Virus genome (UHGV): UHGV-1384413
Reading direction: 5' to 3' (one strand)
DNA length: 64,000 nucleotides
DNA from: a virus
Shown: positions 1 to 64,000 of the stretch, one piece after another
Layout: each line of letters opens with the position of its first letter
How positions within the stretch are numbered: the first letter of the stretch is position 1
Position numbers and translations under genes: made by a program
The notes under the pieces: generated by a model
What the model saw: the letters and a program-made list of their open reading frames with translations, nothing else
Databases searched by the model: none
What the model was told of the DNA's origin: nothing

Positions 1-276
1 AACGCAAAAGGCACCTTAAAGCCCTTCCAGGTGGTGGTAAAGGCCATTAAAGATGTAACTAATACGGCAAACCAGGTACAGGGGAACACCAACGAGAGTA
101 CCAGTATTGATCCGGCTTACATCATGAAACGGATCCGGACCTGCAAGAACAAAGAGCAAGTGTATAACGTCATAGACTGGTTGGATTCCATGGGCGACGT
201 GGTGTACAATAGGTTTTCTGCAGCTATCGAGATCCAGCTTGACAGGTTGGACGGGAAAGTACTGAAAACTTACTAA
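1..276 (+). CDS. hypothetical protein, 5'-truncated at window edge
   Basis: Frame open from position 1 to stop at 274-276; followed by conserved hairpin element. Confidence 0.4.
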   Translation, partial: NAKGTLKPFQVVVKAIKDVTNTANQVQGNTNESTSIDPAYIMKRIRTCKNKEQVYNVIDWLDSMGDVVYNRFSAAIEIQLDRLDGKVLKTY

Positions 277-323
277 GTTTATTTTTAGATGGCCTTGACT
301 CCAGGGCCATCAATAAAGTAAAC
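277..323. repeat. conserved 45-bp hairpin element, copy 1 (GATGGCC...GGCCATC stem)
   Basis: Near-identical sequence recurs at 907-953 and 4643-4689; sits directly after a stop codon. Confidence 0.6.
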
Positions 324-356
324 TAATCTCAGTTAAGCGAAAAAGGGGGCTTTAAG

Positions 357-476
357 ATGAGCACTACACGCCAATACACAAAGGTAACTATTATCGTTTG
401 CGTTGTCGGTTACATCCTGGCGCAAATGTTAATGAGTAGCGCTAACAGTTTTGCAAAATTTTTCTTAAATTTTTAA
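357..476 (+). CDS. small hydrophobic peptide (39 aa)
   Basis: ATG preceded by AAAAAGGGGG RBS; below ORF-track size cutoff; hydrophobic core. Confidence 0.35.
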   Translation: MSTTRQYTKVTIIVCVVGYILAQMLMSSANSFAKFFLNF

Positions 477-504
477 TTGACAAGCTAACTTAGATTGATA
501 TACT
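477..504 (+). promoter_or_regulatory. sigma70-like promoter (TTGACA-16-TATACT)
   Basis: Consensus -35 and -10 hexamers followed by conserved TAAACAC and CGGGAAAACTTCCC hairpin leader. Confidence 0.5.
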
Positions 505-555
505 TAAACACGTAAACGGGAAAACTTCCCAGAACACACAAAAGGAGAAAACATT

Positions 556-906
556 ATGAATACTTCCATCACTATGACCGCCGAAGAAAAAGCCCTGCAG
601 ATCGCCGCTCTGAAAAAACAGATTGCAGAACTTGAAGACAAGATCGACAATTTTGAAATCGACGAAGACAAATACGACGATAAATATGATGAATGGCTAG
701 ACGAAATCTATGGCGAAATTATGATCGGTTGTATCTCTTTTCTTCCGTCGCATATCCTCAAAGAGCTAGATCCTATCGCTTACCGCTGTGGCTTTAGTGA
801 TTATATTGATAGCCTAGATATTGAAGATGACGAAGACTATCAGGAATTGCAAGCGGAGCTTGAAGAAGTGAAAGAAGAGCTTGCAGAACTGGAAGAAAAC
901 GAGTAA
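556..906 (+). CDS. hypothetical acidic protein (116 aa)
   Basis: ATG with AAAAGGAGAAAACATT RBS; ORF followed by hairpin element. Confidence 0.6.
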   Translation: MNTSITMTAEEKALQIAALKKQIAELEDKIDNFEIDEDKYDDKYDEWLDEIYGEIMIGCISFLPSHILKELDPIAYRCGFSDYIDSLDIEDDEDYQELQAELEEVKEELAELEENE

Positions 907-953
907 GCTTATTTTTAGATGGCCTTGATTCCAGGGCCATCAATAAAGTAAAC
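907..953. repeat. conserved 45-bp hairpin element, copy 2
   Basis: Near-identical to 277-323. Confidence 0.6.
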
Positions 954-995
954 TTTACACTGTTAACACTGAACTAATACAGAGGAGTTAAAACC

Positions 996-1241
996 ATGGC
1001 CGCACTAATTACCAAATATTATGCCCCTACCAACACCAAAAGCGCCCGTATCATGGTAAAAGGCTTCGGACGTAAAAAGGTTTACACCTGGGATTATTCC
1101 CTAGACATGGAAGACAACTACACCAACGCAATGACCGATTTTATTAATGATCTGAATAAACAGATCTTGACCGACTACAAAGTGACCGATATTGCCTACG
1201 TCGGGGAAGGCGGGATCTGTTTTGTAGGCATTGTGAAATAG
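996..1241 (+). CDS. hypothetical protein (81 aa)
   Basis: ATG with AGAGGAG RBS. Confidence 0.55.
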   Translation: MAALITKYYAPTNTKSARIMVKGFGRKKVYTWDYSLDMEDNYTNAMTDFINDLNKQILTDYKVTDIAYVGEGGICFVGIVK

Positions 1242-1290
1242 TTATTTTTTCGGTGGTCCTGGCTGCAGGGCCATCTATAAAGATAATTTA
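1241..1290. repeat. degenerate copy of hairpin element
   Basis: T-run, GGCCCTGCAGCC-type palindrome, CATCTATAAAG tail resembling the 45-bp element. Confidence 0.4.
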
Positions 1291-1316
1291 TTAACACCAT
1301 GAAAGGAGAAAGTAAC

Positions 1317-1670
1317 ATGATCAGCGGTGCAAGTTTTATCATTGGCGCTATTGCTACGGCTTTAATTGTAAACAAGATCCAATCCAAAAACGAAAAAGAG
1401 AGCAACGCCTTTACAGAATACCCATTTTGGGTATTCAACGACAACGAAGACTATATAATCAAGTACAAGGATGAGAAGGGCGACCAGGTAACACCACGAC
1501 CGATCCCGGCTTACAAGATGCAAGAAACACTATACCGCCTAAAGGCTGGAGGCGCAAAAATCGTAGACTTTTGGGGATATGATTGCAAGGATCAGGAGGT
1601 TATAAAACGGCGTATCCGTGCGATTCAGGCAAATATTGAAATCAGTAAAGGGGGAAGTTATGAAAATTAA
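1317..1670 (+). CDS. hypothetical protein with N-terminal hydrophobic segment
   Basis: ATG at 1317 preceded by AAAGGAG; upstream in-frame ATG at 1299 lies inside the RBS. Confidence 0.55.
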   Translation: MISGASFIIGAIATALIVNKIQSKNEKESNAFTEYPFWVFNDNEDYIIKYKDEKGDQVTPRPIPAYKMQETLYRLKAGGAKIVDFWGYDCKDQEVIKRRIRAIQANIEISKGGSYEN

Positions 1671-1857
1671 TTTCGAAAAAATTGTAAAGCGCCCTCATGA
1701 TTCCGAAGAGTTGCCGAAACGCCGCCAGCGTAACAATAAACTGAATAAGCCAAAAAGGTTTGGGAAGATCTGGCGGAATCACTATGATCGCAAATTACCG
1801 GGCCTGCTTTTGGAACGTGAACGACAGGCAGAACGATACCGCCATAAAGACAAATAA
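1660..1857 (+). CDS. small basic protein (65 aa)
   Basis: ATG at 1660 with AAAGGGGGAAG RBS, overlaps upstream stop; followed by strong terminator. Confidence 0.5.
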   Translation: MKINFEKIVKRPHDSEELPKRRQRNNKLNKPKRFGKIWRNHYDRKLPGLLLERERQAERYRHKDK

Positions 1858-1864
1858 CAACCAA

Positions 1865-1893
1865 CGCCCCGCCATTGTGCGGGGCTTTTTATT
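1865..1893 (+). terminator. rho-independent terminator
   Basis: CCCCGC-CATTGT-GCGGGG hairpin followed by T-run. Confidence 0.75.
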
Positions 1894-2038
1894 TCTATCC
1901 CGCCGATAGCGCCCCTGGTTGGCCCCACAAGCCCCCTAAAAGCCCCTACCTATGCAATCCCCTTTCTTAACCTGAAAACAGCGCCCAGGGCCGTTTTATG
2001 GCGTTAAAAATATTATTGACAGTGATTTTATTTAAAGC

Positions 2039-2066
2039 TTGACATCTTAAACAGGTTAGATATACT
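2039..2066 (+). promoter_or_regulatory. sigma70-like promoter (TTGACA-16-TATACT)
   Basis: Consensus hexamers upstream of gene at 2099; a second TTGACA lies at 2016. Confidence 0.5.
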
Positions 2067-2098
2067 AACCACATCAAAGAGAGAAAGGAGTAAACGCC

Positions 2099-2359
2099 AT
2101 GCGTAAATTAAAAAATTTTGATAAGGTTGATGTTGTCCTGAATAATTTTTACTACTGCAACAACAAGGCCATTTGGTGGCGTGATAGTTCCACCGATAAA
2201 GTCAAGGCGCGCTTTCTCCAGGGGCACTGGCAAGGCCGCCCAGTGATTAAAATCATGGGGCAATTGGCAGCGTTTAAAAATTGCCGCCGTGTTGATGACG
2301 TTGAAGAGATTTTAAACATTTTGCGCCACAATAATTTAAAAAATAGCGTTGACAAGTAA
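2099..2359 (+). CDS. hypothetical protein (86 aa)
   Basis: ATG with GAAAGGAG RBS. Confidence 0.55.
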   Translation: MRKLKNFDKVDVVLNNFYYCNNKAIWWRDSSTDKVKARFLQGHWQGRPVIKIMGQLAAFKNCRRVDDVEEILNILRHNNLKNSVDK

Positions 2360-2376
2360 ATCTAGATAAGTATACT
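2349..2376 (+). promoter_or_regulatory. sigma70-like promoter (TTGACA-16-TATACT) with conserved leader
   Basis: Same promoter and leader architecture as 477-530. Confidence 0.5.
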
Positions 2377-2433
2377 TAAACACACAGGCGGGAAAACTTC
2401 CCGCCACTAACAAAGAAAATAGGAGAAAATATC

Positions 2434-3057
2434 ATGACCACCGTTAACATTACCACAGGTTACAATTTATCTTTCGACGTGCTGACCGATGAACAAAAAG
2501 AAAAAGCTATTGAAATGGTCCGCGAAAGAGAAGAACACAGCGGGGATAACTTTTTTGCAGAAAGTGTAATTGAAGACTATAAAGAATATATCTTTCCAGA
2601 GTATGGCCTTGAAGATACCAAGGTACATTGGTCCGGCTTTTGGTGCCAGGGTGACGGCGCGTCAATCAGTGCGGAAAACGTGGATTTAGAAAAATTCTTG
2701 CGTAAAGTCAAGTCTCTGACTAAATTCCGCTCAATTCGTCACTTGTTCGGCACAATGCACGATGGCGAGCTATCCGCAAGTGTTGAGCGTGATCCATATA
2801 GCCGCTATAGTCACGAAAACACTGTAAGCGGGTACATCGATACTACATGGCTAGACCTGACAGCCAAGCAAGAAAGTAAGGTTGAAGAGCTGGAAGAGTT
2901 GATCACCGAGACGGTGCGGGAGCTATCCCGCAAGGTTTACGTAGACCTGGAGCAAGCTTATCTTGAACAATTTACTACCGAAAACCTGATCGGCCTTATC
3001 GAGGCCAATGATTGGCGGTTTGATGTGGATGAATATGGCGAGATGACTTTTTCATAA
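2434..3057 (+). CDS. hypothetical protein (207 aa)
   Basis: ATG with AATAGGAGAAAATATC RBS; long ORF. Confidence 0.65.
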   Translation: MTTVNITTGYNLSFDVLTDEQKEKAIEMVREREEHSGDNFFAESVIEDYKEYIFPEYGLEDTKVHWSGFWCQGDGASISAENVDLEKFLRKVKSLTKFRSIRHLFGTMHDGELSASVERDPYSRYSHENTVSGYIDTTWLDLTAKQESKVEELEELITETVRELSRKVYVDLEQAYLEQFTTENLIGLIEANDWRFDVDEYGEMTFS

Positions 3058-3145
3058 ATAAAGTGTTGCAATAACCTAAAAACCTGCTATATTAAAACTC
3101 AAGGGGCAAGACGTTTGCCCCACACAAAACAAAGAGGAAAACATT

Positions 3146-3526
3146 ATGAAAAGCACCACTAAAGCCATTGACACCGTTATGTTTAACCTGGTTACCTTTC
3201 GTGAGGATATGAAAGATCTTCCACGTGAAACAGTGTGCGATCACATCGAAAACTATCGCAAACTGATCAAACAACTGCCTTTAAAACGTGACCAATATGC
3301 GGCTAACGCTATGCTTAACGCCATGATCAAAAAGATGATCCAGTGTGATTTAACTCTGGCCTATGATTATGCAGGCGGTCGTTTTGCAGTATACAATCAG
3401 CCCGTGCCCGGTATGAGCACCACTGAAGAATTGCACGCGTTAAATCTAAAACAAGATGTATGGGATAGCATGCCCCGCGTGGTGGTGTGGGCAGAAAGCG
3501 GAAAGATTTACGGCGATAATTTTTAA
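3146..3526 (+). CDS. hypothetical protein (126 aa)
   Basis: ATG with AAAGAGGAAAACATT RBS preceded by promoter-hairpin leader. Confidence 0.6.
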   Translation: MKSTTKAIDTVMFNLVTFREDMKDLPRETVCDHIENYRKLIKQLPLKRDQYAANAMLNAMIKKMIQCDLTLAYDYAGGRFAVYNQPVPGMSTTEELHALNLKQDVWDSMPRVVVWAESGKIYGDNF

Positions 3527-3536
3527 TCAGGTAACA

Positions 3537-3566
3537 GGCGGCGGCATATTTGCCGCCTTATTGTTA
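3537..3566 (+). terminator. putative rho-independent terminator
   Basis: GGCGGC-ATATTT-GCCGCC hairpin followed by TTATTGTT. Confidence 0.5.
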
Positions 3567-3593
3567 AGCAGAATTGTAAGAGAGGTACACAGA

Positions 3594-3965
3594 ATGGAAT
3601 TTATTATTTTGGCTGTATTAGTTGCCTTGTTCAACGCCTGGATAGCTGGCAAAACAGGTAGATCCGCTTTTCTATGGTTTGTTATATCTATTTTCCTGGG
3701 AGTGGTTGCAACCATTGTATTAGTTATCCTTGCAATTGTTGACAAGGATAATAATAAGAAAGGTAAAGTATTTTCCGACCTGTATGACGCTCAAACTTTT
3801 GTTAACGCCTATTATAGTGATCTTCCGGTCTCCTTGCGCTGCAGCCTAGCGCAACAAGTTTTCGATGAAGCTAAAACCAGAGAACAGGCCCATGAAATAT
3901 GTCTAACCGAGGCAGATCGCCTATTCGAGAGGAATAGAAAATATGTGGACCAGCCGTTTAAATAA
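3594..3965 (+). CDS. membrane protein (two predicted TM segments)
   Basis: ATG at 3594 with AGAGAGG RBS; hydrophobic N-terminal half. Confidence 0.55.
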   Translation: MEFIILAVLVALFNAWIAGKTGRSAFLWFVISIFLGVVATIVLVILAIVDKDNNKKGKVFSDLYDAQTFVNAYYSDLPVSLRCSLAQQVFDEAKTREQAHEICLTEADRLFERNRKYVDQPFK

Positions 3966-4075
3966 TGCCACGTTAATTAATCCCTTTAGTGAAGATTTGA
4001 AGCCAGCGGCCTGGCGTGAGGGATTCAACACAGAAAGATTTATTTTCAGGCCTGACCTTGAGGAATTTTATAACA

Positions 4076-4201
4076 ATGGATCGAACAACGACAGAGATAA
4101 TTTTTCTTGTAATGTGCGTGGTGATAATACTCCTGGGGGCCATTACAAACCACGTCACTGCTAACAGGAGGAAAGGGGGAGACGATGACAACCAAGGATA
4201 A
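4076..4201 (+). CDS. small membrane peptide (41 aa)
   Basis: ATG with GAGGA RBS; single hydrophobic helix. Confidence 0.3.
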   Translation: MDRTTTEIIFLVMCVVIILLGAITNHVTANRRKGGDDDNQG

Positions 4202-4304
4202 GCCCCGCACCGATAAGGTGCGCCGTGTTATGGTATGGCTTGAGATCATCGCCCTTGAAATATTGTTAGGCGTAGGGATGTACTTTATCGCTGTAAGTAA
4301 CTGA
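4185..4304 (+). CDS. small membrane peptide (39 aa)
   Basis: ATG with AGGAGGAAAGGGGGAG RBS; hydrophobic C-terminus; followed by terminator. Confidence 0.35.
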   Translation: MTTKDKPRTDKVRRVMVWLEIIALEILLGVGMYFIAVSN

Positions 4305-4306
4305 TA

Positions 4307-4340
4307 ACGGCCCCCAATCCCTGGGGGCTTAACTTTTTCA
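4307..4340 (+). terminator. rho-independent terminator
   Basis: GCCCCCA-ATCC-CTGGGGGC hairpin followed by T-rich tract. Confidence 0.55.
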
Positions 4341-4440
4341 AAAATTTTTCTTCTAGGGTGTTGCAATCCGGTCCGGAATATGGATAATAACAATCAACGG
4401 GGAGCAATCCCCACCACAAAGACTAGAAAGGAGAAACAAA

Positions 4441-4641
4441 ATGAGTAACAATATCCGCGTTATTAACTTCAAAAAAGAAGAAAAAATTGCCGTGCTGATT
4501 GACGGTCAAGAAATCTTTAAAGGTGATTATGAAGATCATCAAACGGCGATTAGTATCACTCGCGTGATTGGTTACCATAATTTTTACCCTCAAGGCGCTG
4601 AGGCAGCAGTAAAACGAATTAAAGAGATTGTAGGCCTGTAA
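4441..4641 (+). CDS. hypothetical protein (66 aa)
   Basis: ATG with AAAGGAGAAACAAA RBS; followed by hairpin element copy 3. Confidence 0.55.
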   Translation: MSNNIRVINFKKEEKIAVLIDGQEIFKGDYEDHQTAISITRVIGYHNFYPQGAEAAVKRIKEIVGL

Positions 4642-4642
4642 A

Positions 4643-4689
4643 ATTTATTTTTAGATGGCCTTGATTCCAGGGCCATCAATAAAGTAAAT
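4643..4689. repeat. conserved 45-bp hairpin element, copy 3
   Basis: Near-identical to 277-323 and 907-953. Confidence 0.6.
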
Positions 4690-4732
4690 TTAAACCCTGT
4701 TAAAATAATCAGTGCAAAAAGGAGTAATGATC

Positions 4733-5044
4733 ATGTTTATCCAGGCTAATAATCTTTATTTCTTTGATGGTCAGATCGTAGACGGCGTGGAGGTGGAAAT
4801 CACTGGGTGCCCTGGCGGTCAGGTTATGACTTTTCGGAATAATGCCTTTGATGATTCTCATATCGTTATGAGAATGGAAGTTAGTAAGCTGGATGATAAG
4901 AAAACATTGATTGACTATTCCGTCAAAGATCATCCAGACTACCACATGATCTATGGTGATTTGTGCATTGTTGACCGTGACAAGGTGAACGGCATTGTTA
5001 TAGCCATTGTGAACGATGTTTTCTCTGAGTATTCCGGCAAATGA
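4733..5044 (+). CDS. hypothetical protein (103 aa)
   Basis: ATG at 4733 with AAAAGGAG RBS. Confidence 0.55.
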   Translation: MFIQANNLYFFDGQIVDGVEVEITGCPGGQVMTFRNNAFDDSHIVMRMEVSKLDDKKTLIDYSVKDHPDYHMIYGDLCIVDRDKVNGIVIAIVNDVFSEYSGK

Positions 5045-5079
5045 TGCAAAATAAGGCCCCTGGCAGGGCCTGCAGCGAT

Positions 5080-5113
5080 ATAATCACATAAAGGCTATGC
5101 GGTTGCATGGCCT
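5080..5113 (+). terminator. putative rho-independent terminator
   Basis: GGCTATGC-GGTT-GCATGGCC hairpin followed by TTTATTATTTT. Confidence 0.5.
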
Positions 5114-5255
5114 TTATTATTTTAGCGTTACAGCTGCCCCCAAGGCGCTTAAAAAATTTTTAAAGAAGTACTTGCATCAAGCCCCACAATATGGATAATA
5201 AGAGTTGTCGAGGGGGCTATGCCTCCAATCATTAACAGAAACAGGAGTTAAAACT

Positions 5256-5540
5256 ATGGCTATTGTTACCGCTGGCGATGTAGTAGAAATGGAAGCAAAA
5301 TACTTAAAAGCGGGTATGCATATCCTACGGAATGATCAAGAGTTATTATTAACGATGGTCGACTATAATCCCGGCCAGGATTATCCAAGCATCGACTACT
5401 TTTTTGAGTATGTTGATGAAGAGTTGAAAGAGGATGAGGCCTATTGCGGTGAGTTCTGCAACTTCTTTTGTCCTGATGAGGTTGTAAAGGTTATTTATCA
5501 ACCTGGCGTAGCTTTCCCGCTGCACGCTATCAATAAATAA
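5256..5540 (+). CDS. hypothetical protein (94 aa)
   Basis: ATG at 5256 with AACAGGAG RBS. Confidence 0.55.
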   Translation: MAIVTAGDVVEMEAKYLKAGMHILRNDQELLLTMVDYNPGQDYPSIDYFFEYVDEELKEDEAYCGEFCNFFCPDEVVKVIYQPGVAFPLHAINK

Positions 5541-5595
5541 ACCTGGCGGGGCCGAAAAGGCCCCCAATTATGAAAATAAAGATAGGTTAATCATC

Positions 5596-5829
5596 ATGAT
5601 GGAACAAATTAAACGCGCCGAGGCTATTAATGGCAATGTGATCTATTCTGTCAGCAAAAACGAAAAAGGCGTACCATATGCGGCGGTAATAGTACAGCCT
5701 GACGGCGATTATTGGCTTACTGTGTACGGCGCGTATTCTTTCGGTCGTCCAGTGCATGATAAAATTTTGAAAGTAGCTAACCCTACGGGGAAGAATATCA
5801 CGGCAGAAAAATTTTTTGAAAATAATTGA
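5596..5829 (+). CDS. hypothetical protein (77 aa)
   Basis: ORF-track ORF; ATG at 5596/5599. Confidence 0.5.
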   Translation: MMEQIKRAEAINGNVIYSVSKNEKGVPYAAVIVQPDGDYWLTVYGAYSFGRPVHDKILKVANPTGKNITAEKFFENN

Positions 5830-5901
5830 CATGACCGCCTGAAAGTGTAGTATATAAATCAAAGGGCAAGCCCCGCCAACCACAAAGAGGATAAAAAAAT
5901 C

Positions 5902-6081
5902 ATGGCTATTATTGCAAAGACCGAGATTGCAGGTTTAGATTCTATTCTCCTGGCATATGAGGAAGCTATAGAAATGTATGTGGTTTCCTATGGTGAGTAT
6001 ATCCGTGAATATACATCTATTGATCTGGCTTTTGAATGTTATATCCGCCAGGTAAATAAAGCATATGATGATTATCGTTAA
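5902..6081 (+). CDS. hypothetical protein (59 aa)
   Basis: ATG with AAAGAGGATAAAAAAATC RBS downstream of TTGACA promoter and hairpin leader. Confidence 0.45.
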   Translation: MAIIAKTEIAGLDSILLAYEEAIEMYVVSYGEYIREYTSIDLAFECYIRQVNKAYDDYR

Positions 6082-6172
6082 AATAGTTTGACAACAAACA
6101 ACTATCTAACAAAGCATAATACATAAGGTGGTAGAATGATCCGCCACCTGGAACAAAGAAGAGGTAAACACC

Positions 6173-6418
6173 ATGAAAAGCAATAAAGGTTATAACGGTC
6201 ACAAAAACAAAACTCATTGGAATGTAAGCCTTTGGATTAATAACGATGAATCATTATACTTATACGCTGTAGGCTTAATAAATGAGTGCGGCAATAAAGA
6301 TAAAGCGGCGGATCTAATGTGCTACAGATTAAAACAGGACGGAATCACTCATACACCTGATGGTTTCAAGTATAGTAAAACTGCAATCCGTGCCGCTATG
6401 GTAGGAATGAAACACTAA
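6173..6418 (+). CDS. hypothetical protein (81 aa)
   Basis: ATG with AAGAAGAGG RBS. Confidence 0.55.
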   Translation: MKSNKGYNGHKNKTHWNVSLWINNDESLYLYAVGLINECGNKDKAADLMCYRLKQDGITHTPDGFKYSKTAIRAAMVGMKH

Positions 6419-6492
6419 AAGCACATAGCCGCCTTACCCTGGGGCTGTGGTAGCGGCCCCATGAATAAGGTTACTAACAAAGAATAGAAAAC

Positions 6493-6597
6493 ATGAAACA
6501 GAAATTAATTGATGCGGTAATCCTGGTTATTGCCCTGGGTATTGGCCTGATTGCAACCATGGCTAATATGATCTTGTCTTCCAACGGTATCGGATAA
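6493..6597 (+). CDS. small membrane peptide (34 aa)
   Basis: Short ORF with hydrophobic core; weak RBS. Confidence 0.3.
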   Translation: MKQKLIDAVILVIALGIGLIATMANMILSSNGIG

Positions 6598-6606
6598 GGT
6601 GGGCAA

Positions 6607-6822
6607 ATGATCACCAACAAAACAGGCAAAACAGAATTTTTACGCAACTTGCAGATCGGCAAGCCCGAGATCTGGTATTGCACTAAAACACCACGTGACG
6701 AAATGAAAGACTTCACCGCCACGCTGCAACGGGTAAAGATATCTATCACGCAGAAAAAAGCCTTGATAGTGGTTGAAGGTGAGATCCCTCAAGCCGTTGT
6801 TATAATTGAGCGTACAGCATAG
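6607..6822 (+). CDS. hypothetical protein (71 aa)
   Basis: ORF-track ORF with GGATAAGGTGGG RBS. Confidence 0.45.
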   Translation: MITNKTGKTEFLRNLQIGKPEIWYCTKTPRDEMKDFTATLQRVKISITQKKALIVVEGEIPQAVVIIERTA

Positions 6823-6913
6823 TTTAATTTATACAGATACCCGAAAATTAACCAACAAAGCATAAACAGGCGGTTACCGCCGCCTTAAACGTAGCAGAAA
6901 GAGGATAGACAAC

Positions 6914-7198
6914 ATGAAAAAGATGATCGCAGTGGTTGCCCTGGTTGTTGGACTTAATGCGCCTGTAATGGCTAAAGAGCTGGCAAAAGAGGTTGATCTA
7001 ACGGATATCCATGCCGTCAATCAAATCGGGGTTACTTATCGCTTATGCCTTGCCGCTAAAACTTTTAATGACGGTACAACAGAGTACTACGGATTCGAGG
7101 GTATCCGGTGCGGTGAGCTTGCTCGCGACCTTAAGGAAGATCCAGACCTGGAGGATCTGCCCATCACCGTAAACGGTAAAGCTTACGTAAACCGTTAA
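6914..7198 (+). CDS. secreted protein with N-terminal signal peptide
   Basis: MKKMIAVVALVVGLNAPVMA signal-like N-terminus; AGAAAGAGGA RBS. Confidence 0.6.
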   Translation: MKKMIAVVALVVGLNAPVMAKELAKEVDLTDIHAVNQIGVTYRLCLAAKTFNDGTTEYYGFEGIRCGELARDLKEDPDLEDLPITVNGKAYVNR

Positions 7199-7200
7199 CC

Positions 7201-7335
7201 ATGAGAAAGATGATCATCACCTTGGGGATTGTGGCGGGATTGCTGGCGCTCTTTCCCCTTATGGTTAGGTATGTGCTGATCAGTGTTGTCCTGGTAGTCA
7301 GCGATCTAATGTTATATATTAACTCATTGTTTTAG
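7201..7335 (+). CDS. small membrane peptide (44 aa)
   Basis: Short hydrophobic ORF immediately after upstream stop. Confidence 0.3.
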   Translation: MRKMIITLGIVAGLLALFPLMVRYVLISVVLVVSDLMLYINSLF

Positions 7336-7343
7336 GTGGAATA

Positions 7344-7535
7344 ATGACAGCAGAAGAAGTTAAAAAAGTACTGGCAGTACTACGTTACCATAATCATTGT
7401 AAGGTGAAGAATGATCCTGATTATCTCGATTCATCCCTTGAAGAGGATACACTACAAGCCATAAGTAACATGCAAGAATTGCTAAAGCGCATGACAGAGA
7501 AAAACCGACCGGACTACATAGGCGAAAAAATATAA
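7344..7535 (+). CDS. hypothetical protein (63 aa)
   Basis: ORF-track ORF. Confidence 0.45.
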   Translation: MTAEEVKKVLAVLRYHNHCKVKNDPDYLDSSLEEDTLQAISNMQELLKRMTEKNRPDYIGEKI

Positions 7536-7746
7536 TCCTTATTGACTAGAAAACAGGGCTTGCAATGGTCCTGTTTTTTGTTATACTTATTCCACGGCAG
7601 GCACCTGGCGACGGGGGGAGACAATCACCGGGCCTGCCTGTCATATAAGAACTATAAAAACCGTTGACATCTGCCAGGGGGTGGGGTAACATTTATCTTG
7701 AAGGGGCAAAAGTGCCCACACAACAACCAGAAGAGAGGAAAACATT

Positions 7747-8019
7747 ATGTCAAGCTGGATTAATCAAGAAGTCGAATCACGTTTTAATGCTATCTGGGAT
7801 CTCGTAGAAAAAGAGGACGGAACATCAAGCCCCTACCTCAACAATTTGGAATTCCATTTTGTGGAAGCGATGAACGCAGAACATGATCACGAAGGTGGCG
7901 CGGATGAGTTCGCTAAAGGTTATGGCTTTAACAATGCCAACGAAATGATCGAGTCGGTTGTACTCCAAGCCGAGGAAGATTATCAATTAAAAACGCTTGA
8001 ATTCTGCCGCCGCAAGTAA
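7747..8019 (+). CDS. hypothetical acidic protein (90 aa)
   Basis: ATG with AGAGAGGAAAACATT RBS after TTGACA promoter and hairpin leader. Confidence 0.55.
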   Translation: MSSWINQEVESRFNAIWDLVEKEDGTSSPYLNNLEFHFVEAMNAEHDHEGGADEFAKGYGFNNANEMIESVVLQAEEDYQLKTLEFCRRK

Positions 8020-8079
8020 TAAGATAATGACAAGGGCCGAAAGGCCCACTAATCAGAACCGCACAAAGAGGAAAACATC

Positions 8080-8343
8080 ATGAAACGTCTTGATCAGCTC
8101 AAATTAGTTCAATATATGGCTTATCGTGTTCTTGAAGTACAGAAAGGCAGCAAAAAAGAAGTTTGCGAGAAAGCGTACAAGATCTTTACTCGCAAAAAAG
8201 ACGATTGGATGTTACGCCAGACTAAAAAGGCTGACATCTTGGGGTACCTGGAAGAAGAGATCCGGCTTGAAGAACAAGAAGAGATCCGCCGTAGTGAGGC
8301 AGATTATCAGGCAGCTTGGGAAAACTGGATGAGCAACAAATAA
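8080..8343 (+). CDS. hypothetical protein (87 aa)
   Basis: ATG with AAAGAGGAAAACATC RBS. Confidence 0.55.
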   Translation: MKRLDQLKLVQYMAYRVLEVQKGSKKEVCEKAYKIFTRKKDDWMLRQTKKADILGYLEEEIRLEEQEEIRRSEADYQAAWENWMSNK

Positions 8344-8485
8344 TACAACAAGTTACATGGTCAGGGGCAATAAAGCCCCTTGATCACACAAAAATTATGC
8401 TATCCTTGTTGACAGAGATCGGCAGTTTTGCTATATTCTTTTTGAAGGGCAGTTGTAAGAAAATTAACTAAGAGGTAAAAACACC

Positions 8486-8905
8486 ATGAACATTAAATCT
8501 GATAATCCGGCATATAGCTTTGATAACGCTTTTTGTCACGGTCCGGCGGCGAAAGGATTCGAAATCGATGGTAAACTAATTATTGTCAATGTTGACGGGG
8601 AAGAGGTTGCAGTATATCCGGTGGCAGACGTTAAAAGCCGTCTACAATGCCGCATCGATGTTACCGCCTACCAGCTTGATCCGGTCCGGGTAGTTGCCCT
8701 GGTCCTGGAAGAAGAAATTAAAGCAATGCACCACAGCAACAAGTTTATTGGTGACGCTCAAGATAATATGCAGGTATGCCGCTATAAAGTTAATGAAGTG
8801 CTTAAAGAGTACGGCTATAAGGATTTAATGATCAAGCGTGATGAAAAATTCCGCTACCGTAACGACCTGGCAAATCGGATTTTTGAAATATACGAATCAT
8901 TATAA
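8486..8905 (+). CDS. hypothetical protein (139 aa)
   Basis: ATG with AAGAGGTAAAAACACC RBS; followed by terminator. Confidence 0.6.
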   Translation: MNIKSDNPAYSFDNAFCHGPAAKGFEIDGKLIIVNVDGEEVAVYPVADVKSRLQCRIDVTAYQLDPVRVVALVLEEEIKAMHHSNKFIGDAQDNMQVCRYKVNEVLKEYGYKDLMIKRDEKFRYRNDLANRIFEIYESL

Positions 8906-8924
8906 TTTCTTAACTGAATTATCA

Positions 8925-8950
8925 AGGGGCTTAAAGGCCCCTTTCTTTTT
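8925..8950 (+). terminator. rho-independent terminator
   Basis: GGGGC-TTAAAG-GCCCC hairpin followed by TTTCTTTTT. Confidence 0.7.
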
Positions 8951-11411
8951 GTCTGCTCTTCTCCTACCATAAACGGCCCTACCTGGCAAGTGGAATAATT
9001 GACTAGCCATCAATCCCACACACTGTATAAATATACATGGAAAATAACTATTGCATAATTTTTCATTGTGTGGTAGCAAGGCCATTTTTACCCGTTTTCT
9101 CTCCCAAAATTGCACGTAATGCCGCTATTGCACAAAATTTAACCTGATGCACATCTTCAACATCTTGTCAATAACTAAAAATCTTTATAAGTCATACACT
9201 TACACAACCATAAAGCCGTGTTCTACGTGAAAAATCGAGTATAACTATAGCCGCCAGATCTCAGAATTTACGTACGTTCACCATTCTATAGCCTGCAAAG
9301 TATTTATTCCAACCACAGAATAACGGAATAGTCAATACCTGCATAAAATAATTATTCGTGTAAACTGCATAACATAAATCAGCTCAGGTGTCAACATTTT
9401 TCGTAAGCAGTTCGAAATTGTCACGATAAGTTATTATACACAAAGAAATCTTTAGTCGTCTAATGGTTACTATACATTACTAATCTGACTGGAATCATTA
9501 GATGACTAAGAGAAAGATAAGAAATAATTAATAATGTAATTGTTTTACCTGTAACAATAAGGCAACTATGCAAACGAATGGCATGGCGCGACGGAGTCGC
9601 GACATAATATAAAAGCAGTAACCATCACCCCCGTGATAGTTTTTCTGCAATCTATTACTCAGATCATAGTTGCCTTGTATTTAGTTAATCATGACATAAC
9701 AAGCAAGGCAACTATAGATCTTCTAATAGTTGCCCTGCTTTTATATTATGTCATAGAAACGCCCGAAGGGGTGACCTAGTCACCTGGCATAGCCAGCGAA
9801 AGATTATTATCTTGTTAATTGTTTTCATGCAAACGAATGTCATGGCTTATCATCTATGCGTGAACTATCCAGGCGTAAACAGTCTATGCGGGAACAATCT
9901 ATACGGGAACAGTGAGGCATGCAATAGTAACAACTGTTATTGTATCCGGTGTGTTGAGTATGCCCGGTGTGTCACTATTATGTCACATTATGTCAGACAA
10001 GTTTTTCTCCTCTTTGTCAAGTGCTGCATGAAAAATTTACAAACTGGTATGGTAGCATTTTTGCGGCCCTGTTTACATTCAGAAATGTATGTATAATCCT
10101 TGGTGTGTGGGCGTTTAGACGTCTGGACGGTCAGAAGTCCGCAGGTCAATATCTAATCTATTGGTTGCTAACTATATCCCACACAAATAGTAAGAAATAT
10201 AATTGTTATGTGCGTAAACAGTAACCCATGTTATCAATCCCTGTATGTATCGCCAGTGGTGCGCATAATGGGTATTATGTTAAATTGCCCGTAATGATAA
10301 CTATTCTCACAATGATAGGTATTCTCATTCATCCCCACAAGATAGATTGCAAATGTTGTGCCACTGTGTGAACGGCCTGGTCTATTAATTTGCCTCACTG
10401 CCTCGATATTTGAGAATTATTATAAAAATGAGAAGTATTCCCATTCCGTCCGCCTGGCAGCACTCCTGTAGGACAAGCACAAAATCGGGGCATAACTGAC
10501 CTGTTCAGATATTTCTGGCTGACTCTTCAGGTCTGTGTGGGAAAAGCCAACCTCTCCGGCGGCGGGGTAGGGGTCAATTAAAAAATTTATGCGGTGTATG
10601 AAACCCTCTTCAGGCAAGGTGTGTATTATGGTATGAAACCCTCTTCAGGCAATGATATTTGTGGGTGTGATATTTGCTGGAAAGCCAGATATGACGGGAC
10701 TCCCGGCGGGGCAGGGGTAGTACAGACAGGGAAAATGTGGGGATGTAGTTGGGGAAATTGATCAGACAGGTAGAGTATGGAATATGTTATGAATATGTTA
10801 AATATGGAGGGTGAATATCTGTAGGATTTGTGTGTAAAATCAAAGACTTAAGTGGTGTTGTGGTATTTTCTATAAATAATTCAAGTTTAATAGGTAATAT
10901 TTGTCTCTATCCACTTTGTGTGGTAAACAGATTTAGATGAAATTGGTTTACAAGTGTATACATAATATACAAATTAAAGATACAAGAAACCCCCCTCCCC
11001 CTTCGGCTACCATTCACCTTTTCCTCTGACTGGTACTTAAACACTTATTCAGACTCTTCAGGTTATCACCCATATACTATATGGCAGTGACTGGTGTCCT
11101 CCGGCCCCTCTTTCGTCACCCGTCCGCTTCGCCAAGCTAATGCCATAGCCAAATGTTCGGTTGTTCACCCTGTTCACTCAGGTGTATCTCCATACCCCTT
11201 CAAACCGAAGAGAACAGAAAACCCGAATTACTCGGTAAAAGAAAAGAGAAGAACTTAATTTTATCAAGATAGGCAAGAATGTCAAGGGATGACTGCTCAC
11301 TAAACAAGCAAACAGTCATGTGTGGTAGGTAAGTGATTGTAGTGGTGGAAAATTTAGTTGAAAGATGTGTTATAGTGCTCCCAGCACTTTAGCCGGGCAG
11401 CTAATTGTGTG
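8951..11411. other. 2.4 kb AT-rich non-coding region with dyad and direct repeats
   Basis: No ORF with a credible RBS; palindromes and repeated AGGCAACTAT, ATGTCA and GTATGAAACCCTCTTCAGGCAA motifs. Confidence 0.6.
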
Positions 11412-11627
11412 TCAGTCCAGAGGTTCATCCTCCACTTCACTGAAATCAATGTTCATGGTCTCTTCCCAACCATCGATCTCAGCACAAGAGTGAAGTTCTT
11501 TAGGGTTTACTCCCAAAGCCTCAGCAACAGAGTCTATATTTAACACCTCTGGCAGGTATGATTCATCAAATTCAAGGTAAATCAGGCCACGAGTGTTGTC
11601 AGCCCCACCAAATATTTCTATTTTCAT
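11412..11627 (-). CDS. hypothetical acidic protein (71 aa)
   Basis: ATG with AGAGGAG RBS. Confidence 0.5.
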   Translation of the reverse strand: MKIEIFGGADNTRGLIYLEFDESYLPEVLNIDSVAEALGVNPKELHSCAEIDGWEETMNIDFSEVEDEPLD

Positions 11628-11746
11628 GAAATCTCCTCTGGAAATGAGAGTGTGAACAGGGTTATACGTTCCAATATGATGGAATTATGCACGTTTGCCT
11701 CTTCAGGCCATGCTTTAGCATGATAAACTTATGTGGGCTCGGTGCT

Positions 11747-11959
11747 TCATAGTCTCCCACCTCTGAACTCTTCGTGCTCAGGCATAATAGAGAACCAGAT
11801 ATCTACGATGTCTTCCCACGTTAGGTCATCAGCCTCAGGATCTACCTGGAGCGAAGATGGAGAATCTTCAGAATCGAAGTTTTCCTCTTTCACTGGCTCA
11901 GCCAAGGGACATATGGTCACTCCTTTGGATGTCTCTTCAGATGCATGTGTGTTGATCAT
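11747..11959 (-). CDS. hypothetical acidic protein (70 aa)
   Basis: ORF-track ORF, ATG start. Confidence 0.4.
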   Translation of the reverse strand: MINTHASEETSKGVTICPLAEPVKEENFDSEDSPSSLQVDPEADDLTWEDIVDIWFSIMPEHEEFRGGRL

Positions 11960-12267
11960 GTTCCACCCGTGAGTATTCCGGCAACAGCTGCTATGGACGT
12001 GATGATCATCAGGATCACCACTAAAACCTCTGACAATGTTTTCATTGTGTATTCCATATTATCCAAACAATGTGTGGATATTATCACAGGAGCGGTAATG
12101 TGTCAACAGAAGCGCCGCGAGGGTTTGGTTAAAATCCGAGCGTATGGTGATTTGGGTCAAAACGGACGTGCGTTCTCGCTACGCTCGAAATAGAGAGTTG
12201 TTTACAGGCCGTCCTTAAACGCTCTGTAATAAGATTATCCATCTAAGGTATGCAATCGTGCACCAGA

Positions 12268-12296
12268 TAAAGAAAAGGACGCCACAGAGCGTCCTA
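12268..12296 (-). terminator. rho-independent terminator
   Basis: GGACGC-CACAGA-GCGTCC hairpin followed by T-run on the minus strand. Confidence 0.7.
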
Positions 12297-12319
12297 GGTG
12301 CCTTAAATTTGATATTTTG

Positions 12320-12631
12320 CTATACCCATGAGGGCTTGTCCAGGTTGGAGTAACTGAAAGGGGTCAAAAGGTGACTGTCAAAATCTTTCAAACTGTCCAG
12401 ATCTTTTTCCTCGTCCTGACACCATCTGTGTCTACATTTATTGTTGTAGTGCATGGAATGCATAGCGTTCTGCAACTTAATAGGCACAAGTGATTCAGGA
12501 GTAGATAGAATTGTTGGGTATGCCAGGACTATCTCAAACAATGGAAACACATCGAAACTGAAGTCTATTTCTGCTGAGGTTGCTGGCATATAGGAGTATT
12601 TAGCTGTCGTTGTAGACATAATCCACCTCAC
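12320..12631 (-). CDS. hypothetical protein (103 aa)
   Basis: ORF in same-strand array; stop overlaps upstream gene start. Confidence 0.5.
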   Translation of the reverse strand: MRWIMSTTTAKYSYMPATSAEIDFSFDVFPLFEIVLAYPTILSTPESLVPIKLQNAMHSMHYNNKCRHRWCQDEEKDLDSLKDFDSHLLTPFSYSNLDKPSWV

Positions 12632-12960
12632 ACAGGCTTGATAATACCTTCACCGAATAACTCTTTATATTTAATCTTATCAGGATCCCACTCCTGGATA
12701 ATTTCGAAGACAATATCCAGCCCGGGGATAATCACTTCTCCAGTATCAAGTCTGGCAAGAACAAAACCGGAAGGTTGAATGGTTTCCCAGTTACGGCGAT
12801 CAGAATAGAATACTTCGAAAATATCACCAACCTCAATCCGTTTCTGTTGCTCAAGATGATCCAGGTTCTCTTTCATGCGGATGCAGCGTATTTTACGTGC
12901 AGGCCACAGGCCACCTGCATCACGTTCATTTAGCTCTTTTACAGTAATCGGCATTAACAT
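12628..12960 (-). CDS. hypothetical protein (110 aa)
   Basis: ATG start; coupled to downstream gene. Confidence 0.5.
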   Translation of the reverse strand: MLMPITVKELNERDAGGLWPARKIRCIRMKENLDHLEQQKRIEVGDIFEVFYSDRRNWETIQPSGFVLARLDTGEVIIPGLDIVFEIIQEWDPDKIKYKELFGEGIIKPV

Positions 12961-12982
12961 CTCTGATCTCCTTCATAGGTAG

Positions 12983-13012
12983 TAAAAAGAGGGGCTTTGA
13001 GCCCCTCTTTGT
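12983..13012 (-). terminator. rho-independent terminator (hairpin is T-flanked on both sides)
   Basis: AGAGGGGC-TTTGA-GCCCCTCT hairpin with T-runs. Confidence 0.65.
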
Positions 13013-13014
13013 CA

Positions 13015-13320
13015 TTATTCTACAGAGCGTTTGAACAGAATGTCTGCTTCAGACATGTGCTCAACCTCCTCTTCGATTTTAGCTCGACGTTTTTCAGCTT
13101 CGTAGCGGATATCGAACTCGGTAGCCACCAATGACTTGATAAACTTAGGAGAATACAAGTGATCCTGTTTCTCGACAAGAATAATATCCTTGATAGCGTC
13201 TTTCAGATCTTTAATCTGAAGCTGAAGTTCCACCAGCTCTTCAATTGTTTTACGGAGGCGATCACGCTCTGCAATGTCAGAAGGAAGAGAGGTGAACAGT
13301 TCAACTTTAGATTTAGCCAT
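13015..13320 (-). CDS. hypothetical coiled-coil protein (101 aa)
   Basis: ORF-track ORF; heptad-like charged sequence. Confidence 0.5.
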   Translation of the reverse strand: MAKSKVELFTSLPSDIAERDRLRKTIEELVELQLQIKDLKDAIKDIILVEKQDHLYSPKFIKSLVATEFDIRYEAEKRRAKIEEEVEHMSEADILFKRSVE

Positions 13321-13348
13321 AGTAAGAGTCTCCTTATATTGTTTTAAA

Positions 13349-13600
13349 TTAGCGTTCTACAAAAATACCGTTCAGTTCGATAACCAGGAATTTCTGGTCT
13401 TCACTATCGTCACGTGCCAGCACCTCACAGACGTAACGGTCATCTCCGTCATCATCGCAGTCAAATACAAGGCTGAGGACTTTATCATGATAAACCTTCG
13501 CCACTACCGCCTCGTAAGTGTTGCCGATTGTGAATCCAAGATAGTCCCCGATGCATTTGACAACAACATGGTCGCCAGCATTTAAGTCAATCTTCGCCAT
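13349..13600 (-). CDS. hypothetical protein (83 aa)
   Basis: Internal ATG at 13600 preceded by AAGGAG; longer ORF-track start at 13666 lacks RBS. Confidence 0.5.
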   Translation of the reverse strand: MAKIDLNAGDHVVVKCIGDYLGFTIGNTYEAVVAKVYHDKVLSLVFDCDDDGDDRYVCEVLARDDSEDQKFLVIELNGIFVER

Positions 13601-13755
13601 TACTGTGCTCCTTGGGTGATAATATGGTATGTAAAACTTTAACCAGAGATGTGAATAACGCCCCAAAACACACAGATAGCGCTAAAACGGATAAGGCCAT
13701 CATTAAAGCTTCAGTAAAATCAGTCATTCCTCACCTCTTGTTAGTAACTATACTA

Positions 13756-14019
13756 TCATTTATCTTTGCCGTCAAGAACTTTTTTAAATCTCTCAGGAAT
13801 ATCTCCTGTTCTTAGATAGTTCATGACCTCACAAGGTTCCCACTTAAACTTCTTACACAGCAGGGCGGCTGAGATTGTCTCATTGCGAAAAGAAAGGATA
13901 TCAATATCCCACTCTGAGAACCCTAATTTCCGAAGAGTGGCTATAGAAATCCTCACAGCAACCCAACAAGAGAGGCACGCAACAAACGCTACTGCTACAA
14001 CCCACACCAAGATGTTCAT
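13756..14019 (-). CDS. membrane protein (N-terminal TM)
   Basis: Hydrophobic N-terminus MNILVWVVAVAFVACL. Confidence 0.5.
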   Translation of the reverse strand: MNILVWVVAVAFVACLSCWVAVRISIATLRKLGFSEWDIDILSFRNETISAALLCKKFKWEPCEVMNYLRTGDIPERFKKVLDGKDK

Positions 14020-14108
14020 ACAGCCCCCTTAATGAAATACAAGACATAGTGCCAAGGTCACTATCCCGCAAATAATTAACAGTGTCGTTGCAACCTTGGC
14101 AAGATTTA

Positions 14109-14396
14109 TCATAGCGTCTCTAAAATTTCATACCCTTCGGGTCGGAAAACAAGCCACTCAGGTGCTCCATTTGGTCGATACGCTTTATACAGAACAACCT
14201 GATCTCGGCACATACACATTGCTACATAGTTTTCATCCACACCTGCAGCCTGCATTGCATCTTCTTCTCCGGCAACCGCTTTGCTTACAACTTCCTTGGT
14301 AGGCAGGTGGGCGATCAGCTCGTCACCATCGTTAATTCCAAAATGGCTGAGTTCTCCATTGGTGTCTTTAATCTTGATCTTAACCAAATCTTTCAT
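14109..14396 (-). CDS. hypothetical protein (95 aa)
   Basis: ORF in coupled array. Confidence 0.5.
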   Translation of the reverse strand: MKDLVKIKIKDTNGELSHFGINDGDELIAHLPTKEVVSKAVAGEEDAMQAAGVDENYVAMCMCRDQVVLYKAYRPNGAPEWLVFRPEGYEILETL

Positions 14397-14725
14397 TAGT
14401 CTTCCCCCAAGTTCAAAGGTCCTAAGATCTCATATGCCAGATTAGAAGTTACCAGAGGATCTTCTGCATCTTTAGTATTATACCACCCGTGAATAACCAG
14501 AGTCCCACTTTGCTTCATGTCTAACTGGAACTGTTCTGCCGTTTCCTCATCCATCTCCAAGATCTCCATGAGGTATTTGATGTTAGGAAGGTATGCAGCT
14601 GTTACAGTCCCCTCTACTAGGCCTTCAGGCCAACCTACATCCGGATGACAAGTAGGGACCAGAGAGGTCAGCTTGATAGTGTATGCTTTTTCTGCACGAG
14701 CCTTCAGTAACGGATCAATTTTCAT
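14396..14725 (-). CDS. hypothetical protein (109 aa)
   Basis: ORF in coupled array. Confidence 0.5.
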   Translation of the reverse strand: MKIDPLLKARAEKAYTIKLTSLVPTCHPDVGWPEGLVEGTVTAAYLPNIKYLMEILEMDEETAEQFQLDMKQSGTLVIHGWYNTKDAEDPLVTSNLAYEILGPLNLGED

Positions 14726-15075
14726 TATTCTTCCTCCTCTTCGGTGCCTGCTTCCAGTAGTAAGTTAAGAACATCTTCAGCAGAAGGTTCGTAGAACTCT
14801 TGGCCTTCGTTGTCGATGATACGATAGTCATCACCACGAATAATCAGAGGATCGTTATCAAAACCTTCAAGACCTTTAACAACGACAACACGGTCGATTG
14901 CCATCATTGTAAGAACTTTATCAACATCTTCCTCTGCCACACCATACTGCAGCAGGATGTCTTTGGTAGGAGGAACAGCATCAACCACAACACCGTTACC
15001 AAAACCTTCCGGAAGTTTAGCTAAAATATCTTCCGGAACCGCATTCATATCAAAACCTGTGATCTCTACTTTCAT
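14725..15075 (-). CDS. hypothetical acidic protein (116 aa)
   Basis: ORF in coupled array; acidic C-terminal tail. Confidence 0.5.
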   Translation of the reverse strand: MKVEITGFDMNAVPEDILAKLPEGFGNGVVVDAVPPTKDILLQYGVAEEDVDKVLTMMAIDRVVVVKGLEGFDNDPLIIRGDDYRIIDNEGQEFYEPSAEDVLNLLLEAGTEEEEE

Positions 15076-15336
15076 TTACAGCACCTCTTCGTCAACTACT
15101 TCATAAAAATGGCTTGGGATTGCAATGGCGTTCTCGCCTTCACCTAAGAACACTGTCCCACTAACGATTAACATTAGAAGAACGTCTGCGATACCTTCCT
15201 CGGGTACGTTGCCAAAACCTTTAATCAGCTCGTAGGTTGGAAGATTTACCTCTAAGATGTCACCATCCTTAGAACGGAAATCAACACCGTCCTGAATCTC
15301 TGCCGTTTCAAGGTTTTTCAATTTAATCTTCATCAA
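15076..15336 (-). CDS. hypothetical acidic protein (86 aa)
   Basis: ORF in coupled array. Confidence 0.5.
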   Translation of the reverse strand: MMKIKLKNLETAEIQDGVDFRSKDGDILEVNLPTYELIKGFGNVPEEGIADVLLMLIVSGTVFLGEGENAIAIPSHFYEVVDEEVL

Positions 15337-15412
15337 TCAGTCTCCTGTCTTGTTAAGATGGAGGTATTATTGCACACAGGGTTGGTGTTGTCAACACCTG
15401 TGTGGCATAAAA

Positions 15413-15808
15413 TTACTGAAATAGTGCAGATAAATTACCTTCTGGTGGGAACTTATCTGCCAGGAATGGGGTTAGAACAGTGGCCTTCTGAATATCAGGG
15501 GTCCACTCATTGTTCAGAACATCCCAGTAGTACGCAATGTTACTGTGTGGGTGCCGCATTACGAACTTTTTCCCTTCGTAGTCAGTTGAAACCTCTACAG
15601 AAGAAATAACAACAGAGTCTTCAAGGGTTTCTTCATAGAAAGATCCACCCTCAAATTTCCAACGAGATGCAAGAGCTCCTGCCTTGAACGCTGCAGATAA
15701 CGGACTGTCTGCAAGAACATACATTTCTTGCACTCTGTCACTGCGATCTTTGCTTCTTACATTGTATACAGTATCCGAGCTATACTCAACACGGTATAGA
15801 CTTACCAT
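15413..15808 (-). CDS. hypothetical protein, paralog family A (HYW...WTP motif)
   Basis: Shares C-terminal block with ORF 17615-18013. Confidence 0.55.
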   Translation of the reverse strand: MVSLYRVEYSSDTVYNVRSKDRSDRVQEMYVLADSPLSAAFKAGALASRWKFEGGSFYEETLEDSVVISSVEVSTDYEGKKFVMRHPHSNIAYYWDVLNNEWTPDIQKATVLTPFLADKFPPEGNLSALFQ

Positions 15809-16155
15809 TACCTAACCTCCTCAATAACTTCCACATCTGAACCCACCACAAATGCAAAAGGGCAGGTTTCATGAAAGATATCCGGATCTCCACCAAGCTT
15901 GCTAACTATCTCTCCACCACTAATAAACACAAGCTCACCAATATTCATCAGATTGCTAAAATAGTAGCCATAATGATTGAAGAATGCAGCTGGGTCAGGT
16001 AGACTGGTGGCCTCAAGCTCTACATTGCTTGAGATCACTTTCTTATCATACCCTCTCGCCTTTTGAGATGCAAGATCTGCAGAGTCTTCAGGAGACCGGA
16101 GATGCACAGGAATTGTTTCACCAATAAAGCGTACTTTCATATTCTCACCCCACAA
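15808..16155 (-). CDS. hypothetical protein, paralog family B
   Basis: N- and C-terminal blocks shared with 18026-18280. Confidence 0.55.
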   Translation of the reverse strand: MWGENMKVRFIGETIPVHLRSPEDSADLASQKARGYDKKVISSNVELEATSLPDPAAFFNHYGYYFSNLMNIGELVFISGGEIVSKLGGDPDIFHETCPFAFVVGSDVEVIEEVR

Positions 16156-16408
16156 TCATAGCTTCAAAAGGTGTCATAAACGAATAAACAGCATCATCAT
16201 CTGCTTCAGGGAATGCCCCCAAAGACTTTATGTCTGATCCCTTGACAAATACAAGGTTTTGATCAAAAGCTTCTTGGGGATCAATCCGATACATATCTCG
16301 TAGGATATTGCTTACCTCCTCATCAAGAGGTGAGTATGCTGTGCACGTTTTTCCAATCAAGCTTTGAGAATCAGGGTATCCACCTGAAGTTTTAAAATAA
16401 ACAATCAT
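16145..16408 (-). CDS. hypothetical protein, probable paralog family B member
   Basis: FVKGSDIKSLGAFPE block resembles FILGSDLIAAGAPE of 18026-18280. Confidence 0.5.
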   Translation of the reverse strand: MIVYFKTSGGYPDSQSLIGKTCTAYSPLDEEVSNILRDMYRIDPQEAFDQNLVFVKGSDIKSLGAFPEADDDAVYSFMTPFEAMIVG

Positions 16409-16499
16409 ATAGTATCACCTCTGGCAAGAGATGGGGATTCCTTTCCCACAAATAATTACAAACCTTCCTTATCGAGGAAGCATGCTAATCCAAGCAGGA

Positions 16500-16769
16500 T
16501 TATTCCTCTACAATCTCATACACATCAGGAGTTACAATCAACTCTTCTCCGTTACCCGGTGCAACAAACACCACCAAGCCTTCAGGTGTGTGCTTTTTAG
16601 CCATCTCGATAACATCTTCTCGCAGAGCTGGCTCCATCAGATCAAAGCCTTCACCCAGGGCATCACGAACCACCTTCATATAGTCCACTGGTTGTGCTTC
16701 AACAATCATGCCTTCAACCAGTCCACAGTTTTTGTCTGCCAGCTCAGTTTTGAATAATTTAATTTTCAT
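16500..16769 (-). CDS. hypothetical acidic protein (89 aa)
   Basis: ORF-track ORF. Confidence 0.5.
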   Translation of the reverse strand: MKIKLFKTELADKNCGLVEGMIVEAQPVDYMKVVRDALGEGFDLMEPALREDVIEMAKKHTPEGLVVFVAPGNGEELIVTPDVYEIVEE

Positions 16770-16795
16770 TTAGAGGTCTCCTCAATTATTTGATA

Positions 16796-16897
16796 TTAAT
16801 AGCCGTAACCTAACACATTAACTACAACTACGATTGCAAACATAATTTCAAAGCATGCAATCTCTACATTTGGGACTAATTTCTTAATCATACCCAT
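16796..16897 (-). CDS. small membrane peptide (33 aa)
   Basis: ATG with GGAGAATGAGGTG RBS; hydrophobic; below ORF-track cutoff. Confidence 0.3.
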   Translation of the reverse strand: MGMIKKLVPNVEIACFEIMFAIVVVVNVLGYGY

Positions 16898-16906
16898 TGT
16901 AGCACC

Positions 16907-17224
16907 TCATTCTCCAAAGTCAATCTTTACTTTGCCTTTCCCCTTACCTTTCTTTCCACCACATTTAGCCAACTGACGTGCTGCAACATCTACCATACGG
17001 TCAGTTGCCTCGTAAGCATCACTGCCTTTAGCTTTGGCAATAACTTCTTTTCCGGAAGTGTCAAAAATGAACGCCATAACTTCCTGGTGATCATTTTCAA
17101 CTTTTACACTCACACGTGCATAGTTGGCAGAGGGGTGCAAACGCTCCAGCTTAGACATTTTGTGGGAAATGAAAGACACCATACCTTCAGTGATTTCTAC
17201 GTTGCCAGTGATTTCAATTTGCAT
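16907..17224 (-). CDS. hpf: ribosome hibernation promoting factor / RaiA-family protein
   Basis: MQIEITGNVEITEG N-terminus and DAYEATDRMVDVAARQLAK C-terminal block match the HPF/YfiA family pattern; ATG with AAGGA RBS. Confidence 0.75.
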   Translation of the reverse strand: MQIEITGNVEITEGMVSFISHKMSKLERLHPSANYARVSVKVENDHQEVMAFIFDTSGKEVIAKAKGSDAYEATDRMVDVAARQLAKCGGKKGKGKGKVKIDFGE

Positions 17225-17231
17225 AACGTGT

Positions 17232-17262
17232 TCCTTTTAAAGAAGAGGGAACCAAACCCTCT
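17232..17262 (-). terminator. rho-independent terminator
   Basis: AGAGGGA-ACCAAA-CCCTCT hairpin followed by T-rich tract on minus strand. Confidence 0.6.
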
Positions 17263-17306
17263 TTGAAAACAATGATACTAAATCTGAAGCGTTGTGTCAA
17301 CAGTTT

Positions 17307-17597
17307 TTACAGCTTGTCGTCGATAGTTTTTAAAATATCCACAGCAAGATCTGCCATTTTTCGAACATACTCTGCAAACTCAACAGGATCCTTGATCAAA
17401 GAATTCACAGGGTCGTACCCTAGAGCGTTCAAAATGGCTGCAGCATCTACAACCTTCTCATCATTTGCGAAGATCTCTCCATCAAACTTGTAGGTCCATT
17501 TTGAGTCAATCTTGGCAGAGAAGGATTGGTCAACGCTTGTTACACCATCCTTTTTAAACTCTCCAGTGTTATCAGTGTCCAGAACTAAATCCATCAT
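17307..17597 (-). CDS. hypothetical protein (96 aa)
   Basis: ORF-track ORF. Confidence 0.5.
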   Translation of the reverse strand: MMDLVLDTDNTGEFKKDGVTSVDQSFSAKIDSKWTYKFDGEIFANDEKVVDAAAILNALGYDPVNSLIKDPVEFAEYVRKMADLAVDILKTIDDKL

Positions 17598-17614
17598 GTT
17601 AGTACCTCACTGTT

Positions 17615-18013
17615 TCAGTCTAGCTTTTCTTCAACAACCCCATAACTTGGGGCAGAGTCAAGAGCTTTCTGGTTTAAAAGTGGCGTAGCAGAATCTGCAA
17701 ACGGTGTCCAAGTTTTTGTTCTGGCATTCCAGTAATGCTTCACTCTGGAATCTGGATGCACTATAACAAAAACTTTTTCACTTGTCAACACATTAATTTC
17801 TTCTACACCCTTGCTGATAATTTCTCCGTCATAGCCACCAGTCTGGTATCCTTCGTACCAGGTTCTTGCATATGCATAGCCAGCCTGCCAGCATGCAGCC
17901 TCCTCCGAGGTGGAGACTACGTAGAAGTCTTTCTCAAATTCTGGGATACGCCCTTGCTTTACGCTCCAAGACCCGCGAATTTTCATTGTAACTTTGAACA
18001 GTTTATTTTTCAC
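17615..18013 (-). CDS. hypothetical protein, paralog family A
   Basis: VIVHPDSRVKHYWNARTKTWTP block parallels 15413-15808. Confidence 0.55.
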   Translation of the reverse strand: MKNKLFKVTMKIRGSWSVKQGRIPEFEKDFYVVSTSEEAACWQAGYAYARTWYEGYQTGGYDGEIISKGVEEINVLTSEKVFVIVHPDSRVKHYWNARTKTWTPFADSATPLLNQKALDSAPSYGVVEEKLD

Positions 18014-18025
18014 AACGGTTACCCC

Positions 18026-18280
18026 TCACAGCTCTACAATCTCTGCATCTGACCCTGCCCCAAAGGCATAATAGGATTCTTCCCCGAAATAATATTCCGG
18101 TGCACCAGCAGCGATCAGGTCTGATCCCAAGATAAACACCACGTTGTGGCCTACATAACTGTGATGTTGCCGCACAGGATCATCCCACGGCAACCCTTCA
18201 AAGTATACCGCAGGAACGACCTTTCCATTCAGGAAGGATTGTCCCAAGTAGACGTTAGAATCAAGAATTTTAACCTTCAT
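18026..18280 (-). CDS. hypothetical protein, paralog family B (DLIAAGA motif)
   Basis: MKVK N-terminus and GSDLIAAGA block shared with 18270-18497 and 21805-22053. Confidence 0.55.
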   Translation of the reverse strand: MKVKILDSNVYLGQSFLNGKVVPAVYFEGLPWDDPVRQHHSYVGHNVVFILGSDLIAAGAPEYYFGEESYYAFGAGSDAEIVEL

Positions 18281-18497
18281 TCTCGTCCTCCACTATCTCT
18301 ACATCCTCACCAAGGGCAAAGTTGTAGGTCCACTGACTGTCAAAGCAGTCCTGAGATGCACCAGCGGCAATAAGATCTGCACCTTTTATTTTTAAAAGGT
18401 CAGGATAATCTTCGTTAGGGATAGCGGTAAACACTTTCCCCACTAAGGGCTCCTGACCAATATAGAAGCTTGAATCTAAAACTTTAACTTTCATCAA
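18270..18497 (-). CDS. hypothetical protein, paralog family B
   Basis: MMKVKVLD and GADLIAAGA blocks. Confidence 0.55.
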   Translation of the reverse strand: MMKVKVLDSSFYIGQEPLVGKVFTAIPNEDYPDLLKIKGADLIAAGASQDCFDSQWTYNFALGEDVEIVEDENEG

Positions 18498-18778
18498 CGG
18501 TCTCCCTCAGGCGGTTGTGGAACGTAAACACTGTTACGAATCTCGTCAGCAGTGTAGTAACAAGTTTTCCCCTCTCTGCCCCTGGCAGCAATGTATTCAG
18601 CTATACCAATAAGTGCCATAGCCTTGGTGGCGTATCTCTTAAGCTCGTTAGCTCCCCAGCAAAATCTCTGCCAAAACGGTATGAAACCGAATAGGTACAC
18701 CTTCTGTTTCACTATCCAATAAGTTCCTTTACAGATCACTTTAAACTCTGCAGCACTATTGCTAACACCATTGCTCAT
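18494..18778 (-). CDS. hypothetical protein (94 aa)
   Basis: ORF in coupled array. Confidence 0.5.
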   Translation of the reverse strand: MSNGVSNSAAEFKVICKGTYWIVKQKVYLFGFIPFWQRFCWGANELKRYATKAMALIGIAEYIAARGREGKTCYYTADEIRNSVYVPQPPEGDR

Positions 18779-18790
18779 TATCTTCTCCTT

Positions 18791-19111
18791 TTATTTTTCT
18801 GGGTTTGGCAGATATTGCACATTGGCAGGAGGAACACCGGATAGCTCCCAAACAACCATAGTGCTGTACCCTGGCACACTTCTAACATTTAAAAGAGTAG
18901 GAGCACCAACACATTTAAACTTCCTTTTCCCAAATCCGTTCTCCATCATAACCCAGTATCCGGTATCCTGATCACCGGGAATTTGTGTTCCATCATCGTC
19001 CACCCAGCGGACGGTCCATTTCGATACAGCAACGGCTCGGTATTTAAACTTTTTAAACCACTCAAACAGTTTCATCTTCAGCCTCGCTTGGCAGCCCTTC
19101 CATTTTGACAT
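18791..19111 (-). CDS. hypothetical protein (start may be internal ATG at 19075)
   Basis: ORF-track ORF overlapping upstream gene by 50 nt. Confidence 0.45.
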   Translation of the reverse strand: MSKWKGCQARLKMKLFEWFKKFKYRAVAVSKWTVRWVDDDGTQIPGDQDTGYWVMMENGFGKRKFKCVGAPTLLNVRSVPGYSTMVVWELSGVPPANVQYLPNPEK

Positions 19112-19259
19112 ACCGGAAAGTGTTGCCGTAATAGTTGATCCATGACATCAGCTCACTTTCTTGCTCTTCCTCTGGGATGGACTCTCTAACGCTGACAAGT
19201 TTTAAGAAAACCCAATCACAATCCACCCCCATCCTACCAGACAGACAATAGTGCTTCAT
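19062..19259 (-). CDS. hypothetical protein (65 aa)
   Basis: ORF-track ORF. Confidence 0.45.
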   Translation of the reverse strand: MKHYCLSGRMGVDCDWVFLKLVSVRESIPEEEQESELMSWINYYGNTFRYVKMEGLPSEAEDETV

Positions 19260-19277
19260 AAAACCCTCCCGCCTGGT

Positions 19278-19472
19278 TTAGAATATTGCTTCTTCCATTG
19301 CACCTGAGAGCAACAAAGAGGTAATCTGGCTAACATTCATCTCAGACTCCACTTCCTCTCCTTTGAAAGGTTCGCGGCAGAATAGGACTGTTTCAGGATT
19401 TTTACTTCGAACAATATAATACAAATCATTCAAAGTGTTGTAGTAATAAGTGTTAAAATGTAAGTTTTTCAT
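19278..19472 (-). CDS. hypothetical protein (64 aa)
   Basis: ORF-track ORF. Confidence 0.45.
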   Translation of the reverse strand: MKNLHFNTYYYNTLNDLYYIVRSKNPETVLFCREPFKGEEVESEMNVSQITSLLLSGAMEEAIF

Positions 19473-19756
19473 TTTCTAGTCCCCTTTTTAGATTTTTGTG
19501 CAGAAACGCTTTCTGCAATACGAGACAGGCGTTCTTCTGAAGCTTTACCTACCCCAGGTTTCTTGAGCGGGTTATCTTTATGACCGCAATCCAATTGGAT
19601 GCTAGATACATCCCCAACCTTGTAAGTCAATTCTAGCAAAAGGTTGTCGTCCTTGTCAAATGTTTTTACGATAAATTTTTTATCGTCCTCCTTAACTTCA
19701 TATCTAGTACCTGCAGTATACAGCATGGTGCCATCAGCGTAGGATATCCAGATCAT
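19469..19756 (-). CDS. hypothetical protein (95 aa)
   Basis: ORF in coupled array. Confidence 0.5.
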   Translation of the reverse strand: MIWISYADGTMLYTAGTRYEVKEDDKKFIVKTFDKDDNLLLELTYKVGDVSSIQLDCGHKDNPLKKPGVGKASEERLSRIAESVSAQKSKKGTRK

Positions 19757-20100
19757 TGCACCTCCTTCTGCTGCAACAGCATCAACTCTTTGTTGGAAAT
19801 CTTTACTGCTGTCTTTATTGTCCCATCTTCACGGAACCACGACCAGAATTCTACAGTATCACCACTATCAAGCAAGGCATGACCATGGTAAAAATCTTTG
19901 TCCTTAGACAGTTTCTCATCTATATCTGCATCGACACATTCGTGATCCATAGCATTCTGCCTGAATGCATCGGTTATGCCAATGCACGCCTTACTCTCAA
20001 GGCTGGTATACCCAATATCTTTTAATTCAGTTTCCCAAGTCCAGTATCCTACAAAAGCTACAACAGCCACCCACATTAATATAGATTTAATCTTTGACAT
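19753..20100 (-). CDS. membrane-anchored protein (N-terminal TM)
   Basis: Hydrophobic N-terminus SILMWVAVVAFVGYWTW. Confidence 0.5.
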   Translation of the reverse strand: MSKIKSILMWVAVVAFVGYWTWETELKDIGYTSLESKACIGITDAFRQNAMDHECVDADIDEKLSKDKDFYHGHALLDSGDTVEFWSWFREDGTIKTAVKISNKELMLLQQKEVQ

Positions 20101-20160
20101 TCTCTCTACCTCTTTCTTAGTTTATTTAGTTATGGCACATCCTTTGTGCCATAATGCACA

Positions 20161-20622
20161 TTACTTAAACAACAGTTCAAAATAGTGCAAAATTAACAGA
20201 AGTTGAATTACGCCTAGCACAACTGCAAGTATGTTGATCTTAGAATCAAAAAACTTCTTAACTTTTACCCTAAAAGGCTCCTTAATGTCCTTTACGATCC
20301 TATTTATAGATGATTTCATATCCCTGATTACCATCCTAAACATTAGAGACGGATCTTCCTTCTCTGTAACGGAATCGAAAACATACTCTCTTCGGTCATA
20401 AGGACCTCCAGATCTGCGTATTAACCTCTCCACAGATACCTCGTACGACACACCTGTAACGTAATCATCTATGACAAGTAGTGACGGGTCTTTATCGTCC
20501 AAAGGTATCAAAGTTATCTTTCCAGATTTTGTTAAAATTTCTCCTTTTTCAAGCAGTGTGTACCAATGCTCTCTACCAAGGTTGTTGAGGCACGTTTTTA
20601 CATATTTAACAAACATCGTCAC
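20161..20622 (-). CDS. hypothetical protein with C-terminal hydrophobic segment (153 aa)
   Basis: ORF-track ORF. Confidence 0.5.
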   Translation of the reverse strand: MTMFVKYVKTCLNNLGREHWYTLLEKGEILTKSGKITLIPLDDKDPSLLVIDDYVTGVSYEVSVERLIRRSGGPYDRREYVFDSVTEKEDPSLMFRMVIRDMKSSINRIVKDIKEPFRVKVKKFFDSKINILAVVLGVIQLLLILHYFELLFK

Positions 20623-20822
20623 CCCTCATCGCACGTCTGATATAGCCATTCTATGAAATCTTGATACCACTCTCCCTCTGAGCGCTCCGTAGGCCAATAA
20701 TCTTCCCCCTCTCTTGCATTAAAATCTGAGTATTCAACTTTCCACTCCTTTACCAGCTCGTGGAGAAGGTTTTCAGCCTGTTCTAAGGATTTATTTTTTG
20801 TCATTACTGTCCCCTTTTTCAA
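20619..20822 (-). CDS. hypothetical protein (67 aa)
   Basis: ORF in coupled array. Confidence 0.45.
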   Translation of the reverse strand: MKKGTVMTKNKSLEQAENLLHELVKEWKVEYSDFNAREGEDYWPTERSEGEWYQDFIEWLYQTCDEG

Positions 20823-21039
20823 GATAATTATACATCAGCGCCGCGCCACCTAAAATGGCTACCAGCAGTAATACCCCAGAGAGCATTTCAATAAACATGG
20901 CTTGAAACATTAGAAGGCCCCCTAATTTCACGCACCATTTTAAATACATATTCTTTTCCCATAAAGGTGCCCGGCTAAGATCTGCGTAGAATGCAATCTC
21001 TTTAAGAACAGTATAAACAGTTTTAGGTGCGGTATCCAT
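20791..21039 (-). CDS. membrane protein (82 aa)
   Basis: Internal ATG at 21039 preceded by AAGGAGAG; hydrophobic C-terminal half. Confidence 0.5.
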   Translation of the reverse strand: MDTAPKTVYTVLKEIAFYADLSRAPLWEKNMYLKWCVKLGGLLMFQAMFIEMLSGVLLLVAILGGAALMYNYLEKGDSNDKK

Positions 21040-21259
21040 CCCTACTCTCCTTTTTCCCCTTACGGATATTCTTGTGGTAATCAACTAGGCACATTATTAC
21101 GATGAAGATAACAACAGGCCAAAAGGGCGCAGCAGTGATGATGGTGATAAAATCATCAAACTTCACCCTTCGTGTAGACACGATGCATATACCTGCCAAG
21201 ATTACTGCTGTTAGAACAGCTACTACCAGGTAACCTATCAGCACAGCATCTATACTCAT
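21023..21259 (-). CDS. membrane protein (78 aa)
   Basis: Two hydrophobic segments. Confidence 0.5.
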   Translation of the reverse strand: MSIDAVLIGYLVVAVLTAVILAGICIVSTRRVKFDDFITIITAAPFWPVVIFIVIMCLVDYHKNIRKGKKESRDGYRT

Positions 21260-21277
21260 TGGCTCCTCCTTTGTAGG

Positions 21278-21823
21278 TTAAATTGTACACTGCAGGTGGT
21301 TGCCGAGGGTGTCAAGAAAATTATCCCGTTCTTTCTCAGAGTTTTCATGGGTGTAGCTGAAAAACATATCTAGAATAACCTTATTGATATATTCCAGCTC
21401 CTCTGTGTTCAGGTACTTAGCAGGATCTACAATGACATCCCAAATATCATACAAACCGCACTCATGATACCCCCAACGCCGCTCAATTGTCAAACTGAGC
21501 GGCAAATCTTTACCATCACAAACAACCTTCCATCTGCAGATGTTGGTATCTGGACGTACCTGTGTACGGTATACCTGTACAAAATCCAATTTGAATTGGA
21601 GGTACTCGTCATACAATTTAAGTACAAAACTCTCGATTTGTGGAGATACTTTTGCAGCAAACTGTGCGTATTTGTACTTGCACTGGATGATCTTTCTGCG
21701 TTTTGCAGTTAAATTTTTTGCAGCCAGTTGTTCTTCAGTGTACCTCCACCTACGATCAACAAACGCAACAGGGTCTTTGTCCCCATAGAGGTCTTCCCAG
21801 TTAATCAGAAGCATACCTGCCAC
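21278..21823 (-). CDS. hypothetical protein (181 aa)
   Basis: ORF-track ORF. Confidence 0.55.
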   Translation of the reverse strand: MAGMLLINWEDLYGDKDPVAFVDRRWRYTEEQLAAKNLTAKRRKIIQCKYKYAQFAAKVSPQIESFVLKLYDEYLQFKLDFVQVYRTQVRPDTNICRWKVVCDGKDLPLSLTIERRWGYHECGLYDIWDVIVDPAKYLNTEELEYINKVILDMFFSYTHENSEKERDNFLDTLGNHLQCTI

Positions 21824-22053
21824 TCCTCCACAACTTCAAGGCCTTTGCCGCCTCGTTCTGGTAGATTACTTAAAGACAGGTAATACGTATAGTCAGGAGA
21901 GATCCTGCCAGACTCTGCACCTGCAGCTAGTAAATCTTTTCCCTTAACCATGACAACATTATCGTTTGCAGATAGCCGTTTTGCTTCCACAATTTTACCA
22001 ACGCAGTCAACCAAGGAAGGGTACCCTAAATCTGTAAGAAATTTAACTTTCAT
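21805..22053 (-). CDS. hypothetical protein, paralog family B
   Basis: MKVK start and KDLLAAGA block. Confidence 0.55.
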   Translation of the reverse strand: MKVKFLTDLGYPSLVDCVGKIVEAKRLSANDNVVMVKGKDLLAAGAESGRISPDYTYYLSLSNLPERGGKGLEVVEEWQVCF

Positions 22054-22092
22054 GCTACCTCCTGCTTTTACCGTCCCTGGTAAGATAAATTA

Positions 22093-22491
22093 TTACTGAA
22101 CAGATCGCGGAGCTGGGAAGGATAACTCTTCTAAAGAGAAGATTTCATTTCCCACAATCCATGTTGCCGGATCATCCGGGTTGACTGGATAGATAATCAT
22201 CACCTCGTCCGTGTTACATACTCGCTTTTTACCTGTGGAGTTATCAGCAACTAGCATGCGAGGCTCTTCAGAGATACACAAGTATCCACCACGTCCAACT
22301 GTCCCTTCTACAGGATCCTGGCCTTTTATCACGATGAATATCTTCTCTCCTGAGGTGATATTACCTTGCACACTCACCGTTTGACCAACCTTGGATGTGC
22401 CAATCTTAGTGACTTCGAACATTACATCACGGATAACTGTTGCATAGTTACCAGAGACTTTCTTACCTTCTTCAGTAATCTCAATCTTCAT
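22093..22491 (-). CDS. hypothetical protein (132 aa)
   Basis: ORF-track ORF. Confidence 0.5.
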   Translation of the reverse strand: MKIEITEEGKKVSGNYATVIRDVMFEVTKIGTSKVGQTVSVQGNITSGEKIFIVIKGQDPVEGTVGRGGYLCISEEPRMLVADNSTGKKRVCNTDEVMIIYPVNPDDPATWIVGNEIFSLEELSFPAPRSVQ

Positions 22492-22760
22492 AATCTAGGC
22501 TCCTTAAATGAATCTATATAGTCAATTAAATCCCAAGCATCCCTATGACCTGTCAGAGGGTATACTTCTCCAAGAGGGATCATAGCAATAAGCCTATCAA
22601 AAACCCAGTCTGGACGCAACATTTTATGATGATATTCCCACTCACCTTCCACAGATTTTTTCTGAGTGATCAGAATCTCTGTGTAGTGTTTTGCCTGTCT
22701 TGAGTAAATTGAAAATGACTTATACATAGATGACCCCCTCTTGTTGAAAACAAAATACAC
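22488..22760 (-). CDS. hypothetical protein (90 aa)
   Basis: ORF in coupled array. Confidence 0.5.
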   Translation of the reverse strand: MYFVFNKRGSSMYKSFSIYSRQAKHYTEILITQKKSVEGEWEYHHKMLRPDWVFDRLIAMIPLGEVYPLTGHRDAWDLIDYIDSFKEPRL

Positions 22761-22762
22761 TA

Positions 22763-23047
22763 CTACCAGGTCACTGTCAAGTAGGCAACTGTGTTATTTT
22801 TCTCCGGGGAGATGCCAACAACATCCACCTGCAGACCTCCTGCCCTCAAATCCCCAACGATGTGTGGGAAGTAGTCTGAGAGGTGTGATGGAAGATTTAT
22901 CGAAAATCCGCATCCCAGAAAGCCTGCTAACGCCTTATTTTGTATCTCCCCTACAATCGCATCATAAATGGAGTTAAGCTCGTCAGGGAGAGTTACAGGA
23001 CGTTTTAGCGCTAACTGGTGCAACTTGTCCTTAGCACTCATTTTCAT
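22763..23047 (-). CDS. hypothetical protein (94 aa)
   Basis: ATG at 23047 overlaps upstream stop (ATGA) and follows GGAGG. Confidence 0.5.
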   Translation of the reverse strand: MKMSAKDKLHQLALKRPVTLPDELNSIYDAIVGEIQNKALAGFLGCGFSINLPSHLSDYFPHIVGDLRAGGLQVDVVGISPEKNNTVAYLTVTW

Positions 23048-23577
23048 TTCAAGTCTGCCTCCGGAGGTGCCAACCACATAAATGGTGGTAGGTCTAAACG
23101 GTTCTTCTTGTCCCACACAAAATATGCATATGCTTGCCCGTCAGTTCTGCCATTCGATTGGAATGATGGACGCTTAGATATTGTGATCACAGTGGTAGGG
23201 GCATTATCAAGCCACCATTCAAATCTGGCCTTGCTTTCCAGAAAATTAAGACGCAAAAGCATAATAACTACGTCGGCATCTTTCAACGCCTTGTCCACAA
23301 ACTCACGAGCCAGGCTGTACGGCGGGTTGGTGATAATACAGTCAACATGGTTGTATTCTGTATTCAGATAGTCAACACCTTCTTGGATTTCTCCCCATGC
23401 AGATCCTAACGGCATACGGGAGTAGAACACACCTGAGGCGCTATTCCTGCAAGGCTCCAAATAGGTCCAATCTTCTGGGAACGGAATGAGGTCATACAAC
23501 CCTTCTGCACACCACTCTGGTGTCACATATTCATCATAGGCGTTACGTTGTTCGTCAGGTTTTCTAGCACAAGTCAT
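23044..23577 (-). CDS. DNA N6-adenine methyltransferase-like (small Dam-like)
   Basis: DCIITNPPYSLA catalytic motif IV (NPPY). Confidence 0.55.
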   Translation of the reverse strand: MTCARKPDEQRNAYDEYVTPEWCAEGLYDLIPFPEDWTYLEPCRNSASGVFYSRMPLGSAWGEIQEGVDYLNTEYNHVDCIITNPPYSLAREFVDKALKDADVVIMLLRLNFLESKARFEWWLDNAPTTVITISKRPSFQSNGRTDGQAYAYFVWDKKNRLDLPPFMWLAPPEADLK

Positions 23578-23595
23578 GCAAATCTCCAGATCATA

Positions 23596-23622
23596 AAAGC
23601 CCTCCGAAGAGGGCTTTAAGAT
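23596..23622 (-). terminator. rho-independent terminator
   Basis: AAGCCCTC-TTCGGA-GAGGGCTT hairpin followed by TTTATGAT on minus strand. Confidence 0.65.
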
Positions 23623-23628
23623 TAATGT

Positions 23629-24678
23629 TTAAGCTTCTTCGATAATTCCTGCGCCCAGGATTTTTTCATTGAGCTCTTTTGCTGTTTTAATAATATTGTC
23701 CACCAGACGCTTGCGGGTCTTATCTTTAACCTGAACTTCTTCACCTCCGTTCAGGGTGGTTTTCAATTGGGACAAAATGTCCTGAAGCTCTACCACAGAG
23801 AATCGCTGCAGATCTTCCGAGGTAATCTCACTCAGTGCAATCTTAACGGTCTCACCACTCTCCATCTGCAGATTCAGGAACACAGTGTGAACATCACCTT
23901 TCATACCATTTGCTTTTGCAGACTCAACAGCGTGAACCAGCTCGTCCAGAGATGTGCATTGGTGAATCTCTGGCAGGCCTGCTTCGCCTAGCACACCTTC
24001 TTCATCACTTTTTGCCAAAAGCTTTTTCGGTTTCTGCCCATTCTGAATGCGCTGAATGTTTTCATCGTCCAGAATGATAGCACCAGTTCGAGCTGCCAGC
24101 TCTTCTCCATCCAACCACACTTCTCCACCAGCCGTGATGGATGCGATCTCATCTTCTGTCAGAACCCCACCGTAGTATTTTTCGATCAGGCGTTCAAAAC
24201 GTTTCTTCCAGTAGTTGACCTGAGTATTCATGTTCACACCGTTGCCATAGGTGCCACCTTGATAGTAGTGGAACATAAACTCTGTGTCCGGAGCCACAGT
24301 TCGTTCTTTGCAACCCAGCCATAAGATTGTTCCTGCTGAGCAGCACATCCCTTCAGCGTGTACAACAACGCTTGCCTGAGACTCGCGGAATGCCTGCAAA
24401 TACGCCATGGCAATGTGGACGCAACCACCAGGGCTGTTAACAATTACACGGATACTTTCTTCCGGCTGTGCCATACGAATTGTTTGCAAACGGGACATAT
24501 GATCCTGCAAATCATCAAGATCGTCAATATAAAGCACGTGGTCAACAACTGGCGTTGGGTAGCTGTATGTTTCCATAATACCACCAGGCATACCAAACAT
24601 TTTATTACTCATCGGTTCGAAGCCGTTCTGTTTTTCTTTCATGCCGTGTACCATGGTGCTGCGAGGTGTTAAATTCAT
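23629..24678 (-). CDS. ClpP-family (S14) serine protease-like protein with about 150-aa C-terminal extension
   Basis: VNSPGGCVHIAMAY, MCCSAGT (Ser) and MFHYY (His) blocks parallel ClpP catalytic motifs; ATG with AAGGA RBS. Confidence 0.65.
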   Translation of the reverse strand: MNLTPRSTMVHGMKEKQNGFEPMSNKMFGMPGGIMETYSYPTPVVDHVLYIDDLDDLQDHMSRLQTIRMAQPEESIRVIVNSPGGCVHIAMAYLQAFRESQASVVVHAEGMCCSAGTILWLGCKERTVAPDTEFMFHYYQGGTYGNGVNMNTQVNYWKKRFERLIEKYYGGVLTEDEIASITAGGEVWLDGEELAARTGAIILDDENIQRIQNGQKPKKLLAKSDEEGVLGEAGLPEIHQCTSLDELVHAVESAKANGMKGDVHTVFLNLQMESGETVKIALSEITSEDLQRFSVVELQDILSQLKTTLNGGEEVQVKDKTRKRLVDNIIKTAKELNEKILGAGIIEEA

Positions 24679-24738
24679 GTGAGGTCCTTAATGTTGGAAA
24701 GTTAAAAGCGATCTATTTAAACCTGATTCTCATTTACT

Positions 24739-25050
24739 TTATTTAGCAATTACCATGGAATACTTACAATTGTCAGAAGCATCACAGGTCAACGATTGCC
24801 AGTCTACCACATACCACGTGTCATTGTCAACAATTACTTTATCCCCTGTTCTGTAAAATGTGTTGCTTTCAATAACACGGGACTCAGTGAAGAATCGGTG
24901 TCTTCGCTCACGTAGTAGCGCCAAGTTGATTATGTTACCACCGCTGTCCTTAATCCACACATTCTTGTATCCTTTGTTTGCCAAAATTGTCTCACCGTTA
25001 TAGACAAATAGGCAGTATATCTTATTCAGTCTCTCTTGTATTGTAGCCAT
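24739..25050 (-). CDS. hypothetical protein (103 aa)
   Basis: ORF-track ORF. Confidence 0.5.
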   Translation of the reverse strand: MATIQERLNKIYCLFVYNGETILANKGYKNVWIKDSGGNIINLALLRERRHRFFTESRVIESNTFYRTGDKVIVDNDTWYVVDWQSLTCDASDNCKYSMVIAK

Positions 25051-25149
25051 ACTGTCATTCTCCTTGTTTTGTTCGATAATACCTAAAACTTATCTGTTTG
25101 TCAATAATTGTTTTAGATATTTAAGGGTGGAATAACCACCCTTTTTGTA

Positions 25150-25938
25150 TTACTCGGAAACAGGCGTCCAAATATGATTTGCACGATCCTTAATAAGATT
25201 GAGTGCAATCTGACGACCCAACCCGGAACGAACGACATCATCTGGGCTATCAAAGCTAATCATCCCAACCTCAGGATCTGGATGACGAGTAAAGAAATCC
25301 GTTACCCATGCAAGCCCAGACTTACCAGGGATGTCACGTTGGCTATTATCACCCATGATTACAAGTGTGGCCTGATCAGAGATCCTTGTGATAATTGACA
25401 ACATCTCTTCAGGGTTAGTTTGCTGTGCCTCGTCAATTAGGACAAAGCATCGCTCATCGAAACTACGACCACGAATGCTTTCAACTTCACAGATCTCGAT
25501 ACGACTGTTCTGACCATCTCCCAGCATTGCGGCAAAAGCACCTTTGCCAACACGACGACAAATCGTGTCCATCATGCTTCGGAGATAGGGCCACAGTTTC
25601 TGCATTGCGTTTCCAGGTTTAAACCCTGAAGTCTTTCCTGTCTGAACGTAAGGGCGTGCAACAATGATCTTATCAATCTCGTTCTTACGCAAAAGATCAC
25701 CTGCATATGCGGATGCCATGAATGTCTTACCGGATCCAAACACACCGTTTACAATAATAATCTTACGCGATCCTAGATAATCAAGATACTTTTGCTGCTT
25801 TTTGTTCATTGGTCTGAGAGCTGGAGCTGTGTGCTCTCGTTCGTCAGCAAATTTCTCAGCAGCCTTACGCAGACGATCAGATTTGCGAGCCTCTTTGGCT
25901 TCATCACGCATGCGTTTTGTTTCTTTAGCTCGACCCAT
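25150..25938 (-). CDS. phoH: PhoH-family ATPase
   Basis: Walker A GVFGSGKTF and PhoH-like length; ATG with AAGGAG RBS. Confidence 0.8.
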   Translation of the reverse strand: MGRAKETKRMRDEAKEARKSDRLRKAAEKFADEREHTAPALRPMNKKQQKYLDYLGSRKIIIVNGVFGSGKTFMASAYAGDLLRKNEIDKIIVARPYVQTGKTSGFKPGNAMQKLWPYLRSMMDTICRRVGKGAFAAMLGDGQNSRIEICEVESIRGRSFDERCFVLIDEAQQTNPEEMLSIITRISDQATLVIMGDNSQRDIPGKSGLAWVTDFFTRHPDPEVGMISFDSPDDVVRSGLGRQIALNLIKDRANHIWTPVSE

Positions 25939-25976
25939 GTTGGGACTCCTTTCAGATTGAGATGTGTCAAGAACTT

Positions 25977-26327
25977 CTACTGCAACAGTTTTTCAATAGC
26001 CGCTTCCATGCTGCTTGCAACAGCCTGAACTCGGATATTCATCTCTTCTTGGCGGATCAGCTCCTTAAGCTCTTTAACGGTGAATTCTTTGGAGAAACCT
26101 TCCACCATAATCTTGTGCAAGGCTTCTTGCGTGTCTACTTGCAAGAACTTTTCCAGTTTGTTGGCAGAGGCCTCTAAATCGGCCCGAATACGTGGGTCAT
26201 CTGTTCGGTTCAGCATTAGGCGTAAGCCATCAAGATTGGTAGAAATAGCGTCTGCATGTTGAGTAACCAACCGTGGCAAAATGAGATCTACAAACTTACT
26301 GGCTAAATCAATACGCTCTTGTGTCAC
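25977..26327 (-). CDS. hypothetical protein (GTG start)
   Basis: ORF-track ORF; start codon GTG overlapping upstream stop. Confidence 0.45.
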   Translation of the reverse strand: MTQERIDLASKFVDLILPRLVTQHADAISTNLDGLRLMLNRTDDPRIRADLEASANKLEKFLQVDTQEALHKIMVEGFSKEFTVKELKELIRQEEMNIRVQAVASSMEAAIEKLLQ

Positions 26328-26437
26328 TGTTGCACCCCCTCTTCATCTCCATGATATTTCTTTTCACGCTTGTGTTTTTTCTTAAGCTCAAGCGCAATCT
26401 CTTTCTTGTACGCCTTCTTCAAGGCTTTTTTAGCCAT
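26324..26437 (-). CDS. small lysine-rich protein (37 aa)
   Basis: ATG with GAGGAGG RBS; below ORF-track cutoff. Confidence 0.35.
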   Translation of the reverse strand: MAKKALKKAYKKEIALELKKKHKREKKYHGDEEGVQQ

Positions 26438-26499
26438 TTGGCACCTCCTCTGCTTTCATTACGATAATTATAACCAACTTACCAAAGCTTTGTCAACGA

Positions 26500-26973
26500 T
26501 TAGTCAACCTGAACCCAACCGCCTGCTACCTTTTTAAACATTCTTTGGTTATCGCTGCCTCGGAATGGTTTCTTTGTTGGTAAATCTTTTACATACTTGC
26601 CATCAATGATGATATCAGCCAGCTCAAGAACATCACTAGAGATATGCTCAAATGTGAACCCAGTATACACAAGAATAGTTTTCTTGTCACCAAACTTTTC
26701 CTTAATTCTCCTCATAAGTTTAATAATACCGGGCTCATTATACGTAGCCAAAGGCTCTCCACCAAGCAAAGAAATACCGCATATAGATTCATTGTCTAAA
26801 TCTGACAAAATTCTCTGCAAATCTTCTTCGGTGAATTCTCTTCCCTTATCTTTTGACCAAAATGCTTGATTAAAGCAACCAGGACAAGCGTGTGGGCACC
26901 CAGATACCCACAAGGCCGTCCTGAGACCTGGCCCTTCGGTGTAGGATATTTCTGTGTATCCGACAATATTCAT
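26500..26973 (-). CDS. nrdG: anaerobic ribonucleotide reductase activating protein (radical SAM)
   Basis: CPHACPGC cysteine cluster near N-terminus; adjacent to nrdD. Confidence 0.8.
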   Translation of the reverse strand: MNIVGYTEISYTEGPGLRTALWVSGCPHACPGCFNQAFWSKDKGREFTEEDLQRILSDLDNESICGISLLGGEPLATYNEPGIIKLMRRIKEKFGDKKTILVYTGFTFEHISSDVLELADIIIDGKYVKDLPTKKPFRGSDNQRMFKKVAGGWVQVD

Positions 26974-27086
26974 AAGTACTCCGCATCACATTTAGGACAA
27001 TGCCAAATAAAATCGTCCAGTGCCTTGCACCAACGAAGATTGCAATGACAACCACACTTGCAAATTTTATAAATACCTGACGACAT
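26970..27086 (-). CDS. small cysteine-rich (zinc-ribbon-like) protein, 38 aa
   Basis: MSSGIYKICKCGCHCNLRWCKALDDFIWHCPKCDAEYL; GGAGG RBS; stop overlaps nrdG start. Confidence 0.45.
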   Translation of the reverse strand: MSSGIYKICKCGCHCNLRWCKALDDFIWHCPKCDAEYL

Positions 27087-27149
27087 ACTGCACCTCCTAG
27101 TTTACTGTGTAACAACAATATGCCACATCCTTGTGGCTTTTGTCAAGTA

Positions 27150-29273
27150 TCAGCAACCACAGCTTCCGTAGTGCTTAACCCGTTCTATAACTTCCGCTTG
27201 CTTACCTTTGTTGTAAGGTCGGGAGTTTGGACTGGACAGATACCCAGATACACGTCTAATCACACTGATCGTTCCATCTTCATGGTTTCCGCACTCTGGG
27301 CATACAAAGCCTTTAGCTGTTGCACTGAACTCACCAGAGAATCCACACTTAAGACATTTATCCACAGGTTGGTTAATACCAAAATACATAATGTGTTTAT
27401 ACCCGAAATCGACAAGGGATTCCAAAGCATCCAGGTTGTTTTTCAGGTTAGGTGTTTCTATGTATCCAATGTTGCCGCCAGAAGAGATCATAGCAAAACC
27501 TTCCTCATACTTCCACTTGTCAAAAGGTGAGCTATTGATCCACACGGGTTGGTGGAAACTGTTGGTAAGGTATTCGTGCTCGTGCTTCAACACTTCAGGA
27601 TATTCACGATCTAGACATGTTGCAGCCTTATAGCACAAGCTCTCTGAAGGAGTGCCGTACAAGCTGAATGCCAGACCACTTTCTTTTTTGTACCGATCAC
27701 AAGCGTCTTTCATGTGTTGAAGGATCCCAAGAGCTAAGGACTTGTCTCCCTCTCTGCCTAAAATCTGGCAGGTTTCATACACACCAATATACCCAATACT
27801 TATGGAAGCATACCCGTCATAGAAGAGTTTATCAATACTCTCTTCAGGATCCAGGCGAGCAAGGGCCCCTTCACACCACATGATGGGGTTCTGCCCTGCC
27901 TTTGTTCCTTTTAGACGGTTAACCCTTACAAGGTGAGCCTCGTATGCCAGATCCAAGTACTCGTCAAGAACTGCAAAGAAATCAACACCTTCCGTTTTAG
28001 CTTTTGCCGCAATCATTGGTAGGTTAAGGCTAACAACACCTAAGTTGAATCTGCCAAGGTATTTCTCCTCTCCTGTTTCCAAGTCATTGTATTTGCTAAG
28101 AAAACTCCGGCAACCCATGCTTGTGACATTACCTTCTGTTGAACCTGTCACTTTTCTATTTAGTGGTACAGATACGAAGTCAGGATAAATCCGCTCTGCA
28201 GAGCATTCCAGAGCTAATCGTTTCAAATCATAGTTAGGATCCCCGGGGTTCATGTTGATACCCTCCTCCAGGAAGAACAGCACCTTAGGGAACACAGGTG
28301 TGATACGTTCTTCACCAAGACCCATTTTGTGGACTTTCAGGTAGTTTTTGGTAATCATTCTACCAAAGATTGAGGTATCCAGTCCTAAACTTAATGTGAT
28401 GAATGGGGTTTGCCCGTTGACAGAAGTTAACGTATTGATTTGGTATAGCAAAGTTTGCATACTATCAAACACGTCTTTATCCGTCATTTGCATTGCAACA
28501 GTCTCAGCATCAGGCAACCATTGTTCCTGACAAAATTTAAGATTCTTCTCATAGGTTGCTTCAGCATACTGCGCCAGATAATGATCAATATGGCTCATGG
28601 TCTGACCACCATATTGAGCACTAGCTACTGCACTAGAGATTTGGCTGAGGATTGTTGTTGCAACCCCTATTGACTTCGGCTTACTGACATGGGCGTTGCC
28701 AATGTTGAATCCGTTTTCCAGCATATCCGGATAATTCACCAAACAACAGTTTGTTAACGGACTGATCAGATAGTCAAGATCATGCACATGGATGAATCCC
28801 TTGTTGTGCTCTTCGGAGACACGATCTGGCAGTATCTGTGTTGATGCAAGGTGTTTGCTAAGGATACCTGCAAGCAGGTCACGATGAGTATGTACATGAT
28901 TAGTGGGCTTATTTGCGTTTTCTTTTGTAAATTCATCACAAGTTCGATCCAAGAAGCCACTAATATCTGCAAGCAGTTTTCCACCTGCCTCTCTGTTATT
29001 ATCTCTTGTCTGTCTATACTGGATATATTCTCTGGCTGCACATTTTAAACCCATATCCATAAGAGCATCTTCAACAAGGATATGGATATTTTTTACAGAG
29101 ATCGTGCACTGGTCGGTTGGTAGATTGTTGGCAACAACTTCATTAACCGCACAAGCGATCCGGTAAGCTTCTTCTTCAGTATGCCCAGATTCAAGTAAGG
29201 CGGACTCTGCCGCCTTGATTACCTTAACTCCGTTATAGACCTCTTCTCTACCGTCCCGTTTTACAACTTTCAC
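27150..29273 (-). CDS. nrdD: anaerobic ribonucleoside-triphosphate reductase (class III)
   Basis: C-terminal glycyl-radical-like RRVSGYL motif and CLKCG...CPECG zinc site; GTG start with GGAGAG RBS. Confidence 0.85.
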   Translation of the reverse strand: MKVVKRDGREEVYNGVKVIKAAESALLESGHTEEEAYRIACAVNEVVANNLPTDQCTISVKNIHILVEDALMDMGLKCAAREYIQYRQTRDNNREAGGKLLADISGFLDRTCDEFTKENANKPTNHVHTHRDLLAGILSKHLASTQILPDRVSEEHNKGFIHVHDLDYLISPLTNCCLVNYPDMLENGFNIGNAHVSKPKSIGVATTILSQISSAVASAQYGGQTMSHIDHYLAQYAEATYEKNLKFCQEQWLPDAETVAMQMTDKDVFDSMQTLLYQINTLTSVNGQTPFITLSLGLDTSIFGRMITKNYLKVHKMGLGEERITPVFPKVLFFLEEGINMNPGDPNYDLKRLALECSAERIYPDFVSVPLNRKVTGSTEGNVTSMGCRSFLSKYNDLETGEEKYLGRFNLGVVSLNLPMIAAKAKTEGVDFFAVLDEYLDLAYEAHLVRVNRLKGTKAGQNPIMWCEGALARLDPEESIDKLFYDGYASISIGYIGVYETCQILGREGDKSLALGILQHMKDACDRYKKESGLAFSLYGTPSESLCYKAATCLDREYPEVLKHEHEYLTNSFHQPVWINSSPFDKWKYEEGFAMISSGGNIGYIETPNLKNNLDALESLVDFGYKHIMYFGINQPVDKCLKCGFSGEFSATAKGFVCPECGNHEDGTISVIRRVSGYLSSPNSRPYNKGKQAEVIERVKHYGSCGC

Positions 29274-29548
29274 TTTTTCTCTCCAAAACCATTCTTAACA
29301 AAAGAGATGAAATCGTCAGCACCACCTATGTGGACACTATCAAGGTTGCTTTCCAAGAAGATCTGAGGCAACGTTCTGGGAACAAATGGACTACACTTCT
29401 CAATAAGCTCTTCTTTTGTGTATCCTTCACCGAGCGTCTTGTATACGAAAGGTATACCTTTGCTTGCTGCAAATTCTTTTGCTCTTACACAATGTGGGCA
29501 GTTATCCTTACCGTAGATGATAATGAAAAAAGATTTTTCACAGCTCAT
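29270..29548 (-). CDS. glutaredoxin-like protein
   Basis: CPHC active-site motif in about 90-aa protein; between nrdB and nrdD. Confidence 0.7.
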   Translation of the reverse strand: MSCEKSFFIIIYGKDNCPHCVRAKEFAASKGIPFVYKTLGEGYTKEELIEKCSPFVPRTLPQIFLESNLDSVHIGGADDFISFVKNGFGEKK

Positions 29549-29551
29549 GTA

Positions 29552-30640
29552 TTAAAACTCCCAAATTTCTTCTTCAGCGTCATTAACAGTTGTGTTGACG
29601 CGATAGTCGGTGTTAGACATTTCCTGGTTAGCCGTCTGTTGCAGTGAAGGTTTCATCCACACCTGCATAAACGGTAACGGGTCTTTTGTTGGCGGCACAA
29701 AGTCTTTGTCGATGTTATAGTAATCATAAATCGGTGAACAGTTATAGTCAACCCATTCTTTAAGTAATGGTGAGTTAAGCCCTATAATCGCCCTTCCTTC
29801 GCTGAAAATATAGTCACTCCAACCGTACTCCTTGATCCGTACTTCGTCAAGAATCTCTTTTAACTCTCCCTTAATCTCAAGAAAGCTTTGCTCCCATGTA
29901 GGATCATCAAGCAGGATATCGATGATAGCAAAATCACCTTTCGAATGCAGCATCTCATCAAGCATAATTTTTTGAACGAGTTGTGCAACTTGAACAAAAA
30001 TACCTTGCTCAGCTACTGCGAACGTACATGCAAAACTTGCAATAAACTCAATACTCTCTAGAGCTAAAAGTGCAAAAAGTGCTCTAAGGATACATTTCCG
30101 TACAACATCTTCTTCAACACTGGAAGGATCCAGTCGGTATTTTGCACCAATAACCTCAAGCTCTTGCATATATTTGACAATAACTCCAGACCTGCTTAGC
30201 ACGTTCTGGTTTTCCTGAATCTCTTCTATAATCTCACGAGCATTAGGAAGGCATTGTCTAACAATCTCTGAGTAAGTTAGTGCATGAAGAACCTCGATCT
30301 CAGACTGCTTCATCAACAAGGTGAAAAGTTCACTATTAGTGATAAATGGTGAAAACAGACAAATGATAGATCTTGCTGCAACACTGTCTGCCTCCCATTG
30401 CCACATCAGTGTCTGCACCATTACATCGTAAGTTGACTTTGAGCATGTTACGAAATCCGAAATAGACTGTGACAAATCTACTTCGTCCTCTGCCCAATCT
30501 TGTTCTTTTTGTTTTTTGTATAGTTCAAACAGCTGTGGGTACTTTTTGTTAATAGAGTCGTACATCCCCATCTGCTGTCCTAAAAACAGCGGATAATCAC
30601 CAGTTTTATGAGCAGTGTTCTCAGTATTAAATACAGCCAT
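29552..30640 (-). CDS. nrdB: ribonucleotide reductase class Ia beta subunit
   Basis: Family-typical sequence; start set at internal ATG 30640 with AGAGG RBS (ORF-track start 30730 overlaps nrdA). Confidence 0.8.
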   Translation of the reverse strand: MAVFNTENTAHKTGDYPLFLGQQMGMYDSINKKYPQLFELYKKQKEQDWAEDEVDLSQSISDFVTCSKSTYDVMVQTLMWQWEADSVAARSIICLFSPFITNSELFTLLMKQSEIEVLHALTYSEIVRQCLPNAREIIEEIQENQNVLSRSGVIVKYMQELEVIGAKYRLDPSSVEEDVVRKCILRALFALLALESIEFIASFACTFAVAEQGIFVQVAQLVQKIMLDEMLHSKGDFAIIDILLDDPTWEQSFLEIKGELKEILDEVRIKEYGWSDYIFSEGRAIIGLNSPLLKEWVDYNCSPIYDYYNIDKDFVPPTKDPLPFMQVWMKPSLQQTANQEMSNTDYRVNTTVNDAEEEIWEF

Positions 30641-30647
30641 TATTCTA

Positions 30648-30680
30648 CCTCTAAAATGGGGCCGAAGCCCCTTTTTTAAA
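30648..30680. terminator. bidirectional hairpin terminator/attenuator between nrdA and nrdB
   Basis: GGGGC-CGAA-GCCCC hairpin flanked by T6 on plus strand and T-rich on minus strand. Confidence 0.55.
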
Positions 30681-32996
30681 TTACAGTGCACAACTTTCGC
30701 AATACGGATCTTCAACTGAACTATCTGCAATCAAAGGATAGTTCTTTCTGGTTTCATCTTCAGCCTGTTTCTTCGCGTGAAGCTCCTCTGTCAAAGAGTC
30801 ACCAGCACCAACCCGAGAGTTTAAGTAATACCATGTCTTCATCCCGAATTTAGTAGCACGGATAAGATACCCCAGCTGCTCTTTCATTGAAATTTTACCA
30901 TCTTTCAACTTGGTGTAATCAATATATAGGTCAGCACTGATTGCCTGTCCTGTGAATTTTTGAATCACAGCATACATATCAATCATGTCGTTAGTATCAA
31001 CGTCCCAAGCCGAGGTATAATACTCTTTCAGTTCATCATATTCAGGAACGATAAACAGCACCTGTCCTTGTGGCGACTTTTTAAAGATAATGTGCTCACG
31101 GATAGGATAAACCCCGTTAGTGGTGTTTGTTGCCAGCGAAGAGCTTTCATTAGGCATATATGCTTCAAGAACGCTATTACGTAGCCCACCATTTTCAATG
31201 ATTTCTTTACGTAACCCTTCCCAATCCTGCTTAAGAGAAGGATCTTTCACCACACTATCGACCTCTTTGTTATAGGTGTCGATTGGTAACCAACCCTCCG
31301 GGTATTTTGTTTTATGCATCCACTCACAGACACCACGCTCTTTTGCCAATCGTAAACTTGCCTTATGCAAGCTGTAGCTGTGAAGTTCTGCAAGATCGTG
31401 AACAAGCTGTTTACTTTCAGGAGATCCGTAAGTAACCTTGTGGCTGGCAATAAAATGTGCAACATTAGTAAGGCCAACCCCAATGGATCTGCGTTTTTTA
31501 ACAGTGCTCTCCATATTTTCATACGGATATGTCATGATTTCCATAACATTGTCAATCATAAGCACCGTGTAGTATGCAACATCCTCATACTCCTCTGGGG
31601 TAACCCTTCCAGCTACAAGAGATGACAGGAAGCACAATGCAACTTCGCCATCATCAACATCGTACTTGAAGATATTACGCATATCTGAATAGCCTTTTGT
31701 CGGGAGGGCTATTTCTGCACACAGGTTACTTGAATAGATTACATCTTTAAAAGGTGTATGTCTATTCATCTCATCTGTCCAGTATACGTACAGCCTTCCA
31801 ACCTCGGTACGCTGCGTGATCAGCTCAACAGCAAGATCTCTAGCTCGGATCCATGTTTTAGGAATACTGTCATCTTTAGCGATACGATCAACCTCTGCAT
31901 CAAACTCCTCCATAGACATGGTGAAGATACCCTCATGCAGTTGAGGCGCATGCTTATAAGAAACAAGCATCCAATCTAAATTCTTAGCCACACGGTTGAT
32001 AAACGACCTATTAATACCTATAGAGTAGTCCATGGTGTTGATTCTTTTTGAAGCAACAGTCATAGGGTTTCTCAAACGGATTAGCTCATCAATCTGCGGG
32101 TCCAGTGCAAGGAATGATACTGTTGCAGAACCGCCACGTGATTGTTGTCTGTTCTCCTTAACCCCAGCATCAATACCTCGATAATATGGAATCTTGCCCA
32201 TATGTTTAATAGTGTTACCACGAACACCATCACCTGCAGATCTTGATGATAAATAGTAGCCAATACCTGCTTGGTTAACCGTCATTGTGTATGCAACTTC
32301 ACGTGCCACACCAATAGATTTTGCTGTATCGTCAGCTTTTATTACACAACAAGATGCATACCCTGTCTTGCCTGTGCGTAGACCGTTTAAGTACGGTGTC
32401 GGGGCATTGATCTTTAAGTCTGACAGATAAGTGTATAATTTTACAACATCTTCAATACGGCGTTCTTTCGGCATATTTTTCATGACAGCCATCGCTATCC
32501 CCATAAACATCATCTGTGGAGATTCGAACAGGGTGTCTTTAAGAGTATCCTTGATCCCGTATTTGTCTCGAAACTGTTTAAGGACTGCATAGCCATAACC
32601 AAGGTCTTTACTGTGATCAATAACAGTGTCTAAAGTGTTTAACTCGGTAAAGCTATATCCCATATCCTCCCAATACCCTTTATCAACCATGGTATTGTAA
32701 AATGATGGTAAGGAAGGGATCTTTGTGAATCCTCCAAAAGCCTCTTTATAAATCTGACCGATAAGAACACGACCAGCCATACGAGAATGTGCTTCGTCCT
32801 TACGGCTAACACAGGAGTCTATAATAGCTTGGTTAACTTCTTTGGTTGTGCATCCATCATACAGCCGTTTGTATGCATCAAGTGCAATATGTGACCAATT
32901 GCCGTTACCGTCGTCACCGAAAATAGCTGCCTTATTTAAACGTTCCGGATCGAATGCTACTTCACATCCGTTGCTTTTAATTACCTTGGTGATCAA
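30681..32996 (-). CDS. nrdA: ribonucleotide reductase class Ia alpha subunit
   Basis: 771 aa; N-terminal ITKVIKSNGCEVAFDPERLNK resembles NrdA ATP-cone; C-terminal CESC; apparent TTG start with GGAGGA RBS. Confidence 0.85.
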   Translation of the reverse strand: MITKVIKSNGCEVAFDPERLNKAAIFGDDGNGNWSHIALDAYKRLYDGCTTKEVNQAIIDSCVSRKDEAHSRMAGRVLIGQIYKEAFGGFTKIPSLPSFYNTMVDKGYWEDMGYSFTELNTLDTVIDHSKDLGYGYAVLKQFRDKYGIKDTLKDTLFESPQMMFMGIAMAVMKNMPKERRIEDVVKLYTYLSDLKINAPTPYLNGLRTGKTGYASCCVIKADDTAKSIGVAREVAYTMTVNQAGIGYYLSSRSAGDGVRGNTIKHMGKIPYYRGIDAGVKENRQQSRGGSATVSFLALDPQIDELIRLRNPMTVASKRINTMDYSIGINRSFINRVAKNLDWMLVSYKHAPQLHEGIFTMSMEEFDAEVDRIAKDDSIPKTWIRARDLAVELITQRTEVGRLYVYWTDEMNRHTPFKDVIYSSNLCAEIALPTKGYSDMRNIFKYDVDDGEVALCFLSSLVAGRVTPEEYEDVAYYTVLMIDNVMEIMTYPYENMESTVKKRRSIGVGLTNVAHFIASHKVTYGSPESKQLVHDLAELHSYSLHKASLRLAKERGVCEWMHKTKYPEGWLPIDTYNKEVDSVVKDPSLKQDWEGLRKEIIENGGLRNSVLEAYMPNESSSLATNTTNGVYPIREHIIFKKSPQGQVLFIVPEYDELKEYYTSAWDVDTNDMIDMYAVIQKFTGQAISADLYIDYTKLKDGKISMKEQLGYLIRATKFGMKTWYYLNSRVGAGDSLTEELHAKKQAEDETRKNYPLIADSSVEDPYCESCAL

Positions 32997-33223
32997 TTTG
33001 CTTCCTCCACTTCATCAACGTATTTATCAAGGCAGGTATCAGTATCTTGTTGGGTAAAGGTATCCTCTTCTACAGAGATATTTATAATTTTACCTGTATA
33101 CTCGTCATAATAAACATCATCATACATTTTAATATCGTTTGTCAGGCCATTGAACCAAAGCCAACCAACATATTCTGCCCGACTTGCAAAACCAAGATCC
33201 TTCCACTTGGAGTTATGACTCAT
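32993..33223 (-). CDS. hypothetical protein (76 aa)
   Basis: Internal ATG at 33223 preceded by AAGGTGG. Confidence 0.45.
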   Translation of the reverse strand: MSHNSKWKDLGFASRAEYVGWLWFNGLTNDIKMYDDVYYDEYTGKIINISVEEDTFTQQDTDTCLDKYVDEVEEAN

Positions 33224-33233
33224 CTTCACCACC

Positions 33234-33695
33234 TTAGCTTTCAATACCGAATAATTTTTCCAGGCGATGCAGATCTTCAAAATTGAAAGGTTCATCAACA
33301 ATATGAATATCTTCAGCCTTTTCAGATTGTTTTGTATACTTTCTTACATTGACACGATCCTCTACGGGGATATCATACGGAAGATCTTGAACAAGCATTG
33401 TCTCACCGGGTGCTTTATCTACATCTAGAATATCTACACCATTATACATTTGTGGGTATCTAAAGTCTGCACGCATGACACCAGCAAATACATCGGCCTT
33501 TCGATAATGAGTTGGTTTATTTTTGCATCTAACGTTTTTTCCACGAAGAACATCAATATTTTTTAAATCAAACCCTACGGCAAAGAGTGCAGCTCGAAGA
33601 CCGTTTCGTGTGCGAACGTTAAACCCAGGAACGGTAGATAGGAAATCTAAAGTAACTGAAATAAATGTCTTTTTAGGAATCATAACATCACTCAT
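33234..33695 (-). CDS. hypothetical protein (153 aa)
   Basis: ATG at 33695 preceded by AAGGGAGA. Confidence 0.5.
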   Translation of the reverse strand: MSDVMIPKKTFISVTLDFLSTVPGFNVRTRNGLRAALFAVGFDLKNIDVLRGKNVRCKNKPTHYRKADVFAGVMRADFRYPQMYNGVDILDVDKAPGETMLVQDLPYDIPVEDRVNVRKYTKQSEKAEDIHIVDEPFNFEDLHRLEKLFGIES

Positions 33696-33793
33696 ATCTG
33701 TCTCCCTTTCTGGCTCACCAACAAAGTGAGCCACTATTATAGATTATCTAATGCTATTAGTCAACACAAAAGTTACCTATCGCTGTGATAGGC

Positions 33794-34777
33794 TTACCCT
33801 TTCATGAAGTGGTTATTAAGCAACTGTCTGTGCTGAACCCACCCACAAAAGTTGGCAGACCAGAATTTACCATCACGGTCTTGATGGGTTACACCTTCCT
33901 GCCAAACACAACTATCTTGTGTGATTTCACATGAAGACAGGTAGTAGTTTAAACGTTCCATTGCATTATCGTGATCCATAGGTGTCGCCTGGTGCTCGTA
34001 AGGGCTTGCATGAATACGATCCCCACCAATCAATTTTTTAGCCACACTGTCTGCTTTTTCAAACGTGCTGTCAATATTGCGATAAGATACTTGTGCACAG
34101 CAGCTCGCACTAATAGATAGAGCTTCTCCAGTATCGAGAATGCATAGCTTCCCTTCTGTGTCACGCACGGCATAGTTAAACTCACCGTCCAAATAAACGT
34201 GCTCTACATATGGGGTGTGCCATTGGCCTGGTTTAAGGGTTTCAGGAGTGCTATTCATAAGAGCATCCCACATACAATTAGCCAGCATCTGAATCGTAGG
34301 ATCAGCATCGTGCCAGCAACGCAGATGGAAAAAATTATTCCACTCGGTGCTTGTTACAACTGTTTTCATGCGCTGAAACGGCTCCACTAAGCGATTACAT
34401 ACTTGCTTATGGTAACCAGCAAGGGCGAACTTCTCTGCATGCCACGCGGCGTTTTTTGCAGCTTCTTTCCAAAACTCTTCAGGAGTTAACTCCATATCGG
34501 TATACTCTACACGGATCTTTTGATCGTGTTCCCCACCATCTTCCATCCCTCGCTTATTTACACCGAAGCGAACTGGCATTGCCGGATTCTCCACGATCTG
34601 CTGCAGCATCTTACCGACAGGAACTGCACGAGAAGACATGGCGTTTCGGCTGAACACTCGATGTGTCATAAGCTCTGAGTGAATAATTCGAGGATACTCT
34701 AGCTCAAAAGTGGTGATACGCTTACCTTTCTCGGAAATACTGTCGGCAATAATCTTTGCAGTGCACAGTTTTAGCAT
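33794..34777 (-). CDS. thyX: flavin-dependent thymidylate synthase (ThyX)-like protein
   Basis: THRVFSRNAMSSRA resembles the ThyX RHRx7S signature with first Arg replaced by Thr; AAGGAGAG RBS. Confidence 0.55.
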   Translation of the reverse strand: MLKLCTAKIIADSISEKGKRITTFELEYPRIIHSELMTHRVFSRNAMSSRAVPVGKMLQQIVENPAMPVRFGVNKRGMEDGGEHDQKIRVEYTDMELTPEEFWKEAAKNAAWHAEKFALAGYHKQVCNRLVEPFQRMKTVVTSTEWNNFFHLRCWHDADPTIQMLANCMWDALMNSTPETLKPGQWHTPYVEHVYLDGEFNYAVRDTEGKLCILDTGEALSISASCCAQVSYRNIDSTFEKADSVAKKLIGGDRIHASPYEHQATPMDHDNAMERLNYYLSSCEITQDSCVWQEGVTHQDRDGKFWSANFCGWVQHRQLLNNHFMKG

Positions 34778-34977
34778 TATTTAGCTCTCCTTGTTTTAAT
34801 TTTGGAAATTTCGTCTGGGTTTATGTTGGCCTTAAATGCAAGGTATCTGTTAAACATATCAGAGCACATGTCTTGGGTGATCCTGGAGGCATACACTAGC
34901 TTACCTCCAAGATCATATACCTCTAGCCAGTCACCGTATCTGACTACAGGATCGCCACCTTTAGAACATCTGCCCAT
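34777..34977 (-). CDS. hypothetical protein (66 aa)
   Basis: ORF in coupled array. Confidence 0.45.
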   Translation of the reverse strand: MGRCSKGGDPVVRYGDWLEVYDLGGKLVYASRITQDMCSDMFNRYLAFKANINPDEISKIKTRRAK

Positions 34978-34978
34978 T

Positions 34979-35572
34979 TCAAATACCTTCTAAAAACTTT
35001 CCTATTTTATACCAACTATTGGTGGTATAGTCAACACTGACCTTCAACTCCTCGAATTGCTCATAAGGAGTGTCTTTTAAGATTTTAATAACTTCAGGGC
35101 GTGAAGCGAATTGGTTCAGGTATTCATGCCTGTCGTCAATTATAACATCTACAGCCACATTACCTTTGAAATGTGTGGCGTAGAAGCCGTGGCCCTGGGT
35201 GTGATCGTCCAGATCCATAAAATCACTGGTCCAACGCTTTAAGAACCTTGATTTAGATGCAAGGTGACCTTTCTTGCATACCGAGATAAATGCAAGCTTG
35301 TGACCACGAGCCACCAAATCTTTCATAACCTCAATAGCCCCCTCTTCAGGCTTAAGAAAGTCGTAGAGGAACGGATCACTCCAGAAATCAAAAGGCCCTA
35401 TGATGTTTTCTTTGGGGCGATCAGGCCAATACTTTGACAGATCGTAATACATCAGTCCGTTAGAAGGTTTAGCAACTGTCTTACTGGCTGGACCATACAA
35501 ACGCTCCAACCACTCCCACCATGCTGTTCCTGAATCTACCAGTGTCAAATCTACATCAATTCCGATTAACAT
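34979..35572 (-). CDS. HAD-superfamily phosphatase (5'-deoxynucleotidase-like)
   Basis: N-terminal IGIDVDLTLVD matches HAD motif I (DxDxT). Confidence 0.55.
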   Translation of the reverse strand: MLIGIDVDLTLVDSGTAWWEWLERLYGPASKTVAKPSNGLMYYDLSKYWPDRPKENIIGPFDFWSDPFLYDFLKPEEGAIEVMKDLVARGHKLAFISVCKKGHLASKSRFLKRWTSDFMDLDDHTQGHGFYATHFKGNVAVDVIIDDRHEYLNQFASRPEVIKILKDTPYEQFEELKVSVDYTTNSWYKIGKFLEGI

Positions 35573-36180
35573 TCTTCTTGGGCCTCTTTAGCATCAATAT
35601 ACTTGCACACAATCTCCGATGCACATTCCCAAGGTGCACCTTCAGGGTTTACAACATCGAACTCAATCCCTTTTATTCCGTTCTTTTCCAGACTTAGATA
35701 GGTTCTGGAATCATTTCCCCAGTCATATCCAGCCCGGTGAATACGGAACAACAACAGATCTCCACCTGTGCTGTATGCGTACTCGCTAAGGCATGCCAGC
35801 TCCTCTTTGAAGCCACCATCGGAGTAAACAACAACCCCTTTACCTTCTGGGAAATCTTTCTCCAGAGAAGCAACACTGGCCTTTCCGAAGGCATCACTGC
35901 CGAATACAGGTTTAATCAGGGCCTCGCTACAATGGATCATCCACTCACGAGGAGAAACGTGCTTGCCATCGATCATCAAGAACGGGCACGGCTCTTCTTT
36001 ATAGCGGCGATCATAGAATGCATTCCACAGCTGTGGTGAAATACCTGCTGCCTTAATTGCCACGCTGAATAGCATTTCCTTTACCTCGCGGTGATGCGAG
36101 TTTGGAATAGCTTCCAACAAAAGATCTGCGATATGGTCTTTTCCAGAACTTGGTGGGGCATTAAGAACAATAATATCCAT
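35566..36180 (-). CDS. deoxynucleoside monophosphate kinase-like P-loop protein
   Basis: N-terminal LNAPPSSGKDHIADL P-loop resembling phage dNMP kinases. Confidence 0.55.
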   Translation of the reverse strand: MDIIVLNAPPSSGKDHIADLLLEAIPNSHHREVKEMLFSVAIKAAGISPQLWNAFYDRRYKEEPCPFLMIDGKHVSPREWMIHCSEALIKPVFGSDAFGKASVASLEKDFPEGKGVVVYSDGGFKEELACLSEYAYSTGGDLLLFRIHRAGYDWGNDSRTYLSLEKNGIKGIEFDVVNPEGAPWECASEIVCKYIDAKEAQEEC

Positions 36181-36371
36181 TAAAAACCTCCGTGATATTC
36201 TTCGACTGCATCAATAATACTTTTACACTTATCTACCAGCTCGTTAGCCACTACAGCATCATCTTCCCAAACAGCCTCCTCAATCTGATCAAGAAGTGAT
36301 CGCATCTTCCCCATCATCTCTGGAACAAAGTCTTCTGAAAAGCTGTCGGGAATTGTTAACTCTGGTGTCAT
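36180..36371 (-). CDS. hypothetical acidic protein (63 aa)
   Basis: ATG at 36371 with GGAGA RBS (ORF-track start is TTG). Confidence 0.45.
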   Translation of the reverse strand: MTPELTIPDSFSEDFVPEMMGKMRSLLDQIEEAVWEDDAVVANELVDKCKSIIDAVEEYHGGF

Positions 36372-36398
36372 TGCGGTCTCCAATCATATTGTGCGTTA

Positions 36399-36857
36399 TT
36401 AGAAGTTTGTTTTTACACGTCCCTTTTCATCTACTTCGTTGTTAGCTAAAAGCGTTACAAAGTCTGTAAAACGAACATGAAGAACTCTTTTCTTATCTAG
36501 GTATCCTAAAGCCACACCTGAGAAATTTATCATCAAAGGGGCTAAAGAAGCTCTAGCACTGAAATGCTGCTGCTCCACTCTTCCAACACCCTTAGTATAA
36601 GAAGGGTTGAGATTGTAAGTTCTGAATCCAAGTTTTGTTGGAGCTTTAGAATTAAAAACAACTTTATAACGTTTCTTACTCAGCTTATGTTCCAGAATAA
36701 GCATACCCTTTTCACCCCGGATAAGCTGAAAATCTGTAAAATGCTCTTTTAAGACAAAAGGTAGTGCCAGCCCCATAGCCTGCCCCCTTTGCACGGCTGT
36801 CTCACCAAAAGCTTTTGCATCGGTAAGCTCTTTAGTCAAGTCTATGCTTTTGATCAT
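36399..36857 (-). CDS. hypothetical protein (152 aa)
   Basis: ORF-track ORF. Confidence 0.5.
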   Translation of the reverse strand: MIKSIDLTKELTDAKAFGETAVQRGQAMGLALPFVLKEHFTDFQLIRGEKGMLILEHKLSKKRYKVVFNSKAPTKLGFRTYNLNPSYTKGVGRVEQQHFSARASLAPLMINFSGVALGYLDKKRVLHVRFTDFVTLLANNEVDEKGRVKTNF

Positions 36858-37638
36858 ACCTGGTCTCCAAAATGTATTGTAGTTCTTTCTTGCCTATACT
36901 CTTCATTCCAGCAGTCTTACCTGCTTCTTCTTGAAAAGAAGAATAGCACTCAACAAACACTCTGTCAACACCATCAACTAAAGATTTTATAAAGTATGTT
37001 GATTCTTCAGATTTTGGGTCATCATCTCCCAATACTTTCCCAGCATTATACCCAACACGTCTTATACAGAAGTCGTAATCGTCCGGTGTGCTAAAAGAAA
37101 ATAACTTATTCTCCCCGATCTCTACAGGGTCCCTATTGCACACCTTTTTCTCCCAAATTTGGAAAACACATGGCACGTCATAAGGTTTGCCGTTAAGTAA
37201 AAACGAGTTCTTGGGGCACCTTTCGCTGTAAATAAGGTGCATCGACATGTCCAGTTTGTTTGCAAAAAATATTTTTTCAAAAGTCCGTGGCAAGATGAAG
37301 GCTATAGCTCCACCAGGCTCTAGCAATGATGCACAGTGGTTAAAGAACTTGCAAGCTAAAGACGAATTTTTGCCGAATGGAGGATTACCTATGAATACAT
37401 CGGCCTTGGGATACACCTCTAAGAAGTTTGCCTTAATACACGGGGTTGGGCCTTCAAATTCAGGATCTGGTACCAAATCATACGACAGTATCTCTGAAAA
37501 TAGTTTTGAAAAAGAACCCTTTCCAGCAGAAGGCTCAACGTATGCACAATTCCCATACTTACCTTTTACTTTACCAACAAGATATTCTGCATACTCGGGG
37601 TCTGTGTAATATTTGTCGTTGGACTCTTTCTTGCTCAA
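36832..37638 (-). CDS. DNA N6-adenine (or N4-cytosine) methyltransferase
   Basis: EPSAGKGSF (AdoMet motif I) and GNPPFGK (motif IV); probable TTG start at 37638 after GGAGG. Confidence 0.65.
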   Translation of the reverse strand: MSKKESNDKYYTDPEYAEYLVGKVKGKYGNCAYVEPSAGKGSFSKLFSEILSYDLVPDPEFEGPTPCIKANFLEVYPKADVFIGNPPFGKNSSLACKFFNHCASLLEPGGAIAFILPRTFEKIFFANKLDMSMHLIYSERCPKNSFLLNGKPYDVPCVFQIWEKKVCNRDPVEIGENKLFSFSTPDDYDFCIRRVGYNAGKVLGDDDPKSEESTYFIKSLVDGVDRVFVECYSSFQEEAGKTAGMKSIGKKELQYILETRYDQKHRLD

Positions 37639-37649
37639 AGTGCCTCCAA

Positions 37650-37678
37650 AAGGAAAAGGGAGGCGCAAGCCTCCCTCT
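37650..37678 (-). terminator. rho-independent terminator
   Basis: GGGAGGC-GCAA-GCCTCCC hairpin followed by T-rich tract on minus strand. Confidence 0.65.
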
Positions 37679-37683
37679 ATTTG

Positions 37684-38670
37684 TTAGATTATCTGAATAA
37701 GGGTGTTTTTCATCTCTTCCCTAGTACGGATGTTGTTACGATCACGAACAACAGATCCACAACCTTCGCAGCGGTATGTTTTAAATGCACTCAGCTGAGT
37801 ATACGCCAAAGCTTCTTCCTCGTGAAGGTGTTCTCCACCACAACGTGGGCAACGAACTTTTGACTCCTCATCTTGGTAGTACAATGACATGTTAGGGTGC
37901 TGCTTAGCAAACGGACGCGCCAGCAAATACAGGCCTTCCAGAGACAAGATGTCCCCAACATTATACTCCCGCATCTGTTTAAACGCCTCAAGATCACCAT
38001 GAACACACTTGATCCACATTTCAAATGTGTGGTCAATCAGCTTCTGTCGGGCCAGTTGGAAGTATTTACATGCATACTCTAACGTGTTTGCATTCAAACG
38101 GAATGCCTTTTTAATCATCTTGAGGGTGTCAACCTCTTTGTATTGACTTGTTGGCGGCAAACCGTGAAATGCAAATCGTTGGTTGGCCCACCCACAGTCA
38201 AAACCGGAGTTGTGCGCTACTGCTACATCACATTTATCCAGATAATACCACAAATCTTGAATCAGTTCAAGATCGTTGTGGATATCCTCGTCCCACATTT
38301 TGTAATCAGGAAGACCACAGTCAACCACGCTAGGGCTATCTAACCACTTACCTGCGAAAGTCAACATATAGGGCATAATTTCAATACCGCAGGTTTGAAT
38401 GTTGGTCTTATAATGCCCAAAGAACCAGCCGTTTGTTGGAGATGTCTCTGTGTCATACACCCAAACTTTAGCACCTTTATGCTCTTCAAGGAAGCGCTCC
38501 GTTGCCTCTCCTACAATCTCTGACATATTCTCTTGTGCACGTTTAAGCTGTAGTCGGATCCAGCTTTCACGCGACTCACGCCCTAAAAATTCACGAGCAA
38601 TTTGTCTATTAGTGTATCCCTGTTGCTTTAGTGTTAAAATTTGCTCAAGAGTTAACTTTGTCATCATCAT
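37684..38670 (-). CDS. DnaQ-like (DEDD) 3'-5' exonuclease with N-terminal HTH and C-terminal zinc-finger-like CxxC pairs
   Basis: VYDTETS (Exo I) and AHNSGFD (Exo II) motifs; CPRCGG...CEGCG. Confidence 0.5.
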   Translation of the reverse strand: MMMTKLTLEQILTLKQQGYTNRQIAREFLGRESRESWIRLQLKRAQENMSEIVGEATERFLEEHKGAKVWVYDTETSPTNGWFFGHYKTNIQTCGIEIMPYMLTFAGKWLDSPSVVDCGLPDYKMWDEDIHNDLELIQDLWYYLDKCDVAVAHNSGFDCGWANQRFAFHGLPPTSQYKEVDTLKMIKKAFRLNANTLEYACKYFQLARQKLIDHTFEMWIKCVHGDLEAFKQMREYNVGDILSLEGLYLLARPFAKQHPNMSLYYQDEESKVRCPRCGGEHLHEEEALAYTQLSAFKTYRCEGCGSVVRDRNNIRTREEMKNTLIQII

Positions 38671-38679
38671 TAAGATTCC

Positions 38680-38901
38680 TTAGTAAAACTGAAGAATGTC
38701 TTTTAAAGCGAAGTCACGGTATTCGCCCTTATCTACGTCAAATGCATGCATCAACCACTGCTCTTCTTTATGATACTCTGTAGAGCCAAACCATAAATTA
38801 GGCTCAGTAACGCAGCGATCTGCAACAACACCTTTCCAGTTACGGTATTTCATCCTGATCAGAACTGAATCGCAAGGATTGAATACCTTTTTCGTCCCCA
38901 T
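38680..38901 (-). CDS. hypothetical protein (73 aa)
   Basis: ATG with GAGGAGAG RBS. Confidence 0.5.
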   Translation of the reverse strand: MGTKKVFNPCDSVLIRMKYRNWKGVVADRCVTEPNLWFGSTEYHKEEQWLMHAFDVDKGEYRDFALKDILQFY

Positions 38902-39319
38902 AGAAATCTCTCTCCTCAGTTTTCTTTATAAACTCCTGCATGTAGGCCTCAATAGCCTCATGCTTGGTATACTCTGAATTAATGACAAGACCGAGATCTG
39001 ATTCTGCACGTGCAATAATCGTAGCTTTAGAGCATCTCCTCAAGAACTTTGTCATATCATCTCTGTAGTTTTTGTGGAGCGGGAAGTCGCTGTAGTCTTT
39101 CTCCAGATAGTCAGCCATCCGGCGTAACGCCTCTGATAAACTGCAATCTGTATACTCGTTACAGTATTTCATCCAGTATTTAAGCACATACCCTTCAAAG
39201 GTATTAGTGCATTGGGACAAAACACCCCTGCAACGACCAGTCAGATGATCATGATCTAAACAAGGCTTACGAAGTGGTTCGCACAAGATTGGATCAAGAC
39301 CATCCTGCTCTTCTGACAA
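38840..39319 (-). CDS. hypothetical cysteine-containing protein (159 aa)
   Basis: ORF-track ORF. Confidence 0.45.
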   Translation of the reverse strand: MSEEQDGLDPILCEPLRKPCLDHDHLTGRCRGVLSQCTNTFEGYVLKYWMKYCNEYTDCSLSEALRRMADYLEKDYSDFPLHKNYRDDMTKFLRRCSKATIIARAESDLGLVINSEYTKHEAIEAYMQEFIKKTEERDFYGDEKGIQSLRFSSDQDEIP

Positions 39320-39396
39320 TTCTTTCCGAAAGTCGGCTATGTCCTTAGAATCTTTTAGCCACCCGCTATGGACGGGGGCTTTGACAGCTTTCTTTC

Positions 39397-40026
39397 TTAT
39401 TTTACGCTTTGCGATAATCCCTCCAGATGCGCCCTACCTATCCAATAAGCATCTGCGAGATCGGCCTTACCTTGTACTAAGTTGATCCCATCCAGGAACC
39501 CGGGTTCAGATACTTCGCAGGCCTTAACCATCAACTTTTTATCCATCGTAACAGGTTTCTTCACAGTATGCTCTTTACCTGTCCTTTTGTCAAGCTTTTT
39601 CTTCTCCTCAAAAGCAAGTTCTTCAGGAAGATGACTACGAGCAAACTTTTTGGCAGTTGTTGGTGTCACTGTGTGAACCTTAAACAGGCCGTCATTTTCA
39701 CAATCTGCTAAAGCATCCCAAAGCATAACTTCAAGACCGTAAAACAACCCAGCCAGTTCACGTGTGGCATCTCCTCGCGATCCGAAGGAGAGCCCTTCCA
39801 TAACCACGGTGTCAACGCCGTGCGTGTGGATATAATATCTAACCTGTTTGCAGATCCAGTCAATACGCTCAGCAGCTGTTGCAAAAGAAACCGTCCCTGG
39901 TTTCTTCTCTTTTGCAGATGAGCTTTGTGTGCGTAACACAACCTTATGAACAGGCTTACCATCGTCCCATACAACACAGGCTGTGTGGGTAAGAGACTGG
40001 TCTATAGACAGCAGTCTTTCTCTCAT
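39397..40026 (-). CDS. RuvC-like Holliday junction resolvase (RNase H fold) candidate
   Basis: N-terminal LLSIDQSLTHTACVV resembles the RuvC first acidic motif; VVMEGLSFG second block. Confidence 0.4.
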   Translation of the reverse strand: MRERLLSIDQSLTHTACVVWDDGKPVHKVVLRTQSSSAKEKKPGTVSFATAAERIDWICKQVRYYIHTHGVDTVVMEGLSFGSRGDATRELAGLFYGLEVMLWDALADCENDGLFKVHTVTPTTAKKFARSHLPEELAFEEKKKLDKRTGKEHTVKKPVTMDKKLMVKACEVSEPGFLDGINLVQGKADLADAYWIGRAHLEGLSQSVK

Positions 40027-40349
40027 GCTGTTTCCTCTTCATCTGGAGAATAAGCTTTGTCTTTGAATAGCACAAGAGAGCAAAGCTTAACGTCTGTTTC
40101 CACGCTGGTAAACATGCATAACCGCTCGCCCTCAATCAGCTCGCAATCTTCTTTTAAAACAGCAGACCATACACGATCATCTGCGTAATCATCAGTATAC
40201 AGGATGTATGCAATAGTGTCATCTTCATACAACCGCCACATACCTGTGGCAACAATAAATGTATTTTTTGTTTTAAGGGTCCCTGTTGTATGATCATCCT
40301 CAAAAACAGCTTCCATAATTGCATTATCTACAGAATTTTTAGTCATCAA
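40023..40349 (-). CDS. hypothetical protein (108 aa)
   Basis: ORF in coupled array. Confidence 0.45.
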   Translation of the reverse strand: MMTKNSVDNAIMEAVFEDDHTTGTLKTKNTFIVATGMWRLYEDDTIAYILYTDDYADDRVWSAVLKEDCELIEGERLCMFTSVETDVKLCSLVLFKDKAYSPDEEETA

Positions 40350-41485
40350 ATTGCTCCAACATTTCTAAGAACGTTAACAAGTTTTGTTTGATCATTGAAT
40401 GTTCGCTTCATATACAAACAGTCAAAAATTATACTCATCCACTGGCCTACGGAAATCCTACGGTCGATACCATTGAAATCGGTATACTTAACAGCACCTT
40501 TCGGAAACCATTTTTTATACTGATCAATGATTGTTAACCACATCTCTTTCGGTGTGCTGCACTGGGACAGCAAGGAGAATGCAGATGCATCTCCAAACTT
40601 CCCTTTACCAATAAGACCTTGGTAAGGCTTAATATTGTCAGCTGAGTCACCACACAGCATTTGATAACCGAAGAACAACATTCCATACCCACCAACATCG
40701 CCGTTTGGTTTCATGAATATGTTACCCATACCGTTATCAATGAGCATAGGTGTCTCTCTTACAAAATCACCTTTATCGTTCCTCATCGGATCGAATACAA
40801 GCCCAGGAAGTGTTCGCTGGTCCTTATCTATAGAGATAATAAACTTGTTGAACTTTCCTGTTTTCTGGTAGTGGTTCCAACCTTCAAATTGCTGGATAGC
40901 TAACCAGTCGTCAGCTTCAATACCGTTGATCACTTGAGCGTTATATTGCTTTTGGAGATACTGTCTTGCATCTTCAAGCAACAGTGGTCGAAGAGTATTG
41001 TTACGGTTGGCTTTATATCGTTCCGGCATGGGAAGATCTAGTCTGAAATTACCAGTACCCCCAAGCACTCCTACGCACCGATCTTCAGGAATACCGAGAT
41101 AGTTAAGGACTGCATTAGCTTTACACTTAATTGTGTGCAAGCAGTTCTCTACAGGATCAGGGGTTTGGATATCCAAGACATCGAAATCTTCTCGTGTCCA
41201 CGGAATAAACTCCTTACCAGCTTTTTTACATGCAGCTTCACGGTTGGTGTTCTCAGCCTTTAACCAACCACCAACTGCGTTCTTCTGTCTCCCCCAAAAC
41301 TCTGTTCGTGTTTTAAACACCTTCTTACGTCCTGAGGCTTTATGTGTTACCTCAATTGTCCTTTTTTCACAACTTGCTGCAGCTTGATATGCAACCTGAT
41401 CGAAGTCATAATAAACTATAGCGTCAGGTTCAAGAAGATCAGCTAGACAATCTATGGACTCAATAAGCGGATATTCTCTACTCAA
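40346..41485 (-). CDS. 5'-3' exonuclease / flap endonuclease (T4 RNase H-like)
   Basis: ERYKANR, GIEADDWLA, ISIDKDQRTL and CGDSADNIK blocks parallel FEN-family motifs; TTG start after AGGAGGG. Confidence 0.6.
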   Translation of the reverse strand: MSREYPLIESIDCLADLLEPDAIVYYDFDQVAYQAAASCEKRTIEVTHKASGRKKVFKTRTEFWGRQKNAVGGWLKAENTNREAACKKAGKEFIPWTREDFDVLDIQTPDPVENCLHTIKCKANAVLNYLGIPEDRCVGVLGGTGNFRLDLPMPERYKANRNNTLRPLLLEDARQYLQKQYNAQVINGIEADDWLAIQQFEGWNHYQKTGKFNKFIISIDKDQRTLPGLVFDPMRNDKGDFVRETPMLIDNGMGNIFMKPNGDVGGYGMLFFGYQMLCGDSADNIKPYQGLIGKGKFGDASAFSLLSQCSTPKEMWLTIIDQYKKWFPKGAVKYTDFNGIDRRISVGQWMSIIFDCLYMKRTFNDQTKLVNVLRNVGAI

Positions 41486-41786
41486 AGACCCTCCTGTTAG
41501 TTATTCTGCAAGATGGTTGGATGCTGTAATGGAATGCATCATCACTCTCTGCAATAAGCGACTCAACATCCCAATATTTTTCAAAAAGGAACGGATTAGA
41601 CCCCCAGTGGTGGGTTATTTTCATCAAGGAGTCTGGTATCAGATAGCCACAGATCTTAATTACATCGCCAGGTTGAATGGTGTTTTCATGAAGGTTGCTT
41701 GCCTTCTTCAGGATCATACCTTTATGATTCTCGTTTGCATACAACTGGACAATATCTTTATCTTCAACAATAAAAATTTTAAGCAT
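41478..41786 (-). CDS. hypothetical protein (102 aa)
   Basis: ORF-track ORF. Confidence 0.45.
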   Translation of the reverse strand: MLKIFIVEDKDIVQLYANENHKGMILKKASNLHENTIQPGDVIKICGYLIPDSLMKITHHWGSNPFLFEKYWDVESLIAESDDAFHYSIQPSCRITNRRVFE

Positions 41787-41845
41787 GTCTAGTTCTCCTA
41801 GTTTATAAATATCTGACTGATAATATCAGATTAATAGCACTTTTG

Positions 41846-42139
41846 TCAAGACTTTTTAGTCTTTCTTGGAGAGCCTTTTGTTGATCTTTTCCTTTTGTGG
41901 TAGATTCCAAGTGCGGCGTTTTCTTGGGCGCACGTTTTAACAGTTCTCAGACAAGAACTTTCAGCTTTAGGTAGGTTTAACTCCCACCAACCAAGCCAGT
42001 AAAGTTCTGATTCAGACAACTGCTCAGATTCAGCCTTTCGATACAGTGCTTGCATACCTCTGATAATGTCGTCCAGAGGCGTATCAAATACAAAAGCTGT
42101 CTTATCGAATTTCTCTTTTACAGGTTTCTTAGCCATCAA
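41846..42139 (-). CDS. hypothetical basic protein (97 aa)
   Basis: ORF-track ORF. Confidence 0.45.
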   Translation of the reverse strand: MMAKKPVKEKFDKTAFVFDTPLDDIIRGMQALYRKAESEQLSESELYWLGWWELNLPKAESSCLRTVKTCAQENAALGIYHKRKRSTKGSPRKTKKS

Positions 42140-42593
42140 GGTAACCCTCTATCCACGAAAAGTCAGTCTTCCATTCTGGAACTTTACTAAGCTCACGCCA
42201 CTCTGCAAAGCAGTCTCGGTAATACGCCTCTGCCATACCCTTGGTGATCTTATTCACCTTAGCCAACTGATTAACTGCCTGAGCATACTTTCCACGGATA
42301 TTTGCTAACCCAGGATGCACCGATGTGTGACAATCTGGGCACAACGCTATCAGTCCGACAAGCCGGATCACTCCCTCTTCGAAAGTGTAAAGTTCATGAC
42401 ACTCCACCGGATGTTTGCTGCCTTTACCACCACACACCTCACAAGTGTAGTTGGCTTCTCTGTAACACTTCTTACGGATCTTATCCCACTCACTCTTCTT
42501 CACAGCGTTTCTGAGGTTATTATACCAAGCTGTCTCCGGGATCAGTTGCACAATAAGCCTGCGTTCAGACTTCATTAAACGTCCGTCTTCCAT
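42129..42593 (-). CDS. zinc-binding HNH-like nuclease candidate
   Basis: CEVCGG...HPVECHE...CPDCH pattern; internal ATG at 42593 with GGAGGG RBS. Confidence 0.35.
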   Translation of the reverse strand: MEDGRLMKSERRLIVQLIPETAWYNNLRNAVKKSEWDKIRKKCYREANYTCEVCGGKGSKHPVECHELYTFEEGVIRLVGLIALCPDCHTSVHPGLANIRGKYAQAVNQLAKVNKITKGMAEAYYRDCFAEWRELSKVPEWKTDFSWIEGYLDG

Positions 42594-42811
42594 CAGCCCT
42601 CCAATTTGACCATACAATGACCATCTTTCCACTTAGAAATCGATCTTTCGCCATTAGAGTAATAAACTTCAAGCTTAGCACGGTCATTCTTGATCTGTAT
42701 GACCTTCGCTGTTTCTAGGGAACCATAACCGTAGTATACTGCAACAGTATCTCCCACATACACTACACTCCCGCGATAATCGTGAATATAATCAGTGCCT
42801 TCTAAAGCCAT
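42593..42811 (-). CDS. hypothetical protein (72 aa)
   Basis: ORF-track ORF. Confidence 0.45.
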   Translation of the reverse strand: MALEGTDYIHDYRGSVVYVGDTVAVYYGYGSLETAKVIQIKNDRAKLEVYYSNGERSISKWKDGHCMVKLEG

Positions 42812-42821
42812 ATTACCACCC

Positions 42822-43028
42822 TTATTCGAAGAAGTGAGTCCGAGGACAAGATCCAGCCTCGCCTTGTTTCACAAGCTCGTAGAGCTCACCTTGGCTTGTT
42901 TCATAAAGGCAAATACGTTTACCATTGTCCCGATATACATCTACAAGATACGCTGTTTCACCTGCAAACACGACACCACAGGCAAGGCATGCTGCCATGA
43001 ACAAAATTGCCAACAGAAAATCTTTCAT
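42822..43028 (-). CDS. small lipoprotein/secreted protein
   Basis: N-terminal hydrophobic segment with lipobox-like LAC|G. Confidence 0.45.
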   Translation of the reverse strand: MKDFLLAILFMAACLACGVVFAGETAYLVDVYRDNGKRICLYETSQGELYELVKQGEAGSCPRTHFFE

Positions 43029-43091
43029 GGTTAAACTCTCCTTAACATTTTACTGGGTAACAATACCACATCCATGTGGTCATGTCAATGA

Positions 43092-43562
43092 TTAATCTAG
43101 AACAACACCGCCTGACTTTTTAAACACCTCGATCAACTTTTCGATCTTCTGTTCGTGCTGACCATACCCTGCACCGGGGAGGCTTGCCCATCGGGATCTG
43201 CAAAGATGGATGGCCTGATGAATACGACCTTCATCAATATCATCGAGCGCCTTGCACTCACGGATCAATTGTAGTGCGATCTTATCCTGACTGGCAGGGC
43301 CAAAATCTGGTAATCCTAACTGTTTCATATAGTGTTTAGCAAACTTCTCCAAAACTTGGTAGCGCCCCGCAGCAGAGGAGGTAAGTTTAGCATTTAGCTT
43401 AACGTACACACCTGGATGCTTACTGTAATCGCTAAACAGCTTGCCACCGACTATGACATCATAGCCCCGATCCTTGGTAGGTTGTCTACCATTATCTGTA
43501 CCTTCTGAATATGCGATCATGTCCAAGAAAGCTTTTCGTTGAACATTTTTATCAAGTCTCAT
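43092..43562 (-). CDS. endolysin, lambda R-like lytic transglycosylase (GH24-like)
   Basis: QRKAFLDMIAYSEGTDNGRQ, GYDVIVGG, WASLPGAGYGQ blocks closely parallel lambda R as recalled. Confidence 0.85.
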   Translation of the reverse strand: MRLDKNVQRKAFLDMIAYSEGTDNGRQPTKDRGYDVIVGGKLFSDYSKHPGVYVKLNAKLTSSAAGRYQVLEKFAKHYMKQLGLPDFGPASQDKIALQLIRECKALDDIDEGRIHQAIHLCRSRWASLPGAGYGQHEQKIEKLIEVFKKSGGVVLD

Positions 43563-43686
43563 TTTTCATACTCTCCAATTTACTCATAACTAACCCGATC
43601 AACAACACTGCATAATGTGGTTATGTAGGTGCCAATTGAAAAACCATCATTCAATTGGCTACCGTTACCTACTAAACCTTCCTACA

Positions 43687-44970
43687 TCATTCCAGAACCT
43701 CCCAAGTGTCAGGGTTAACATTTCGGACGCAGATGCCGACAGGGAATTGGTAGTTGTTGTCTTCTGTCCTTGCTTGATATTTGAAGGTGACAAACTTGCC
43801 GATCATTTCCTGCATCCTGTCATAGCTACGCTCCTCGTGCGTGCCTTTCATCTTCATTTTAACAACGATACCTTCCTTGTCAACGCAGATAAGAACACCT
43901 TCATCATTCTTATCTTTCTCAACGTCAATAACTTTCACCTCAGCATCGTTGAACTTTTTCCATTTCAATGCTTCAGATGTTCGCTGACCATATTCATATT
44001 TACCGCAGAAGTTACGCATGATAGTACCTTCATATCCTTCGGACATGAATACACCAACAGATTCTTCGCAATGATCAACTGTGTACGCAAGCTCTGCGTC
44101 AACAACCTTGATATGGTCAAGCATCAGGGTGGTAATGGTATCTTCTGCATCCATAAGATCCTTGCATCGTCCAGATTCTGTTTCTGGATCCCACCATACC
44201 TTGTCACTAGGGATGTCGAAAATATGATACTCTAAGTCATAGCTACAGTACCCTCCGTAACGCAAATCATCACGAATAGGCTCAACATCAACAGGAATAT
44301 CTACCTTATTGAAGTTTTTGTATGTTGATAAGCCTGCCTTAATTGCGGCATGACGGCGTTTTTTATCTGCCTCGTAGTCTTTATCGATCTCGGCCTGAAT
44401 CTCTTCCTGTGTGCGCCACCGTTTAGCAAGAGACACTATTTTCTGCAGAGGCAGACCATGAATATAGATCTCTCCGTCGAGCTGTTTAATCCCGGTGGTG
44501 AAGTGGAAAGAACGAAGTTGCTCCAGAAGCTTTCCTTGAATAGGGTAGGACTTATTACCACGGGAAATAAATTTAGGCTCACCGTTTTGGAAAACAACCA
44601 GTAGACGAAGGCCATCTAATTTACGCAAAATCCAGCAAGGTAATTTAAGTGCCTTTCCACGCTTCAGGTAGTCATGCACCAACATGGGTAAAAGGTCAAC
44701 ACCCTGCTCGCAATCTTCCATATTTTCAACATATCCCAGACGGACTTGTTTTTCCCACTTACTGATCGCTTCCAGCTCAGCCTGTTGCTCAGCTGTAGTT
44801 TCATTGGCACGACCCACGTTCTTAGGTGTGCAGATCGTCTCTTTGTATTGCAGTTTACCATCAAGCTTGCCAAACTCTACAATAACCTTATCACCATCCG
44901 TGAATACTTTCCACTGCTGGTAGCTGCCATCTTTGTTCAGTGCGTACAGTGTTGTTTTGATCTGATGCAT
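43687..44970 (-). CDS. ATP-dependent DNA ligase
   Basis: Motif I KLDGLR (KxDGxR), motif IV-like EGYEGTIMR, motif V-like LKWKKF. Confidence 0.7.
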   Translation of the reverse strand: MHQIKTTLYALNKDGSYQQWKVFTDGDKVIVEFGKLDGKLQYKETICTPKNVGRANETTAEQQAELEAISKWEKQVRLGYVENMEDCEQGVDLLPMLVHDYLKRGKALKLPCWILRKLDGLRLLVVFQNGEPKFISRGNKSYPIQGKLLEQLRSFHFTTGIKQLDGEIYIHGLPLQKIVSLAKRWRTQEEIQAEIDKDYEADKKRRHAAIKAGLSTYKNFNKVDIPVDVEPIRDDLRYGGYCSYDLEYHIFDIPSDKVWWDPETESGRCKDLMDAEDTITTLMLDHIKVVDAELAYTVDHCEESVGVFMSEGYEGTIMRNFCGKYEYGQRTSEALKWKKFNDAEVKVIDVEKDKNDEGVLICVDKEGIVVKMKMKGTHEERSYDRMQEMIGKFVTFKYQARTEDNNYQFPVGICVRNVNPDTWEVLE

Positions 44971-45239
44971 TACTCAGCCTCTTCCTTAAAAATTTTAAAC
45001 ATCTCTTCTTTGCTCATTACCAACCAGTCTCCCATAAAGTCAACTAACCAATCCCCTTGGTACAAGACCAGGTTACCAAACGGCTCGACAAGCTCACACA
45101 TGCGAAGAATATCTCTGGTCCGAACAGGTGACGGTGTAAACACACCTGTATCAATCCACCGTTGTAGATCAGATACTGATGAAGAGCTTCCGTCAAACTG
45201 GTGTGCTTCTACAGGTTTAGCAAGATTAAATAACGGCAT
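44970..45239 (-). CDS. hypothetical protein (89 aa)
   Basis: ORF in coupled array. Confidence 0.45.
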   Translation of the reverse strand: MPLFNLAKPVEAHQFDGSSSSVSDLQRWIDTGVFTPSPVRTRDILRMCELVEPFGNLVLYQGDWLVDFMGDWLVMSKEEMFKIFKEEAE

Positions 45240-45534
45240 TGCAGTCCTCCTTCTCTAATAAGTCTTTTATCGGGTAAACAAGCAGGTGCGGATCGTAATA
45301 ATTTATAGTTTTATTCTGCCACACTATGAACTTAATTACAACTAAATTTACCACATCTTTATCTCCATGCAGTCCAACACACAGATTTGTCCATATTTTG
45401 TGGTTGAATACTTTGCTGTCGATGTAGATCTTAGTGTCAAACTTATCCTCTATCCTACCTATAAGTTTAACCAATTCTTTCATCTGATCCCCAAACACAG
45501 CATCGTTTTCAAGATCTCTGGAGTGCTTGTACAT
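45226..45534 (-). CDS. hypothetical protein (102 aa)
   Basis: ORF-track ORF. Confidence 0.45.
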   Translation of the reverse strand: MYKHSRDLENDAVFGDQMKELVKLIGRIEDKFDTKIYIDSKVFNHKIWTNLCVGLHGDKDVVNLVVIKFIVWQNKTINYYDPHLLVYPIKDLLEKEDCNAVI

Positions 45535-45574
45535 AACTTTCTACCTCACTTGCATACTTTCCTAAACAAGTAAA

Positions 45575-45598
45575 GCCGGGATCGCCCCGGCTATGTTA
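45575..45598 (-). terminator. putative rho-independent terminator
   Basis: GCCGGG-GCGATC-CCGGC hairpin followed by T-rich tract on minus strand. Confidence 0.5.
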
Positions 45599-46312
45599 TT
45601 AAATATATTCTGTTACATCCTTGAAGCTTGAAGGCTTCATAATCTTACCTTTACTGTCGAGGAATATGATAACTTTATTTCCGTTGTAGAATTCTTCTTT
45701 AGCAACAAAACCTTCATAGCGACCATCAAAGCGTCGCTCAAGATCTTTAATCTCCAACTCGATAAGTTGTTCAGCAGGCATATCTGCACTGGCACCGTGT
45801 GAATACCGCAGATGGTTGACGCGTGCAAACTTGCTGTCATTAGATTTTAGAACCTTCCGCATCATCCCGCACACATCACCGCGAAGCTGGAACAGCAAAG
45901 CTGTTGACAACTCTGCTAAGCGGTAAGCAGACGCTCTTTGCTTAGAGGTATTTTTCGCAGCGATCAGTGTATCATAAAATTCACCGATCTTAAACTTAAG
46001 ACCTCGCGGATTATCAAACAGGTTTGACCACTTTTCATGGTTATCGTTAACAAGATAAGCGGCATAACTTGTGACAACGTGAAGATCGCAGGCCTCTTTT
46101 AGGAGATGATCCCCACCATCACCTTTCTCCAACTCTTCCAAAACTTCATTGAACTCTTCCTCAATGAAACTCAGCTGAAGTTCGAATGGTGTGTATGATT
46201 TTTTCACTTTAGCTGCTACACGGTTCCAATTTTCCACCCAGTTGGCAGACCAAAGGTAGTTTTCAGGCTGAGACAGTTTTTCCAAGTTGTCAATCAGTTT
46301 AGTATTCAGCAT
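45599..46312 (-). CDS. MazG-like nucleotide pyrophosphohydrolase candidate
   Basis: EEEFNEVLEELE...EACD fits the EExxE...ExxD MazG pattern. Confidence 0.35.
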   Translation of the reverse strand: MLNTKLIDNLEKLSQPENYLWSANWVENWNRVAAKVKKSYTPFELQLSFIEEEFNEVLEELEKGDGGDHLLKEACDLHVVTSYAAYLVNDNHEKWSNLFDNPRGLKFKIGEFYDTLIAAKNTSKQRASAYRLAELSTALLFQLRGDVCGMMRKVLKSNDSKFARVNHLRYSHGASADMPAEQLIELEIKDLERRFDGRYEGFVAKEEFYNGNKVIIFLDSKGKIMKPSSFKDVTEYI

Positions 46313-46326
46313 TAAAAGGCCTCCGC

Positions 46327-47088
46327 TTACAGTTCCATAAAGTTTTCTACGATGTCAATGAATGTTTTATCAGAGAAAGCGTCAACAGCCCCGTTAAACC
46401 AAACTGGGATGCCGCGATCCTCATACTGGTAAATGTCACTACGTGAAATGCCATTCTCCCCTAAATGCTGTGAGTCGTATTTGTTAACGATCAGCAGTTT
46501 GGTCCCCTTATTACAGGCAGGGAATAGCTCCCAGTTAAAATTGATAACTGTGTTGGAGCACCCTATAAGGATAACCATATCATTGCTCGTCAGAGAAGTC
46601 AACAGGTCATACATGTCTGTATACTTTGGAGCTACTTCTCCGAAGAACACGACATTAGGCTTAACCCAAGTATACTTGCTTGCATCTACCTCAGAGTATC
46701 CAATGTCTTTAATGACGTTACTCCCTTCATCATCCTCGTAGACTATTTCTGGCAAATATCCGTGGACATGTAAAATATCTTCATGTTTTACACCAGCACG
46801 CTCCAGCAAATCATCTACATTGGTTGTCAGGTTGATCACGCGACCAGACCAGCGGGAATACCATTCAGCGATCCGGAGATGTGCAAGGTTAGGATCAACA
46901 CTGCCCAGAGCTACACGCCGTGCATTGTAAAAGTCATGAACCTTATAGTAGTTCTTGGCAAAGGTGTGGATGTTACACACCTCATCGATGCTGAAATTCT
47001 CCCACATTGCAGTGCCACCAGATCGGAAAGTTGGGATACCAGATTCAGCGCTCAAACCAGCACCGGAGATAATGATCAGTCGTCGCAT
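46327..47088 (-). CDS. Sir2-family (sirtuin-like) NAD-dependent protein lacking zinc-ribbon cysteines
   Basis: GAGLSAESGIPTFRS, FYNARR, TTNVDDLLERAG, HVHG, VVFFGE blocks match sirtuin catalytic core. Confidence 0.7.
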   Translation of the reverse strand: MRRLIIISGAGLSAESGIPTFRSGGTAMWENFSIDEVCNIHTFAKNYYKVHDFYNARRVALGSVDPNLAHLRIAEWYSRWSGRVINLTTNVDDLLERAGVKHEDILHVHGYLPEIVYEDDEGSNVIKDIGYSEVDASKYTWVKPNVVFFGEVAPKYTDMYDLLTSLTSNDMVILIGCSNTVINFNWELFPACNKGTKLLIVNKYDSQHLGENGISRSDIYQYEDRGIPVWFNGAVDAFSDKTFIDIVENFMEL

Positions 47089-47096
47089 AAGTGTCC

Positions 47097-47447
47097 TCAG
47101 TAGATGTTTTGTTTAATCTCTATTCCAAACTTTTTAAACGAGTCAGCAGCAAGCATGAATTTACGAGCAGCTGATGGGTTAGAAGTATGCACGAAAATCT
47201 TCACGTTGTCAACTACAGGAGGCTTACCAAATATAAATTTTTCCTCCAGCATAGATAGGCAATCGTACCCTTCAAATACCTCTCCAAGGTCGTTGTCCAT
47301 GTGCCACTCAGAAACGCGCCTGTAGAGCTTTCCCTTATCGTTAATAAAATCCATAAACTCAGAGGAATTCTTTAGCCAAAGAGCATCTGGGAGCCCATAA
47401 TTTGACGGATCTCTCAAGTCATCCAGCCACACAATCAACTTCTTCAT
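47097..47447 (-). CDS. hypothetical protein (116 aa)
   Basis: ORF between Sir2-like and Rnl-like genes. Confidence 0.5.
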   Translation of the reverse strand: MKKLIVWLDDLRDPSNYGLPDALWLKNSSEFMDFINDKGKLYRRVSEWHMDNDLGEVFEGYDCLSMLEEKFIFGKPPVVDNVKIFVHTSNPSAARKFMLAADSFKKFGIEIKQNIY

Positions 47448-48358
47448 TGCATATAGTCCTCGTTGTGGAAATAGTAGTCAAGTATCTCACGACGTTCTTG
47501 CTCCAGGAGGCAGTTCCACACATCTTCTGTGTAATTGCTACGAATGAAGTTTACCATGCCATAAAACTCTTCGTCAACACGTTTAAAGATATCATCATCC
47601 CAAATCTTCCAAGCTTTACCCCTCATTACGGCCTTCCGTGCCAAATAGTATGGAGACTTGATCTTCAGCTGCAAATCATAAGGGTAGTAAGGCTTACGAA
47701 TCATATACCCTTCACCTCTTGTTTCTGCAGCTAATTCTTTTGCATAGCTGAACGGAATTTCACGCACAGTGTGAGGACGTTTTGCACCAAGGTATTTGGC
47801 AATCCCATCTAAAGCTGCTTCTGGTAGCATTATTCCAGAATCATTATATCTGCAACCTATCAAATATGCGCCATGATCTTCCTGAACAATATGCGGATCT
47901 GAAGGGTGGCAAATTTCAAACATGAATGTCATGTTTTCATGGCCCATAACCCTCTTGATAAGATCTAAATTACCACATTGCTCCTGGATTGTTTCTTTTG
48001 CGAGGTTACAATATGGAGAATCAAGAGACCCGGTTGTTGAGAACAATAGTTCACCTTTATGAGATGATACCACACCAAGGAATCCGTTCTTTTTCTCTAC
48101 CGCCGTCACAAGTTTATTGTCAGGCAGGTTGGTGGAATTTTCTCCCAAGTTAAACACTTTTGTGAAGGGCCATGCCACAACATTTCCTTCATTACCGACA
48201 ACAATGCCTCGGCACTCCAGCAAACGAGGAGACAAATGCCATAAATTGTTGTAGAATACTTTTCTGGCATATTTATAGATCTTTAACCCAAGATCCGGGT
48301 AATATCTGCTGGTTACAAGACCTTTGTCAACTAGGTCGTCTGCATTAAAATACTTCAT
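47444..48358 (-). CDS. RNA ligase-like nucleotidyltransferase (Rnl family candidate)
   Basis: KKNGF (KxNG motif I variant as in tRNA ligases); divergent from polynucleotide kinase gene. Confidence 0.5.
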   Translation of the reverse strand: MKYFNADDLVDKGLVTSRYYPDLGLKIYKYARKVFYNNLWHLSPRLLECRGIVVGNEGNVVAWPFTKVFNLGENSTNLPDNKLVTAVEKKNGFLGVVSSHKGELLFSTTGSLDSPYCNLAKETIQEQCGNLDLIKRVMGHENMTFMFEICHPSDPHIVQEDHGAYLIGCRYNDSGIMLPEAALDGIAKYLGAKRPHTVREIPFSYAKELAAETRGEGYMIRKPYYPYDLQLKIKSPYYLARKAVMRGKAWKIWDDDIFKRVDEEFYGMVNFIRSNYTEDVWNCLLEQERREILDYYFHNEDYMQ

Positions 48359-48424
48359 TATACATTCCTCATTTGTTATTTTGTCCCTTTATCCTGCCAC
48401 ACAAATAACTTGGTGTCAACACTT

Positions 48425-48455
48425 GAAATTAACAAAACAGTTAGGTATACTATCA
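48425..48455 (+). promoter_or_regulatory. sigma70-like promoter (TTGAAA-17-TATACT) in divergent intergenic region
   Basis: Hexamers upstream of kinase gene. Confidence 0.4.
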
Positions 48456-48479
48456 TTAAAATTAAAACGGAGAGTTACT

Positions 48480-48890
48480 ATGTCTAAAATGCTATATATC
48501 GTGCGTGGTCTACCAGGGTCTGGCAAATCAACACTGGCAAATGCGCTATCTTTAGAAGGTCTGTATCCACATTTTGAGAACGATATGTTCTGGTACGACG
48601 ATGACGGCAATTACAATTGGGATGCAAGTAAAGTAACACTTGCAGCAAAATGGTGCAAAGATAACGTAGAAGATATGATGCGTATGGGCTACGACCGTAT
48701 CGTGGTAAGTAATACGTTTACAAAAGAAAAATATGTGCAAGAATATATTGACATGGCGATCAGTCATGGATATAGTTATACCGTGATCGTGGTTGAAAAC
48801 CGCCATGGTAATAAAAGCATTCATGATGTTCCAGACAGGGTTGTGGATCGTATGGAACGCCAGCTTAAAAACTGCATTAAACTTAAATGA
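48480..48890 (+). CDS. polynucleotide 5'-kinase-like P-loop protein
   Basis: N-terminal YIVRGLPGSGKSTLA Walker A typical of Pnk kinase domains; ACGGAGAG RBS. Confidence 0.6.
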   Translation: MSKMLYIVRGLPGSGKSTLANALSLEGLYPHFENDMFWYDDDGNYNWDASKVTLAAKWCKDNVEDMMRMGYDRIVVSNTFTKEKYVQEYIDMAISHGYSYTVIVVENRHGNKSIHDVPDRVVDRMERQLKNCIKLK

Positions 48891-48897
48891 GGAATGT

Positions 48898-49452
48898 ATG
48901 AAATACTTTGTAACAAGCGACACACACTTTCTCCACCAGCGGGTAATGGAGTTCGACTCATGTCAAAAACACAGATCTCAGTATGATCACAATCTTGACA
49001 GTATGAATGCGGGAATCATCACCAAGTGGAACTCTGTTGTGTCACCTGCAGACACTGTGTTTCACTTGGGGGATATTGCGTGCACTAATGATAAGAATAT
49101 CAACAAATTGCTTCCAGATGTTCTAAATATGTTGAACGGACATATTATTCTTGTTCGTGGTAACCATGACACAAGGACGACTGTCAGAATTATGAAAGAG
49201 TTCGGTCATGAGGTTGTAGATTATTACGAGCTTCGCCACAACAAGAATTTGATCTGTATGAGCCATTACCAGTTTGCAAAGTGGAACAGAAAGCCTCACG
49301 GATCAGTCCAACTGTTCGGTCATGCTCACGGAACCACACAGCAGTTGTTTGGCAGGCAGTTTGATGTCGGTTGGGATGTGTGGGGGAGACTCTTACCATT
49401 AGAAGAGGCATACCGTATTGCAATGAGTCTTGCTATTGACAGCGGGGAGTAA
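48898..49452 (+). CDS. calcineurin-like metallophosphoesterase
   Basis: SDTHF, GDIA and GNHD motifs; GAGGA RBS. Confidence 0.7.
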   Translation: MKYFVTSDTHFLHQRVMEFDSCQKHRSQYDHNLDSMNAGIITKWNSVVSPADTVFHLGDIACTNDKNINKLLPDVLNMLNGHIILVRGNHDTRTTVRIMKEFGHEVVDYYELRHNKNLICMSHYQFAKWNRKPHGSVQLFGHAHGTTQQLFGRQFDVGWDVWGRLLPLEEAYRIAMSLAIDSGE

Positions 49453-49499
49453 TCCCTGCTATTTTAAAGAAAATTGCCACACAAGGAGAATCAGGAGAT

Positions 49500-49850
49500 A
49501 TGAAAGATGGGGATAAGCTGCTATATCTTAAAGTCCCCCTTGAAATACTGTCTATGTCAAAAGTTTTGAATGACACAACTGGGGAGGTTGTTGTTCTTGA
49601 CTTATATGACAAGATCGTATACTGCTACCTGCACAACTGGTATAAGCTTGGAGAAAATTCACGCTTCACACCCAGCACAAGGAAAATTGCAGCAGATGTT
49701 GGGATAAAGAAAACAAAAGCAGCAGCGTGCGTTAAAACTTTAGAATGTGCAGGAGTGGTTGAAATATCCACACAAGGGAGAGGTAAAAGATGCACATTTT
49801 CCAAAGTTTTGCCACCAGAAGAAGTTATTCGAATGTCAACAACTGGTTAG
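49500..49850 (+). CDS. small DNA-binding protein (winged-helix/HTH-like), candidate iteron-binding protein
   Basis: TPSTRKIAADVGIKKTKAAACVKTLECAGVV resembles an HTH; immediately upstream of iteron array. Confidence 0.45.
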   Translation: MKDGDKLLYLKVPLEILSMSKVLNDTTGEVVVLDLYDKIVYCYLHNWYKLGENSRFTPSTRKIAADVGIKKTKAAACVKTLECAGVVEISTQGRGKRCTFSKVLPPEEVIRMSTTG

Positions 49851-49923
49851 ACCAGTAAAAACTTAAACATCTGTACTATAAGGATTTGTATGTTTTATGT
49901 TCACTCTGGAACAGAGGTTAGTA

Positions 49924-50007
49924 ACTGTCCGTGATACGGACACTACTGTCCGTCACGCGGACACATCTGCCCGTAGTACGGACACTAACTGTCCGTGATA
50001 CGGACAC
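49924..50007. repeat. four tandem palindromic iterons (ACTGTCCGT-N3-ACGGACAC) at 21-22 bp spacing
   Basis: Copies start at 49924, 49945, 49966, 49988; each has dyad GTCCGT/ACGGAC. Confidence 0.8.
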
Positions 50008-50150
50008 ATAAAGAATATAACTAAAATAACTAAATAATAAAAATAAAAGATCTAGCACTTATGGTACTAAAGTACATATACTTAACTTATGTAGAATATA
50101 CTAGATCCTAAGTACCATGTTTTAAATTTATTACTTATTACTTATTATGG
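50008..50150. other. AT-rich tract with short direct repeats (candidate DNA unwinding element)
   Basis: ATAACTAAA and TTACTTATT repeats and a GGTACT...AGTACC inverted repeat directly after iterons. Confidence 0.5.
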
Positions 50151-50154
50151 GTAG

Positions 50155-50400
50155 TGTCGGCCCTTCATTGGCACTCGCCTACGAGGGGCGAGATGCCGGG
50201 CCTCCGTAGTGCACACAATAACAGAAGTGCATACATGCAGGACTGTTAACATGTGTGGGAGCGAAGCGATAGCGCAGGCCAAAGGCCGAGCACTAATGTG
50301 GATCACCGACGAAAGCTTGCCAGCGCCGGAAGGAGTCGGTTGAGAGCCTCCCGCGCGAGTTCTGATAAAGTTTATGTGTGGAAACTGACAAGAAGGCTCC
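50155..50400. other. GC-rich ORF-free island (candidate structured RNA or DNA element)
   Basis: Composition contrast with AT-rich flanks; no ORF with RBS. Confidence 0.3.
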
Positions 50401-50517
50401 TAAATCGCTCCACAGCTATATAAACTATACCAAGTAAGGCAATCGCACCAGTTTGATAGAAAAGCTCGTTACAAAGCGATACAGTGAGTTTTTCTATAAC
50501 TTGAAGAGGAGGCTGCT

Positions 50518-51096
50518 ATGAGTTCACGCAAAGATGCCCGTGAAAAGATTGCAAAACGTTATCAGGATGAAGAACAGATGGAGAAAACTTTCAAGTGGAA
50601 GCCAGGTTTCCAGCGTAATCATTCTAACGCCCGTGATCGTAAGCATCCTGATAAGTGGCTAACACCGCCAAATGATGGCATGCAGGTTGGTGATGAGAAG
50701 GAGCTATCACCTGGAAAAGATGGCAACTACATTCGCACTAAGGACGCCAGTCCAAAGGATGACAGCTATCTTGTAGATAAGGTTCTTGATGGTATTGATG
50801 TAGATGTTGACACTGCACGAAACCTTTTTCTTGGTTGGTATCGTACAGGGTTTTTCGACATCAAGGCTATTCGTCGTGTTTGTGATATTAAAAAGTCTGC
50901 ATATGATGACGACTCGTTACATCGCACCCTGAGACAATATTCAGAAAGATATGGTCATCCGGTTATCACTCTTGACGATGTTAACGAAGTGATGTATCAT
51001 GCAGAGGTTGTTGCAGGCAGATTTGGTGATGCATATCTTGATATCCTTTCTGCAAACGATGAGGTAATGTTGAATAAGATTTACTATGAACGTTGA
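50518..51096 (+). CDS. hypothetical protein (192 aa)
   Basis: ATG with GAAGAGGAGG RBS. Confidence 0.6.
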   Translation: MSSRKDAREKIAKRYQDEEQMEKTFKWKPGFQRNHSNARDRKHPDKWLTPPNDGMQVGDEKELSPGKDGNYIRTKDASPKDDSYLVDKVLDGIDVDVDTARNLFLGWYRTGFFDIKAIRRVCDIKKSAYDDDSLHRTLRQYSERYGHPVITLDDVNEVMYHAEVVAGRFGDAYLDILSANDEVMLNKIYYER

Positions 51097-51106
51097 GGAG
51101 AGCTTA

Positions 51107-51295
51107 ATGAACAATCCGGTAGCAAAGAACTGTAATAAGTTCAACAAGTCTGCAATTCACACCGACAGGAAAAAGAGCTGGTCACCGGACATTGACGAGG
51201 AGCTTGAGAATTACTTTGAAGATCTAGTCACCAATGCAGGTGAGGTTGCGATTAAAGAATACGCAGACAGGAAGGATAAGGCCGGAATCTGTTGA
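51107..51295 (+). CDS. hypothetical protein (62 aa)
   Basis: ATG at 51107 with GAGGAG RBS. Confidence 0.45.
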   Translation: MNNPVAKNCNKFNKSAIHTDRKKSWSPDIDEELENYFEDLVTNAGEVAIKEYADRKDKAGIC

Positions 51296-51371
51296 CAAAA
51301 ATAATGTTACCTGATAAGATCTGCAATATGATGTGATACAATTTTAACTTACGAGGTCTACAGGTAATGCT

Positions 51372-51614
51372 ATGTTTAAGGTTAAGCTCGTTTTCCGTTC
51401 CATGAATGAGGATTATTTAGAAGATGAAGGTGAATTTCGTGCACTAGATGATGCAATAGATTTTGCCAACGACTTAGCTTGTATGAATACTGGTTATGGT
51501 TTATGTTGTTGGGATGGTGGTGTTCAGATTGGTGATAGCAAGATCTTCTACTTCTACCCTGAGCCCGATAACAAACAAATTAAGTATGTTTTATTTATTT
51601 GTGCTTTACAATAA
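51372..51614 (+). CDS. hypothetical protein (80 aa)
   Basis: ORF-track ORF. Confidence 0.5.
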   Translation: MFKVKLVFRSMNEDYLEDEGEFRALDDAIDFANDLACMNTGYGLCCWDGGVQIGDSKIFYFYPEPDNKQIKYVLFICALQ

Positions 51615-51639
51615 GGTTGTTTTCGTGTATCATGATGAA

Positions 51640-51900
51640 TATCCAATTTAAAGATGAGTTTGATGGCTTTATCTCCGGATGCTTTGAAACAGGGTTCGGA
51701 GAAGACTGAGTTCCCCTTAGAGGGCTTGATAGTGCACCACACTTAAAATGGTAGGGGCAGCCAGCACATGACGATGTGACCCCAGCCAACCTGTAATAAG
51801 GTCGAGCCAGAGCGCGGTAATGGGTATCTGGTAACCCACTTGTTGGGTCTTGCTGGTCCAGGACGCTGGGCAAGTCGCAGGGAATACCACCCTGCGGCGA
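51640..51900. other. GC-rich ORF-poor island (candidate structured ncRNA)
   Basis: Overlapping Pro/Gly-rich minus-strand ORFs in all frames typical of non-coding GC-rich sequence. Confidence 0.3.
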
Positions 51901-51903
51901 ACT

Positions 51904-51933
51904 TGACAATCAGTATTTGCCGTGATAAAATCC
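51904..51933 (+). promoter_or_regulatory. sigma70-like promoter (TTGACA ... GATAAAAT)
   Basis: Consensus -35 and extended -10 upstream of gene at 51960. Confidence 0.5.
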
Positions 51934-51959
51934 ACCTATCACGTGATAATGGAGGAAAC

Positions 51960-52298
51960 ATGGCGGATACAACTAAAAAGCGTCGCCGTAGAGGCAGACC
52001 TCTGAAAGAGGAGTCCAACGCCATTCAGCTAGAGAAGAACATTCTTGATATGAAGGAATCTTTTATAGCGATGGTTCCAGAAGCTCACAAAGTTTTAAGA
52101 GAGCTGATGTTGGACCCGAAAACCAAACAAAATATTCGTCAAAGCATTGCAGAGTATGTTCTTGATAAGGCAGACCGAATGCAGGAAGAATATGATGAGA
52201 TGTTTGGTGAAGAGGAAGAGGTGGTAGTAGAAGAGGCTGAAAAACCAGCACCTTTTATGCCATTTACCACAGAAATACAGCCTGTTGGCAATAGTTAA
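51960..52298 (+). CDS. basic/acidic DNA-binding-like protein; possible terminase small subunit
   Basis: N-terminal KKRRRRGRPLK basic stretch; GGAGGAAACATG RBS; upstream of terL region. Confidence 0.3.
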   Translation: MADTTKKRRRRGRPLKEESNAIQLEKNILDMKESFIAMVPEAHKVLRELMLDPKTKQNIRQSIAEYVLDKADRMQEEYDEMFGEEEEVVVEEAEKPAPFMPFTTEIQPVGNS

Positions 52299-52394
52299 AA
52301 TATTTTCTTGACAAACTTTGCTTAACAGTGTAATATTGTAAACATGGTCTCCCACCTTTTCTGGCGGCTCAGGTGTAAAAGAAAGCCACCCAGT

Positions 52395-52469
52395 GCCCTG
52401 TTAGCTTAGTGGATAAAGCAGCGGCCTTCTAAGCCGTTGACACTGGTTCGAGTCCAGTACGGGGTGCCA
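52395..52469 (+). tRNA. tRNA-Arg (anticodon TCT)
   Basis: Manual cloverleaf: acceptor, D, anticodon loop CTTCTAA, T-loop TTCGAGT, CCA encoded. Confidence 0.8.
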
Positions 52470-52473
52470 AATT

Positions 52474-52560
52474 GGGGAGTTATCCCGTAGAGGTAGCGGT
52501 GTAGACTGTAAATCTATTGTCATTGCGACTCGGGTGGTTCGACTCCACCACTCCCCACCA
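52474..52560 (+). tRNA. tRNA-Tyr (anticodon GTA), long variable arm
   Basis: Acceptor GGGGAGT/ACTCCCC, anticodon loop CTGTAAA, T-loop TTCGACT, CCA encoded. Confidence 0.75.
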
Positions 52561-52674
52561 AATTTACATTTTTAAATGCATAAATTATACAGATAATGAC
52601 ATTGATATTTATCGTCGTTTATACTAGTCACTAACTGCTCGAAAATCAGTGTCATTATCAGTGTAATTTATAAA

Positions 52675-52765
52675 GGAGAGTAGGGAGCAATGGTGCTCAA
52701 GCGGTCTTGAAAACCGTCCCATTGAGGACGACTTGATGATGGTTCGATTCCATTACTCTCCGCCA
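52675..52765 (+). tRNA. tRNA-Ser (anticodon TGA), long variable arm
   Basis: Acceptor GGAGAGT/ACTCTCC, anticodon loop CTTGAAA, 20-nt variable arm, CCA encoded. Confidence 0.8.
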
Positions 52766-52863
52766 TATTGTTAACCTTGTAATTAAGCGAAAGCCGGAAG
52801 CAGAACCGGATTATCAAATGTTACAGTCGTCATCGCCGACTAGCAACATGGTTAACATTATTC

Positions 52864-52960
52864 GCTAGGTAAGCCCTTTGGCAAGGGCGAGGATTTTTAA
52901 TCCTGAAAATAGACGAGGTAGTCGTTGAATACATAGGTGGTTCGATTCCATCACCTAGCA
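52864..52960 (+). tRNA. atypical tRNA-like gene (possible anticodon TTT) with about 30-nt variable region
   Basis: Perfect 7-bp acceptor stem, D-arm and T-arm; anticodon stem only 4 bp; no CCA encoded. Confidence 0.45.
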
Positions 52961-52966
52961 CCTTTT

Positions 52967-53042
52967 GCTGATGTAGCACAATTGGCAGTGCAATTGATTT
53001 GTAATCAATAGGTTGCAGGTTCAAGTCCTGCCATCAGCACCA
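52967..53042 (+). tRNA. tRNA-Thr (anticodon TGT)
   Basis: Canonical cloverleaf, anticodon loop TTTGTAA, CCA encoded. Confidence 0.85.
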
Positions 53043-53043
53043 T

Positions 53044-53118
53044 GGCCCTGTAGCTGGAAGGTTCAAGCAAGCGACTCATAATCGCCAGACGGTGGTTCAA
53101 TTCCACCCAGGGCCACCA
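53044..53118 (+). tRNA. tRNA-Met/Ile2 (anticodon CAT)
   Basis: Acceptor GGCCCTG/CAGGGCC, anticodon loop CTCATAA, T-loop TTCAATT, CCA encoded. Confidence 0.75.
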
Positions 53119-53129
53119 AATAATAAATA

Positions 53130-53206
53130 CTCCGCGTAGCTCAGCTTGGTAGAGCGCCTGATTTGGGATCAGGAGGTCGAGTGTTCGAATCACTCCGTGG
53201 AGACCA
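53130..53206 (+). tRNA. tRNA-Pro (anticodon TGG)
   Basis: D-arm TAGCTCAGCTTGGTAGAGC, anticodon loop TTTGGGA, T-loop TTCGAAT, CCA encoded. Confidence 0.8.
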
Positions 53207-53252
53207 CCTTTAGTTATACTTTAAATATATACACACAAAAGGAACCTTTAAA

Positions 53253-53522
53253 ATGTATACACTTAAAATTGTAGAACGTGTAAATCCAACCCATACTTTA
53301 GATCTTCGTGACGATTTCAACCCTCTTGCTGTAAATCTTCGAGAGTCGTATCATGAACTAAGCTGCGATGCAGTTGTGGTCTTCTTTGAAGACAACTCTG
53401 AAGGGGCAGTAGCTTGTGTTGTTGATAGCGAGCAGAAGTTTTATATTTACAGAGATGTGGATGCTTACTTGATGAATGAGAATGCGGTTACTGTCAGAAT
53501 CATCCACCGAGTGCCTCGATAA
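53253..53522 (+). CDS. hypothetical protein (89 aa)
   Basis: ATG with AAAAGGAACC RBS. Confidence 0.5.
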   Translation: MYTLKIVERVNPTHTLDLRDDFNPLAVNLRESYHELSCDAVVVFFEDNSEGAVACVVDSEQKFYIYRDVDAYLMNENAVTVRIIHRVPR

Positions 53523-53576
53523 GTATTAGTCTCCTTTTAGTTAGTTTCGATCTATTTAGGTTACTCAATTTTAACC

Positions 53577-53613
53577 CGCCCCGTTAGCTGTATAGCTGCG
53601 GGGTTTTTTCGTT
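53577..53613 (+). terminator. rho-independent terminator
   Basis: CCCCG...CGGGG extended hairpin followed by TTTTTTCG. Confidence 0.6.
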
Positions 53614-53628
53614 TCTGGAGCCTTAAAA

Positions 53629-54027
53629 ATGATTTCAGTTTTAACATTGATGAGTAAACACAGAGGGATCATAAAAGGTTTAGTTTTTGCAGCGGCTATA
53701 GGCATGGCTTATCTTGGGGCCGTGTATTGGTTTAACTCTAAGCTCAATGATGCTTATCAAGAAGGTGTGTTAGCAACAGAGTTAAAGTGGGAACGGATCC
53801 TTGACCAACAACAAAAGCAGGCCGACAAAATTAAAATGGGCCACGCAGAGGAGGTTAAAAACCTTGAAAAATCTCTTTCTGATCTACAGGATAAATTAAA
53901 TATGGCTGAGAAGGCAGGTAAAGAAAAGCAGATTATCTACCTCCAATCTCCTGAAGGTAAGAAGTCAACACTTCCTGATCAGCTAATAGATATTTATAAT
54001 GAGAGTATCAATCAGGAGGTTCGATGA
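53629..54027 (+). CDS. i-spanin-like protein (Rz-like: N-terminal TM plus coiled coil)
   Basis: Hydrophobic GLVFAAAIGMAYLGAVYWF followed by charged coiled-coil-like sequence; overlaps next gene start. Confidence 0.5.
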   Translation: MISVLTLMSKHRGIIKGLVFAAAIGMAYLGAVYWFNSKLNDAYQEGVLATELKWERILDQQQKQADKIKMGHAEEVKNLEKSLSDLQDKLNMAEKAGKEKQIIYLQSPEGKKSTLPDQLIDIYNESINQEVR

Positions 54028-54311
54028 GAGTTACTGCACTGGTTGTTTTGTGCTTGTTATTGTGTGGGTGTGCAACCAGCGTTGAGAGAGAATACAAGAT
54101 TGACCCTCCGGATGTAGGAAGGTTGATTGTTAAACCTCCCGAGGGTGCTATGAAACCACCTGCTAAAGCTATCCCTTTGAAGAAAGGTGCGCCAGATGCG
54201 GTGAATTCTGGCATTATGAGGGATAATAACCTGTCTTGTAGTAATGATAGGGCTAAATTGATCATTTTGCAAGACTATATAAGAACACTGTTTCCAAAGG
54301 AGAGAGGTTAA
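54024..54311 (+). CDS. o-spanin-like lipoprotein (Rz1-like, proline-rich)
   Basis: Signal/lipobox LLLCGC followed by Pro-rich sequence; CAGGAGG RBS; ATGA overlap with upstream gene. Confidence 0.5.
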   Translation: MRVTALVVLCLLLCGCATSVEREYKIDPPDVGRLIVKPPEGAMKPPAKAIPLKKGAPDAVNSGIMRDNNLSCSNDRAKLIILQDYIRTLFPKERG

Positions 54312-54736
54312 TGTCTAAGATTTACGGACCGTGTTCTGAAAAGCAGAAGATGATCCTAGAGAACGATGCAGATATTTTGGTGATCGGAGGTGCAGCTGGG
54401 TCTGGCAAGTCGTTCCTCTTGCAGCTAATGCCGCTTAAAATTATTGATGACCCGCACAGCTCTGTGGTTATGTTCCGAAGAACAACTCCCCAGTTGGAAG
54501 GTGAGGGTGGGCTATGGCCTAAAGCAGTAGCTATTTACAGTGATCTGCCTGAAAACATTAAACCAAAGTTCAGAGAGAAGGATCATAAGTTTATTTTTCC
54601 ACGGTTTGATCCGAGCACTGGCAAGTGGGATAGGAGCAAAAAGGGGGCCGTTGTAAAATACTGCCACATGGAGTATGTCCAAGATAAGCTTAACCATCAA
54701 GGCCTTGAGTACACCATGGTTTGCTTCGATGAGGGT
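54311..54736 (+). CDS. terL: terminase large subunit, exon 1 (ATPase N-terminal part)
   Basis: Walker A GGAAGSGKS; ORF ends right after Walker B-like MVCFDEG; AAGGAGAG RBS. Confidence 0.65.
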
Positions 54737-55620
54737 TAATTTGTAGCTCTCGTAAAACCTCCCTAATTGCGGGGAAATCTTTATTATTGACACCACCAAC
54801 CTGTCATGGTAACATGATAGAGGCTTCGAAGAGAGATCGAAGGTATGGTAACAGTGTGTTAATTTAGATAATCCGCAGCGAAGCATCCGAGAGGATGAAC
54901 GTTCAACGACTAGTCGAAAGACGTAGAATCAAGCGATTCGAAACGGGAGGGTGAATGTGTAATACTAAAAAAATGTATGGATTGCCAAAGAGTTCTGCCT
55001 CTTGATGATTTCTTTTTATCATCTAAGAGCAAGGATGGATACTCAGGTACATGCAAGGAATGCTATATGTACTACAGGAAGAATGGATCTCGTAGAAACA
55101 AAAATATGGTTAAGAGAGATGATGCAGCATCTTTTGTTCAAGACTTGCTGAAGAAAGGTGAGCTTTTTGAATGTAAATCTTGTCATGAAAGTATGCTTGC
55201 TGATAGTTTTTACACAAAGCGTGACTATGGTAAAGTGTATCTGGTTACGAACAGGTGTAAGATGTGTGAAAAGTTTTATCAGATTGAGAAGAAATTTCAC
55301 ATAACAAAAGATGAATACTATCGTTTACTCTCAGATCAAGATCATAAGTGTGCCATTTGTAGAATATCTCTTGATGAGTATAGGACGCAAGGGTACAGAG
55401 ATTTCTTTTGTGTTGATCATGACCATAAAACTGGTGCTGTAAGAGGGTTGCTTTGTGATAAATGCAACAGAGCTTTAGGGTTCTTCCAAGAGGATGAGGA
55501 AACCATTCTTAGAGCAGCAGAGTATTTGCACATTCATAAGATATAGTCTGGTCTGCATGGAGACATGCAGCTGCCTGAAAATGGCGGGGCAAGACTAGCG
55601 ACCTTGCCCGAACATAAACG
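54737..55620 (+). mobile_element. putative group I intron carrying an HNH homing endonuclease gene
   Basis: Interrupts terL after Walker B; last exon base is T and last intron base is G; boundaries inferred. Confidence 0.5.
54977..55546 (+). CDS. HNH homing endonuclease
   Basis: CxxC zinc sites and DHDHKTGAVRGLLCDKCN HNH core. Confidence 0.7.
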   Translation: MDCQRVLPLDDFFLSSKSKDGYSGTCKECYMYYRKNGSRRNKNMVKRDDAASFVQDLLKKGELFECKSCHESMLADSFYTKRDYGKVYLVTNRCKMCEKFYQIEKKFHITKDEYYRLLSDQDHKCAICRISLDEYRTQGYRDFFCVDHDHKTGAVRGLLCDKCNRALGFFQEDEETILRAAEYLHIHKI

Positions 55621-56742
55621 ACGCAATTCGAATGGGAGCAGATAGACTACCTGATGTCTCGTTTGCGATCTCAGTCAAAGTATCCATCAAGAATGGTTAT
55701 CAGCTGTAACCCCGACTCAGAACACATGCTTGCCAAACTGGTTAGGTGGTGGTTGGACGATGAAGGGTATCCAGATCCGGAGAAATGTGGTAAGAAAAGA
55801 TATTTTATCCGACGCGACGGTGAATTTATTTGGGGAGACTCTAAAGAAGAGTTAATAGAGAAATACACCACGGTTAACGGACTGGGTGTGGAGATCAAGC
55901 CAAGACCGTTGTCATTCTCGTTTATAGGCGCAACAATTTTCGATAATCCTGTCTGCTTGAGAGACAACCCAGAATACCTTGCTTTCCTTGAAGGTCTGCC
56001 AGAGCTTGAAAAAGCCCAGCTTCTTCATGGAAACTGGTTTGCCAAACCTGAGGGTGCAAACTATTTCCAAAGATCTTTCCTTCGGGATGCCGATAGAGTA
56101 CCTCTTGGATCAGTATCTTGCAGGGCATGGGATAAGGCAGGAACCGAGAGAACTTCCGGTAATAAATTTCCTGACTTTACTGCCAGTGTTAAGGTAAGTA
56201 AAGATAGCGACGGCTTTTATTACCTGTCCGGGGATTATTGTCCTGAGAACGTGGATGACGGTAGGTATTCCACAGGTCTGGAAGGAAAGTTCTGTAAAAA
56301 GGCTGGGGAACGAGATGTGATCATCAGGAAACAGGCGCAGTTTGATGGAGATGATTGCATAATCGTATTTTCTGTGGACCCCGGTCAGGCAGGTAAGAGT
56401 GAGTTCTTAACCTCGTCCAGATCCTTGCTCGCCGAAGGGTTCAGGGTTGAAGAAGATCCAATGCCTTCCAACAAATCTAAGCTGACAAGGTTCTCACCTT
56501 TTGCCAATCTTGCCCAACAAGGAATGGTGAGGATTGTAAAATCCAGTTTCCATCCTGACACTCTGGAAGCATTTCTGACTGAACTTGAAAAGTTCAACGG
56601 GGAAAGATCAACATTTAACAGAAAAGACGACTGGGCCGACTGTGTAGCTTCTGCGATTAATTTCCTGGAGAAAGAGGAGGTAGCGCTGCCTTGTGTGATT
56701 CCATCAATCTCATCACCTTCTATGTTCAAGCGTTTTATCTAA
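55621..56742 (+). CDS. terL: terminase large subunit, exon 2 (nuclease C-terminal part)
   Basis: In-frame continuation; acidic RNase H-like nuclease blocks RAWDKAG, VFSVDPGQ, DWADC; exon start inferred. Confidence 0.6.
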   Translation, partial: TQFEWEQIDYLMSRLRSQSKYPSRMVISCNPDSEHMLAKLVRWWLDDEGYPDPEKCGKKRYFIRRDGEFIWGDSKEELIEKYTTVNGLGVEIKPRPLSFSFIGATIFDNPVCLRDNPEYLAFLEGLPELEKAQLLHGNWFAKPEGANYFQRSFLRDADRVPLGSVSCRAWDKAGTERTSGNKFPDFTASVKVSKDSDGFYYLSGDYCPENVDDGRYSTGLEGKFCKKAGERDVIIRKQAQFDGDDCIIVFSVDPGQAGKSEFLTSSRSLLAEGFRVEEDPMPSNKSKLTRFSPFANLAQQGMVRIVKSSFHPDTLEAFLTELEKFNGERSTFNRKDDWADCVASAINFLEKEEVALPCVIPSISSPSMFKRFI

Positions 56743-56844
56743 GTGTTGCCAATCTTAATTAGATGTGGTAGAATAGAGTAATCGGAGATACTGGCCCTCT
56801 GACACGAGGGCTATTTTGTTATACTGTTTTGAGGGGTAAAGCTT

Positions 56845-58401
56845 GTGTCCAAAAAGAACCGCAGGAAACACAACGCCACAGCCAAAACTGTGAATAAATC
56901 TGGGAACGCAGGCGCACCAACTCATAATGTTCGTATGAGTGAGATCGGTTCTGGCGCACTTTCCCAAATTATGGCAGAATCACAATCTATGATGGTTGAG
57001 GAATTGCGTTGGCCTCAACTGATTGCCACAGTGGAGACTATGAAATGTGATTCCACAGTTGCTACTGCCTTAGATACAAAATATGTTTTCATCACGAAAG
57101 CATTCAATGATTTTAAGATCCTTTATAATGTTAAAAGTGAAGACTCTAAGAAAGCCGCCGAGCTTATAGAGTATTCTTTGCGTAATTTGGCAAACCAACA
57201 AACTCTTCGAGATATTGCAAGAAGCGCAGCTACCTTTAACGAGTATGGTTTTTCACTGTTTGAGAAAGTATACCGCAGAGAGAAAGAAGGTAAATACGCC
57301 GGGATGCTTCTTATTGATAAGATTGCGTTCCGACCACAGGCCAGTTTGTCCAGATCAGAGCCGTTTGTCTTTGACAAGAATAGTAGAACACTGACAGGTA
57401 TTTATCAATCACCTAATGCATTTCTAAACACGCAGAATGCACGCTGGGCTGGTCCTCTCGCTGCAATGCCTTCAAAAGGCTTTAATGAGCCTGAAATTTT
57501 CATCCCTGCTAAAAAGCTTATGCTCATGACTCTGTCAGGAACAGAATCTAACCCTGCAGGTGTGTCACCGATGATAGGTTGCTACAGATCTTTCCGTGAG
57601 AAAGTTTTGATTGAAAACCTTGAGGTTGTTGGCTGTTCCAAAGACCTTGGTGGTGTTCTTGAGCTGAAAATTCCTTCCAATATTTTGAACAAGGCCAGTA
57701 TTGACCCGAATTCAATGGAAGGGAGAATGGTTGCAGATCTTATGCTTGACGCAGCAAACGCCCATAGTGGGGAGCAAAGTTTCTTTATACTTCCGTCTGA
57801 TAGAGATAAGTCTGGTAAAGAGCTTTACTCCATGACCCTGAAGGGGGTTGATGGTATGGGTAAGCAGTATTCCACTAAAGATTTGATTGATGCCCGTAAG
57901 AAGGCGATTCTTGACCGTTTCGGTGCTGGCTTTATTAACCTTGGTAACGATAACGTTGGATCCTTCTCTCTGTCTGAGTCAAAACAATCTATTCATGGTC
58001 ATTTTGTTCAGCGTGATATAGATATTATCACTGAGGCCTTCAATAAAGATCTTATTCCACAGCTTCTGGCATTGAATGGTATCATCCTTGAAGATGATGA
58101 TATGCCTAAACTGAAACCTGGTCTGATTGAAGAAGTGGACATGGAGAGCTTCTCCAAGTTTGTCCAGAGGATCGGTGCTGTAGGTTACTTGCCAAAAACT
58201 CCTGCAGTAATTAATAAGATTCTTGAAGTAGGTGGGTTTGATGAAAGATTTGACGAGGACATGGATCAGGAAGAGCTAATGAAGCTCTTGGGCCAGGACA
58301 TCAGCAGGGCTGGCGATGGAATGGCTGCAGGATCCACTGGCAACGGCACTTCTAAGATGTCATCAACCAGAGATAATTCCATATCCAACATGGAAAATTA
58401 A
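56845..58401 (+). CDS. portal protein (by position and size)
   Basis: 518-aa ORF directly after terL; GTG start with GAGGGG RBS. Confidence 0.55.
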   Translation: MSKKNRRKHNATAKTVNKSGNAGAPTHNVRMSEIGSGALSQIMAESQSMMVEELRWPQLIATVETMKCDSTVATALDTKYVFITKAFNDFKILYNVKSEDSKKAAELIEYSLRNLANQQTLRDIARSAATFNEYGFSLFEKVYRREKEGKYAGMLLIDKIAFRPQASLSRSEPFVFDKNSRTLTGIYQSPNAFLNTQNARWAGPLAAMPSKGFNEPEIFIPAKKLMLMTLSGTESNPAGVSPMIGCYRSFREKVLIENLEVVGCSKDLGGVLELKIPSNILNKASIDPNSMEGRMVADLMLDAANAHSGEQSFFILPSDRDKSGKELYSMTLKGVDGMGKQYSTKDLIDARKKAILDRFGAGFINLGNDNVGSFSLSESKQSIHGHFVQRDIDIITEAFNKDLIPQLLALNGIILEDDDMPKLKPGLIEEVDMESFSKFVQRIGAVGYLPKTPAVINKILEVGGFDERFDEDMDQEELMKLLGQDISRAGDGMAAGSTGNGTSKMSSTRDNSISNMEN

Positions 58402-58468
58402 AAATTATCAACACAGGGGGTTGCAAAACCTCCTTTGGCGTGATAAAATAATCCACATGGGGAATAAG

Positions 58469-58888
58469 ATGCCACAGGAAGAAATGATTTCCTACGAAAT
58501 CATCTACGAACCGGACACTAAAGACGCTCACGGTGAGTGGATGAGTAAAGACACCATCAAAAAGGCTAAAGATAATTGGGACGCAGCATACGCCGCAGGC
58601 CTAGTTTCTGAAAACCTTTTCCACTTGACCTCTACAGATGCTTTCACTATTGAAAAGACGTGGATTCAAGAAGAGTTTGATGTTGTAGTAATTGGCACTG
58701 AGCAGGTCATCAAGGCTGGCTCTTGGGTTGCTAAAGTTAAATACAATAATCCTGAATTATGGGAAGCTAAGAAGGCTGGCATTGTTGGTGGCCTAAGCAT
58801 TCAGGCAACAGGTAATGTTGATGAAGAAACTGGTGAAATTACCAACGTAAACTTCGGGATCAGTGTTGTAGAAGAGGGCAATGAATAA
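58469..58888 (+). CDS. hypothetical head-module protein (139 aa)
   Basis: ATG at 58469 with GGGGAATAAG RBS; between portal and scaffold. Confidence 0.45.
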   Translation: MPQEEMISYEIIYEPDTKDAHGEWMSKDTIKKAKDNWDAAYAAGLVSENLFHLTSTDAFTIEKTWIQEEFDVVVIGTEQVIKAGSWVAKVKYNNPELWEAKKAGIVGGLSIQATGNVDEETGEITNVNFGISVVEEGNE

Positions 58889-59865
58889 TGTCTGAAAAAA
58901 CGATTACTATTAAAGAGAAGGGGATTGCCCTGTGCCATAAGGCGCAAGGCTATAGCGCTAACAACAGACCTGTATCTCTTTTGATGAAGAGTGATCTTCA
59001 GCCTGAGCAGTTGACAGACGATATTGTTAAGGCACTTCGCCAAGTTACTGTGGAGCTGAGTTTTGAAGAATACCTGCGTCGTTTCTTCGATATGTGGTAT
59101 GATGATGCCAAAGCACTTGCACACATGCTTGGTTTTGAGATTGAAGAGGAAGCTTGGGCTAAAGAGCATCCTGATTGGGAATGGGCACAAGCTGACGCAG
59201 AGTCTTGCATTGCATGGCTGGAAGAGCGTTGTGATAACGTGACCATTCATAAAGCTGCAAAAGAAGGCAAGCAGCTTAGTGTGGTAGATCAGTACAGTCT
59301 GTTAAAAACACAACAGATTTTTGAACAAGTAACCGCTGATCTCTTCGATAAAGAAGGGAACCTGATCAAGGCGGTACAGGAACCTACTGAGGTGGATAAA
59401 ACTACCGAGGTGGATGATGTTGCAAAATCCGCAAATACCGAGGAGAATCCGGTGGACGTAACCAAAACTAAAGAGTATCTGGATCTGCTGAAGCAAGTAG
59501 AAGAGCTGAAAGCAACCCAGAGTAAAGCTGAAGAAATCATCAAGGCCCAGGTTGAAGTTGAAAAAGCTAAAATGCTGGCTAAAGCTCAAGCTTTAAGCTT
59601 TGTTGGTGAAGAAGATCATGCAACCCTGGTTGACTTCATGCTGGAAAAAGCTAACGAACCTATCGTAGCTATGCTGGAGAAAGCTCAAGCCAAAATTAAA
59701 GAGCTGGAAGCAGAGGTGCATAAAACCAAAGAAGAGTTTGCCACCACTGAACATGGTAATGATGGCGAACCTGTTGTGGATGATATTGCAAAATCCGCAG
59801 AAGAAATTCTTGCTGAAAACGTTGCAAAAGCACTTGCTCGTGCACGTGCAGAATCTACCAAATAA
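58888..59865 (+). CDS. scaffolding protein candidate
   Basis: Acidic, Ala/Glu/Lys-rich coiled-coil C-terminal half; position between portal and capsid. Confidence 0.5.
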   Translation: MSEKTITIKEKGIALCHKAQGYSANNRPVSLLMKSDLQPEQLTDDIVKALRQVTVELSFEEYLRRFFDMWYDDAKALAHMLGFEIEEEAWAKEHPDWEWAQADAESCIAWLEERCDNVTIHKAAKEGKQLSVVDQYSLLKTQQIFEQVTADLFDKEGNLIKAVQEPTEVDKTTEVDDVAKSANTEENPVDVTKTKEYLDLLKQVEELKATQSKAEEIIKAQVEVEKAKMLAKAQALSFVGEEDHATLVDFMLEKANEPIVAMLEKAQAKIKELEAEVHKTKEEFATTEHGNDGEPVVDDIAKSAEEILAENVAKALARARAESTK

Positions 59866-59885
59866 GACATTAACGGGGGAAATAA

Positions 59886-60272
59886 ATGATTACCGCTCAA
59901 TATTCTGATATCGTGCTCGGCAAAGTTGATTCTAGCGATGCTGGCTACAATTTTAAAGAAATCAAGGTAACACTGACAGAGCATCACCACGCTGGTACTG
60001 TTGTAACAAAAACTGGGACCATCGCTAACGCAGACGGTTCTGATGTGTACGGCGTTCTTGTTGACCGTGCTCTTGTCAAAGATGCTGGTACGGTTCATCT
60101 TGCAAAACCGTTAGAAGTTGGTCAATCCTATAACCTGGTTGTTGCCGTTCACGGTGTTACCTTTGCAAAAGACATGCTGTTAGGTGCAGATGGAGCTAAA
60201 GCAGACCAAAGAATTCTGGATAAGTTGGAAGCTTTAGGTAACAAAGTTCACGTCCAAACTGTTGGTGAATAA
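59886..60272 (+). CDS. head decoration protein (gpD-like) candidate
   Basis: About 128 aa, immediately upstream of major capsid gene. Confidence 0.45.
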   Translation: MITAQYSDIVLGKVDSSDAGYNFKEIKVTLTEHHHAGTVVTKTGTIANADGSDVYGVLVDRALVKDAGTVHLAKPLEVGQSYNLVVAVHGVTFAKDMLLGADGAKADQRILDKLEALGNKVHVQTVGE

Positions 60273-60322
60273 TAAGCCCTAAATTGTTCGGGAAATATTT
60301 AAGTTTTACTTTGGAGAAATAA

Positions 60323-61333
60323 ATGATTACTCGTAAAGATGAATTTGGCATTGTCGATTTAGGTGCTACTCTGGACCTTGTTCCGCGCCAATTCCGACTG
60401 ATTACCGGTATGGATCTGTTCGAAACCCGTCTCGGCACCTCAACAATTGCTCAGATCGAGCGTGTTGATGAAGTTGTAACCGACATTCCGGCACGCCGTC
60501 GTGGTGGTGAGCGTAACTATGTTGGTAGTGAACGTGCTCAGGTTAAAAACCTGAACATCCCGTTCTTCCCTCTGGACAAAGGCATCACTGCTGCAGATGT
60601 TCAGAACTTCCGTCGTTACTTCACCCCTGATGCTCCGAAAACTGTTCAGGATGTAGTAACCCGCGTTGTTCGCCGTATCCGTGTTTCTCATGAAGCACTG
60701 CGTGAGAAAGCGCTGTTCCAGGCTATTCTGGGTAAATCCTATGCGCCTGGTGACGCTACCTGCCAGTATGATTACTACACTCTGTGGGGTGTGTCTCAGA
60801 AGTCTGTTGAGATCGACCCTGCAAAAGCAGATCAGGATCCTATGGAGGTTCTGGAAGAAGCTCGTCTGCACATCGCACTGCAAGCTGGTGATAACGCAGC
60901 TGGCTATCGTATTGTAGCTCTGTGCTCACCAGAGTTCTTCAGTGCTATTACCCATCACCCGCTGGTAGAACTGGCATACACCTATTACGGCTCTGCTCAG
61001 GAACCTCTGCGTCGCCGTCTGGGTGCTGGCGGTCAAGACAGCGTATACCGTGTGTTTGAGCATAAAGGTATCACCTTTATCGAAGATATCTCTGGCAATA
61101 TTCCTAAGAAAGAAGCTCGCATTCTGCCGATGGGTATTGATCAGATGTTCCAGCTGCACTTTGCTCCGGCAGACGATGTTAACGAAGCAAACACTCCAGC
61201 ACAGGAACTGTACATGTGGTATAAACACTCTGCATACCTGCGTGAAGAGAAGATTGAATCTGAAACTTCTATGCTGGCAGTTAACACCCGCCCAGAGCTG
61301 GTTGTTAAAGCAACTCTGAAAAACGGTGACTAA
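60323..61333 (+). CDS. major capsid protein (lambda gpE-like family)
   Basis: 336 aa; blocks such as VVRRIRVSHEALREKALFQAILGKSY resemble lambda E as recalled; biased codon usage; strong terminator. Confidence 0.65.
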   Translation: MITRKDEFGIVDLGATLDLVPRQFRLITGMDLFETRLGTSTIAQIERVDEVVTDIPARRRGGERNYVGSERAQVKNLNIPFFPLDKGITAADVQNFRRYFTPDAPKTVQDVVTRVVRRIRVSHEALREKALFQAILGKSYAPGDATCQYDYYTLWGVSQKSVEIDPAKADQDPMEVLEEARLHIALQAGDNAAGYRIVALCSPEFFSAITHHPLVELAYTYYGSAQEPLRRRLGAGGQDSVYRVFEHKGITFIEDISGNIPKKEARILPMGIDQMFQLHFAPADDVNEANTPAQELYMWYKHSAYLREEKIESETSMLAVNTRPELVVKATLKNGD

Positions 61334-61357
61334 TCACTAAGGTGATTCATCCCATAT

Positions 61358-61390
61358 GGGGAGGGGGTTCTCCCCCTCCCCTTTTTTATT
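61358..61390 (+). terminator. strong rho-independent terminator
   Basis: GGGGAGGGGG-TTCT-CCCCCTCCCC hairpin followed by TTTTTTATTT. Confidence 0.85.
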
Positions 61391-61415
61391 TATTAGGGTT
61401 TAACAGGAGTGTCCC

Positions 61416-62270
61416 GTGAAGAGAGCCGTATATCCAGTTGAGTATGATCCTCTATTAAGAGTTTTCAACAATCAGTTAAGTTTCTATCAATTTTTAGCAC
61501 AATATAACCCAGAAATCAATGTTGGTTTATCAGCCTTGCTGCCACCAACAGAATTCGTTATTGGCAGTGTTCACTATCCATGTAGAACTATTGTAGACTT
61601 CTTCGAGAAGATTGCAAAACATACAGGCCTGCCAATTGATACTGGTATTTCAACCATCCGTATGGGTGTTATTCTTCTGTTCTTCACAGAGAACCTTGAT
61701 GAAAGCACTTTAACACTGCAAAGCGGTGATGTCAATATCACACTCACCCCGTCAGTGTTTAAAGAGGTAGATGCCGCTTTCAAAGTTTCAGTGGCAGAAG
61801 GTCATCTGTGGGACCCTGAAGGGATGCCCAAAAAAGTGACCATAAACGATGAGCAATGCGATGTTGCTTATGCAGAAGATACCCAAACTTTCACCATTGA
61901 GTGGCCTAAGAAACGTTCTCAGGTTGTAAATCTTGGGCTGACTTCTACAGTAGCCCCAGAACCTGAACCAGAGCCGGAGCCACCTGTAGGCCCTACTGAA
62001 CCTGGTGGTGGCAGTGAGGAATCACCAGGTCCGACCGCACCGGATGGTACGGAAGGTACTGAGCAGGATCCTGAACAGGCACAAGAATCAAGATCTTCTC
62101 ACGGCGATGTTGATGCCATACTGCACCAAGCCGCAGCTCTTAACAACGAAGAGGACAAGAGTGGTTCAAAAGATGCACTCCAAACCTTCGCTAAAGAGTA
62201 CGGTGTTACCTTAAGTAAGGCAAAAACTTTCCAAAATATGATGAAAGATTTTGAGGCTGCACTGGCATAA
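61416..62270 (+). CDS. hypothetical structural protein with PEPEPEPEPP linker (284 aa)
   Basis: GTG start with AGGAG RBS. Confidence 0.5.
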   Translation: MKRAVYPVEYDPLLRVFNNQLSFYQFLAQYNPEINVGLSALLPPTEFVIGSVHYPCRTIVDFFEKIAKHTGLPIDTGISTIRMGVILLFFTENLDESTLTLQSGDVNITLTPSVFKEVDAAFKVSVAEGHLWDPEGMPKKVTINDEQCDVAYAEDTQTFTIEWPKKRSQVVNLGLTSTVAPEPEPEPEPPVGPTEPGGGSEESPGPTAPDGTEGTEQDPEQAQESRSSHGDVDAILHQAAALNNEEDKSGSKDALQTFAKEYGVTLSKAKTFQNMMKDFEAALA

Positions 62271-62279
62271 TTTTGTTAA

Positions 62280-62316
62280 GGCCCCTTCCAAATCAGGAAT
62301 GGGGCTTTATTTTTAC
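62280..62316 (+). terminator. rho-independent terminator
   Basis: GCCCC...GGGGC hairpin followed by TTTATTTTT. Confidence 0.6.
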
Positions 62317-62329
62317 GAGGTATTTTCAA

Positions 62330-62950
62330 ATGGCATGGTATGAAGATGAAGAGATTATCCCGTCACCGCCTAACCATGATGGTGTAGTCGATACCCCAGA
62401 AGAACCACCAAAAGAAGATCCTGTGCCTCCGGAACCTGATCCAGACCAACCTCTTATTGATATTATGAGGTTATTGCTTGGCAATGTTGACGAGGAAACA
62501 CTCCCTGATGAGGTAATTAAAACATTCCTTGACATGGAGAAGCTGAAACTAAATTATCCGGCAGACCCTGATAAGCTACCCCTGCTTAAGTACAATGTGC
62601 TTGTGCAGCTTGTGCGGTGGCTGATGATGCAGGAAGTTTCCAGCGGTAATGCAAGTATAACTTCTCGTCTGGAAAAAATAGGTGATGAGACCATAGAGAT
62701 TCGTGGTGGATCTTCCTACGCTCAGTGGAAAGATTTTCTTGATTGGCTGCTGGCACACCCAGATTATGTAGACTCTGAGCTAGATGCTTATAGCAGAATG
62801 ATTATCATTGGTGGTGTTCGTGTAGACGAAGGAATTCGGGTTAAATTTAATGAAAACAGTAACGGCCCGTTCGATGTTCAGGGGATTACACCTATTAGTG
62901 GTCTAAATAATCAACCTCCTCGCCACCCAAGACGCAAACGCAGTTTTTAA
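62330..62950 (+). CDS. hypothetical structural protein (206 aa)
   Basis: ATG at 62330 in ORF-track frame. Confidence 0.45.
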   Translation: MAWYEDEEIIPSPPNHDGVVDTPEEPPKEDPVPPEPDPDQPLIDIMRLLLGNVDEETLPDEVIKTFLDMEKLKLNYPADPDKLPLLKYNVLVQLVRWLMMQEVSSGNASITSRLEKIGDETIEIRGGSSYAQWKDFLDWLLAHPDYVDSELDAYSRMIIIGGVRVDEGIRVKFNENSNGPFDVQGITPISGLNNQPPRHPRRKRSF

Positions 62951-63003
62951 AAATTGTTGCTTTTGATGTATCTTTGTGGTAAAATACATTAGTGAGGAAT
63001 ATA

Positions 63004-63462
63004 ATGCTAAAGGTTAAATGTCAAACAAGGTTCAACCTAAAGCGTTTAGATCGCTTTTATAAAGACCTTGTGAAACTTGAAAGCAAAACAATAACCTACG
63101 GCTTTTATGATGAACCTCACCCGTCAGGCTTAAATATGGCAACATTGGCAGCTATTCACAACTTCGGTTGGAACGGGCTGCCTGTTCGCAATTTCATGGA
63201 GACGGCCTTTGCATTTCACAGCACGCAACTACAGACCTTGACAGAAAAATTGTTGAGAGCTATGGCTAGAGGATCAAGTGCAGAGGCTGTTCTTAGGCAG
63301 ATGGGGGACACAGGGGCCAAAGCTATCCAGTTTGTTATTGAGGCTGGTCAGTTTAGTAACCCTACTGTTAGTGAGCAGTGGGCACAAGAGAAGGGCTTCA
63401 ACGAGGCTATGCGGCATTACGATGTGCTGCTTGAATCTGCAACCTTTAAAATTGGACAGTAA
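63004..63462 (+). CDS. hypothetical head/neck protein (152 aa)
   Basis: ATG with GTGAGGAATATA RBS. Confidence 0.5.
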   Translation: MLKVKCQTRFNLKRLDRFYKDLVKLESKTITYGFYDEPHPSGLNMATLAAIHNFGWNGLPVRNFMETAFAFHSTQLQTLTEKLLRAMARGSSAEAVLRQMGDTGAKAIQFVIEAGQFSNPTVSEQWAQEKGFNEAMRHYDVLLESATFKIGQ

Positions 63463-63477
63463 AAATAAGGGGGTTGA

Positions 63478-63903
63478 GTGGCAGCAGGTTATAAGCTGAT
63501 AGGAAAGAACAGGCTAATACCTCGTAAAACATTCAAAGGTCGCCACAGAGTGTATAACAAAACAGTTGGTGGTCCTTTTGCTAACGAGGGGTTAGAACTT
63601 GAGTATGAAGAGTTTGATGTCTTAGAGTGTGTTGTGCAGCCGTTGACAGGAAGGGCAGCTAAAGATTACTCCTCTCAAATAAATCCTGAGGGTGACAGAC
63701 AGTACGAGGCTTTTACAGTTTACTCCTCAACCAAGTTGTATAGTCCAGACGAAGGAACATATGCAATGGCTGATCAAATTCAACTGCCTGACATCCGTGG
63801 TGACCTGAAGTGGTTTACCGTTTTAAAATGTGATGCTTATGTCACGTCTGGTGGTGGAAGATATAGATTTTTTGTGGTAGAAGAGCCTGAAGGAGAAAAC
63901 TGA
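63478..63903 (+). CDS. hypothetical head/neck protein (141 aa)
   Basis: GTG start with AAGGGGG RBS. Confidence 0.5.
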   Translation: MAAGYKLIGKNRLIPRKTFKGRHRVYNKTVGGPFANEGLELEYEEFDVLECVVQPLTGRAAKDYSSQINPEGDRQYEAFTVYSSTKLYSPDEGTYAMADQIQLPDIRGDLKWFTVLKCDAYVTSGGGRYRFFVVEEPEGEN

Positions 63904-64000
63904 TGGAAGCTTTCGAAAAAGTTTTTTCTGATCTTGAAACAACCATCGCTAAGCTTGTCAAGGTTGCCACAGGAAGAACTGTAGTTCTGGCAGAAAGCTC
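63903..64000 (+). CDS. hypothetical protein, 3'-truncated at window edge
   Basis: ATG overlapping upstream stop (ATGA); frame open to window end. Confidence 0.4.
   Translation, partial: MEAFEKVFSDLETTIAKLVKVATGRTVVLAES

Follow-up and report, generated by a model that had tools for sequence, protein, structure and literature searches.

What a ClpP-like protease gene does in a virus genome (UHGV-1384413) when it lies on the minus strand, among PhoH and nucleotide-metabolism genes and at a distance from the head genes, is the question raised by this locus. Candidate roles include a subunit of a Clp machine, a capsid-associated protease, an antagonist of host ClpP and an enzyme of the replication phase of infection. 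The evidence gathered from the 64,000-nucleotide stretch analysed here (the window) tips the balance, though by a modest degree, towards a non-structural phage protease with the ClpP fold which works with the replication and nucleotide-metabolism genes and is not the head protease.

The reading frame starts at an ATG preceded by an AAGGA Shine-Dalgarno sequence 7 nt upstream and shares 99.8% nucleotide identity with deposited Vequintavirus genes, whose copies (rV5 gp122) carry the label ClpP or ATP-dependent protease. The protein matches the profile phrog_5410 over its full length (E=3.9e-155, aa 24–344 of 349) as well as phrog_1827 (E=1.7e-38), and is a member of the phage non-structural ClpP-like family that these profiles represent, which was already known. 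Literature searches on the function of phage ClpP-like proteins, on the transcriptomes of Vequintavirus and on the essentiality of PaoP5 genes yielded no pertinent study. The features of the window that are discussed in the following paragraphs are listed in Table 1.

Table 1. Position of the ClpP-like gene, its parts and other relevant features in the window.
Feature	Position	Strand	Description and basis
Terminator-like hairpin, Rho-independent	23593..23614	minus	GCCCTC-TTCG-GAGGGC-TTTTAT, directly 3' of the ClpP-like stop codon; read in the sequence
ClpP-like protease gene	23629..24678	minus	349 aa; rV5 gp122, FV3 ORF114 (rV5 Table S3)
C-terminal domain, aa 240–349	23632..23961	minus	Helix, beta-hairpin, short helix, helix-loop-helix (AlphaFold2 models)
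Linker, aa 216–239	23962..24033	minus	Low-complexity, disordered (pLDDT <50 for aa 223–239); length varies in the family
ClpP-fold catalytic core, aa 45–215	24034..24546	minus	AlphaFold2 (pLDDT ~90), Foldseek, phmmer
Glu186 codon	24121..24123	minus	At the position of ClpP catalytic Asp171; phmmer alignment (ERDFWL vs GGEVWL)
His137 codon (MFHYY)	24268..24270	minus	Position of E. coli ClpP His122; pairwise alignment
Ser114 codon (MCCSAGT)	24337..24339	minus	Nucleophile position, E. coli ClpP Ser97; pairwise alignment
N-terminal region, aa 1–44	24547..24678	minus	Predicted disordered (pLDDT <50 for aa 1–38)
103-aa ORF	24739..25050	minus	Upstream of the ClpP-like gene; rV5 gp121, phrog_5456, function not assigned
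Sigma70-type promoter	25076..25104	minus	TTGACA-17-TATTAT, 11/12 matches; upstream of the 103-aa ORF
PhoH-like ATPase gene	25150..25938	minus	phrog_170, E=3.5e-75; conserved upstream neighbour of the ClpP-like gene
XkdF-type (Peptidase_S78_2, PF14550) protease ORF	58457..58888	plus	Directly after the portal gene; Pfam E=1.1e-17, 64.6 bits vs cut-off 24
325-aa acidic protein gene	58888..59865	plus	E 14%, A 12.6%, K 10.5%, pI 4.7; between protease and decoration genes

The initial annotation had described a ClpP-family N-terminal part followed by a C-terminal extension and had proposed an HMM search as a check; profile, sequence and structure comparisons agree with this description. Pfam CLP_protease matches aa 59–169 (E=9.6e-13, 48.8 bits against a cut-off of 20.2), phmmer finds solved ClpP chains of the PDB with E-values down to 5e-8, and the top 50 matches of the AlphaFold2 (AF2) model in a Foldseek search of the PDB are all ClpP (E ~1e-10), the TM-score of the core to ClpP, normalised to the target, being 0.62–0.71. 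The modelled core includes a handle-like helix (aa 150–169). The contexts of the catalytic serine and histidine, which had been picked out from the sequence, are kept on alignment to E. coli ClpP; Ser114 and His137 are invariant across 27 family members, and Ser114 is also kept in seven divergent phage homologues. In sequence alignments the position equivalent to Asp171 varies among relatives, with Glu in the protein studied here, Asp in ICP1, PWH3a-P1 and Sugarland, and Gln in the 4MG/BIS47 group. As judged from these alignments, Ser114, His137 and Glu186 occupy the three catalytic-triad positions of a ClpP-fold serine protease. The core is probably active as a protease and probably forms oligomers as ClpP does.

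Likeness to the cellular enzyme is limited in other respects. Bacterial ClpP (MEROPS S14; E. coli, PDB 1TYF/1YG6) has the fold in common with the phage-encoded protein, and the Ser and His align in NSPGG and GxxxSxG contexts, but the sequences are only 17–23% identical, Asp171 is replaced (by Glu, or by Gln in the group mentioned above), and both the N-terminal region of ~44 aa and the linker plus C-terminal domain of ~135 aa are absent from the bacterial protein. The curated equivalog and subfamily models of ClpP are not reached, the scores falling widely short of the cut-offs (TIGR00493, 32.4 vs 308.6 bits; PRK00277, 36.8 vs 249; PRK12553, 40.3 vs 228).

These differences bear on whether the protein is a genuine ATP-dependent ClpP subunit, that is, one that pairs with host ClpX or ClpA, replaces or supplements host ClpP and redirects the AAA+ unfoldases to substrates chosen by the phage. 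The fold, the retained Ser and His, the handle-like helix, the Pfam score above the cut-off and the wide annotation under that name are what one would expect of such a subunit; the failure of the curated models is not, and neither is the surface on which the ATPases dock. The residues of the ADEP/IGF pocket of E. coli ClpP were taken from a published list (bioRxiv 10.1101/2023.03.01.530711) and located in the phage protein by pairwise sequence alignment at ~20% identity, not by superposed structures. In this mapping Y60, F82, I90, M92 and F112 correspond to R77, E99, H107, E109 and T127, respectively, Y62 to I/V79 and L114 to A/S129, while the core-helix segment L48–A52, which contributes L48, F49 and A52, is deleted. 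The five substitutions R77, E99, H107, E109 and T127 are invariant in the 27 sequences. The hydrophobic pocket that docks ClpX/ClpA thus appears to be missing, and its replacement by invariant polar or charged residues makes the "ATP-dependent" label doubtful. In the N-terminal region a motif N-x-x-F-G-x-P-G ... Y-x-Y-P is found (N25, F28, G29, Y40 and P41 are conserved); this region could possibly be a propeptide or the equivalent of the axial loops, and alignments revealed no clear similarity to the axial loops of ClpP. In addition, the gene neighbourhood showed no Clp ATPase encoded by the phage. Taken with the pocket, these observations make an ATP-dependent subunit unlikely.

The altered apical surface, combined with a ClpP fold and an extra tethered domain, would also suit a ClpP mimic or poison, a protein that co-assembles with host ClpP or ClpXP, or caps it, so as to inhibit or retarget host proteolysis, its own catalysis being secondary. 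Phage inhibitors of host proteases are known, for instance T4 PinA, which inhibits Lon. Such a role is very improbable here: Ser114, His137 and the motifs around them are strictly conserved, which speaks for catalysis, and the ~20% identity to E. coli ClpP together with the five-residue deletion in the core helix makes mixed rings with the host protein unlikely.

Beyond the ClpP core there are ~135–150 residues, comprising a linker of ~25 aa and a small alpha/beta plus helix-loop-helix domain. An extension of ~150 aa with coiled-coil character had been noted at first; the length was about right, whereas the coiled coil was not found. AF2 models show a disordered linker, and neither these models nor a crude heptad scan show a coiled-coil window, so that a long coiled coil was rejected. 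A reading of the C-terminal end as an HeH/SAP/Rho_N element, suggested by the sequence pattern, was also dropped, as no significant profile or structural match was obtained. The C-terminal domain is specific to the Vequintavirinae and without known fold or family. Pfam scans of 14 family members, and of divergent homologues as well, found no significant match in this domain, and its alignment, used as a profile against a set of 5.8 billion proteins, had no match at E <=0.01. A Foldseek search against viral models returned one match at E <0.001, a 303-aa protein which probably belongs to the same family. The extension varies with the phage lineage: PaoP5, Sugarland and AD45-P2 lack it, and that of ICP1 and PWH3a-P1 is either unrelated or has diverged beyond recognition, hhalign having detected no significant similarity to the rV5-type extension. 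That of the Certrevirus CR3 is the only one detectably homologous to the rV5 type.

The surroundings of the gene are as initially annotated, on the minus strand among PhoH and nucleotide-metabolism genes, the latter including ribonucleotide-reductase (Nrd) genes. The 103-aa ORF, of which BIS47 and CR3 have weak homologues in the equivalent position, is apparently co-transcribed with the ClpP-like gene, and the two would form a unit driven by the sigma70-type promoter. Both ends of this unit agree with work on rV5, whose authors independently predicted the corresponding promoter (P121) and listed an identical hairpin (t122, -14.9 kcal/mol) (rV5 Table S4). The same authors found sigma70-like promoters across the entire genome, so promoter type alone cannot fix the timing of expression, and a late-promoter motif confined to genes 27–66. 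From its place in the PhoH and ribonucleotide-reductase block, the ClpP-like gene would be expressed with replication and nucleotide-metabolism genes, an expectation that is partly transferred from ICP1 (see below). Its position is not decisive in itself, because a homologue of gp133, an abundant virion protein in rV5, has its gene in this block too, at a distance of only 3 kb (20161..20622). The argument that the gene lies far from the head module, put forward at the outset, holds as regards distance (~32 kb from the portal gene, and on the opposite strand) but is weak alone for this very reason.

A stronger argument is provided by the head module itself. The initial annotation had stated that no protease is evident there, and this is refuted by the XkdF-type ORF adjoining the portal gene. 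The frame is open from 58316, with the probable start being the one that follows the portal stop (58457), and it also matches phrog_3017 (head maturation protease); its product is likely the head-maturation protease. The XkdF/S78_2 fold is unrelated to that of ClpP. The acidic protein encoded next to it appears scaffold-like in composition, which gives the order portal, S78_2 protease, scaffold-like protein, decoration protein and major capsid protein (Phage_cap_E). In ICP1 the head module (gp122–gp125) has the same architecture, and the S78_2 ORF of the window fills the slot between portal and scaffold that is occupied there by its homologue gp125, annotated as a capsid protease. In several databases this S78_2 head protease is mislabelled as a DNA methyltransferase.

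Relatives in other phages (rV5 gp122, FV3 ORF114, ICP1 gp211, CR3 gp205, PaoP5 orf045, Sugarland gp45) have ClpP-like cores that are 24–60% identical, and they share the location in replication or nucleotide-metabolism regions. Twelve contexts from distinct phage groups (the window and 11 others) were inspected by hand. In all of them the gene is found among replication or nucleotide-metabolism genes and in none beside the portal gene, which answers the question, posed at the start, of whether related phages place the homologue next to the portal. One of the contexts is that of D490, a jumbo vibriophage of the T4-like kind, and phages of this kind have a gp21-type head protease of their own. 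Linkage to PhoH occurs in FV3, ICP1, CR3, PWH3a-P1, BIS47, PH357 and KLEP7, the gene often being just downstream of PhoH, and short homologues devoid of the extension sit in the early regions of T5-like, Pakpunavirus, N4-like and T4-like phages. Published transcription data for ICP1 class gp122–gp125, including the S78_2 protein gp125, as "Late" and the stretch from PhoH (gp208) to the ClpP-like gp211 as "Middle-late"; gp211 peaks earlier than gp125, together with PhoH and nucleotide-metabolism genes.

Against this background a capsid-associated role can be weighed, either as a second internal head protease or as a protease-scaffold fusion of the lambda gpC/Nu3 kind whose helix-loop-helix would target procapsids. 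By profile score the nearest curated family is indeed that of ClpP-related head-maturation proteases (NF045542; phrog_1684, 94, 133). NF045542 scores 61.2 bits (E=1.1e-16), more than the 32–40 bits of the cellular ClpP models but below its family cut-off of 120, and phrog_1684 matches aa 70–258 (E=9e-23); there are matches to phrog_94 and others as well. Protease-scaffold fusions have a similar layout, a protease core with a helical C-terminal part behind it, the two here being joined by a flexible linker, and the virion protein gene in the same block would also fit. Unlike head-maturation protease genes, however, the ClpP-like gene does not adjoin portal, scaffold or capsid genes, a full series of which, with the S78_2 protease, is already present; in ICP1 the homologue has a different expression class from the capsid genes; the extension-less homologues belong to early regions; and no internal in-frame start with a Shine-Dalgarno sequence, as expected for a nested gene of the lambda C/Nu3 kind, was seen in the gene sequence. 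Virions retain the N-terminus of the capsid protein (aa 5–22), which means that the coat is left untrimmed. Mature virions have often lost their prohead proteases, and absence from virion mass spectrometry is for that reason weak evidence. With this proviso, published accounts of rV5 and CB7 virions do not mention the protein: the rV5 authors, whose mass spectrometry table holds 19 proteins, do not name gp122 as a component of the virion, and the CB7 paper does not use the term "Clp", the portal-adjacent CB7_5 being the sole protease mentioned in its body text or tables. The 2026 paper on the phi92 structure makes no mention of a protease. A capsid-associated function is consequently judged improbable, and the conclusion that the ClpP-like protein is not the head-maturation protease is well supported, in the first place because a separate, standard capsid protease adjoins the portal gene. 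On this point the initial annotation, which considered a prohead-protease role unlikely, is likewise upheld by the S78_2 protease and scaffold-like gene, by the timing of transcription in ICP1 and by the promoter and terminator of its own that the gene possesses.

The favoured reading, a non-structural protease of the replication and nucleotide-metabolism programme, can be put together as follows. Head maturation would fall to the XkdF/S78_2 protease together with the scaffold-like protein, whose genes both lie between those for the portal and the capsid protein. As the hydrophobic docking pocket appears to be missing, the ClpP-like enzyme would probably either need no Clp ATPase of the host or make contact with one in a non-canonical way. 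The C-terminal module, held on a flexible linker, most likely serves to target the enzyme to a substrate, a partner or a location. The enzyme itself would most likely act in the cytoplasm in the replication phase, by proteolysis of proteins of the host or the phage, for example in takeover, turnover or regulation.

A more far-reaching proposal is that these proteins make up a distinct class of auxiliary proteases with a ClpP fold, a lost docking surface and an interchangeable C-terminal targeting module, which act in the replication phase, possibly with PhoH or the 103-aa protein, and destroy specific host proteins, for instance regulators or factors of defence or of the nucleoid. The changed apical surface, the linkage to PhoH and the differences between the C-termini of the lineages are compatible with it, and that linkage may also be inherited gene order; the proposal is offered as a tentative one, with a small share of our confidence.

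For the annotation of the window, the map is corrected in that the head-maturation protease is the XkdF/S78_2 gene adjoining the portal gene, and the ClpP-like gene belongs to the PhoH/nucleotide-metabolism module. Under its usual label, "ATP-dependent Clp protease proteolytic subunit", the protein would be expected to cooperate with ClpX or ClpA of the host, for which the sequence gives no support. The substrate of this protease is a reasonable, if non-urgent, experimental target, as a non-structural ClpP-like protease is carried by hundreds of large virulent phages, including candidates for therapy and biocontrol (rV5-like phages, ICP1, Pakpunavirus).

The ClpP-like gene belongs to a Vequintavirus genome, that of an E. 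coli myophage of the rV5/FV3 type, and the coordinates proposed for it in the initial annotation are exact. It is the same gene as rV5 gp122 and FV3 ORF114, shows 99.8% DNA identity to phages S127 BCL3 and NHEP1, and has matches of at least 80% identity in 119 phage records, the annotated ones mostly naming it ClpP, ATP-dependent or protease-like protein. Since the protein belongs, over its full length, to an established PHROG family (phrog_5410, E=3.9e-155) and the ClpP-like nature of rV5 gp122 has been annotated since the 2013 rV5 genome paper, the gene is of an already known kind with uncharacterised function, from which it does not depart. About 18–23 "Campylobacter phage" records (MG065677, MG065658, MG065689, and others; host given as C. 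jejuni) encode proteins 96–100% identical to those of the window, for the ClpP-like gene as well as the portal-adjacent S78_2 protease; C. jejuni looks doubtful as the host of these unannotated records.

Features of the ClpP-like locus and the head module in window coordinates
Feature	Coordinates	Strand	Remarks
gp133 homologue	20161..20622	-	phrog_7821, "virion structural protein"
ORF following the 177-aa ORF	22763..23116
177-aa ORF	23044..23577	-	just past the terminator
Hairpin GCCCTC-TTCG-GAGGGC-TTTTAT	23614-23593	-	strong; after the ClpP-like stop codon
ClpP-like gene	23629..24678	-	349 aa; ATG start; AAGGA ribosome-binding site 7 nt upstream
Charged/polar cluster	24349..24384 and 24298..24450	-	R77, E99, H107, E109, T127
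103-aa ORF	24739..25050	-	phrog_5456; directly precedes the ClpP-like gene
sigma70 promoter, TTGACA-17-TATTAT	25104-25076	-	near-consensus; upstream of the 103-aa ORF
PhoH	25150..25938	-	immediately upstream of the ClpP-like unit
NrdD	27150..29273	-	single 707-aa ORF
Endonuclease VII/HNH-like ORF	54977..55546	+	precedes the terL exon
Head module block	55.6-63.9 kb	+	TerL exon, portal, S78_2 protease, scaffold-like, decoration, capsid
TerL exon	55654..56742	+	C-terminal part only (phrog_979 positions 285-621 of 642)
Portal	56845..58401	+
S78_2 (XkdF) protease	open from 58316, probable start 58457, end 58888	+	Pfam Peptidase_S78_2, E=1.1e-17
Scaffold-like protein	58888..59865	+	325 aa, acidic, Glu/Ala/Lys-rich; by composition
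Head decoration protein	59886..60272	+
Phage_cap_E major capsid protein	60323..61333	+

Residues ~45–215 have the ClpP fold, on which several approaches agree: Pfam CLP_protease matches aa 59–169 over its cut-off (E=9.6e-13), phmmer against PDB sequences returns ClpP chains only (E as low as 5e-8), the AlphaFold2 model built from an alignment of 27 Vequintavirinae-type homologues has a pLDDT of ~90 over aa 45–215, and the top 50 Foldseek matches in the PDB are all ClpP (E ~1e-10, target-normalised TM-score 0.62–0.71). The catalytic contexts named in the initial annotation are likewise borne out: Ser114 ("MCCSAGT") and His137 ("MFHYY") align with Ser97 and His122 of E. coli ClpP and are invariant in the 27 sequences and in seven far more distant phage homologues. 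The position of ClpP Asp171 is occupied by Glu186 ("GGEVWL" vs "ERDFWL") and, among relatives, by Glu, Asp (ICP1, PWH3a-P1, Sugarland) or Gln (4MG/BIS47 group); as judged from these alignments, conservation of the third triad member is not strict. The protein is likely an active serine protease; a ClpP mimic interfering with host ClpP is highly improbable.

The pocket of E. coli ClpP that receives ADEP or the IGF loop comprises V44, L48, F49, E51, A52 and F82 of one protomer and R22, L23, V28, F30, Y60, Y62, I90, M92, L114 and L189 of the adjacent one (bioRxiv 10.1101/2023.03.01.530711). In a pairwise alignment (~20% identity) anchored on the NSPGG, GxxxSxG and His motifs, Y60, Y62, F82, I90, M92, F112 and L114 map to R77, I/V79, E99, H107, E109, T127 and A/S129 of the phage protein, and L48–A52 are deleted. 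The polar or charged replacements R77, E99, H107, E109 and T127 are invariant in the 27 sequences; they form a cluster on the surface that makes up the ATPase-docking pocket in ClpP, including a His-x-Glu motif ("HAEG"), that is kept in these homologues and not in those of ICP1, PaoP5 and Sugarland. Scores against curated ClpP models lie far below the cut-offs (TIGR00493, 32 bits vs 308.6). From the sequence alignment, canonical docking to ClpX or ClpA appears unlikely, and a true ClpX/ClpA-dependent ClpP, as the "ATP-dependent" labels would have it, is improbable. Among curated families, the closest is NF045542, the ClpP-related head-maturation protease, whose cut-off the protein also misses (61 vs 120 bits).

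The initial annotation found no protease in the head module. This statement was wrong, as a Peptidase_S78_2 ORF directly follows the portal, and the block has the classical order of portal, protease, scaffold, decoration and capsid. The S78_2 protein has homologues in 537 phage records, and those in the ICP1 records curated by the Seed laboratory are labelled "capsid protease"; CB7_5, the portal-adjacent protease of phage CB7, would be its equivalent, judging by gene order and annotation. The capsid peptide KDEFGIVDLGATLDLVPR (residues 5–22) is present in rV5 virion data, so the coat protein retains its N-terminus, and the substrate of the head protease is presumably the scaffold or other internal proteins. 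The S78_2 gene falls in phrog_1530, named "DNA methyltransferase", a label carried by several GenBank records (e.g., HMD-6, ESCO13, anhysbys), others giving prohead protease, peptidase or capsid protease; the methyltransferase name seems to be an annotation mistake that has spread, perhaps from fusion proteins in phrog_1530. The partial terL and the endonuclease-like ORF before it fit the intron/homing-endonuclease interruption of terL described for rV5.

The ClpP-like gene has a separate sigma70-type transcription unit adjoining PhoH; the rV5 authors independently predicted both of its signals, as promoter P121 and terminator t122 (-14.9 kcal/mol), and found a T4-late-like motif confined to genes 27–66. 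Beyond PhoH lie NrdG, NrdD, glutaredoxin and NrdAB genes. PhoH, zero to four small genes and a ClpP-like gene (~285–385 aa) follow one another in FV3, ICP1, CR3, PWH3a-P1, BIS47, PH357 and KLEP7; shorter homologues lie among replication or nucleotide-metabolism genes, with no portal adjacency, in PaoP5, Sugarland (T5-like), an N4-like Alteromonas phage and a T4-like jumbo vibriophage. In ICP1, whose homologue is 35% identical in the core, RNA-seq classed gp208 (PhoH), gp209, gp210 and gp211 (ClpP-like) as "Middle-late", nucleotide-metabolism genes in the gp176 to gp211 range peaking at 12 min, and capsid genes gp122–gp126, including the Peptidase_S78_2 protease gp125, as "Late" (Barth et al., 2020; PMC7567579). 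By analogy, the window gene would be expressed middle-late with nucleotide-metabolism genes. NrdD is intact in the window and annotated in FV3 (23526..26444) as two pieces with an HNH endonuclease gene between them, so homing-endonuclease content varies among close relatives. The 177-aa ORF, which matches only the C-terminal half of the DNA methyltransferase phrog_799 (199–381 of 458), occupies the same place after the ClpP-like gene in Certrevirus CR3 (62% identity) and overlaps the next ORF by ~70 nt.

Head proteases commonly leave the capsid, and the silence of virion mass spectrometry on gp122 is thus weak evidence. The rV5 authors tabulated 19 proteins and named tail, fibre, baseplate, sheath, tube, capsid, decoration and portal proteins and gp133, gp122 not being among those named; for CB7, with 26 virion proteins, the main text and tables contain no protease besides the portal-adjacent one. 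Position alone is insufficient to prove a non-structural role: within this minus-strand block, just 3 kb further downstream, lies the homologue of rV5 gp133, which is reported to rank among the predominant virion proteins. The homologue is encoded deep in the non-structural block and carries a hydrophobic C-terminal segment (ILAVVLGVIQLLLILHYFELLF). Taken together, the ClpP-like protein is very probably not the head-maturation protease, and a capsid-associated protease or protease-scaffold fusion, for which the NF045542 likeness and gp133 might speak, is decidedly improbable.

The C-terminal extension had been credited with coiled-coil character; a long coiled coil is absent from two independent models, and our own crude heptad scan found no coiled-coil window. 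Residues 240–343 are modelled as a helix, beta-hairpin, short helix and helix-loop-helix (pLDDT 60–89), and the first 38 residues and residues 223–239 are predicted by AlphaFold2 to be disordered. A Pfam search with this domain gave nothing significant, a profile search of a large protein collection returned no hit, and with Foldseek against viral models the single match to fall below E=0.001 was to a 303-aa protein without a name, probably of the same family. With hhalign, the domain shows homology to the C-terminal end of the CR3 protein (Prob 86%, E=5e-6) and none that is detectable to the ICP1 and PWH3a-P1 extensions; the related proteins of PaoP5 (182 aa), Sugarland (203 aa) and AD45-P2 lack an extension. 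A HeH/SAP/Rho_N-like pattern was dropped as statistically unsupported; the domain is acidic (pI 4.9).

The window encodes both a protein of ClpP fold, its Ser and His conserved, and a separate canonical head protease. The analysis corrects the premise on the head module, recasts the C-terminal module, formerly taken for a coiled coil, as a small domain of orphan type and provides a sequence-based ground for doubting the "ATP-dependent" label. The picture favoured, by a modest degree, is that of a ClpP-fold core expressed from its own unit, which would be active in the cytoplasm as a self-compartmentalising protease in the replication phase, probably without canonical ClpX/ClpA docking, and whose lineage-specific C-terminal module may serve as a targeting or partner-binding device.

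Follow-up and report, generated by a model that had tools for sequence, protein, structure and literature searches.

A six-gene block in rV5-like phages is best read as one RNA-break repair module

Do the six genes that occupy positions 45599-49452 of the viral genome UHGV-1384413 (the window, i.e. the whole stretch of 64,000 nucleotides that was analysed) form one system, or are they a collection of genes acting independently against host defences? A sequence-only reading had described the cluster as a dedicated module of host-takeover and counter-defence functions. The ORF map of the window confirms that the cluster is real: six intact ORFs fill the interval exactly and are non-overlapping, save for 4 nt shared between the start of one gene and the stop of its neighbour. 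The features are as follows.

45574-45592, minus strand: GC-rich, intrinsic-terminator-like hairpin, immediately following the MazG-like stop codon
45599-46312, minus strand: MazG-like all-alpha NTP pyrophosphohydrolase, 237 aa
46327-47088, minus strand: Sir2, class III (CobB/SIRT5-like) sirtuin by sequence, 253 aa (PF02146, 94.8 bits)
47097-47447, minus strand: cREC domain protein, 116 aa (PF20274 cREC_REC, 53.3 bits against a cutoff of 27)
47444-48358, minus strand: Rnl1-type ATP-dependent RNA ligase, 304 aa (PF09511, 55.3 bits)
48359-48479, no strand assigned: divergent intergenic region, with promoters and a ribosome binding site (RBS) ahead of the kinase gene
48480-48890, plus strand: stand-alone P-loop kinase, 136 aa (AAA_33, 41 bits)
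48898-49452, plus strand: calcineurin-type metallophosphoesterase, 184 aa (Metallophos, 25.8 bits against a cutoff of 21.5; phrog_547 at 4e-50)

The window belongs to Vequintavirus, with 99.5% identity to phage ECP32, and is also close to rV5. A database search found 122 phage records that carry the same 5 kb with at least 90% identity, and purifying selection is strong on all genes of the block (dN/dS 0.00-0.24), so that chance juxtaposition can be dismissed. The block is found in all database records having Vequintavirus-type head genes, all of its genes recur throughout Vequintavirinae, and every gene save an in-cluster Sir2 recurs in Stephanstirmvirinae; it is therefore a core-like block and not a variable island. 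Variation among relatives, about which the sequence-only reading had asked, appears only at greater depth, where Sir2 is relocated (it has moved out of the cluster in phi92/phAPEC8 relatives, and lies more than 20 kb away in Phapecoctavirus) and the ligase and kinase are apparently missing in two relatives. All six proteins retain their catalytic motifs, and the family assignments all survive HMM or structure checks. A tRNA gene cluster is located 3 kb downstream of the block.

The genes for Rnl, cREC, Sir2 and the MazG-like protein lie on one strand, 4-14 nt apart or overlapping (the start of cREC overlaps the stop of Rnl by 4 nt, and its own stop is free of overlap), and this four-gene unit is bounded by the hairpin at 45574-45592. 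The hairpin has an 8-bp stem with six GC pairs and a T-rich tail, is detected on both strands, and corresponds in position to an ARNold terminator in the annotation of phage Gotham. On the other side of a 121-nt gap, the genes for the kinase and phosphoesterase run away from the minus-strand unit. Sigma-70-like promoters (48423-48456, plus strand) and the RBS GGAGAG precede the kinase gene, the true start of which is the ATG at 48480, and the Gotham annotation carries a PhagePromoter promoter at the same place. For the minus-strand operon, no sigma-70 match was found in the intergenic region 48359-48479.

A profile built from five ligase orthologues matches T4 Rnl1 (2c5u, 2.8e-7) and not the 2'-PO4-dependent Trl1, and the motif residues K89 (KKNG), E148, E216, K232 and K234 are present. 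Assignment of the ligase as a T4 RnlA equivalog was rejected (39 bits against a cutoff of 242). The kinase, with its P-loop at G10-T18, is of polynucleotide-kinase type (PHROG polynucleotide kinase family, 3e-10) and carries no fused phosphatase domain, and the metallophosphoesterase has all five motifs of its family (DxH, GD, GNHD, H and GHxH). We surveyed neighbours within 8 kb at 70 viral loci with this Rnl type, all outside the rV5/phi92 lineage. A kinase homologue adjoins the ligase in 59 loci and a phosphoesterase homologue in 56, with kinase-ligase fusions in ten and a median gap of 223 nt between the genes. The kinase, metallophosphoesterase and Rnl1-like ligase are thus a portable core, found together in most of these loci. 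Within 8 kb, none of the 70 has a MazG-like, Sir2 or cREC gene, so the ligation pathway does not need those three, a point against one module. They are lineage-specific add-ons to the core, present in the rV5/phi92 supergroup only.

We consider it reasonably probable that the block is an RNA-break repair module of rV5-like phages. The data show what the genes are, how the operon is laid out, how far the block is conserved and which genes co-occur; what each enzyme does and what is acted on in vivo is inferred. The breaks envisaged are of the 2',3'-cyclic-phosphate/5'-OH kind in tRNA or other RNA, as would be left by metal-independent ribonucleases (e.g. anticodon nucleases). On paper, the core trio would jointly suffice to heal and seal such breaks: the small P-loop kinase would phosphorylate the 5'-OH, the calcineurin-type phosphoesterase, as presumed end-healing enzyme, would open and remove the 2',3'-cyclic or 3'-phosphate, and the Rnl1-type ligase would seal the ends. 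On the paradigm of T4 Pnkp/Rnl1 versus PrrC, the trio is a credible tool against RNA-cleaving defences, and to that extent the sequence-only reading stands. T4 Rnl1 seals 2'-OH/3'-OH ends, and the resemblance of the ligase to this enzyme rather than to Trl1 is a point against the module as explained here. A NAD+-linked side branch, formed by cREC and the zinc-less sirtuin, was predicted by Iyer et al. (Iyer, Burroughs, Anantharaman & Aravind 2022, Viruses 14:1977; PMC9503650), whose published comparative analysis gives this very neighbourhood the same repair reading: cREC would open cyclic phosphates, whether at the ends of RNA or in ADP-ribose>P, and a 2'-phosphate would then be taken off by the sirtuin through ADP-ribosyl transfer, as by Tpt1/KptA. 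The MazG-like enzyme is encoded in one transcription unit with cREC, Sir2 and the ligase, and of all the components it has the least certain part in repair. Against the repair reading, the tRNA-nicking Retron Eco2 remains protective against Vequintavirinae. Our searches of the literature on these gene families turned up neither biochemical nor genetic tests of the proteins.

The survey also bears on a different arrangement, in which only the kinase, phosphoesterase and ligase are RNA repair and the other three genes are there by inherited synteny in an early/middle nucleic-acid-metabolism region, with the sirtuin an ordinary deacylase (desuccinylase/deacetylase) of lysines in host or phage proteins and the MazG-like protein a dUTP/dNTP house-cleaning pyrophosphatase that feeds ThyX and protects replication. 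We regard this as unlikely, while leaving it an appreciable share of probability. The absence of Sir2, cREC and the MazG-like gene from all 70 unrelated loci speaks for it, as does DNA ligase, a frequent neighbour of this Rnl (30 of the 70), which shows the region to be devoted in general to nucleic-acid enzymes. Against it stands the Vequintavirus arrangement of four genes as one tight, terminator-bounded unit.

The protein that the sequence-only reading had left as an unknown small protein is cREC, a cyclic-phosphate-processing receiver. Six orthologues, ranging down to 39% identity, all keep its residues D9, D10, D51, N52, D53, H87, S89 and N90. At the viral locus L039, cREC is accompanied by an RNA ligase of another family (PF09414), together with a DUF2828/TROVE-like protein and a phosphoesterase, which links cREC to RNA repair independently. 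Acb1 is a 2H-fold anti-CBASS enzyme, and by analogy cREC, perhaps with the phosphoesterase, could act primarily as a phosphodiesterase on small molecules, cyclic or derived from ADP-ribose (immune second messengers, ADPr>P), instead of healing RNA ends. Such a role would fit the distant cREC loci, most of which carry no recognisable RNA ligase, and the unrelated viral contig L036, where PRPP synthetase and NamPT directly follow cREC, as they neighbour it in three phage groups. It would also fit two relatives (L016 and L020) that keep cREC, the phosphoesterase and the MazG-like gene and apparently lack the ligase and kinase, an observation that counts against one module as well but that comes from direct inspection of only 20 kb per contig. 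ADPr>P is allowed as a substrate by Iyer et al. too (PMC9503650). However, cREC overlaps the Rnl gene here and accompanies an RNA ligase in L039, and we judge a primary role in the cleavage of such small molecules highly improbable.

Among solved structures, Sir2 matches E. coli CobB best (1s5p, 5e-21), and the NAD+ and catalytic motifs are intact (invariant G9AG, F21R22, Y54/R57, N90/D92 and H109). The zinc-binding Cys tetrad is lacking, with cysteines only at 38, 177 and 192, and scores against the CobB equivalog models are less than half of the cutoffs (121 vs 243 and 102 vs 320). Judged from these features it is a CobB/SIRT5-like class III sirtuin without the zinc cysteines, and its clade, which is phage-specific, is represented in over 1000 phage records. 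In favour of the deacylase of the synteny explanation are the Y..R acyl-carboxylate motif of class III, the retention of all deacylase residues and the best matches to CobB and SIRT5; against this, the zinc module of canonical deacylases is missing, and the Sir2 clade and cREC each adjoin other RNA-end-processing genes in unrelated phages (see also PMC9503650). For instance, in the T5-like phage N5 a Sir2-clade gene lies one gene away from a HAD_SAK_2 (PF18143) RNA-repair phosphatase, which counts for an independent link to RNA-end chemistry. The distant Sir2 of Phapecoctavirus counts against one module, no repair neighbour being recognisable there or in a KVP40-like vibriophage.

The sequence-only reading had instead supposed independent counter-defence genes, with the MazG-like protein directed against nucleotide alarmones or immune signals, Sir2 against NAD-based (Thoeris-type or NAD-depleting) immunity, and the RNA-repair trio separate. 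As is well established, diverse nucleotides can be hydrolysed by members of the MazG superfamily. The NAD-salvage genes for NamPT and PRPP synthetase lie beside the cluster in Mydovirus, Seunavirus and Stephanstirmvirinae, so NAD economy matters in this genomic region, but Vequintavirus itself lacks them. Moreover, sirtuins consume NAD+ and so cannot restore it, and this one is CobB-like, with no match to the PADLOC defence Sir2 models. Its family cannot be called a known anti-defence tool, since we know of no phage member with a demonstrated effect against Thoeris or NAD depletion. Many anti-defence genes are variable or fast-evolving, whereas these are core-like and under strong purifying selection, and the literature on these families gave no experiment favouring an anti-signalling role. 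We therefore hold this supposition to be improbable. The block is best read as one repair module and not as independent anti-signalling genes.

The weakest link in the repair module is the MazG-like gene, which has no independent tie to repair genes outside this phage lineage. Its family call holds: the protein has the EExxE...ExxD metal motif and N..K phosphate motif, and the Pfam models for PRA-PH and MazG recognise members of its family. The family is rare (167 representatives among 1.84 billion proteins) and has a conserved C-terminal alpha/beta tail (R198, K223, K226). The gene may be the phage's dUTPase-like house-cleaning enzyme, as the synteny explanation has it. Dimeric dUTPases come closest to it in fold, and the complete genome of the relative FV3 encodes ThyX and both aerobic and anaerobic RNRs, with no other dUTPase annotated and no tblastn match to E. 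coli Dut. In other genera it tracks DNA ligase, not RNA ligase, which counts against one module; in Seunavirus, Mydovirus and Stephanstirmvirinae it lies downstream of DNA ligase, 3-5 kb from the RNA ligase. On the other side, no family member matches the dimeric dUTPase Pfam model, and sequence profiles indicate HisE/MazG.

Among known systems, T4 Pnkp and Rnl1 repair tRNA to counter the PrrC anticodon nuclease, and share with the block a 5'-kinase, 3'-end healing and an Rnl1-branch ligase, T4 Rnl1 being the closest solved structure. In contrast to T4, the kinase here is a stand-alone protein of 136 aa without a HAD phosphatase domain, 3' healing is attributed to an enzyme of calcineurin type, the 304-aa ligase scores far below the RnlA equivalog cutoff, and T4 lacks the cREC, Sir2 and MazG-like genes. 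Bacterial Pnkp/Hen1 (Clostridium thermocellum) combines a P-loop kinase, a calcineurin-type 2',3'-phosphoesterase and an ATP-dependent ligase, the same enzymatic triad, but in one polypeptide where the block has three separate small proteins; the ligase here is Rnl1-like, and the Hen1 2'-O-methyltransferase is absent. Fungal and plant Trl1 (CPDase-kinase-ligase) with Tpt1/KptA supplies the logic proposed for the cREC/Sir2 branch, i.e. conversion of the cyclic phosphate to a 2'-phosphate followed by its NAD+-dependent removal (PMC9503650). The block has neither a 2H CPDase nor Tpt1, for which cREC and Sir2 would be putative stand-ins, and, unlike Trl1, it has a ligase matching T4 Rnl1 and a complete phosphoesterase route. 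With the CobB/SIRT5 deacylases, its best PDB and NCBIfam matches, Sir2 shares the Rossmann NAD+ motifs, catalytic His and Y-x-x-R, and differs in lacking the four zinc-binding cysteines and in its phage-specific clade. The MazG-like protein has its metal and phosphate motifs in common with MazG, HisE (PRA-PH) and dimeric dUTPases, but forms a family of its own with a tail absent from all three. The block as a whole is an already described system: its gene set is identical to type 2 of the sirtuin-centred phage RNA-repair neighbourhoods ("Escherichia phage V5 / Proteus phage Mydo"), comprising sirtuin, T4-like RNA ligase, cREC, nucleotide kinase, MazG-superfamily pyrophosphatase and calcineurin-like phosphoesterase, which a computational study of 2022 presented as a single predicted RNA-repair system that uses NAD+ (PMC9503650). 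To that description we add that the trio travels widely without the other three genes, that Sir2 exits the cluster in Stephanstirmvirinae, and that the MazG-like link is weak.

The window is assigned to an rV5-like myophage of the genus Vequintavirus on the basis of its close matches to Escherichia phage vB_EcoM-ECP32 and other phage records. With a 5-kb query spanning the block, 122 phage records match at 90% identity or more, 118 records have at least 80% of the query covered, and ECP32 is the top match (99.5%). The window is colinear with roughly 51.3-114.7 kb of the complete genome of the Vequintavirus FV3. The gene cluster at 45599-49452 that had been proposed by a sequence-only reading is real, as six ORFs fill the interval exactly:

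45574-45592: GC-rich hairpin with T tail, directly after the MazG-like stop codon; an annotated terminator in phage Gotham
45599-46312, minus strand: MazG-like protein, 237 aa
46327-47088, minus strand: sirtuin (Sir2), 253 aa
47097-47447, minus strand: cREC protein, 116 aa; 4-nt overlap with the ligase stop
47444-48358, minus strand: RNA ligase, 304 aa
48423-48456: sigma-70-like promoters, inside the 121-nt gap between the minus-strand genes and the kinase
48480-48890, plus strand: kinase, 136 aa
48898-49452, plus strand: metallophosphoesterase, 184 aa, followed by a gene for an HTH protein

Given the terminal hairpin and the gene layout, the ligase, cREC, Sir2 and MazG-like genes look like a single transcription unit. 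An Rfam scan of window positions 43000-54000 found nothing besides tRNAs. Two small minus-strand genes (44970-45534) separate the MazG-like gene from the DNA ligase gene; they encode proteins of 89 and 102 aa (phrog_14585 and phrog_7684), neither of which has a Pfam match. Both have homologues that accompany the cluster in Seunavirus and Mydovirus, that of the 102-aa protein upstream of the phosphoesterase and that of the 89-aa protein downstream of the DNA ligase.

We consider that the block is probably a single module for the repair of RNA breaks, with NAD+ and cyclic-phosphate accessories specific to its lineage. The family calls made earlier for Sir2 and for the ligase, kinase and phosphatase hold, with PF02146, PF09511, AAA_33 and Metallophos all above their Pfam cutoffs. 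The RNA ligase scores 55.3 bits against PF09511 (cutoff 28.3) and carries nucleotidyltransferase motifs I, III, IV and V (K89, E148, E216, K232 and K234). A five-sequence ligase profile matches T4 Rnl1 (2c5u) at 2.8e-7 and gave no match to Trl1; the protein is not an equivalog of T4 RnlA (TIGR02308, 39.1 bits against 242). The kinase matches AAA_33 (41 bits, cutoff 27) and phrog_505 (polynucleotide kinase, 3e-10), and the calcineurin-like metallophosphoesterase (25.8 bits, cutoff 21.5) has all five metal-binding motifs (D8xH10, G58D59, G88NHD, H123 and G141HAH). Single-sequence searches of PDB with the ligase and the kinase returned nothing useful.

A scan of IMG/VR with the ligase profile found 302 relatives, of which the best 80 loci were analysed. 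Ten of these are of the rV5/phi92 type, and all ten encode cREC, the MazG-like protein, the kinase, the phosphoesterase and a DNA ligase, with Sir2 present in eight. Of the other 70, 59 encode the kinase and 56 the phosphoesterase, the median gap being 223 nt, and none has cREC, Sir2 or the MazG-like protein within 8 kb of the ligase. Where there are at least 3 kb on each side of the ligase, both healing enzymes are present in 32 of 41 loci. In ten of the viral contigs with the kinase (L075, L079-L081, L083, L087, L089 and L091-L093) kinase and ligase are fused in a single ORF, supporting direct functional coupling of the kinase with the Rnl1-like ligase. Since the trio recurs without the other three genes, it is self-contained and widely transferred; cREC, Sir2 and the MazG-like protein are add-ons of one phage lineage. 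The main alternative takes this further, in that RNA repair would be the business of the trio only and the remaining genes would be inherited synteny. We judge this rather unlikely.

The small protein that was previously left without a family is cREC (PF20274, cREC_REC, 53.3 bits against 27), and six orthologues all keep its receiver-like acidic residues D9, D10, D51 and D53. On one unrelated contig (L039) cREC lies between a phosphoesterase plus DUF2828/TROVE-like protein and a PF09414 RNA ligase; on another (L036) PRPP synthetase and NamPT follow directly after it. The whole neighbourhood has been described by Iyer, Burroughs, Anantharaman and Aravind (Viruses 2022, PMC9503650, section 3.7.3) as the second type of sirtuin-centred neighbourhood, that of "Escherichia phage V5 and Proteus phage Mydo". 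Its defining genes are those for a sirtuin, a T4-like ligase, cREC, a kinase and a MazG-like protein, a calcineurin-like phosphoesterase being optional; here all six genes lie within 3.9 kb. These authors proposed an NAD+-using RNA-repair system in which the sirtuin would resemble KptA/Tpt1 in acting on 2'-phosphates, and cyclic phosphates would be opened, or ADPr>P processed, by cREC or the phosphoesterase. The block is thus already known from comparative genomics and adds nothing beyond what is published for phage rV5. In the literature on these gene families and on RNA repair in Vequintavirinae, we found only comparative-genomics papers of the Aravind group from 2021 and 2022, and no later experiments. 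According to BASEL, Vequintavirinae show exceptional susceptibility to restriction-modification, and retron Eco2 gives protection against this subfamily; the block is not directly addressed by either result.

The sirtuin (PF02146, 94.8 bits against a cutoff of 24; E. coli CobB match at 5e-21) belongs to class III, like CobB and SIRT5. Four phage orthologues share G9AGLS, F21R22, N90, D92 and H109 without variation, and the Y54-x-x-R57 motif is likewise invariant; the NAD+-binding and catalytic residues are all kept, with T in place of Q in the TQNID motif. The four-Cys zinc-binding module is absent: none of the four orthologues has a Cys in the region aligned with the CobB zinc ribbon, the only cysteines of the sirtuin being at positions 38, 177 and 192. 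Scores against the CobB equivalog models of NCBIfam are less than half of the cutoffs (120.9 bits against 243, and 102.2 against 320). From its sequence, the protein could be a deacylase or something new. The Y..R pair of SIRT5 binds the acyl carboxylate, and we infer that the phage pair could equally hold phosphate. The phage Sir2 clade comprises 1014 phage records, including T5-like, phi92-like, Sugarlandvirus, KVP40-like and jumbo phages. An RNA-repair phosphatase (PF18143, HAD_SAK_2) lies one gene away from Sir2 in the T5-like phage N5, and in a KVP40-like vibriophage Sir2 has no such neighbour. A bolder reading, already proposed in silico in 2022, is that the zinc-less class III sirtuin would be an NAD+-dependent RNA 2'-phosphotransferase, rather than a deacylase, and cREC a metal-independent cyclic phosphodiesterase, which together would form a second, NAD+-consuming tRNA-repair route in rV5-like and T5-like phages. 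We regard this as quite improbable. If true, it would bring new enzymology and chemistry to both protein superfamilies; if false, what is left is an ordinary kinase/phosphatase/ligase repair set beside a deacylase and a nucleotide house-cleaning enzyme.

The suggestion that the block is a counter-defence cluster survives in part, for its RNA-repair core, and fails for Sir2 and the MazG-like protein as separate weapons against host signalling. The sirtuin is of the CobB-like class III, and none of the PADLOC Sir2 models (ThsA, DSR, SIR2-HerA and others) gave a family match at E <= 0.001. The six proteins were also considered as captured defence genes and rejected as such, as the PADLOC scan gave only two weak P-loop matches, to the kinase.

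The MazG-like protein of the window scores 13.7 bits against a Pfam threshold of 21.3 (PF03819 MazG or PF01503 PRA-PH tested); orthologues that are 54-55% identical exceed the threshold (PRA-PH 26-27 bits, MazG 22-23 bits). Across the family, 43 of 63 members match PRA-PH and 15 match MazG. The EExxE ... ExxD metal-binding motif is present on a four-helix bundle. Sequence searches of PDB returned nothing with the single sequence or an 11-sequence profile, and only marginal HisE and MazG matches with a 63-sequence profile. The family is confined to the block's own phage lineage (299 records), elsewhere follows the DNA ligase, and showed no independent link to RNA repair outside that lineage. 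A serious rival to a role in RNA repair is a house-cleaning role as a putative dUTPase-like enzyme. The fold is like that of dimeric dUTPases, although no family member matches the dimeric dUTPase model (PF08761). FV3 has genes for ThyX and for ribonucleotide reductases of the aerobic and the anaerobic type, and no canonical trimeric dUTPase is annotated in, or was found by tblastn with E. coli Dut in, the FV3 genome or the window. Because FV3 lacks another dUTPase, the genomic context would permit dUTP/dUDP-specific hydrolysis by the MazG-like protein. The anaerobic reductase gene nrdD is an uninterrupted ORF of 707 aa in the window (27150-29273, minus strand); in FV3 an HNH homing-endonuclease gene divides it into two CDSs, and about 800 bp of FV3 are passed over in the megablast map at this place.

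Within the genus, the block is not a variable accessory island, as every database record with Vequintavirus-type head genes also has it. A head-gene query retrieved, at 90% identity or more, 99 Escherichia, 18 "Campylobacter", 2 "Phage", 1 Shigella and 1 Vequintavirinae records, and the block query 100, 18, 2, 1 and 1 in the same categories, the same record set. The "Campylobacter phage" records (18-25 GenBank entries, MG0656xx, host C. jejuni) share 91-100% identity with genes of E. coli Vequintavirus and are probably mislabelled or contaminant assemblies. For ten genes in and around the block, dN/dS against four relatives is 0.00-0.24, the MazG-like gene being the most constrained; diversifying selection is rejected, with dN/dS at or below 0.24 in every gene. 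At greater depth, order and content change. In Seunavirus and Mydovirus the order, on one strand, is phosphoesterase-x-x-ligase-cREC-kinase-Sir2-DNA ligase-...-MazG-like. In Stephanstirmvirinae it is cREC-x-x-phosphoesterase-ligase-kinase-...-DNA ligase-x-MazG-like, and Sir2 is more than 20 kb away from the cluster, without a recognisable repair neighbour. Two IMG/VR relatives of roughly 150 kb, L016 (9995-14984) and L020 (9992-14040), retain cREC together with the phosphoesterase, DNA ligase and MazG-like genes; the RNA ligase and kinase were not seen at the locus, and these contigs are not among the matches of the ligase scan. Genes for NAD+ salvage (NamPT and PRPP synthetase) adjoin the cluster in Seunavirus, Mydovirus and Stephanstirmvirinae, and neither was found in the whole FV3 genome or the window. 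Their positions in the surveyed loci are as follows:

L002, 256-3328: NamPT/PRPP synthetase
L004, 5577-8124: NamPT/PRPP synthetase
L006, 4880-7578: NamPT/PRPP synthetase
L020, 5365-8301: NamPT/PRPP synthetase
L036, 10315-12643: NamPT/PRPP synthetase

The window also carries a tRNA-Lys(UUU)-like gene (52864-52962, plus strand) whose variable region holds an additional stem-loop about 30 nt long. It is tRNA-??? according to ARAGORN, the Rfam tRNA model gives 35.5 bits, and the predicted fold is a cloverleaf with one more hairpin (z -3.7). In the BASEL Vequintavirus RudolfGeigy the gene is listed as a 97-nt tRNA-Lys, and the FV3 RefSeq has no annotation for it. As tRNA-Lys(UUU) is the target of PrrC and PARIS, the product of this gene could be a decoy or a variant that resists the nuclease. 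Phage RNA repair is of practical relevance, since defences that cleave tRNA are now recognised as widespread and rV5-like phages are common candidates for therapy and biocontrol.

Compared with known systems, the ligase (304 aa) is shorter than T4 Rnl1 (RnlA, 374 aa), which has a C-terminal tRNA-specificity domain, and the kinase consists of the kinase domain only, whereas T4 Pnkp has a C-terminal HAD 3'-phosphatase. Were the sirtuin a 2'-phosphotransferase, it would be a functional analogue of Tpt1/KptA. The three predicted activities of the trio are those of bacterial Pnkp, here divided among separate proteins.

What the first reader, a model, noticed from the sequence alone, without database searches (positions are those of the whole stretch)
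46327..47447. Sir2-like protein without zinc-ribbon cysteines, next to an unknown 116-aa gene
The 253-aa product carries the sirtuin catalytic core blocks (GAGLSAESGIPTFRS, TTNVDDLLERAG, HVHG, VVFFGE) but the segment where sirtuins place the Cys4 zinc ribbon has no cysteines. Zinc-less SIR2 domains are typical of NAD-consuming or ADP-ribosylating enzymes rather than deacetylases. In a phage, next to RNA-repair and MazG-like genes, it could manipulate NAD+ pools or modify host proteins; the adjacent 116-aa ORF (47097-47447) may be a functional partner.
Basis: partly seen in the sequence, partly recalled or inferred. Interest (0 to 1): 0.55.

Follow-up and report, generated by a model that had tools for sequence, protein, structure and literature searches.

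The report
Zinc-less phage sirtuin in RNA-repair operon
A CobB-like sirtuin that has lost its zinc-binding cysteines sits beside a receiver-fold "cREC" gene in the RNA-repair operon of an rV5-like E. coli phage; the arrangement was described computationally in 2022, but what the enzyme does has never been tested.

Summary
The minus strand at 46327-47088 encodes a 253-aa SIR2-family protein with all four quoted motifs and no cysteine where sirtuins place the zinc ribbon.

- **Sirtuin class.** The protein resembles the deacylases E. coli CobB and SIRT5 (class III), not defence-type NADase SIR2 domains. It keeps the catalytic His, the NAD-binding motifs and the class III YxxR motif. The ribbon module is still predicted to fold.
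- **The 116-aa neighbour.** It is not unknown. It is a cREC domain (Pfam PF20274) with a CheY-like fold.
- **Operon.** Rnl1-like RNA ligase, cREC, Sir2 and a MazG-like gene are tightly packed and end at a terminator-like hairpin. A kinase and a metallophosphoesterase are transcribed divergently.
- **Prior description.** Iyer et al. 2022 described exactly this "phage V5" neighbourhood. They proposed that the sirtuin removes RNA 2'-phosphates with NAD+, like Tpt1/KptA.
- **Added here.** Loss of the cysteines coincides with TQNID→TTNVD in an enterobacterial-phage subclade. NAD+-salvage genes often lie nearby in relatives. The orthologue in phage Bas54 is dispensable on E. coli K-12.

I found no biochemical test. 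The gene family and its context are already known, so interest is modest.

The parts
46327..47088 (-). Sir2 (253 aa): a class III-like sirtuin that lacks the zinc-ribbon cysteines and has TTNVDD in place of TQNID. GAGxS, F21-R22, Y54-x-x-R57, N90, D92, H109-G110 and FGE are retained.
   Evidence: Pfam and PHROG matches. PDB sequence matches to CobB and SIRT5. AF2 model with pLDDT 89.8. Foldseek top hit CobB, E=4e-18. Family conservation.
47097..47447 (-). cREC protein (116 aa): a receiver-fold 'cyclic-phosphate processing' domain. Conserved residues are D9-D10, D51/D53, T88-S89-N90 and K96.
47444..48358 (-). Rnl1-like RNA ligase (304 aa), first gene of the run. Its stop codon overlaps the cREC start codon (ATGA).
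   Evidence: Pfam RNA_lig_T4_1 E=1.1e-14. PHROG 562 E=1.9e-65. Sequence.
45599..46312 (-). MazG-like nucleotide pyrophosphohydrolase (237 aa), last gene of the run. It starts 14 nt after the Sir2 stop, behind a GGAGG.
   Evidence: PHROG 671 E=5.4e-22. Annotated 'nucleotide pyrophosphohydrolase' in phage HMD-6. No Pfam hit. Sequence.
45574..45592 (-). Terminator-like GC-rich hairpin followed by a T-rich tail, 7 nt after the MazG-like stop codon. It marks the likely end of the four-gene transcription unit.
   Evidence: Consensus scan: 8 stem pairs, 6 of them GC. Pattern match only.
48480..48890 (+). P-loop polynucleotide-kinase-like protein, transcribed divergently from the ligase.
   Evidence: PHROG 2071 and PHROG 505 'polynucleotide kinase'. 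HMD-6 annotation. The homologue in a relative carries Pfam AAA_33.
48898..49452 (+). Calcineurin-like metallophosphoesterase (184 aa), a candidate 3'-end healing enzyme.
   Evidence: PHROG 547 E=5e-51. The homologue in a relative carries Pfam Metallophos.
43687..45534 (-). Co-conserved downstream block after the terminator: two small unknown ORFs (45226-45534 and 44970-45239) and an ATP-dependent DNA ligase (43687-44970).
   Evidence: Pfam DNA_ligase_A_M and OB_2. All three are found again beside Sir2 in Mydovirus-like loci.

Best explanation
**Shown.** The window comes from an rV5-like (Vequintavirinae) E. coli phage. The finding is the middle of a four-gene run: Rnl1-like RNA ligase, cREC, Sir2, MazG-like pyrophosphatase. 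The genes are packed for coupled translation and end at a terminator-like hairpin. A polynucleotide kinase and a metallophosphoesterase are transcribed divergently. The Sir2 is a catalytically intact, derived class III-like sirtuin. It has lost the zinc cysteines but keeps the predicted ribbon fold.

**Inferred, following Iyer et al. [quoted passage not shown]
1. cREC opens the cyclic phosphate.
2. The kinase phosphorylates the 5' end.
3. The ligase seals the break.
4. The sirtuin uses NAD+ to remove the remaining 2'-phosphate.

Step 4 would follow sirtuin-type chemistry. The phosphate oxygen attacks C1'' of NAD+ and displaces nicotinamide. [quoted passage not shown] The invariant Tyr54/Arg57 pair, which binds a carboxylate in SIRT5 and CobB, would bind a phosphate instead.
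For: **Identity and operon.**
- The region is 99.4% identical to phage ECP32, with the same gene order as in more than 100 rV5-like genomes.
- The ligase stop and cREC start overlap as ATGA. An 8-nt spacer with GAGGA and a 14-nt spacer with GGAGG separate the next genes. A terminator-like hairpin follows.

**Active enzyme.** GAGxS, F21/R22, N90, D92, H109/G110 and FGE are invariant in 45-121 homologues. The model is confident.

**Recurring partners of analogous function in three unrelated contexts.** I reproduced all three independently.
- rV5- and Mydovirus-like phages: ligase, cREC, kinase, phosphoesterase and MazG-like gene.
- T5-like phages: HAD_SAK_2, the 'Swiss-army-knife RNA repair' phosphatase, next to Sir2 in about 30 loci.
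- Jumbo phage 7t3: 2H phosphoesterase, Sir2, Nudix, cREC.

Here 2H substitutes for cREC and Nudix for MazG, which points to cyclic-phosphate and ADP-ribose chemistry.

**Further support.**
- No Tpt1/KptA homologue occurs in the window or in any fetched locus.
- The hypothesis and this exact neighbourhood are published (PMC9503650).
- The cassette is dispensable on laboratory K-12, as expected for a conditional counter-defence function (Bas54 HIDEN-SEQ).
Against: - No biochemical test exists in the literature I could search.
- The protein looks like a deacylase. Its best matches are CobB and SIRT5, and the YxxR succinyl-lysine motif is intact.
- The core is acidic like CobB (pI 5.15 against 5.27), unlike basic KptA (9.37).
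- Kinase, metallophosphoesterase and ligase could already complete a T4-type repair that never produces a 2'-phosphate (established knowledge). E. coli also has its own KptA (my recollection).
- cREC is not an obligate partner. T5-like phages have Sir2 without a detectable cREC: 1014 phage records carry Sir2 against 357 with cREC. In phi92-like phages Sir2 lies about 33 kb from the cassette.
- Adjacency within related myoviruses may partly reflect inherited synteny.
Confidence: 0.4

Rival explanations
1. It is an ordinary CobB-like protein lysine deacylase (deacetylase or desuccinylase) that the phage uses to reset acylation of host or phage proteins. Its place in the RNA-repair operon would be incidental, or its targets would be the repair enzymes themselves.
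For: - The closest sequence and structure matches are CobB, Sir2Af1 and SIRT5 (E about 5e-21; Foldseek E=4e-18, TM 0.74-0.84).
- All deacylase catalytic residues and the class III YxxR motif are invariant.
- The zinc-module fold is retained.
- The core is acidic like CobB.
- In T5-like phages and ESCO5 the gene sits among nucleotide-metabolism or unknown genes, with no RNA ligase adjacent.
Against: - Association with cyclic-phosphate or phosphate-processing enzymes (cREC, 2H, HAD_SAK) and ADPr-type pyrophosphatases (MazG, Nudix) recurs in three independent contexts.
- The protein scores far below the NCBIfam CobB cut-offs (120.9 against 243; 102 against 320).
- The clade-wide Q→T change in TQNID and the loss of zinc indicate a functional shift.
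- The host already has CobB.
Confidence: 0.3
2. It is part of an NAD+/ADP-ribose metabolite counter-defence module. Sir2, cREC and MazG or Nudix would act on soluble NAD-derived molecules (defence signals or NADase products), in concert with phage NAD+ reconstitution genes, rather than on RNA.
For: - NAD+-salvage or reconstitution genes lie close to this Sir2 or its cassette in several lineages. An NAPRTase-family plus PRPP-synthetase-family pair lies 5-7 kb away in Mydovirus-like phages and next to the cREC cassette in phi92-like phages.
- NAMPT and NMNAT lie 2-5 kb upstream in 7t3. An NAMPT-like gene lies near Sir2 in L060, L063 and L076.
- The 2H neighbour in 7t3 scores as Acb1-like, an anti-CBASS family.
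- cREC was proposed to act on ADPr-derived cyclic phosphates (PMC7824862).
Against: - This window contains no NAPRTase or Prs homologue.
- The NAD-salvage pair stays with the cREC cassette when Sir2 is elsewhere, so it is not tied to Sir2.
- Nearby NAD salvage is equally expected for any NAD-consuming enzyme.
- No sirtuin is known to act on such soluble substrates (my knowledge).
Confidence: 0.15
3. It would be a zinc-less NADase or protein ADP-ribosyltransferase that depletes NAD+ or modifies host proteins during takeover.
For: The zinc cysteines are absent. Some sirtuins ADP-ribosylate proteins (literature cited in PMC9503650).
Against: - It hits no defence SIR2 model.
- No defence-type SIR2 or SirTM structure appears among the matches listed.
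- The operon contains no macrodomain partner, a point also made in PMC9503650.
- More distant phage relatives that keep CxxC...CxxC are clearly the same family, so zinc loss is a late, lineage-specific event rather than a class marker.
- A phage NADase would work against the NAD+-rebuilding genes that many relatives carry.
Confidence: 0.08

Closest known systems
Phage 'sirtuin-centred RNA-repair' neighbourhood, type 2 (Escherichia phage V5 / Proteus phage Mydo), Iyer, Burroughs, Anantharaman & Aravind 2022, Viruses 14:1977 (PMC9503650)
   Same: The gene set is identical: T4-like RNA ligase, cREC, sirtuin, nucleotide kinase, MazG-family pyrophosphatase and calcineurin-like phosphoesterase. The window is itself an rV5-like phage.
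   Different: Nothing differs in gene content. The paper's main text does not mention the loss of the zinc cysteines or the TQNID→TTNVD change. Its function proposal is computational only.
E. coli CobB / human SIRT5 / Sir2Af1 (class III sirtuin deacylases)
   Same: These are the best sequence and fold matches. Local identity to the CobB core is about 32% over 186 columns. GAGxS, FR, NxD, HG, FGE and the YxxR acyl-carboxylate motif are shared. The core is similarly acidic.
   Different: The phage protein has no zinc-binding cysteines and has Thr in place of the Gln of TQNID. It has a clade-specific invariant set (W29, C38, E114, G130, K143, A153-P154-x-Y156). It scores below the NCBIfam CobB equivalog cut-offs. 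It is embedded in an RNA-repair operon.
Tpt1/KptA RNA 2'-phosphotransferase
   Same: The resemblance is in proposed function only. [quoted passage not shown] Both are accompanied by cyclic phosphodiesterase and Nudix-type enzymes.
   Different: The fold is unrelated (ART fold against Rossmann sirtuin). There is no sequence homology. Tpt1 is basic (pI 9.4) and this protein is acidic (pI 4.9). The activity is untested.
Defence-associated SIR2 NADases (ThsA, DSR1/2, SIR2-HerA, SIR2-APAZ) and SirTM ADP-ribosyltransferases
   Same: All belong to the SIR2 superfamily.
   Different: The phage protein hits no PADLOC model. None of these families appears among the closest PDB matches listed. It has no sensor, HerA, pAgo or macrodomain partner.

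Membership tests
SIR2/sirtuin superfamily (Pfam PF02146) | Profile match above the curated threshold, covering the whole catalytic core | tested here: met
   94.8 bits against a cut-off of 24; residues 9-181 match profile positions 1-178 of 180.
SIR2/sirtuin superfamily (Pfam PF02146) | NAD-binding and catalytic motifs: GAGxS, FR loop, (T)QNxD, catalytic HG, FGE, GxS | tested here: met
   All are present and invariant in the family, except that Gln of TQNID is Thr (TTNVDD).
SIR2/sirtuin superfamily (Pfam PF02146) | Rossmann fold plus small helical and ribbon module | tested here: met
   AF2 pLDDT 89.8 with strands 110-118, 124-128 and 142-146. Foldseek TM 0.74-0.84 to CobB.
Class III sirtuins (CobB/SIRT5) | Closest relatives by sequence and structure are class III members | tested here: met
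   CobB, SIRT5 and Sir2Af1 at E=5e-21 to 4e-19, against Sir2Tm at 5e-13 and SIRT2 at 1e-11. The Foldseek ranking gives the same order.
Class III sirtuins (CobB/SIRT5) | YxxR motif that binds the acyl carboxylate | tested here: met
   F53-Y54-N55-x-R57-R58. Y54, R57 and R58 are invariant in 45 and in 121 sequences.
Class III sirtuins (CobB/SIRT5) | Cysteine-ligated structural zinc in the small domain | tested here: not met
   No conserved cysteine between HG and FGE in the query or the family. More distant phage relatives do have CxxC...CxxC.
Class III sirtuins (CobB/SIRT5) | NCBIfam CobB equivalog or subfamily score cut-offs | tested here: not met
   120.9 against 243 (NF001753); 102.2 against 320 (NF040867).
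Class III sirtuins (CobB/SIRT5) | NAD+-dependent lysine deacylase activity | not testable with these tools
   This needs enzyme assays.
Defence-type SIR2 NADases | Match to the SIR2 models of ThsA, DSR, SIR2-HerA or SPARSA | tested here: not met
   No PADLOC family at E<=0.01.
Defence-type SIR2 NADases | Fused or adjacent sensor or partner (SLOG, HerA, pAgo/APAZ) | tested here: not met
   The neighbours are an RNA ligase, cREC, a MazG-like gene, a kinase and a phosphoesterase.
SirTM (macrodomain-linked ADP-ribosylating sirtuins) | Operonic macrodomain partner | tested here: not met
   No Macro domain in the operon. Also stated in PMC9503650.
cREC (Pfam PF20274), for the 116-aa ORF | Profile match above the curated threshold | tested here: met
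   53.3 bits against a cut-off of 27. All homologues carry PF20274.
cREC (Pfam PF20274), for the 116-aa ORF | Receiver (CheY-like) fold with the acidic pocket: DD after strand 1, D after strand 3, T/S after strand 4, K after strand 5 | tested here: met
cREC (Pfam PF20274), for the 116-aa ORF | Found with RNA-repair or NAD-processing genes, not with a histidine kinase | tested here: met
   The operon with RNA ligase and Sir2, with the same context in relatives. No histidine kinase was seen in any locus.
cREC (Pfam PF20274), for the 116-aa ORF | Cyclic-phosphate phosphodiesterase activity | not testable with these tools
   This is a prediction only (PMC7824862, PMC9503650). No solved structure was found by sequence.
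Tpt1/KptA RNA 2'-phosphotransferase | Homology to the Tpt1 fold or Pfam PTS_2-RNA | tested here: not met
   A KptA probe, validated against PDB Tpt1 entries at E=5e-44, finds nothing in the window or in about 99 loci. The Sir2 has a different fold. Only 'works like' is claimed.
Tpt1/KptA RNA 2'-phosphotransferase | [quoted passage not shown] | not testable with these tools
   This needs biochemistry or tpt1-delta complementation.

The most novel reading that the evidence does not exclude
The zinc-less phage sirtuin clade is a nucleic-acid-directed sirtuin. It would be an NAD+-dependent RNA 2'-phosphotransferase that evolved from a CobB-like deacylase and converged on Tpt1/KptA chemistry, with cREC as a new metal-independent cyclic phosphodiesterase built on a receiver fold. 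The TQNID→TTNVD change and the loss of zinc would mark the switch of substrate from acyl-lysine to RNA phosphate.
Probability: 0.35. Interest if true: 0.75.

Novelty: already known. Interest (0 to 1): 0.33.

Why it matters
If the published prediction is right, these roughly 1000 phage sirtuins would be the first sirtuins shown to act on RNA. They would also be a second, unrelated solution to 2'-phosphate removal. cREC would be a receiver-fold phosphodiesterase. Together they would define an NAD+-dependent branch of phage tRNA repair that counters host anticodon nucleases, and they would help explain why so many of these phages carry NAD+-rebuilding genes.

If the protein is instead a plain deacylase, it shows that phages reset host protein acylation.

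Either way, the sequence-level finding is not new. The gene is annotated in hundreds of genomes and its context has been published. What remains valuable is a well-defined, cheap biochemical experiment.

Tried and rejected
- **Defence-type SIR2.** PADLOC gave no hit. Rejected.
- **Solved structures for the neighbours.** Sequence searches of the PDB with cREC, the RNA ligase and the MazG-like protein found nothing significant. I could not decide whether the ligase is T4 Rnl1-like or Trl1-like, which would require a 2'-phosphate.
- **cREC domain fusions as Rosetta stones.** Ten longer cREC-containing representatives showed no second Pfam domain. Uninformative.
- **The 122-aa ORF after Sir2 in phage 7t3 as a cREC.** hhalign probability 0.1%. 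Rejected. The real cREC there is the next-but-one ORF.
- **Neighbours of Sir2 in Phapecoctavirus ESCO5 and Vibrio phage D484.** No Pfam domain and only unknown-function PHROGs. These contexts neither support nor contradict the RNA-repair link.
- **Sirtuin as an RNA deacetylase (ac4C).** A literature search for CobB plus ac4C returned only unrelated reviews. Dropped.
- **Experimental work on phage sirtuins or cREC.** None found. The NARP3 paper mentions only host Sir2-HerA.
- **NARP1-like genes or a Tpt1 homologue in the window.** Absent. The rest of the phage genome, outside the window, was not checked.
- **Promoter for the four-gene run.** The sigma-70 consensus scan found no convincing minus-strand promoter upstream of the ligase. 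The start of transcription is undefined.
Full report
**1. What is there**

ORF listing and sequence confirm a 253-aa ORF at 46327-47088 (-) and a 116-aa ORF at 47097-47447 (-). The 2.9-kb region is 99.4% identical to Escherichia phage vB_EcoM-ECP32. It is at least 80% covered in 119 phage records, mostly rV5-like Vequintavirinae, where the larger ORF is already annotated as a Sir2-family deacetylase. In the well-annotated relative HMD-6 the minus-strand order is DNA ligase, two small hypothetical genes, nucleotide pyrophosphohydrolase, SIR2, 'cyclic-phosphate processing receiver domain-containing protein', RNA ligase. A polynucleotide kinase and a phosphoesterase are transcribed divergently.

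**2.

- The 253-aa protein matches Pfam SIR2 (E=7.6e-27) and PHROG 2162 (E=1.2e-108).
- Its three cysteines (C38, C177, C192) all lie outside the HG...FGE segment.
- In the HMMER alignment with E. coli CobB the zinc-site cysteines of CobB have no counterpart.
- In 121 homologues down to 49% identity, the only recurrent cysteine in residues 111-143 is at position 142, in 48 of 121. Four other positions carry 1-2 cysteines each.
- The AlphaFold model (pLDDT 89.8) still predicts the three-stranded module (strands 110-118, 124-128, 142-146), at block-mean pLDDT 94-97 over residues 101-150. The ribbon appears to have become zinc-independent rather than deleted.

**3. What kind of sirtuin it is**

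- PDB sequence search ranks E. coli CobB, SIRT5 and Sir2Af1 first (E about 5e-21 to 4e-19), ahead of Sir2Tm (5e-13) and SIRT2 (1e-11).
- Foldseek gives CobB (E=4e-18, TM 0.74-0.84), then Sir2Af1 and SIRT5.
- No defence-system SIR2 model in PADLOC matches.
- NCBIfam CobB models match but far below their cut-offs.
- Invariant residues include GAG, S16/G17, F21/R22, Y54/R57/R58 (the class III YxxR motif), N90/D92, H109/G110 and F148/F149/E151.

The protein is therefore a divergent but catalytically complete class III-like sirtuin.

**4. A clade-level change**

I aligned Sir2 ORFs from 76 IMG/VR loci and four GenBank phages. More distant phage sirtuins (L063, L064, L065, L068, L075) keep TQNxD and CxxC...CxxC. 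The enterobacterial-phage clade has TTNVDD (or TANVSD) and no cysteines. That clade comprises rV5-like, Mydovirus-like, T5-like, phi92-like, 7t3 and KVP40-like vibriophages. Loss of zinc and the Gln→Thr/Ala change therefore go together and are derived. The main text of the 2022 paper does not mention either.

**5. The 116-aa ORF**

- It matches Pfam cREC_REC (PF20274, E=4.5e-14).
- Its homologues all carry that domain.
- The alignment conserves D9-D10, D51-N-D53, H87-T-S-N-P91 and K96.
- No relative has a solved structure by sequence.
- The family is large, with 1323 clusters at 50% identity at E<=1e-3, and is mostly stand-alone.

cREC was named and predicted to be a cyclic-phosphate phosphodiesterase by Iyer et al. 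2021 (PMC7824862). I found no experimental test.

**6. Operon structure**

- The ligase stop overlaps the cREC start (ATGA at 47444-47447).
- The cREC stop is 8 nt from the Sir2 ATG, with GAGGA between them.
- The Sir2 stop is 14 nt from the MazG-like ATG, with GGAGG between them.
- A GC-rich hairpin with a T-rich tail lies 7 nt after the MazG-like stop (45592-45574, minus strand).

This is direct sequence evidence for one transcription and translation unit: ligase, cREC, Sir2, MazG-like.

**7. Context elsewhere**

- *rV5- and Mydovirus-like phages (135-150 kb).* They carry the full set beside Sir2: ligase, cREC, kinase, phosphoesterase, MazG-like gene and DNA ligase.
- *T5-like phages (about 30 loci).* They have Sir2 followed by a HAD_SAK_2 'Swiss-army-knife RNA repair' phosphatase (Pfam E=3e-19) and two DUF7415 genes, near ribonucleotide reductase and PhoH.
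- *Jumbo phage 7t3.* The order is 2H/Acb1-like phosphoesterase, Sir2, an unknown gene, Nudix, cREC. The cREC is a 109-aa ORF annotated as a helicase (hhalign probability 91.8%, E=7e-7).
- *phi92-like and Phapecoctavirus phages.* The cREC cassette and Sir2 are about 33 kb apart on the same contigs. The ESCO5 Sir2 neighbours are unrecognisable.

In total, Sir2 relatives occur in 1014 phage records and cREC in 357. cREC is therefore a recurrent but not obligate partner.

These three neighbourhood types are exactly those published by Iyer et al. 2022, who name 'Escherichia phage V5' as the prototype of the type seen here (PMC9503650).

**8. Mechanism**

The recurring substitution of analogous enzymes is the strongest argument that this Sir2 clade works on phosphate-bearing RNA ends or on ADP-ribose phosphate by-products. 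The substitutions are cREC or 2H or HAD_SAK, and MazG or Nudix. The published proposal is a Tpt1/KptA-like removal of a 2'-phosphate.

I add a chemical argument, which is inference. Both sirtuins and Tpt1 start with an oxygen nucleophile attacking C1'' of NAD+ and continue with attack by the ribose 2''-OH. [quoted passage not shown] The YxxR pair is a ready-made anion site.

No Tpt1 homologue is present in the window or in any fetched locus.

Against this:
- The enzyme looks like CobB in every testable respect, including an acidic core (pI 5.15 against 5.27 for CobB and 9.37 for KptA).
- Kinase, phosphoesterase and ligase could complete a T4-type repair without ever making a 2'-phosphate.

**9. 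The NAD+ theme**

- NAPRTase-family plus PRPP-synthetase-family gene pairs lie 5-7 kb from Sir2 in Mydovirus-like phages. They resemble the published NARP1 pair, which I recall from the literature and have not tested. The same pair lies next to the cREC cassette in phi92-like phages.
- NAMPT and NMNAT lie just upstream in 7t3.
- The window itself has none.

This fits any NAD+-consuming role and keeps the metabolite rival alive.

**10. Experimental hint**

In the HIDEN-SEQ preprint (10.1101/2025.11.20.689424), phage Bas54 is a V5-like phage with the same gene order.
- The sirtuin bas54_0207 is hit at 48 of 51 TA sites and is classed non-essential.
- The cREC bas54_0208 is hit at 16 of 21 sites and is classed 'intermediate'.
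- The RNA ligase, kinase, phosphoesterase, MazG-like gene and DNA ligase are classed non-essential on E. coli K-12.

This agrees with an accessory, conditionally useful cassette. The slightly worse tolerance of cREC insertions is too weak to interpret, with only 21 sites and a value close to the threshold.

**11. Verdict**

The gene, its family, its partner and the neighbourhood are already known and have a published functional hypothesis. The new elements are descriptive: zinc loss coupled to TTNVD, retention of the ribbon fold, NAD-salvage adjacency, and two annotation errors. The open question is biochemical and is directly testable.

Noticed in passing
L083 1-1949; L082 1376-4107; L023, L024, L028, L031, L049, L053, L058 and L085-L089 (about 0.5-3.8 kb into each locus): In Mydovirus-like and phi92-like relatives, an NAPRTase-family gene plus a PRPP-synthetase-family gene is transcribed divergently right next to the cREC/RNA-repair cassette. 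The pair looks like the NAD+ reconstitution pathway NARP1. The window has no homologue of either gene.
   Followed up: partly
L080 6672-7001 (Salmonella phage 7t3, MK773491 135497-135826): A 109-aa ORF annotated 'RNA-DNA and DNA-DNA helicase' is really a cREC domain (hhalign probability 91.8%; LDDLRD, FDHDL and VHSANP motifs). It completes a cluster of 2H, Sir2, Nudix and cREC.
   Followed up: yes
window 47097-47447 as annotated in MK883718 (ECP32) and MW748998: In some GenBank records the cREC ORF is labelled 'RNA ligase 1 and tail attachment protein', apparently copied from the adjacent ligase gene.
   Followed up: no
L078 7165-7671 (Escherichia phage EscoHU1): PHROG 18062, named 'Sir2 (NAD-dependent deacetylase)', matches the C-terminal half of the HAD_SAK_2 phosphatase next to Sir2, not a sirtuin. 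This is probably annotation spill-over inside that PHROG.
   Followed up: no
GenBank records MG065676, MG065672 and MG065656 ('Campylobacter phage') and OR848287 and OR848470 ('Listeria phage LM 4-14-1'): Records named as Campylobacter or Listeria phages carry Sir2 or cREC genes that group with E. coli rV5-like, phi92-like and T5-like phages. Two of them (MG065676, MG065672) are more than 90% identical at protein level to the window's genes; MG065656 is 46% identical (cREC), OR848287 58% (Sir2) and OR848470 27% (Sir2). The host labels look doubtful.
   Followed up: no
L029, L032, L040, L049, L054, L079 (Sir2 ORFs), between query residues 47 and 48: Several T5-like and phi92-like Sir2 proteins carry a 20-30-residue insertion, often acidic, in the helical small domain. 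It is absent from the rV5-like protein.
   Followed up: no
L078 7674-8507 (T5-like phages; also L003-L022): Two tandem paralogous DUF7415 genes (PHROG 2502, function unknown) always follow the Sir2 and HAD_SAK_2 pair in T5-like phages.
   Followed up: no
window 43562-43687, compared with L001 4318-5034: Phage HMD-6 has an HNH endonuclease gene inserted between the lysozyme and DNA ligase genes. The window has only about 125 bp there, so the homing-endonuclease insertion is absent.
   Followed up: no
Bas54 gene bas54_0208 (orthologue of window 47097-47447): In published transposon data, cREC tolerates insertions less well (16 of 21 sites, 'intermediate') than Sir2, the ligase, the kinase or the MazG-like gene, which are all non-essential. 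This could hint at a toxic intermediate when cREC is missing, or it could be noise.
   Followed up: partly
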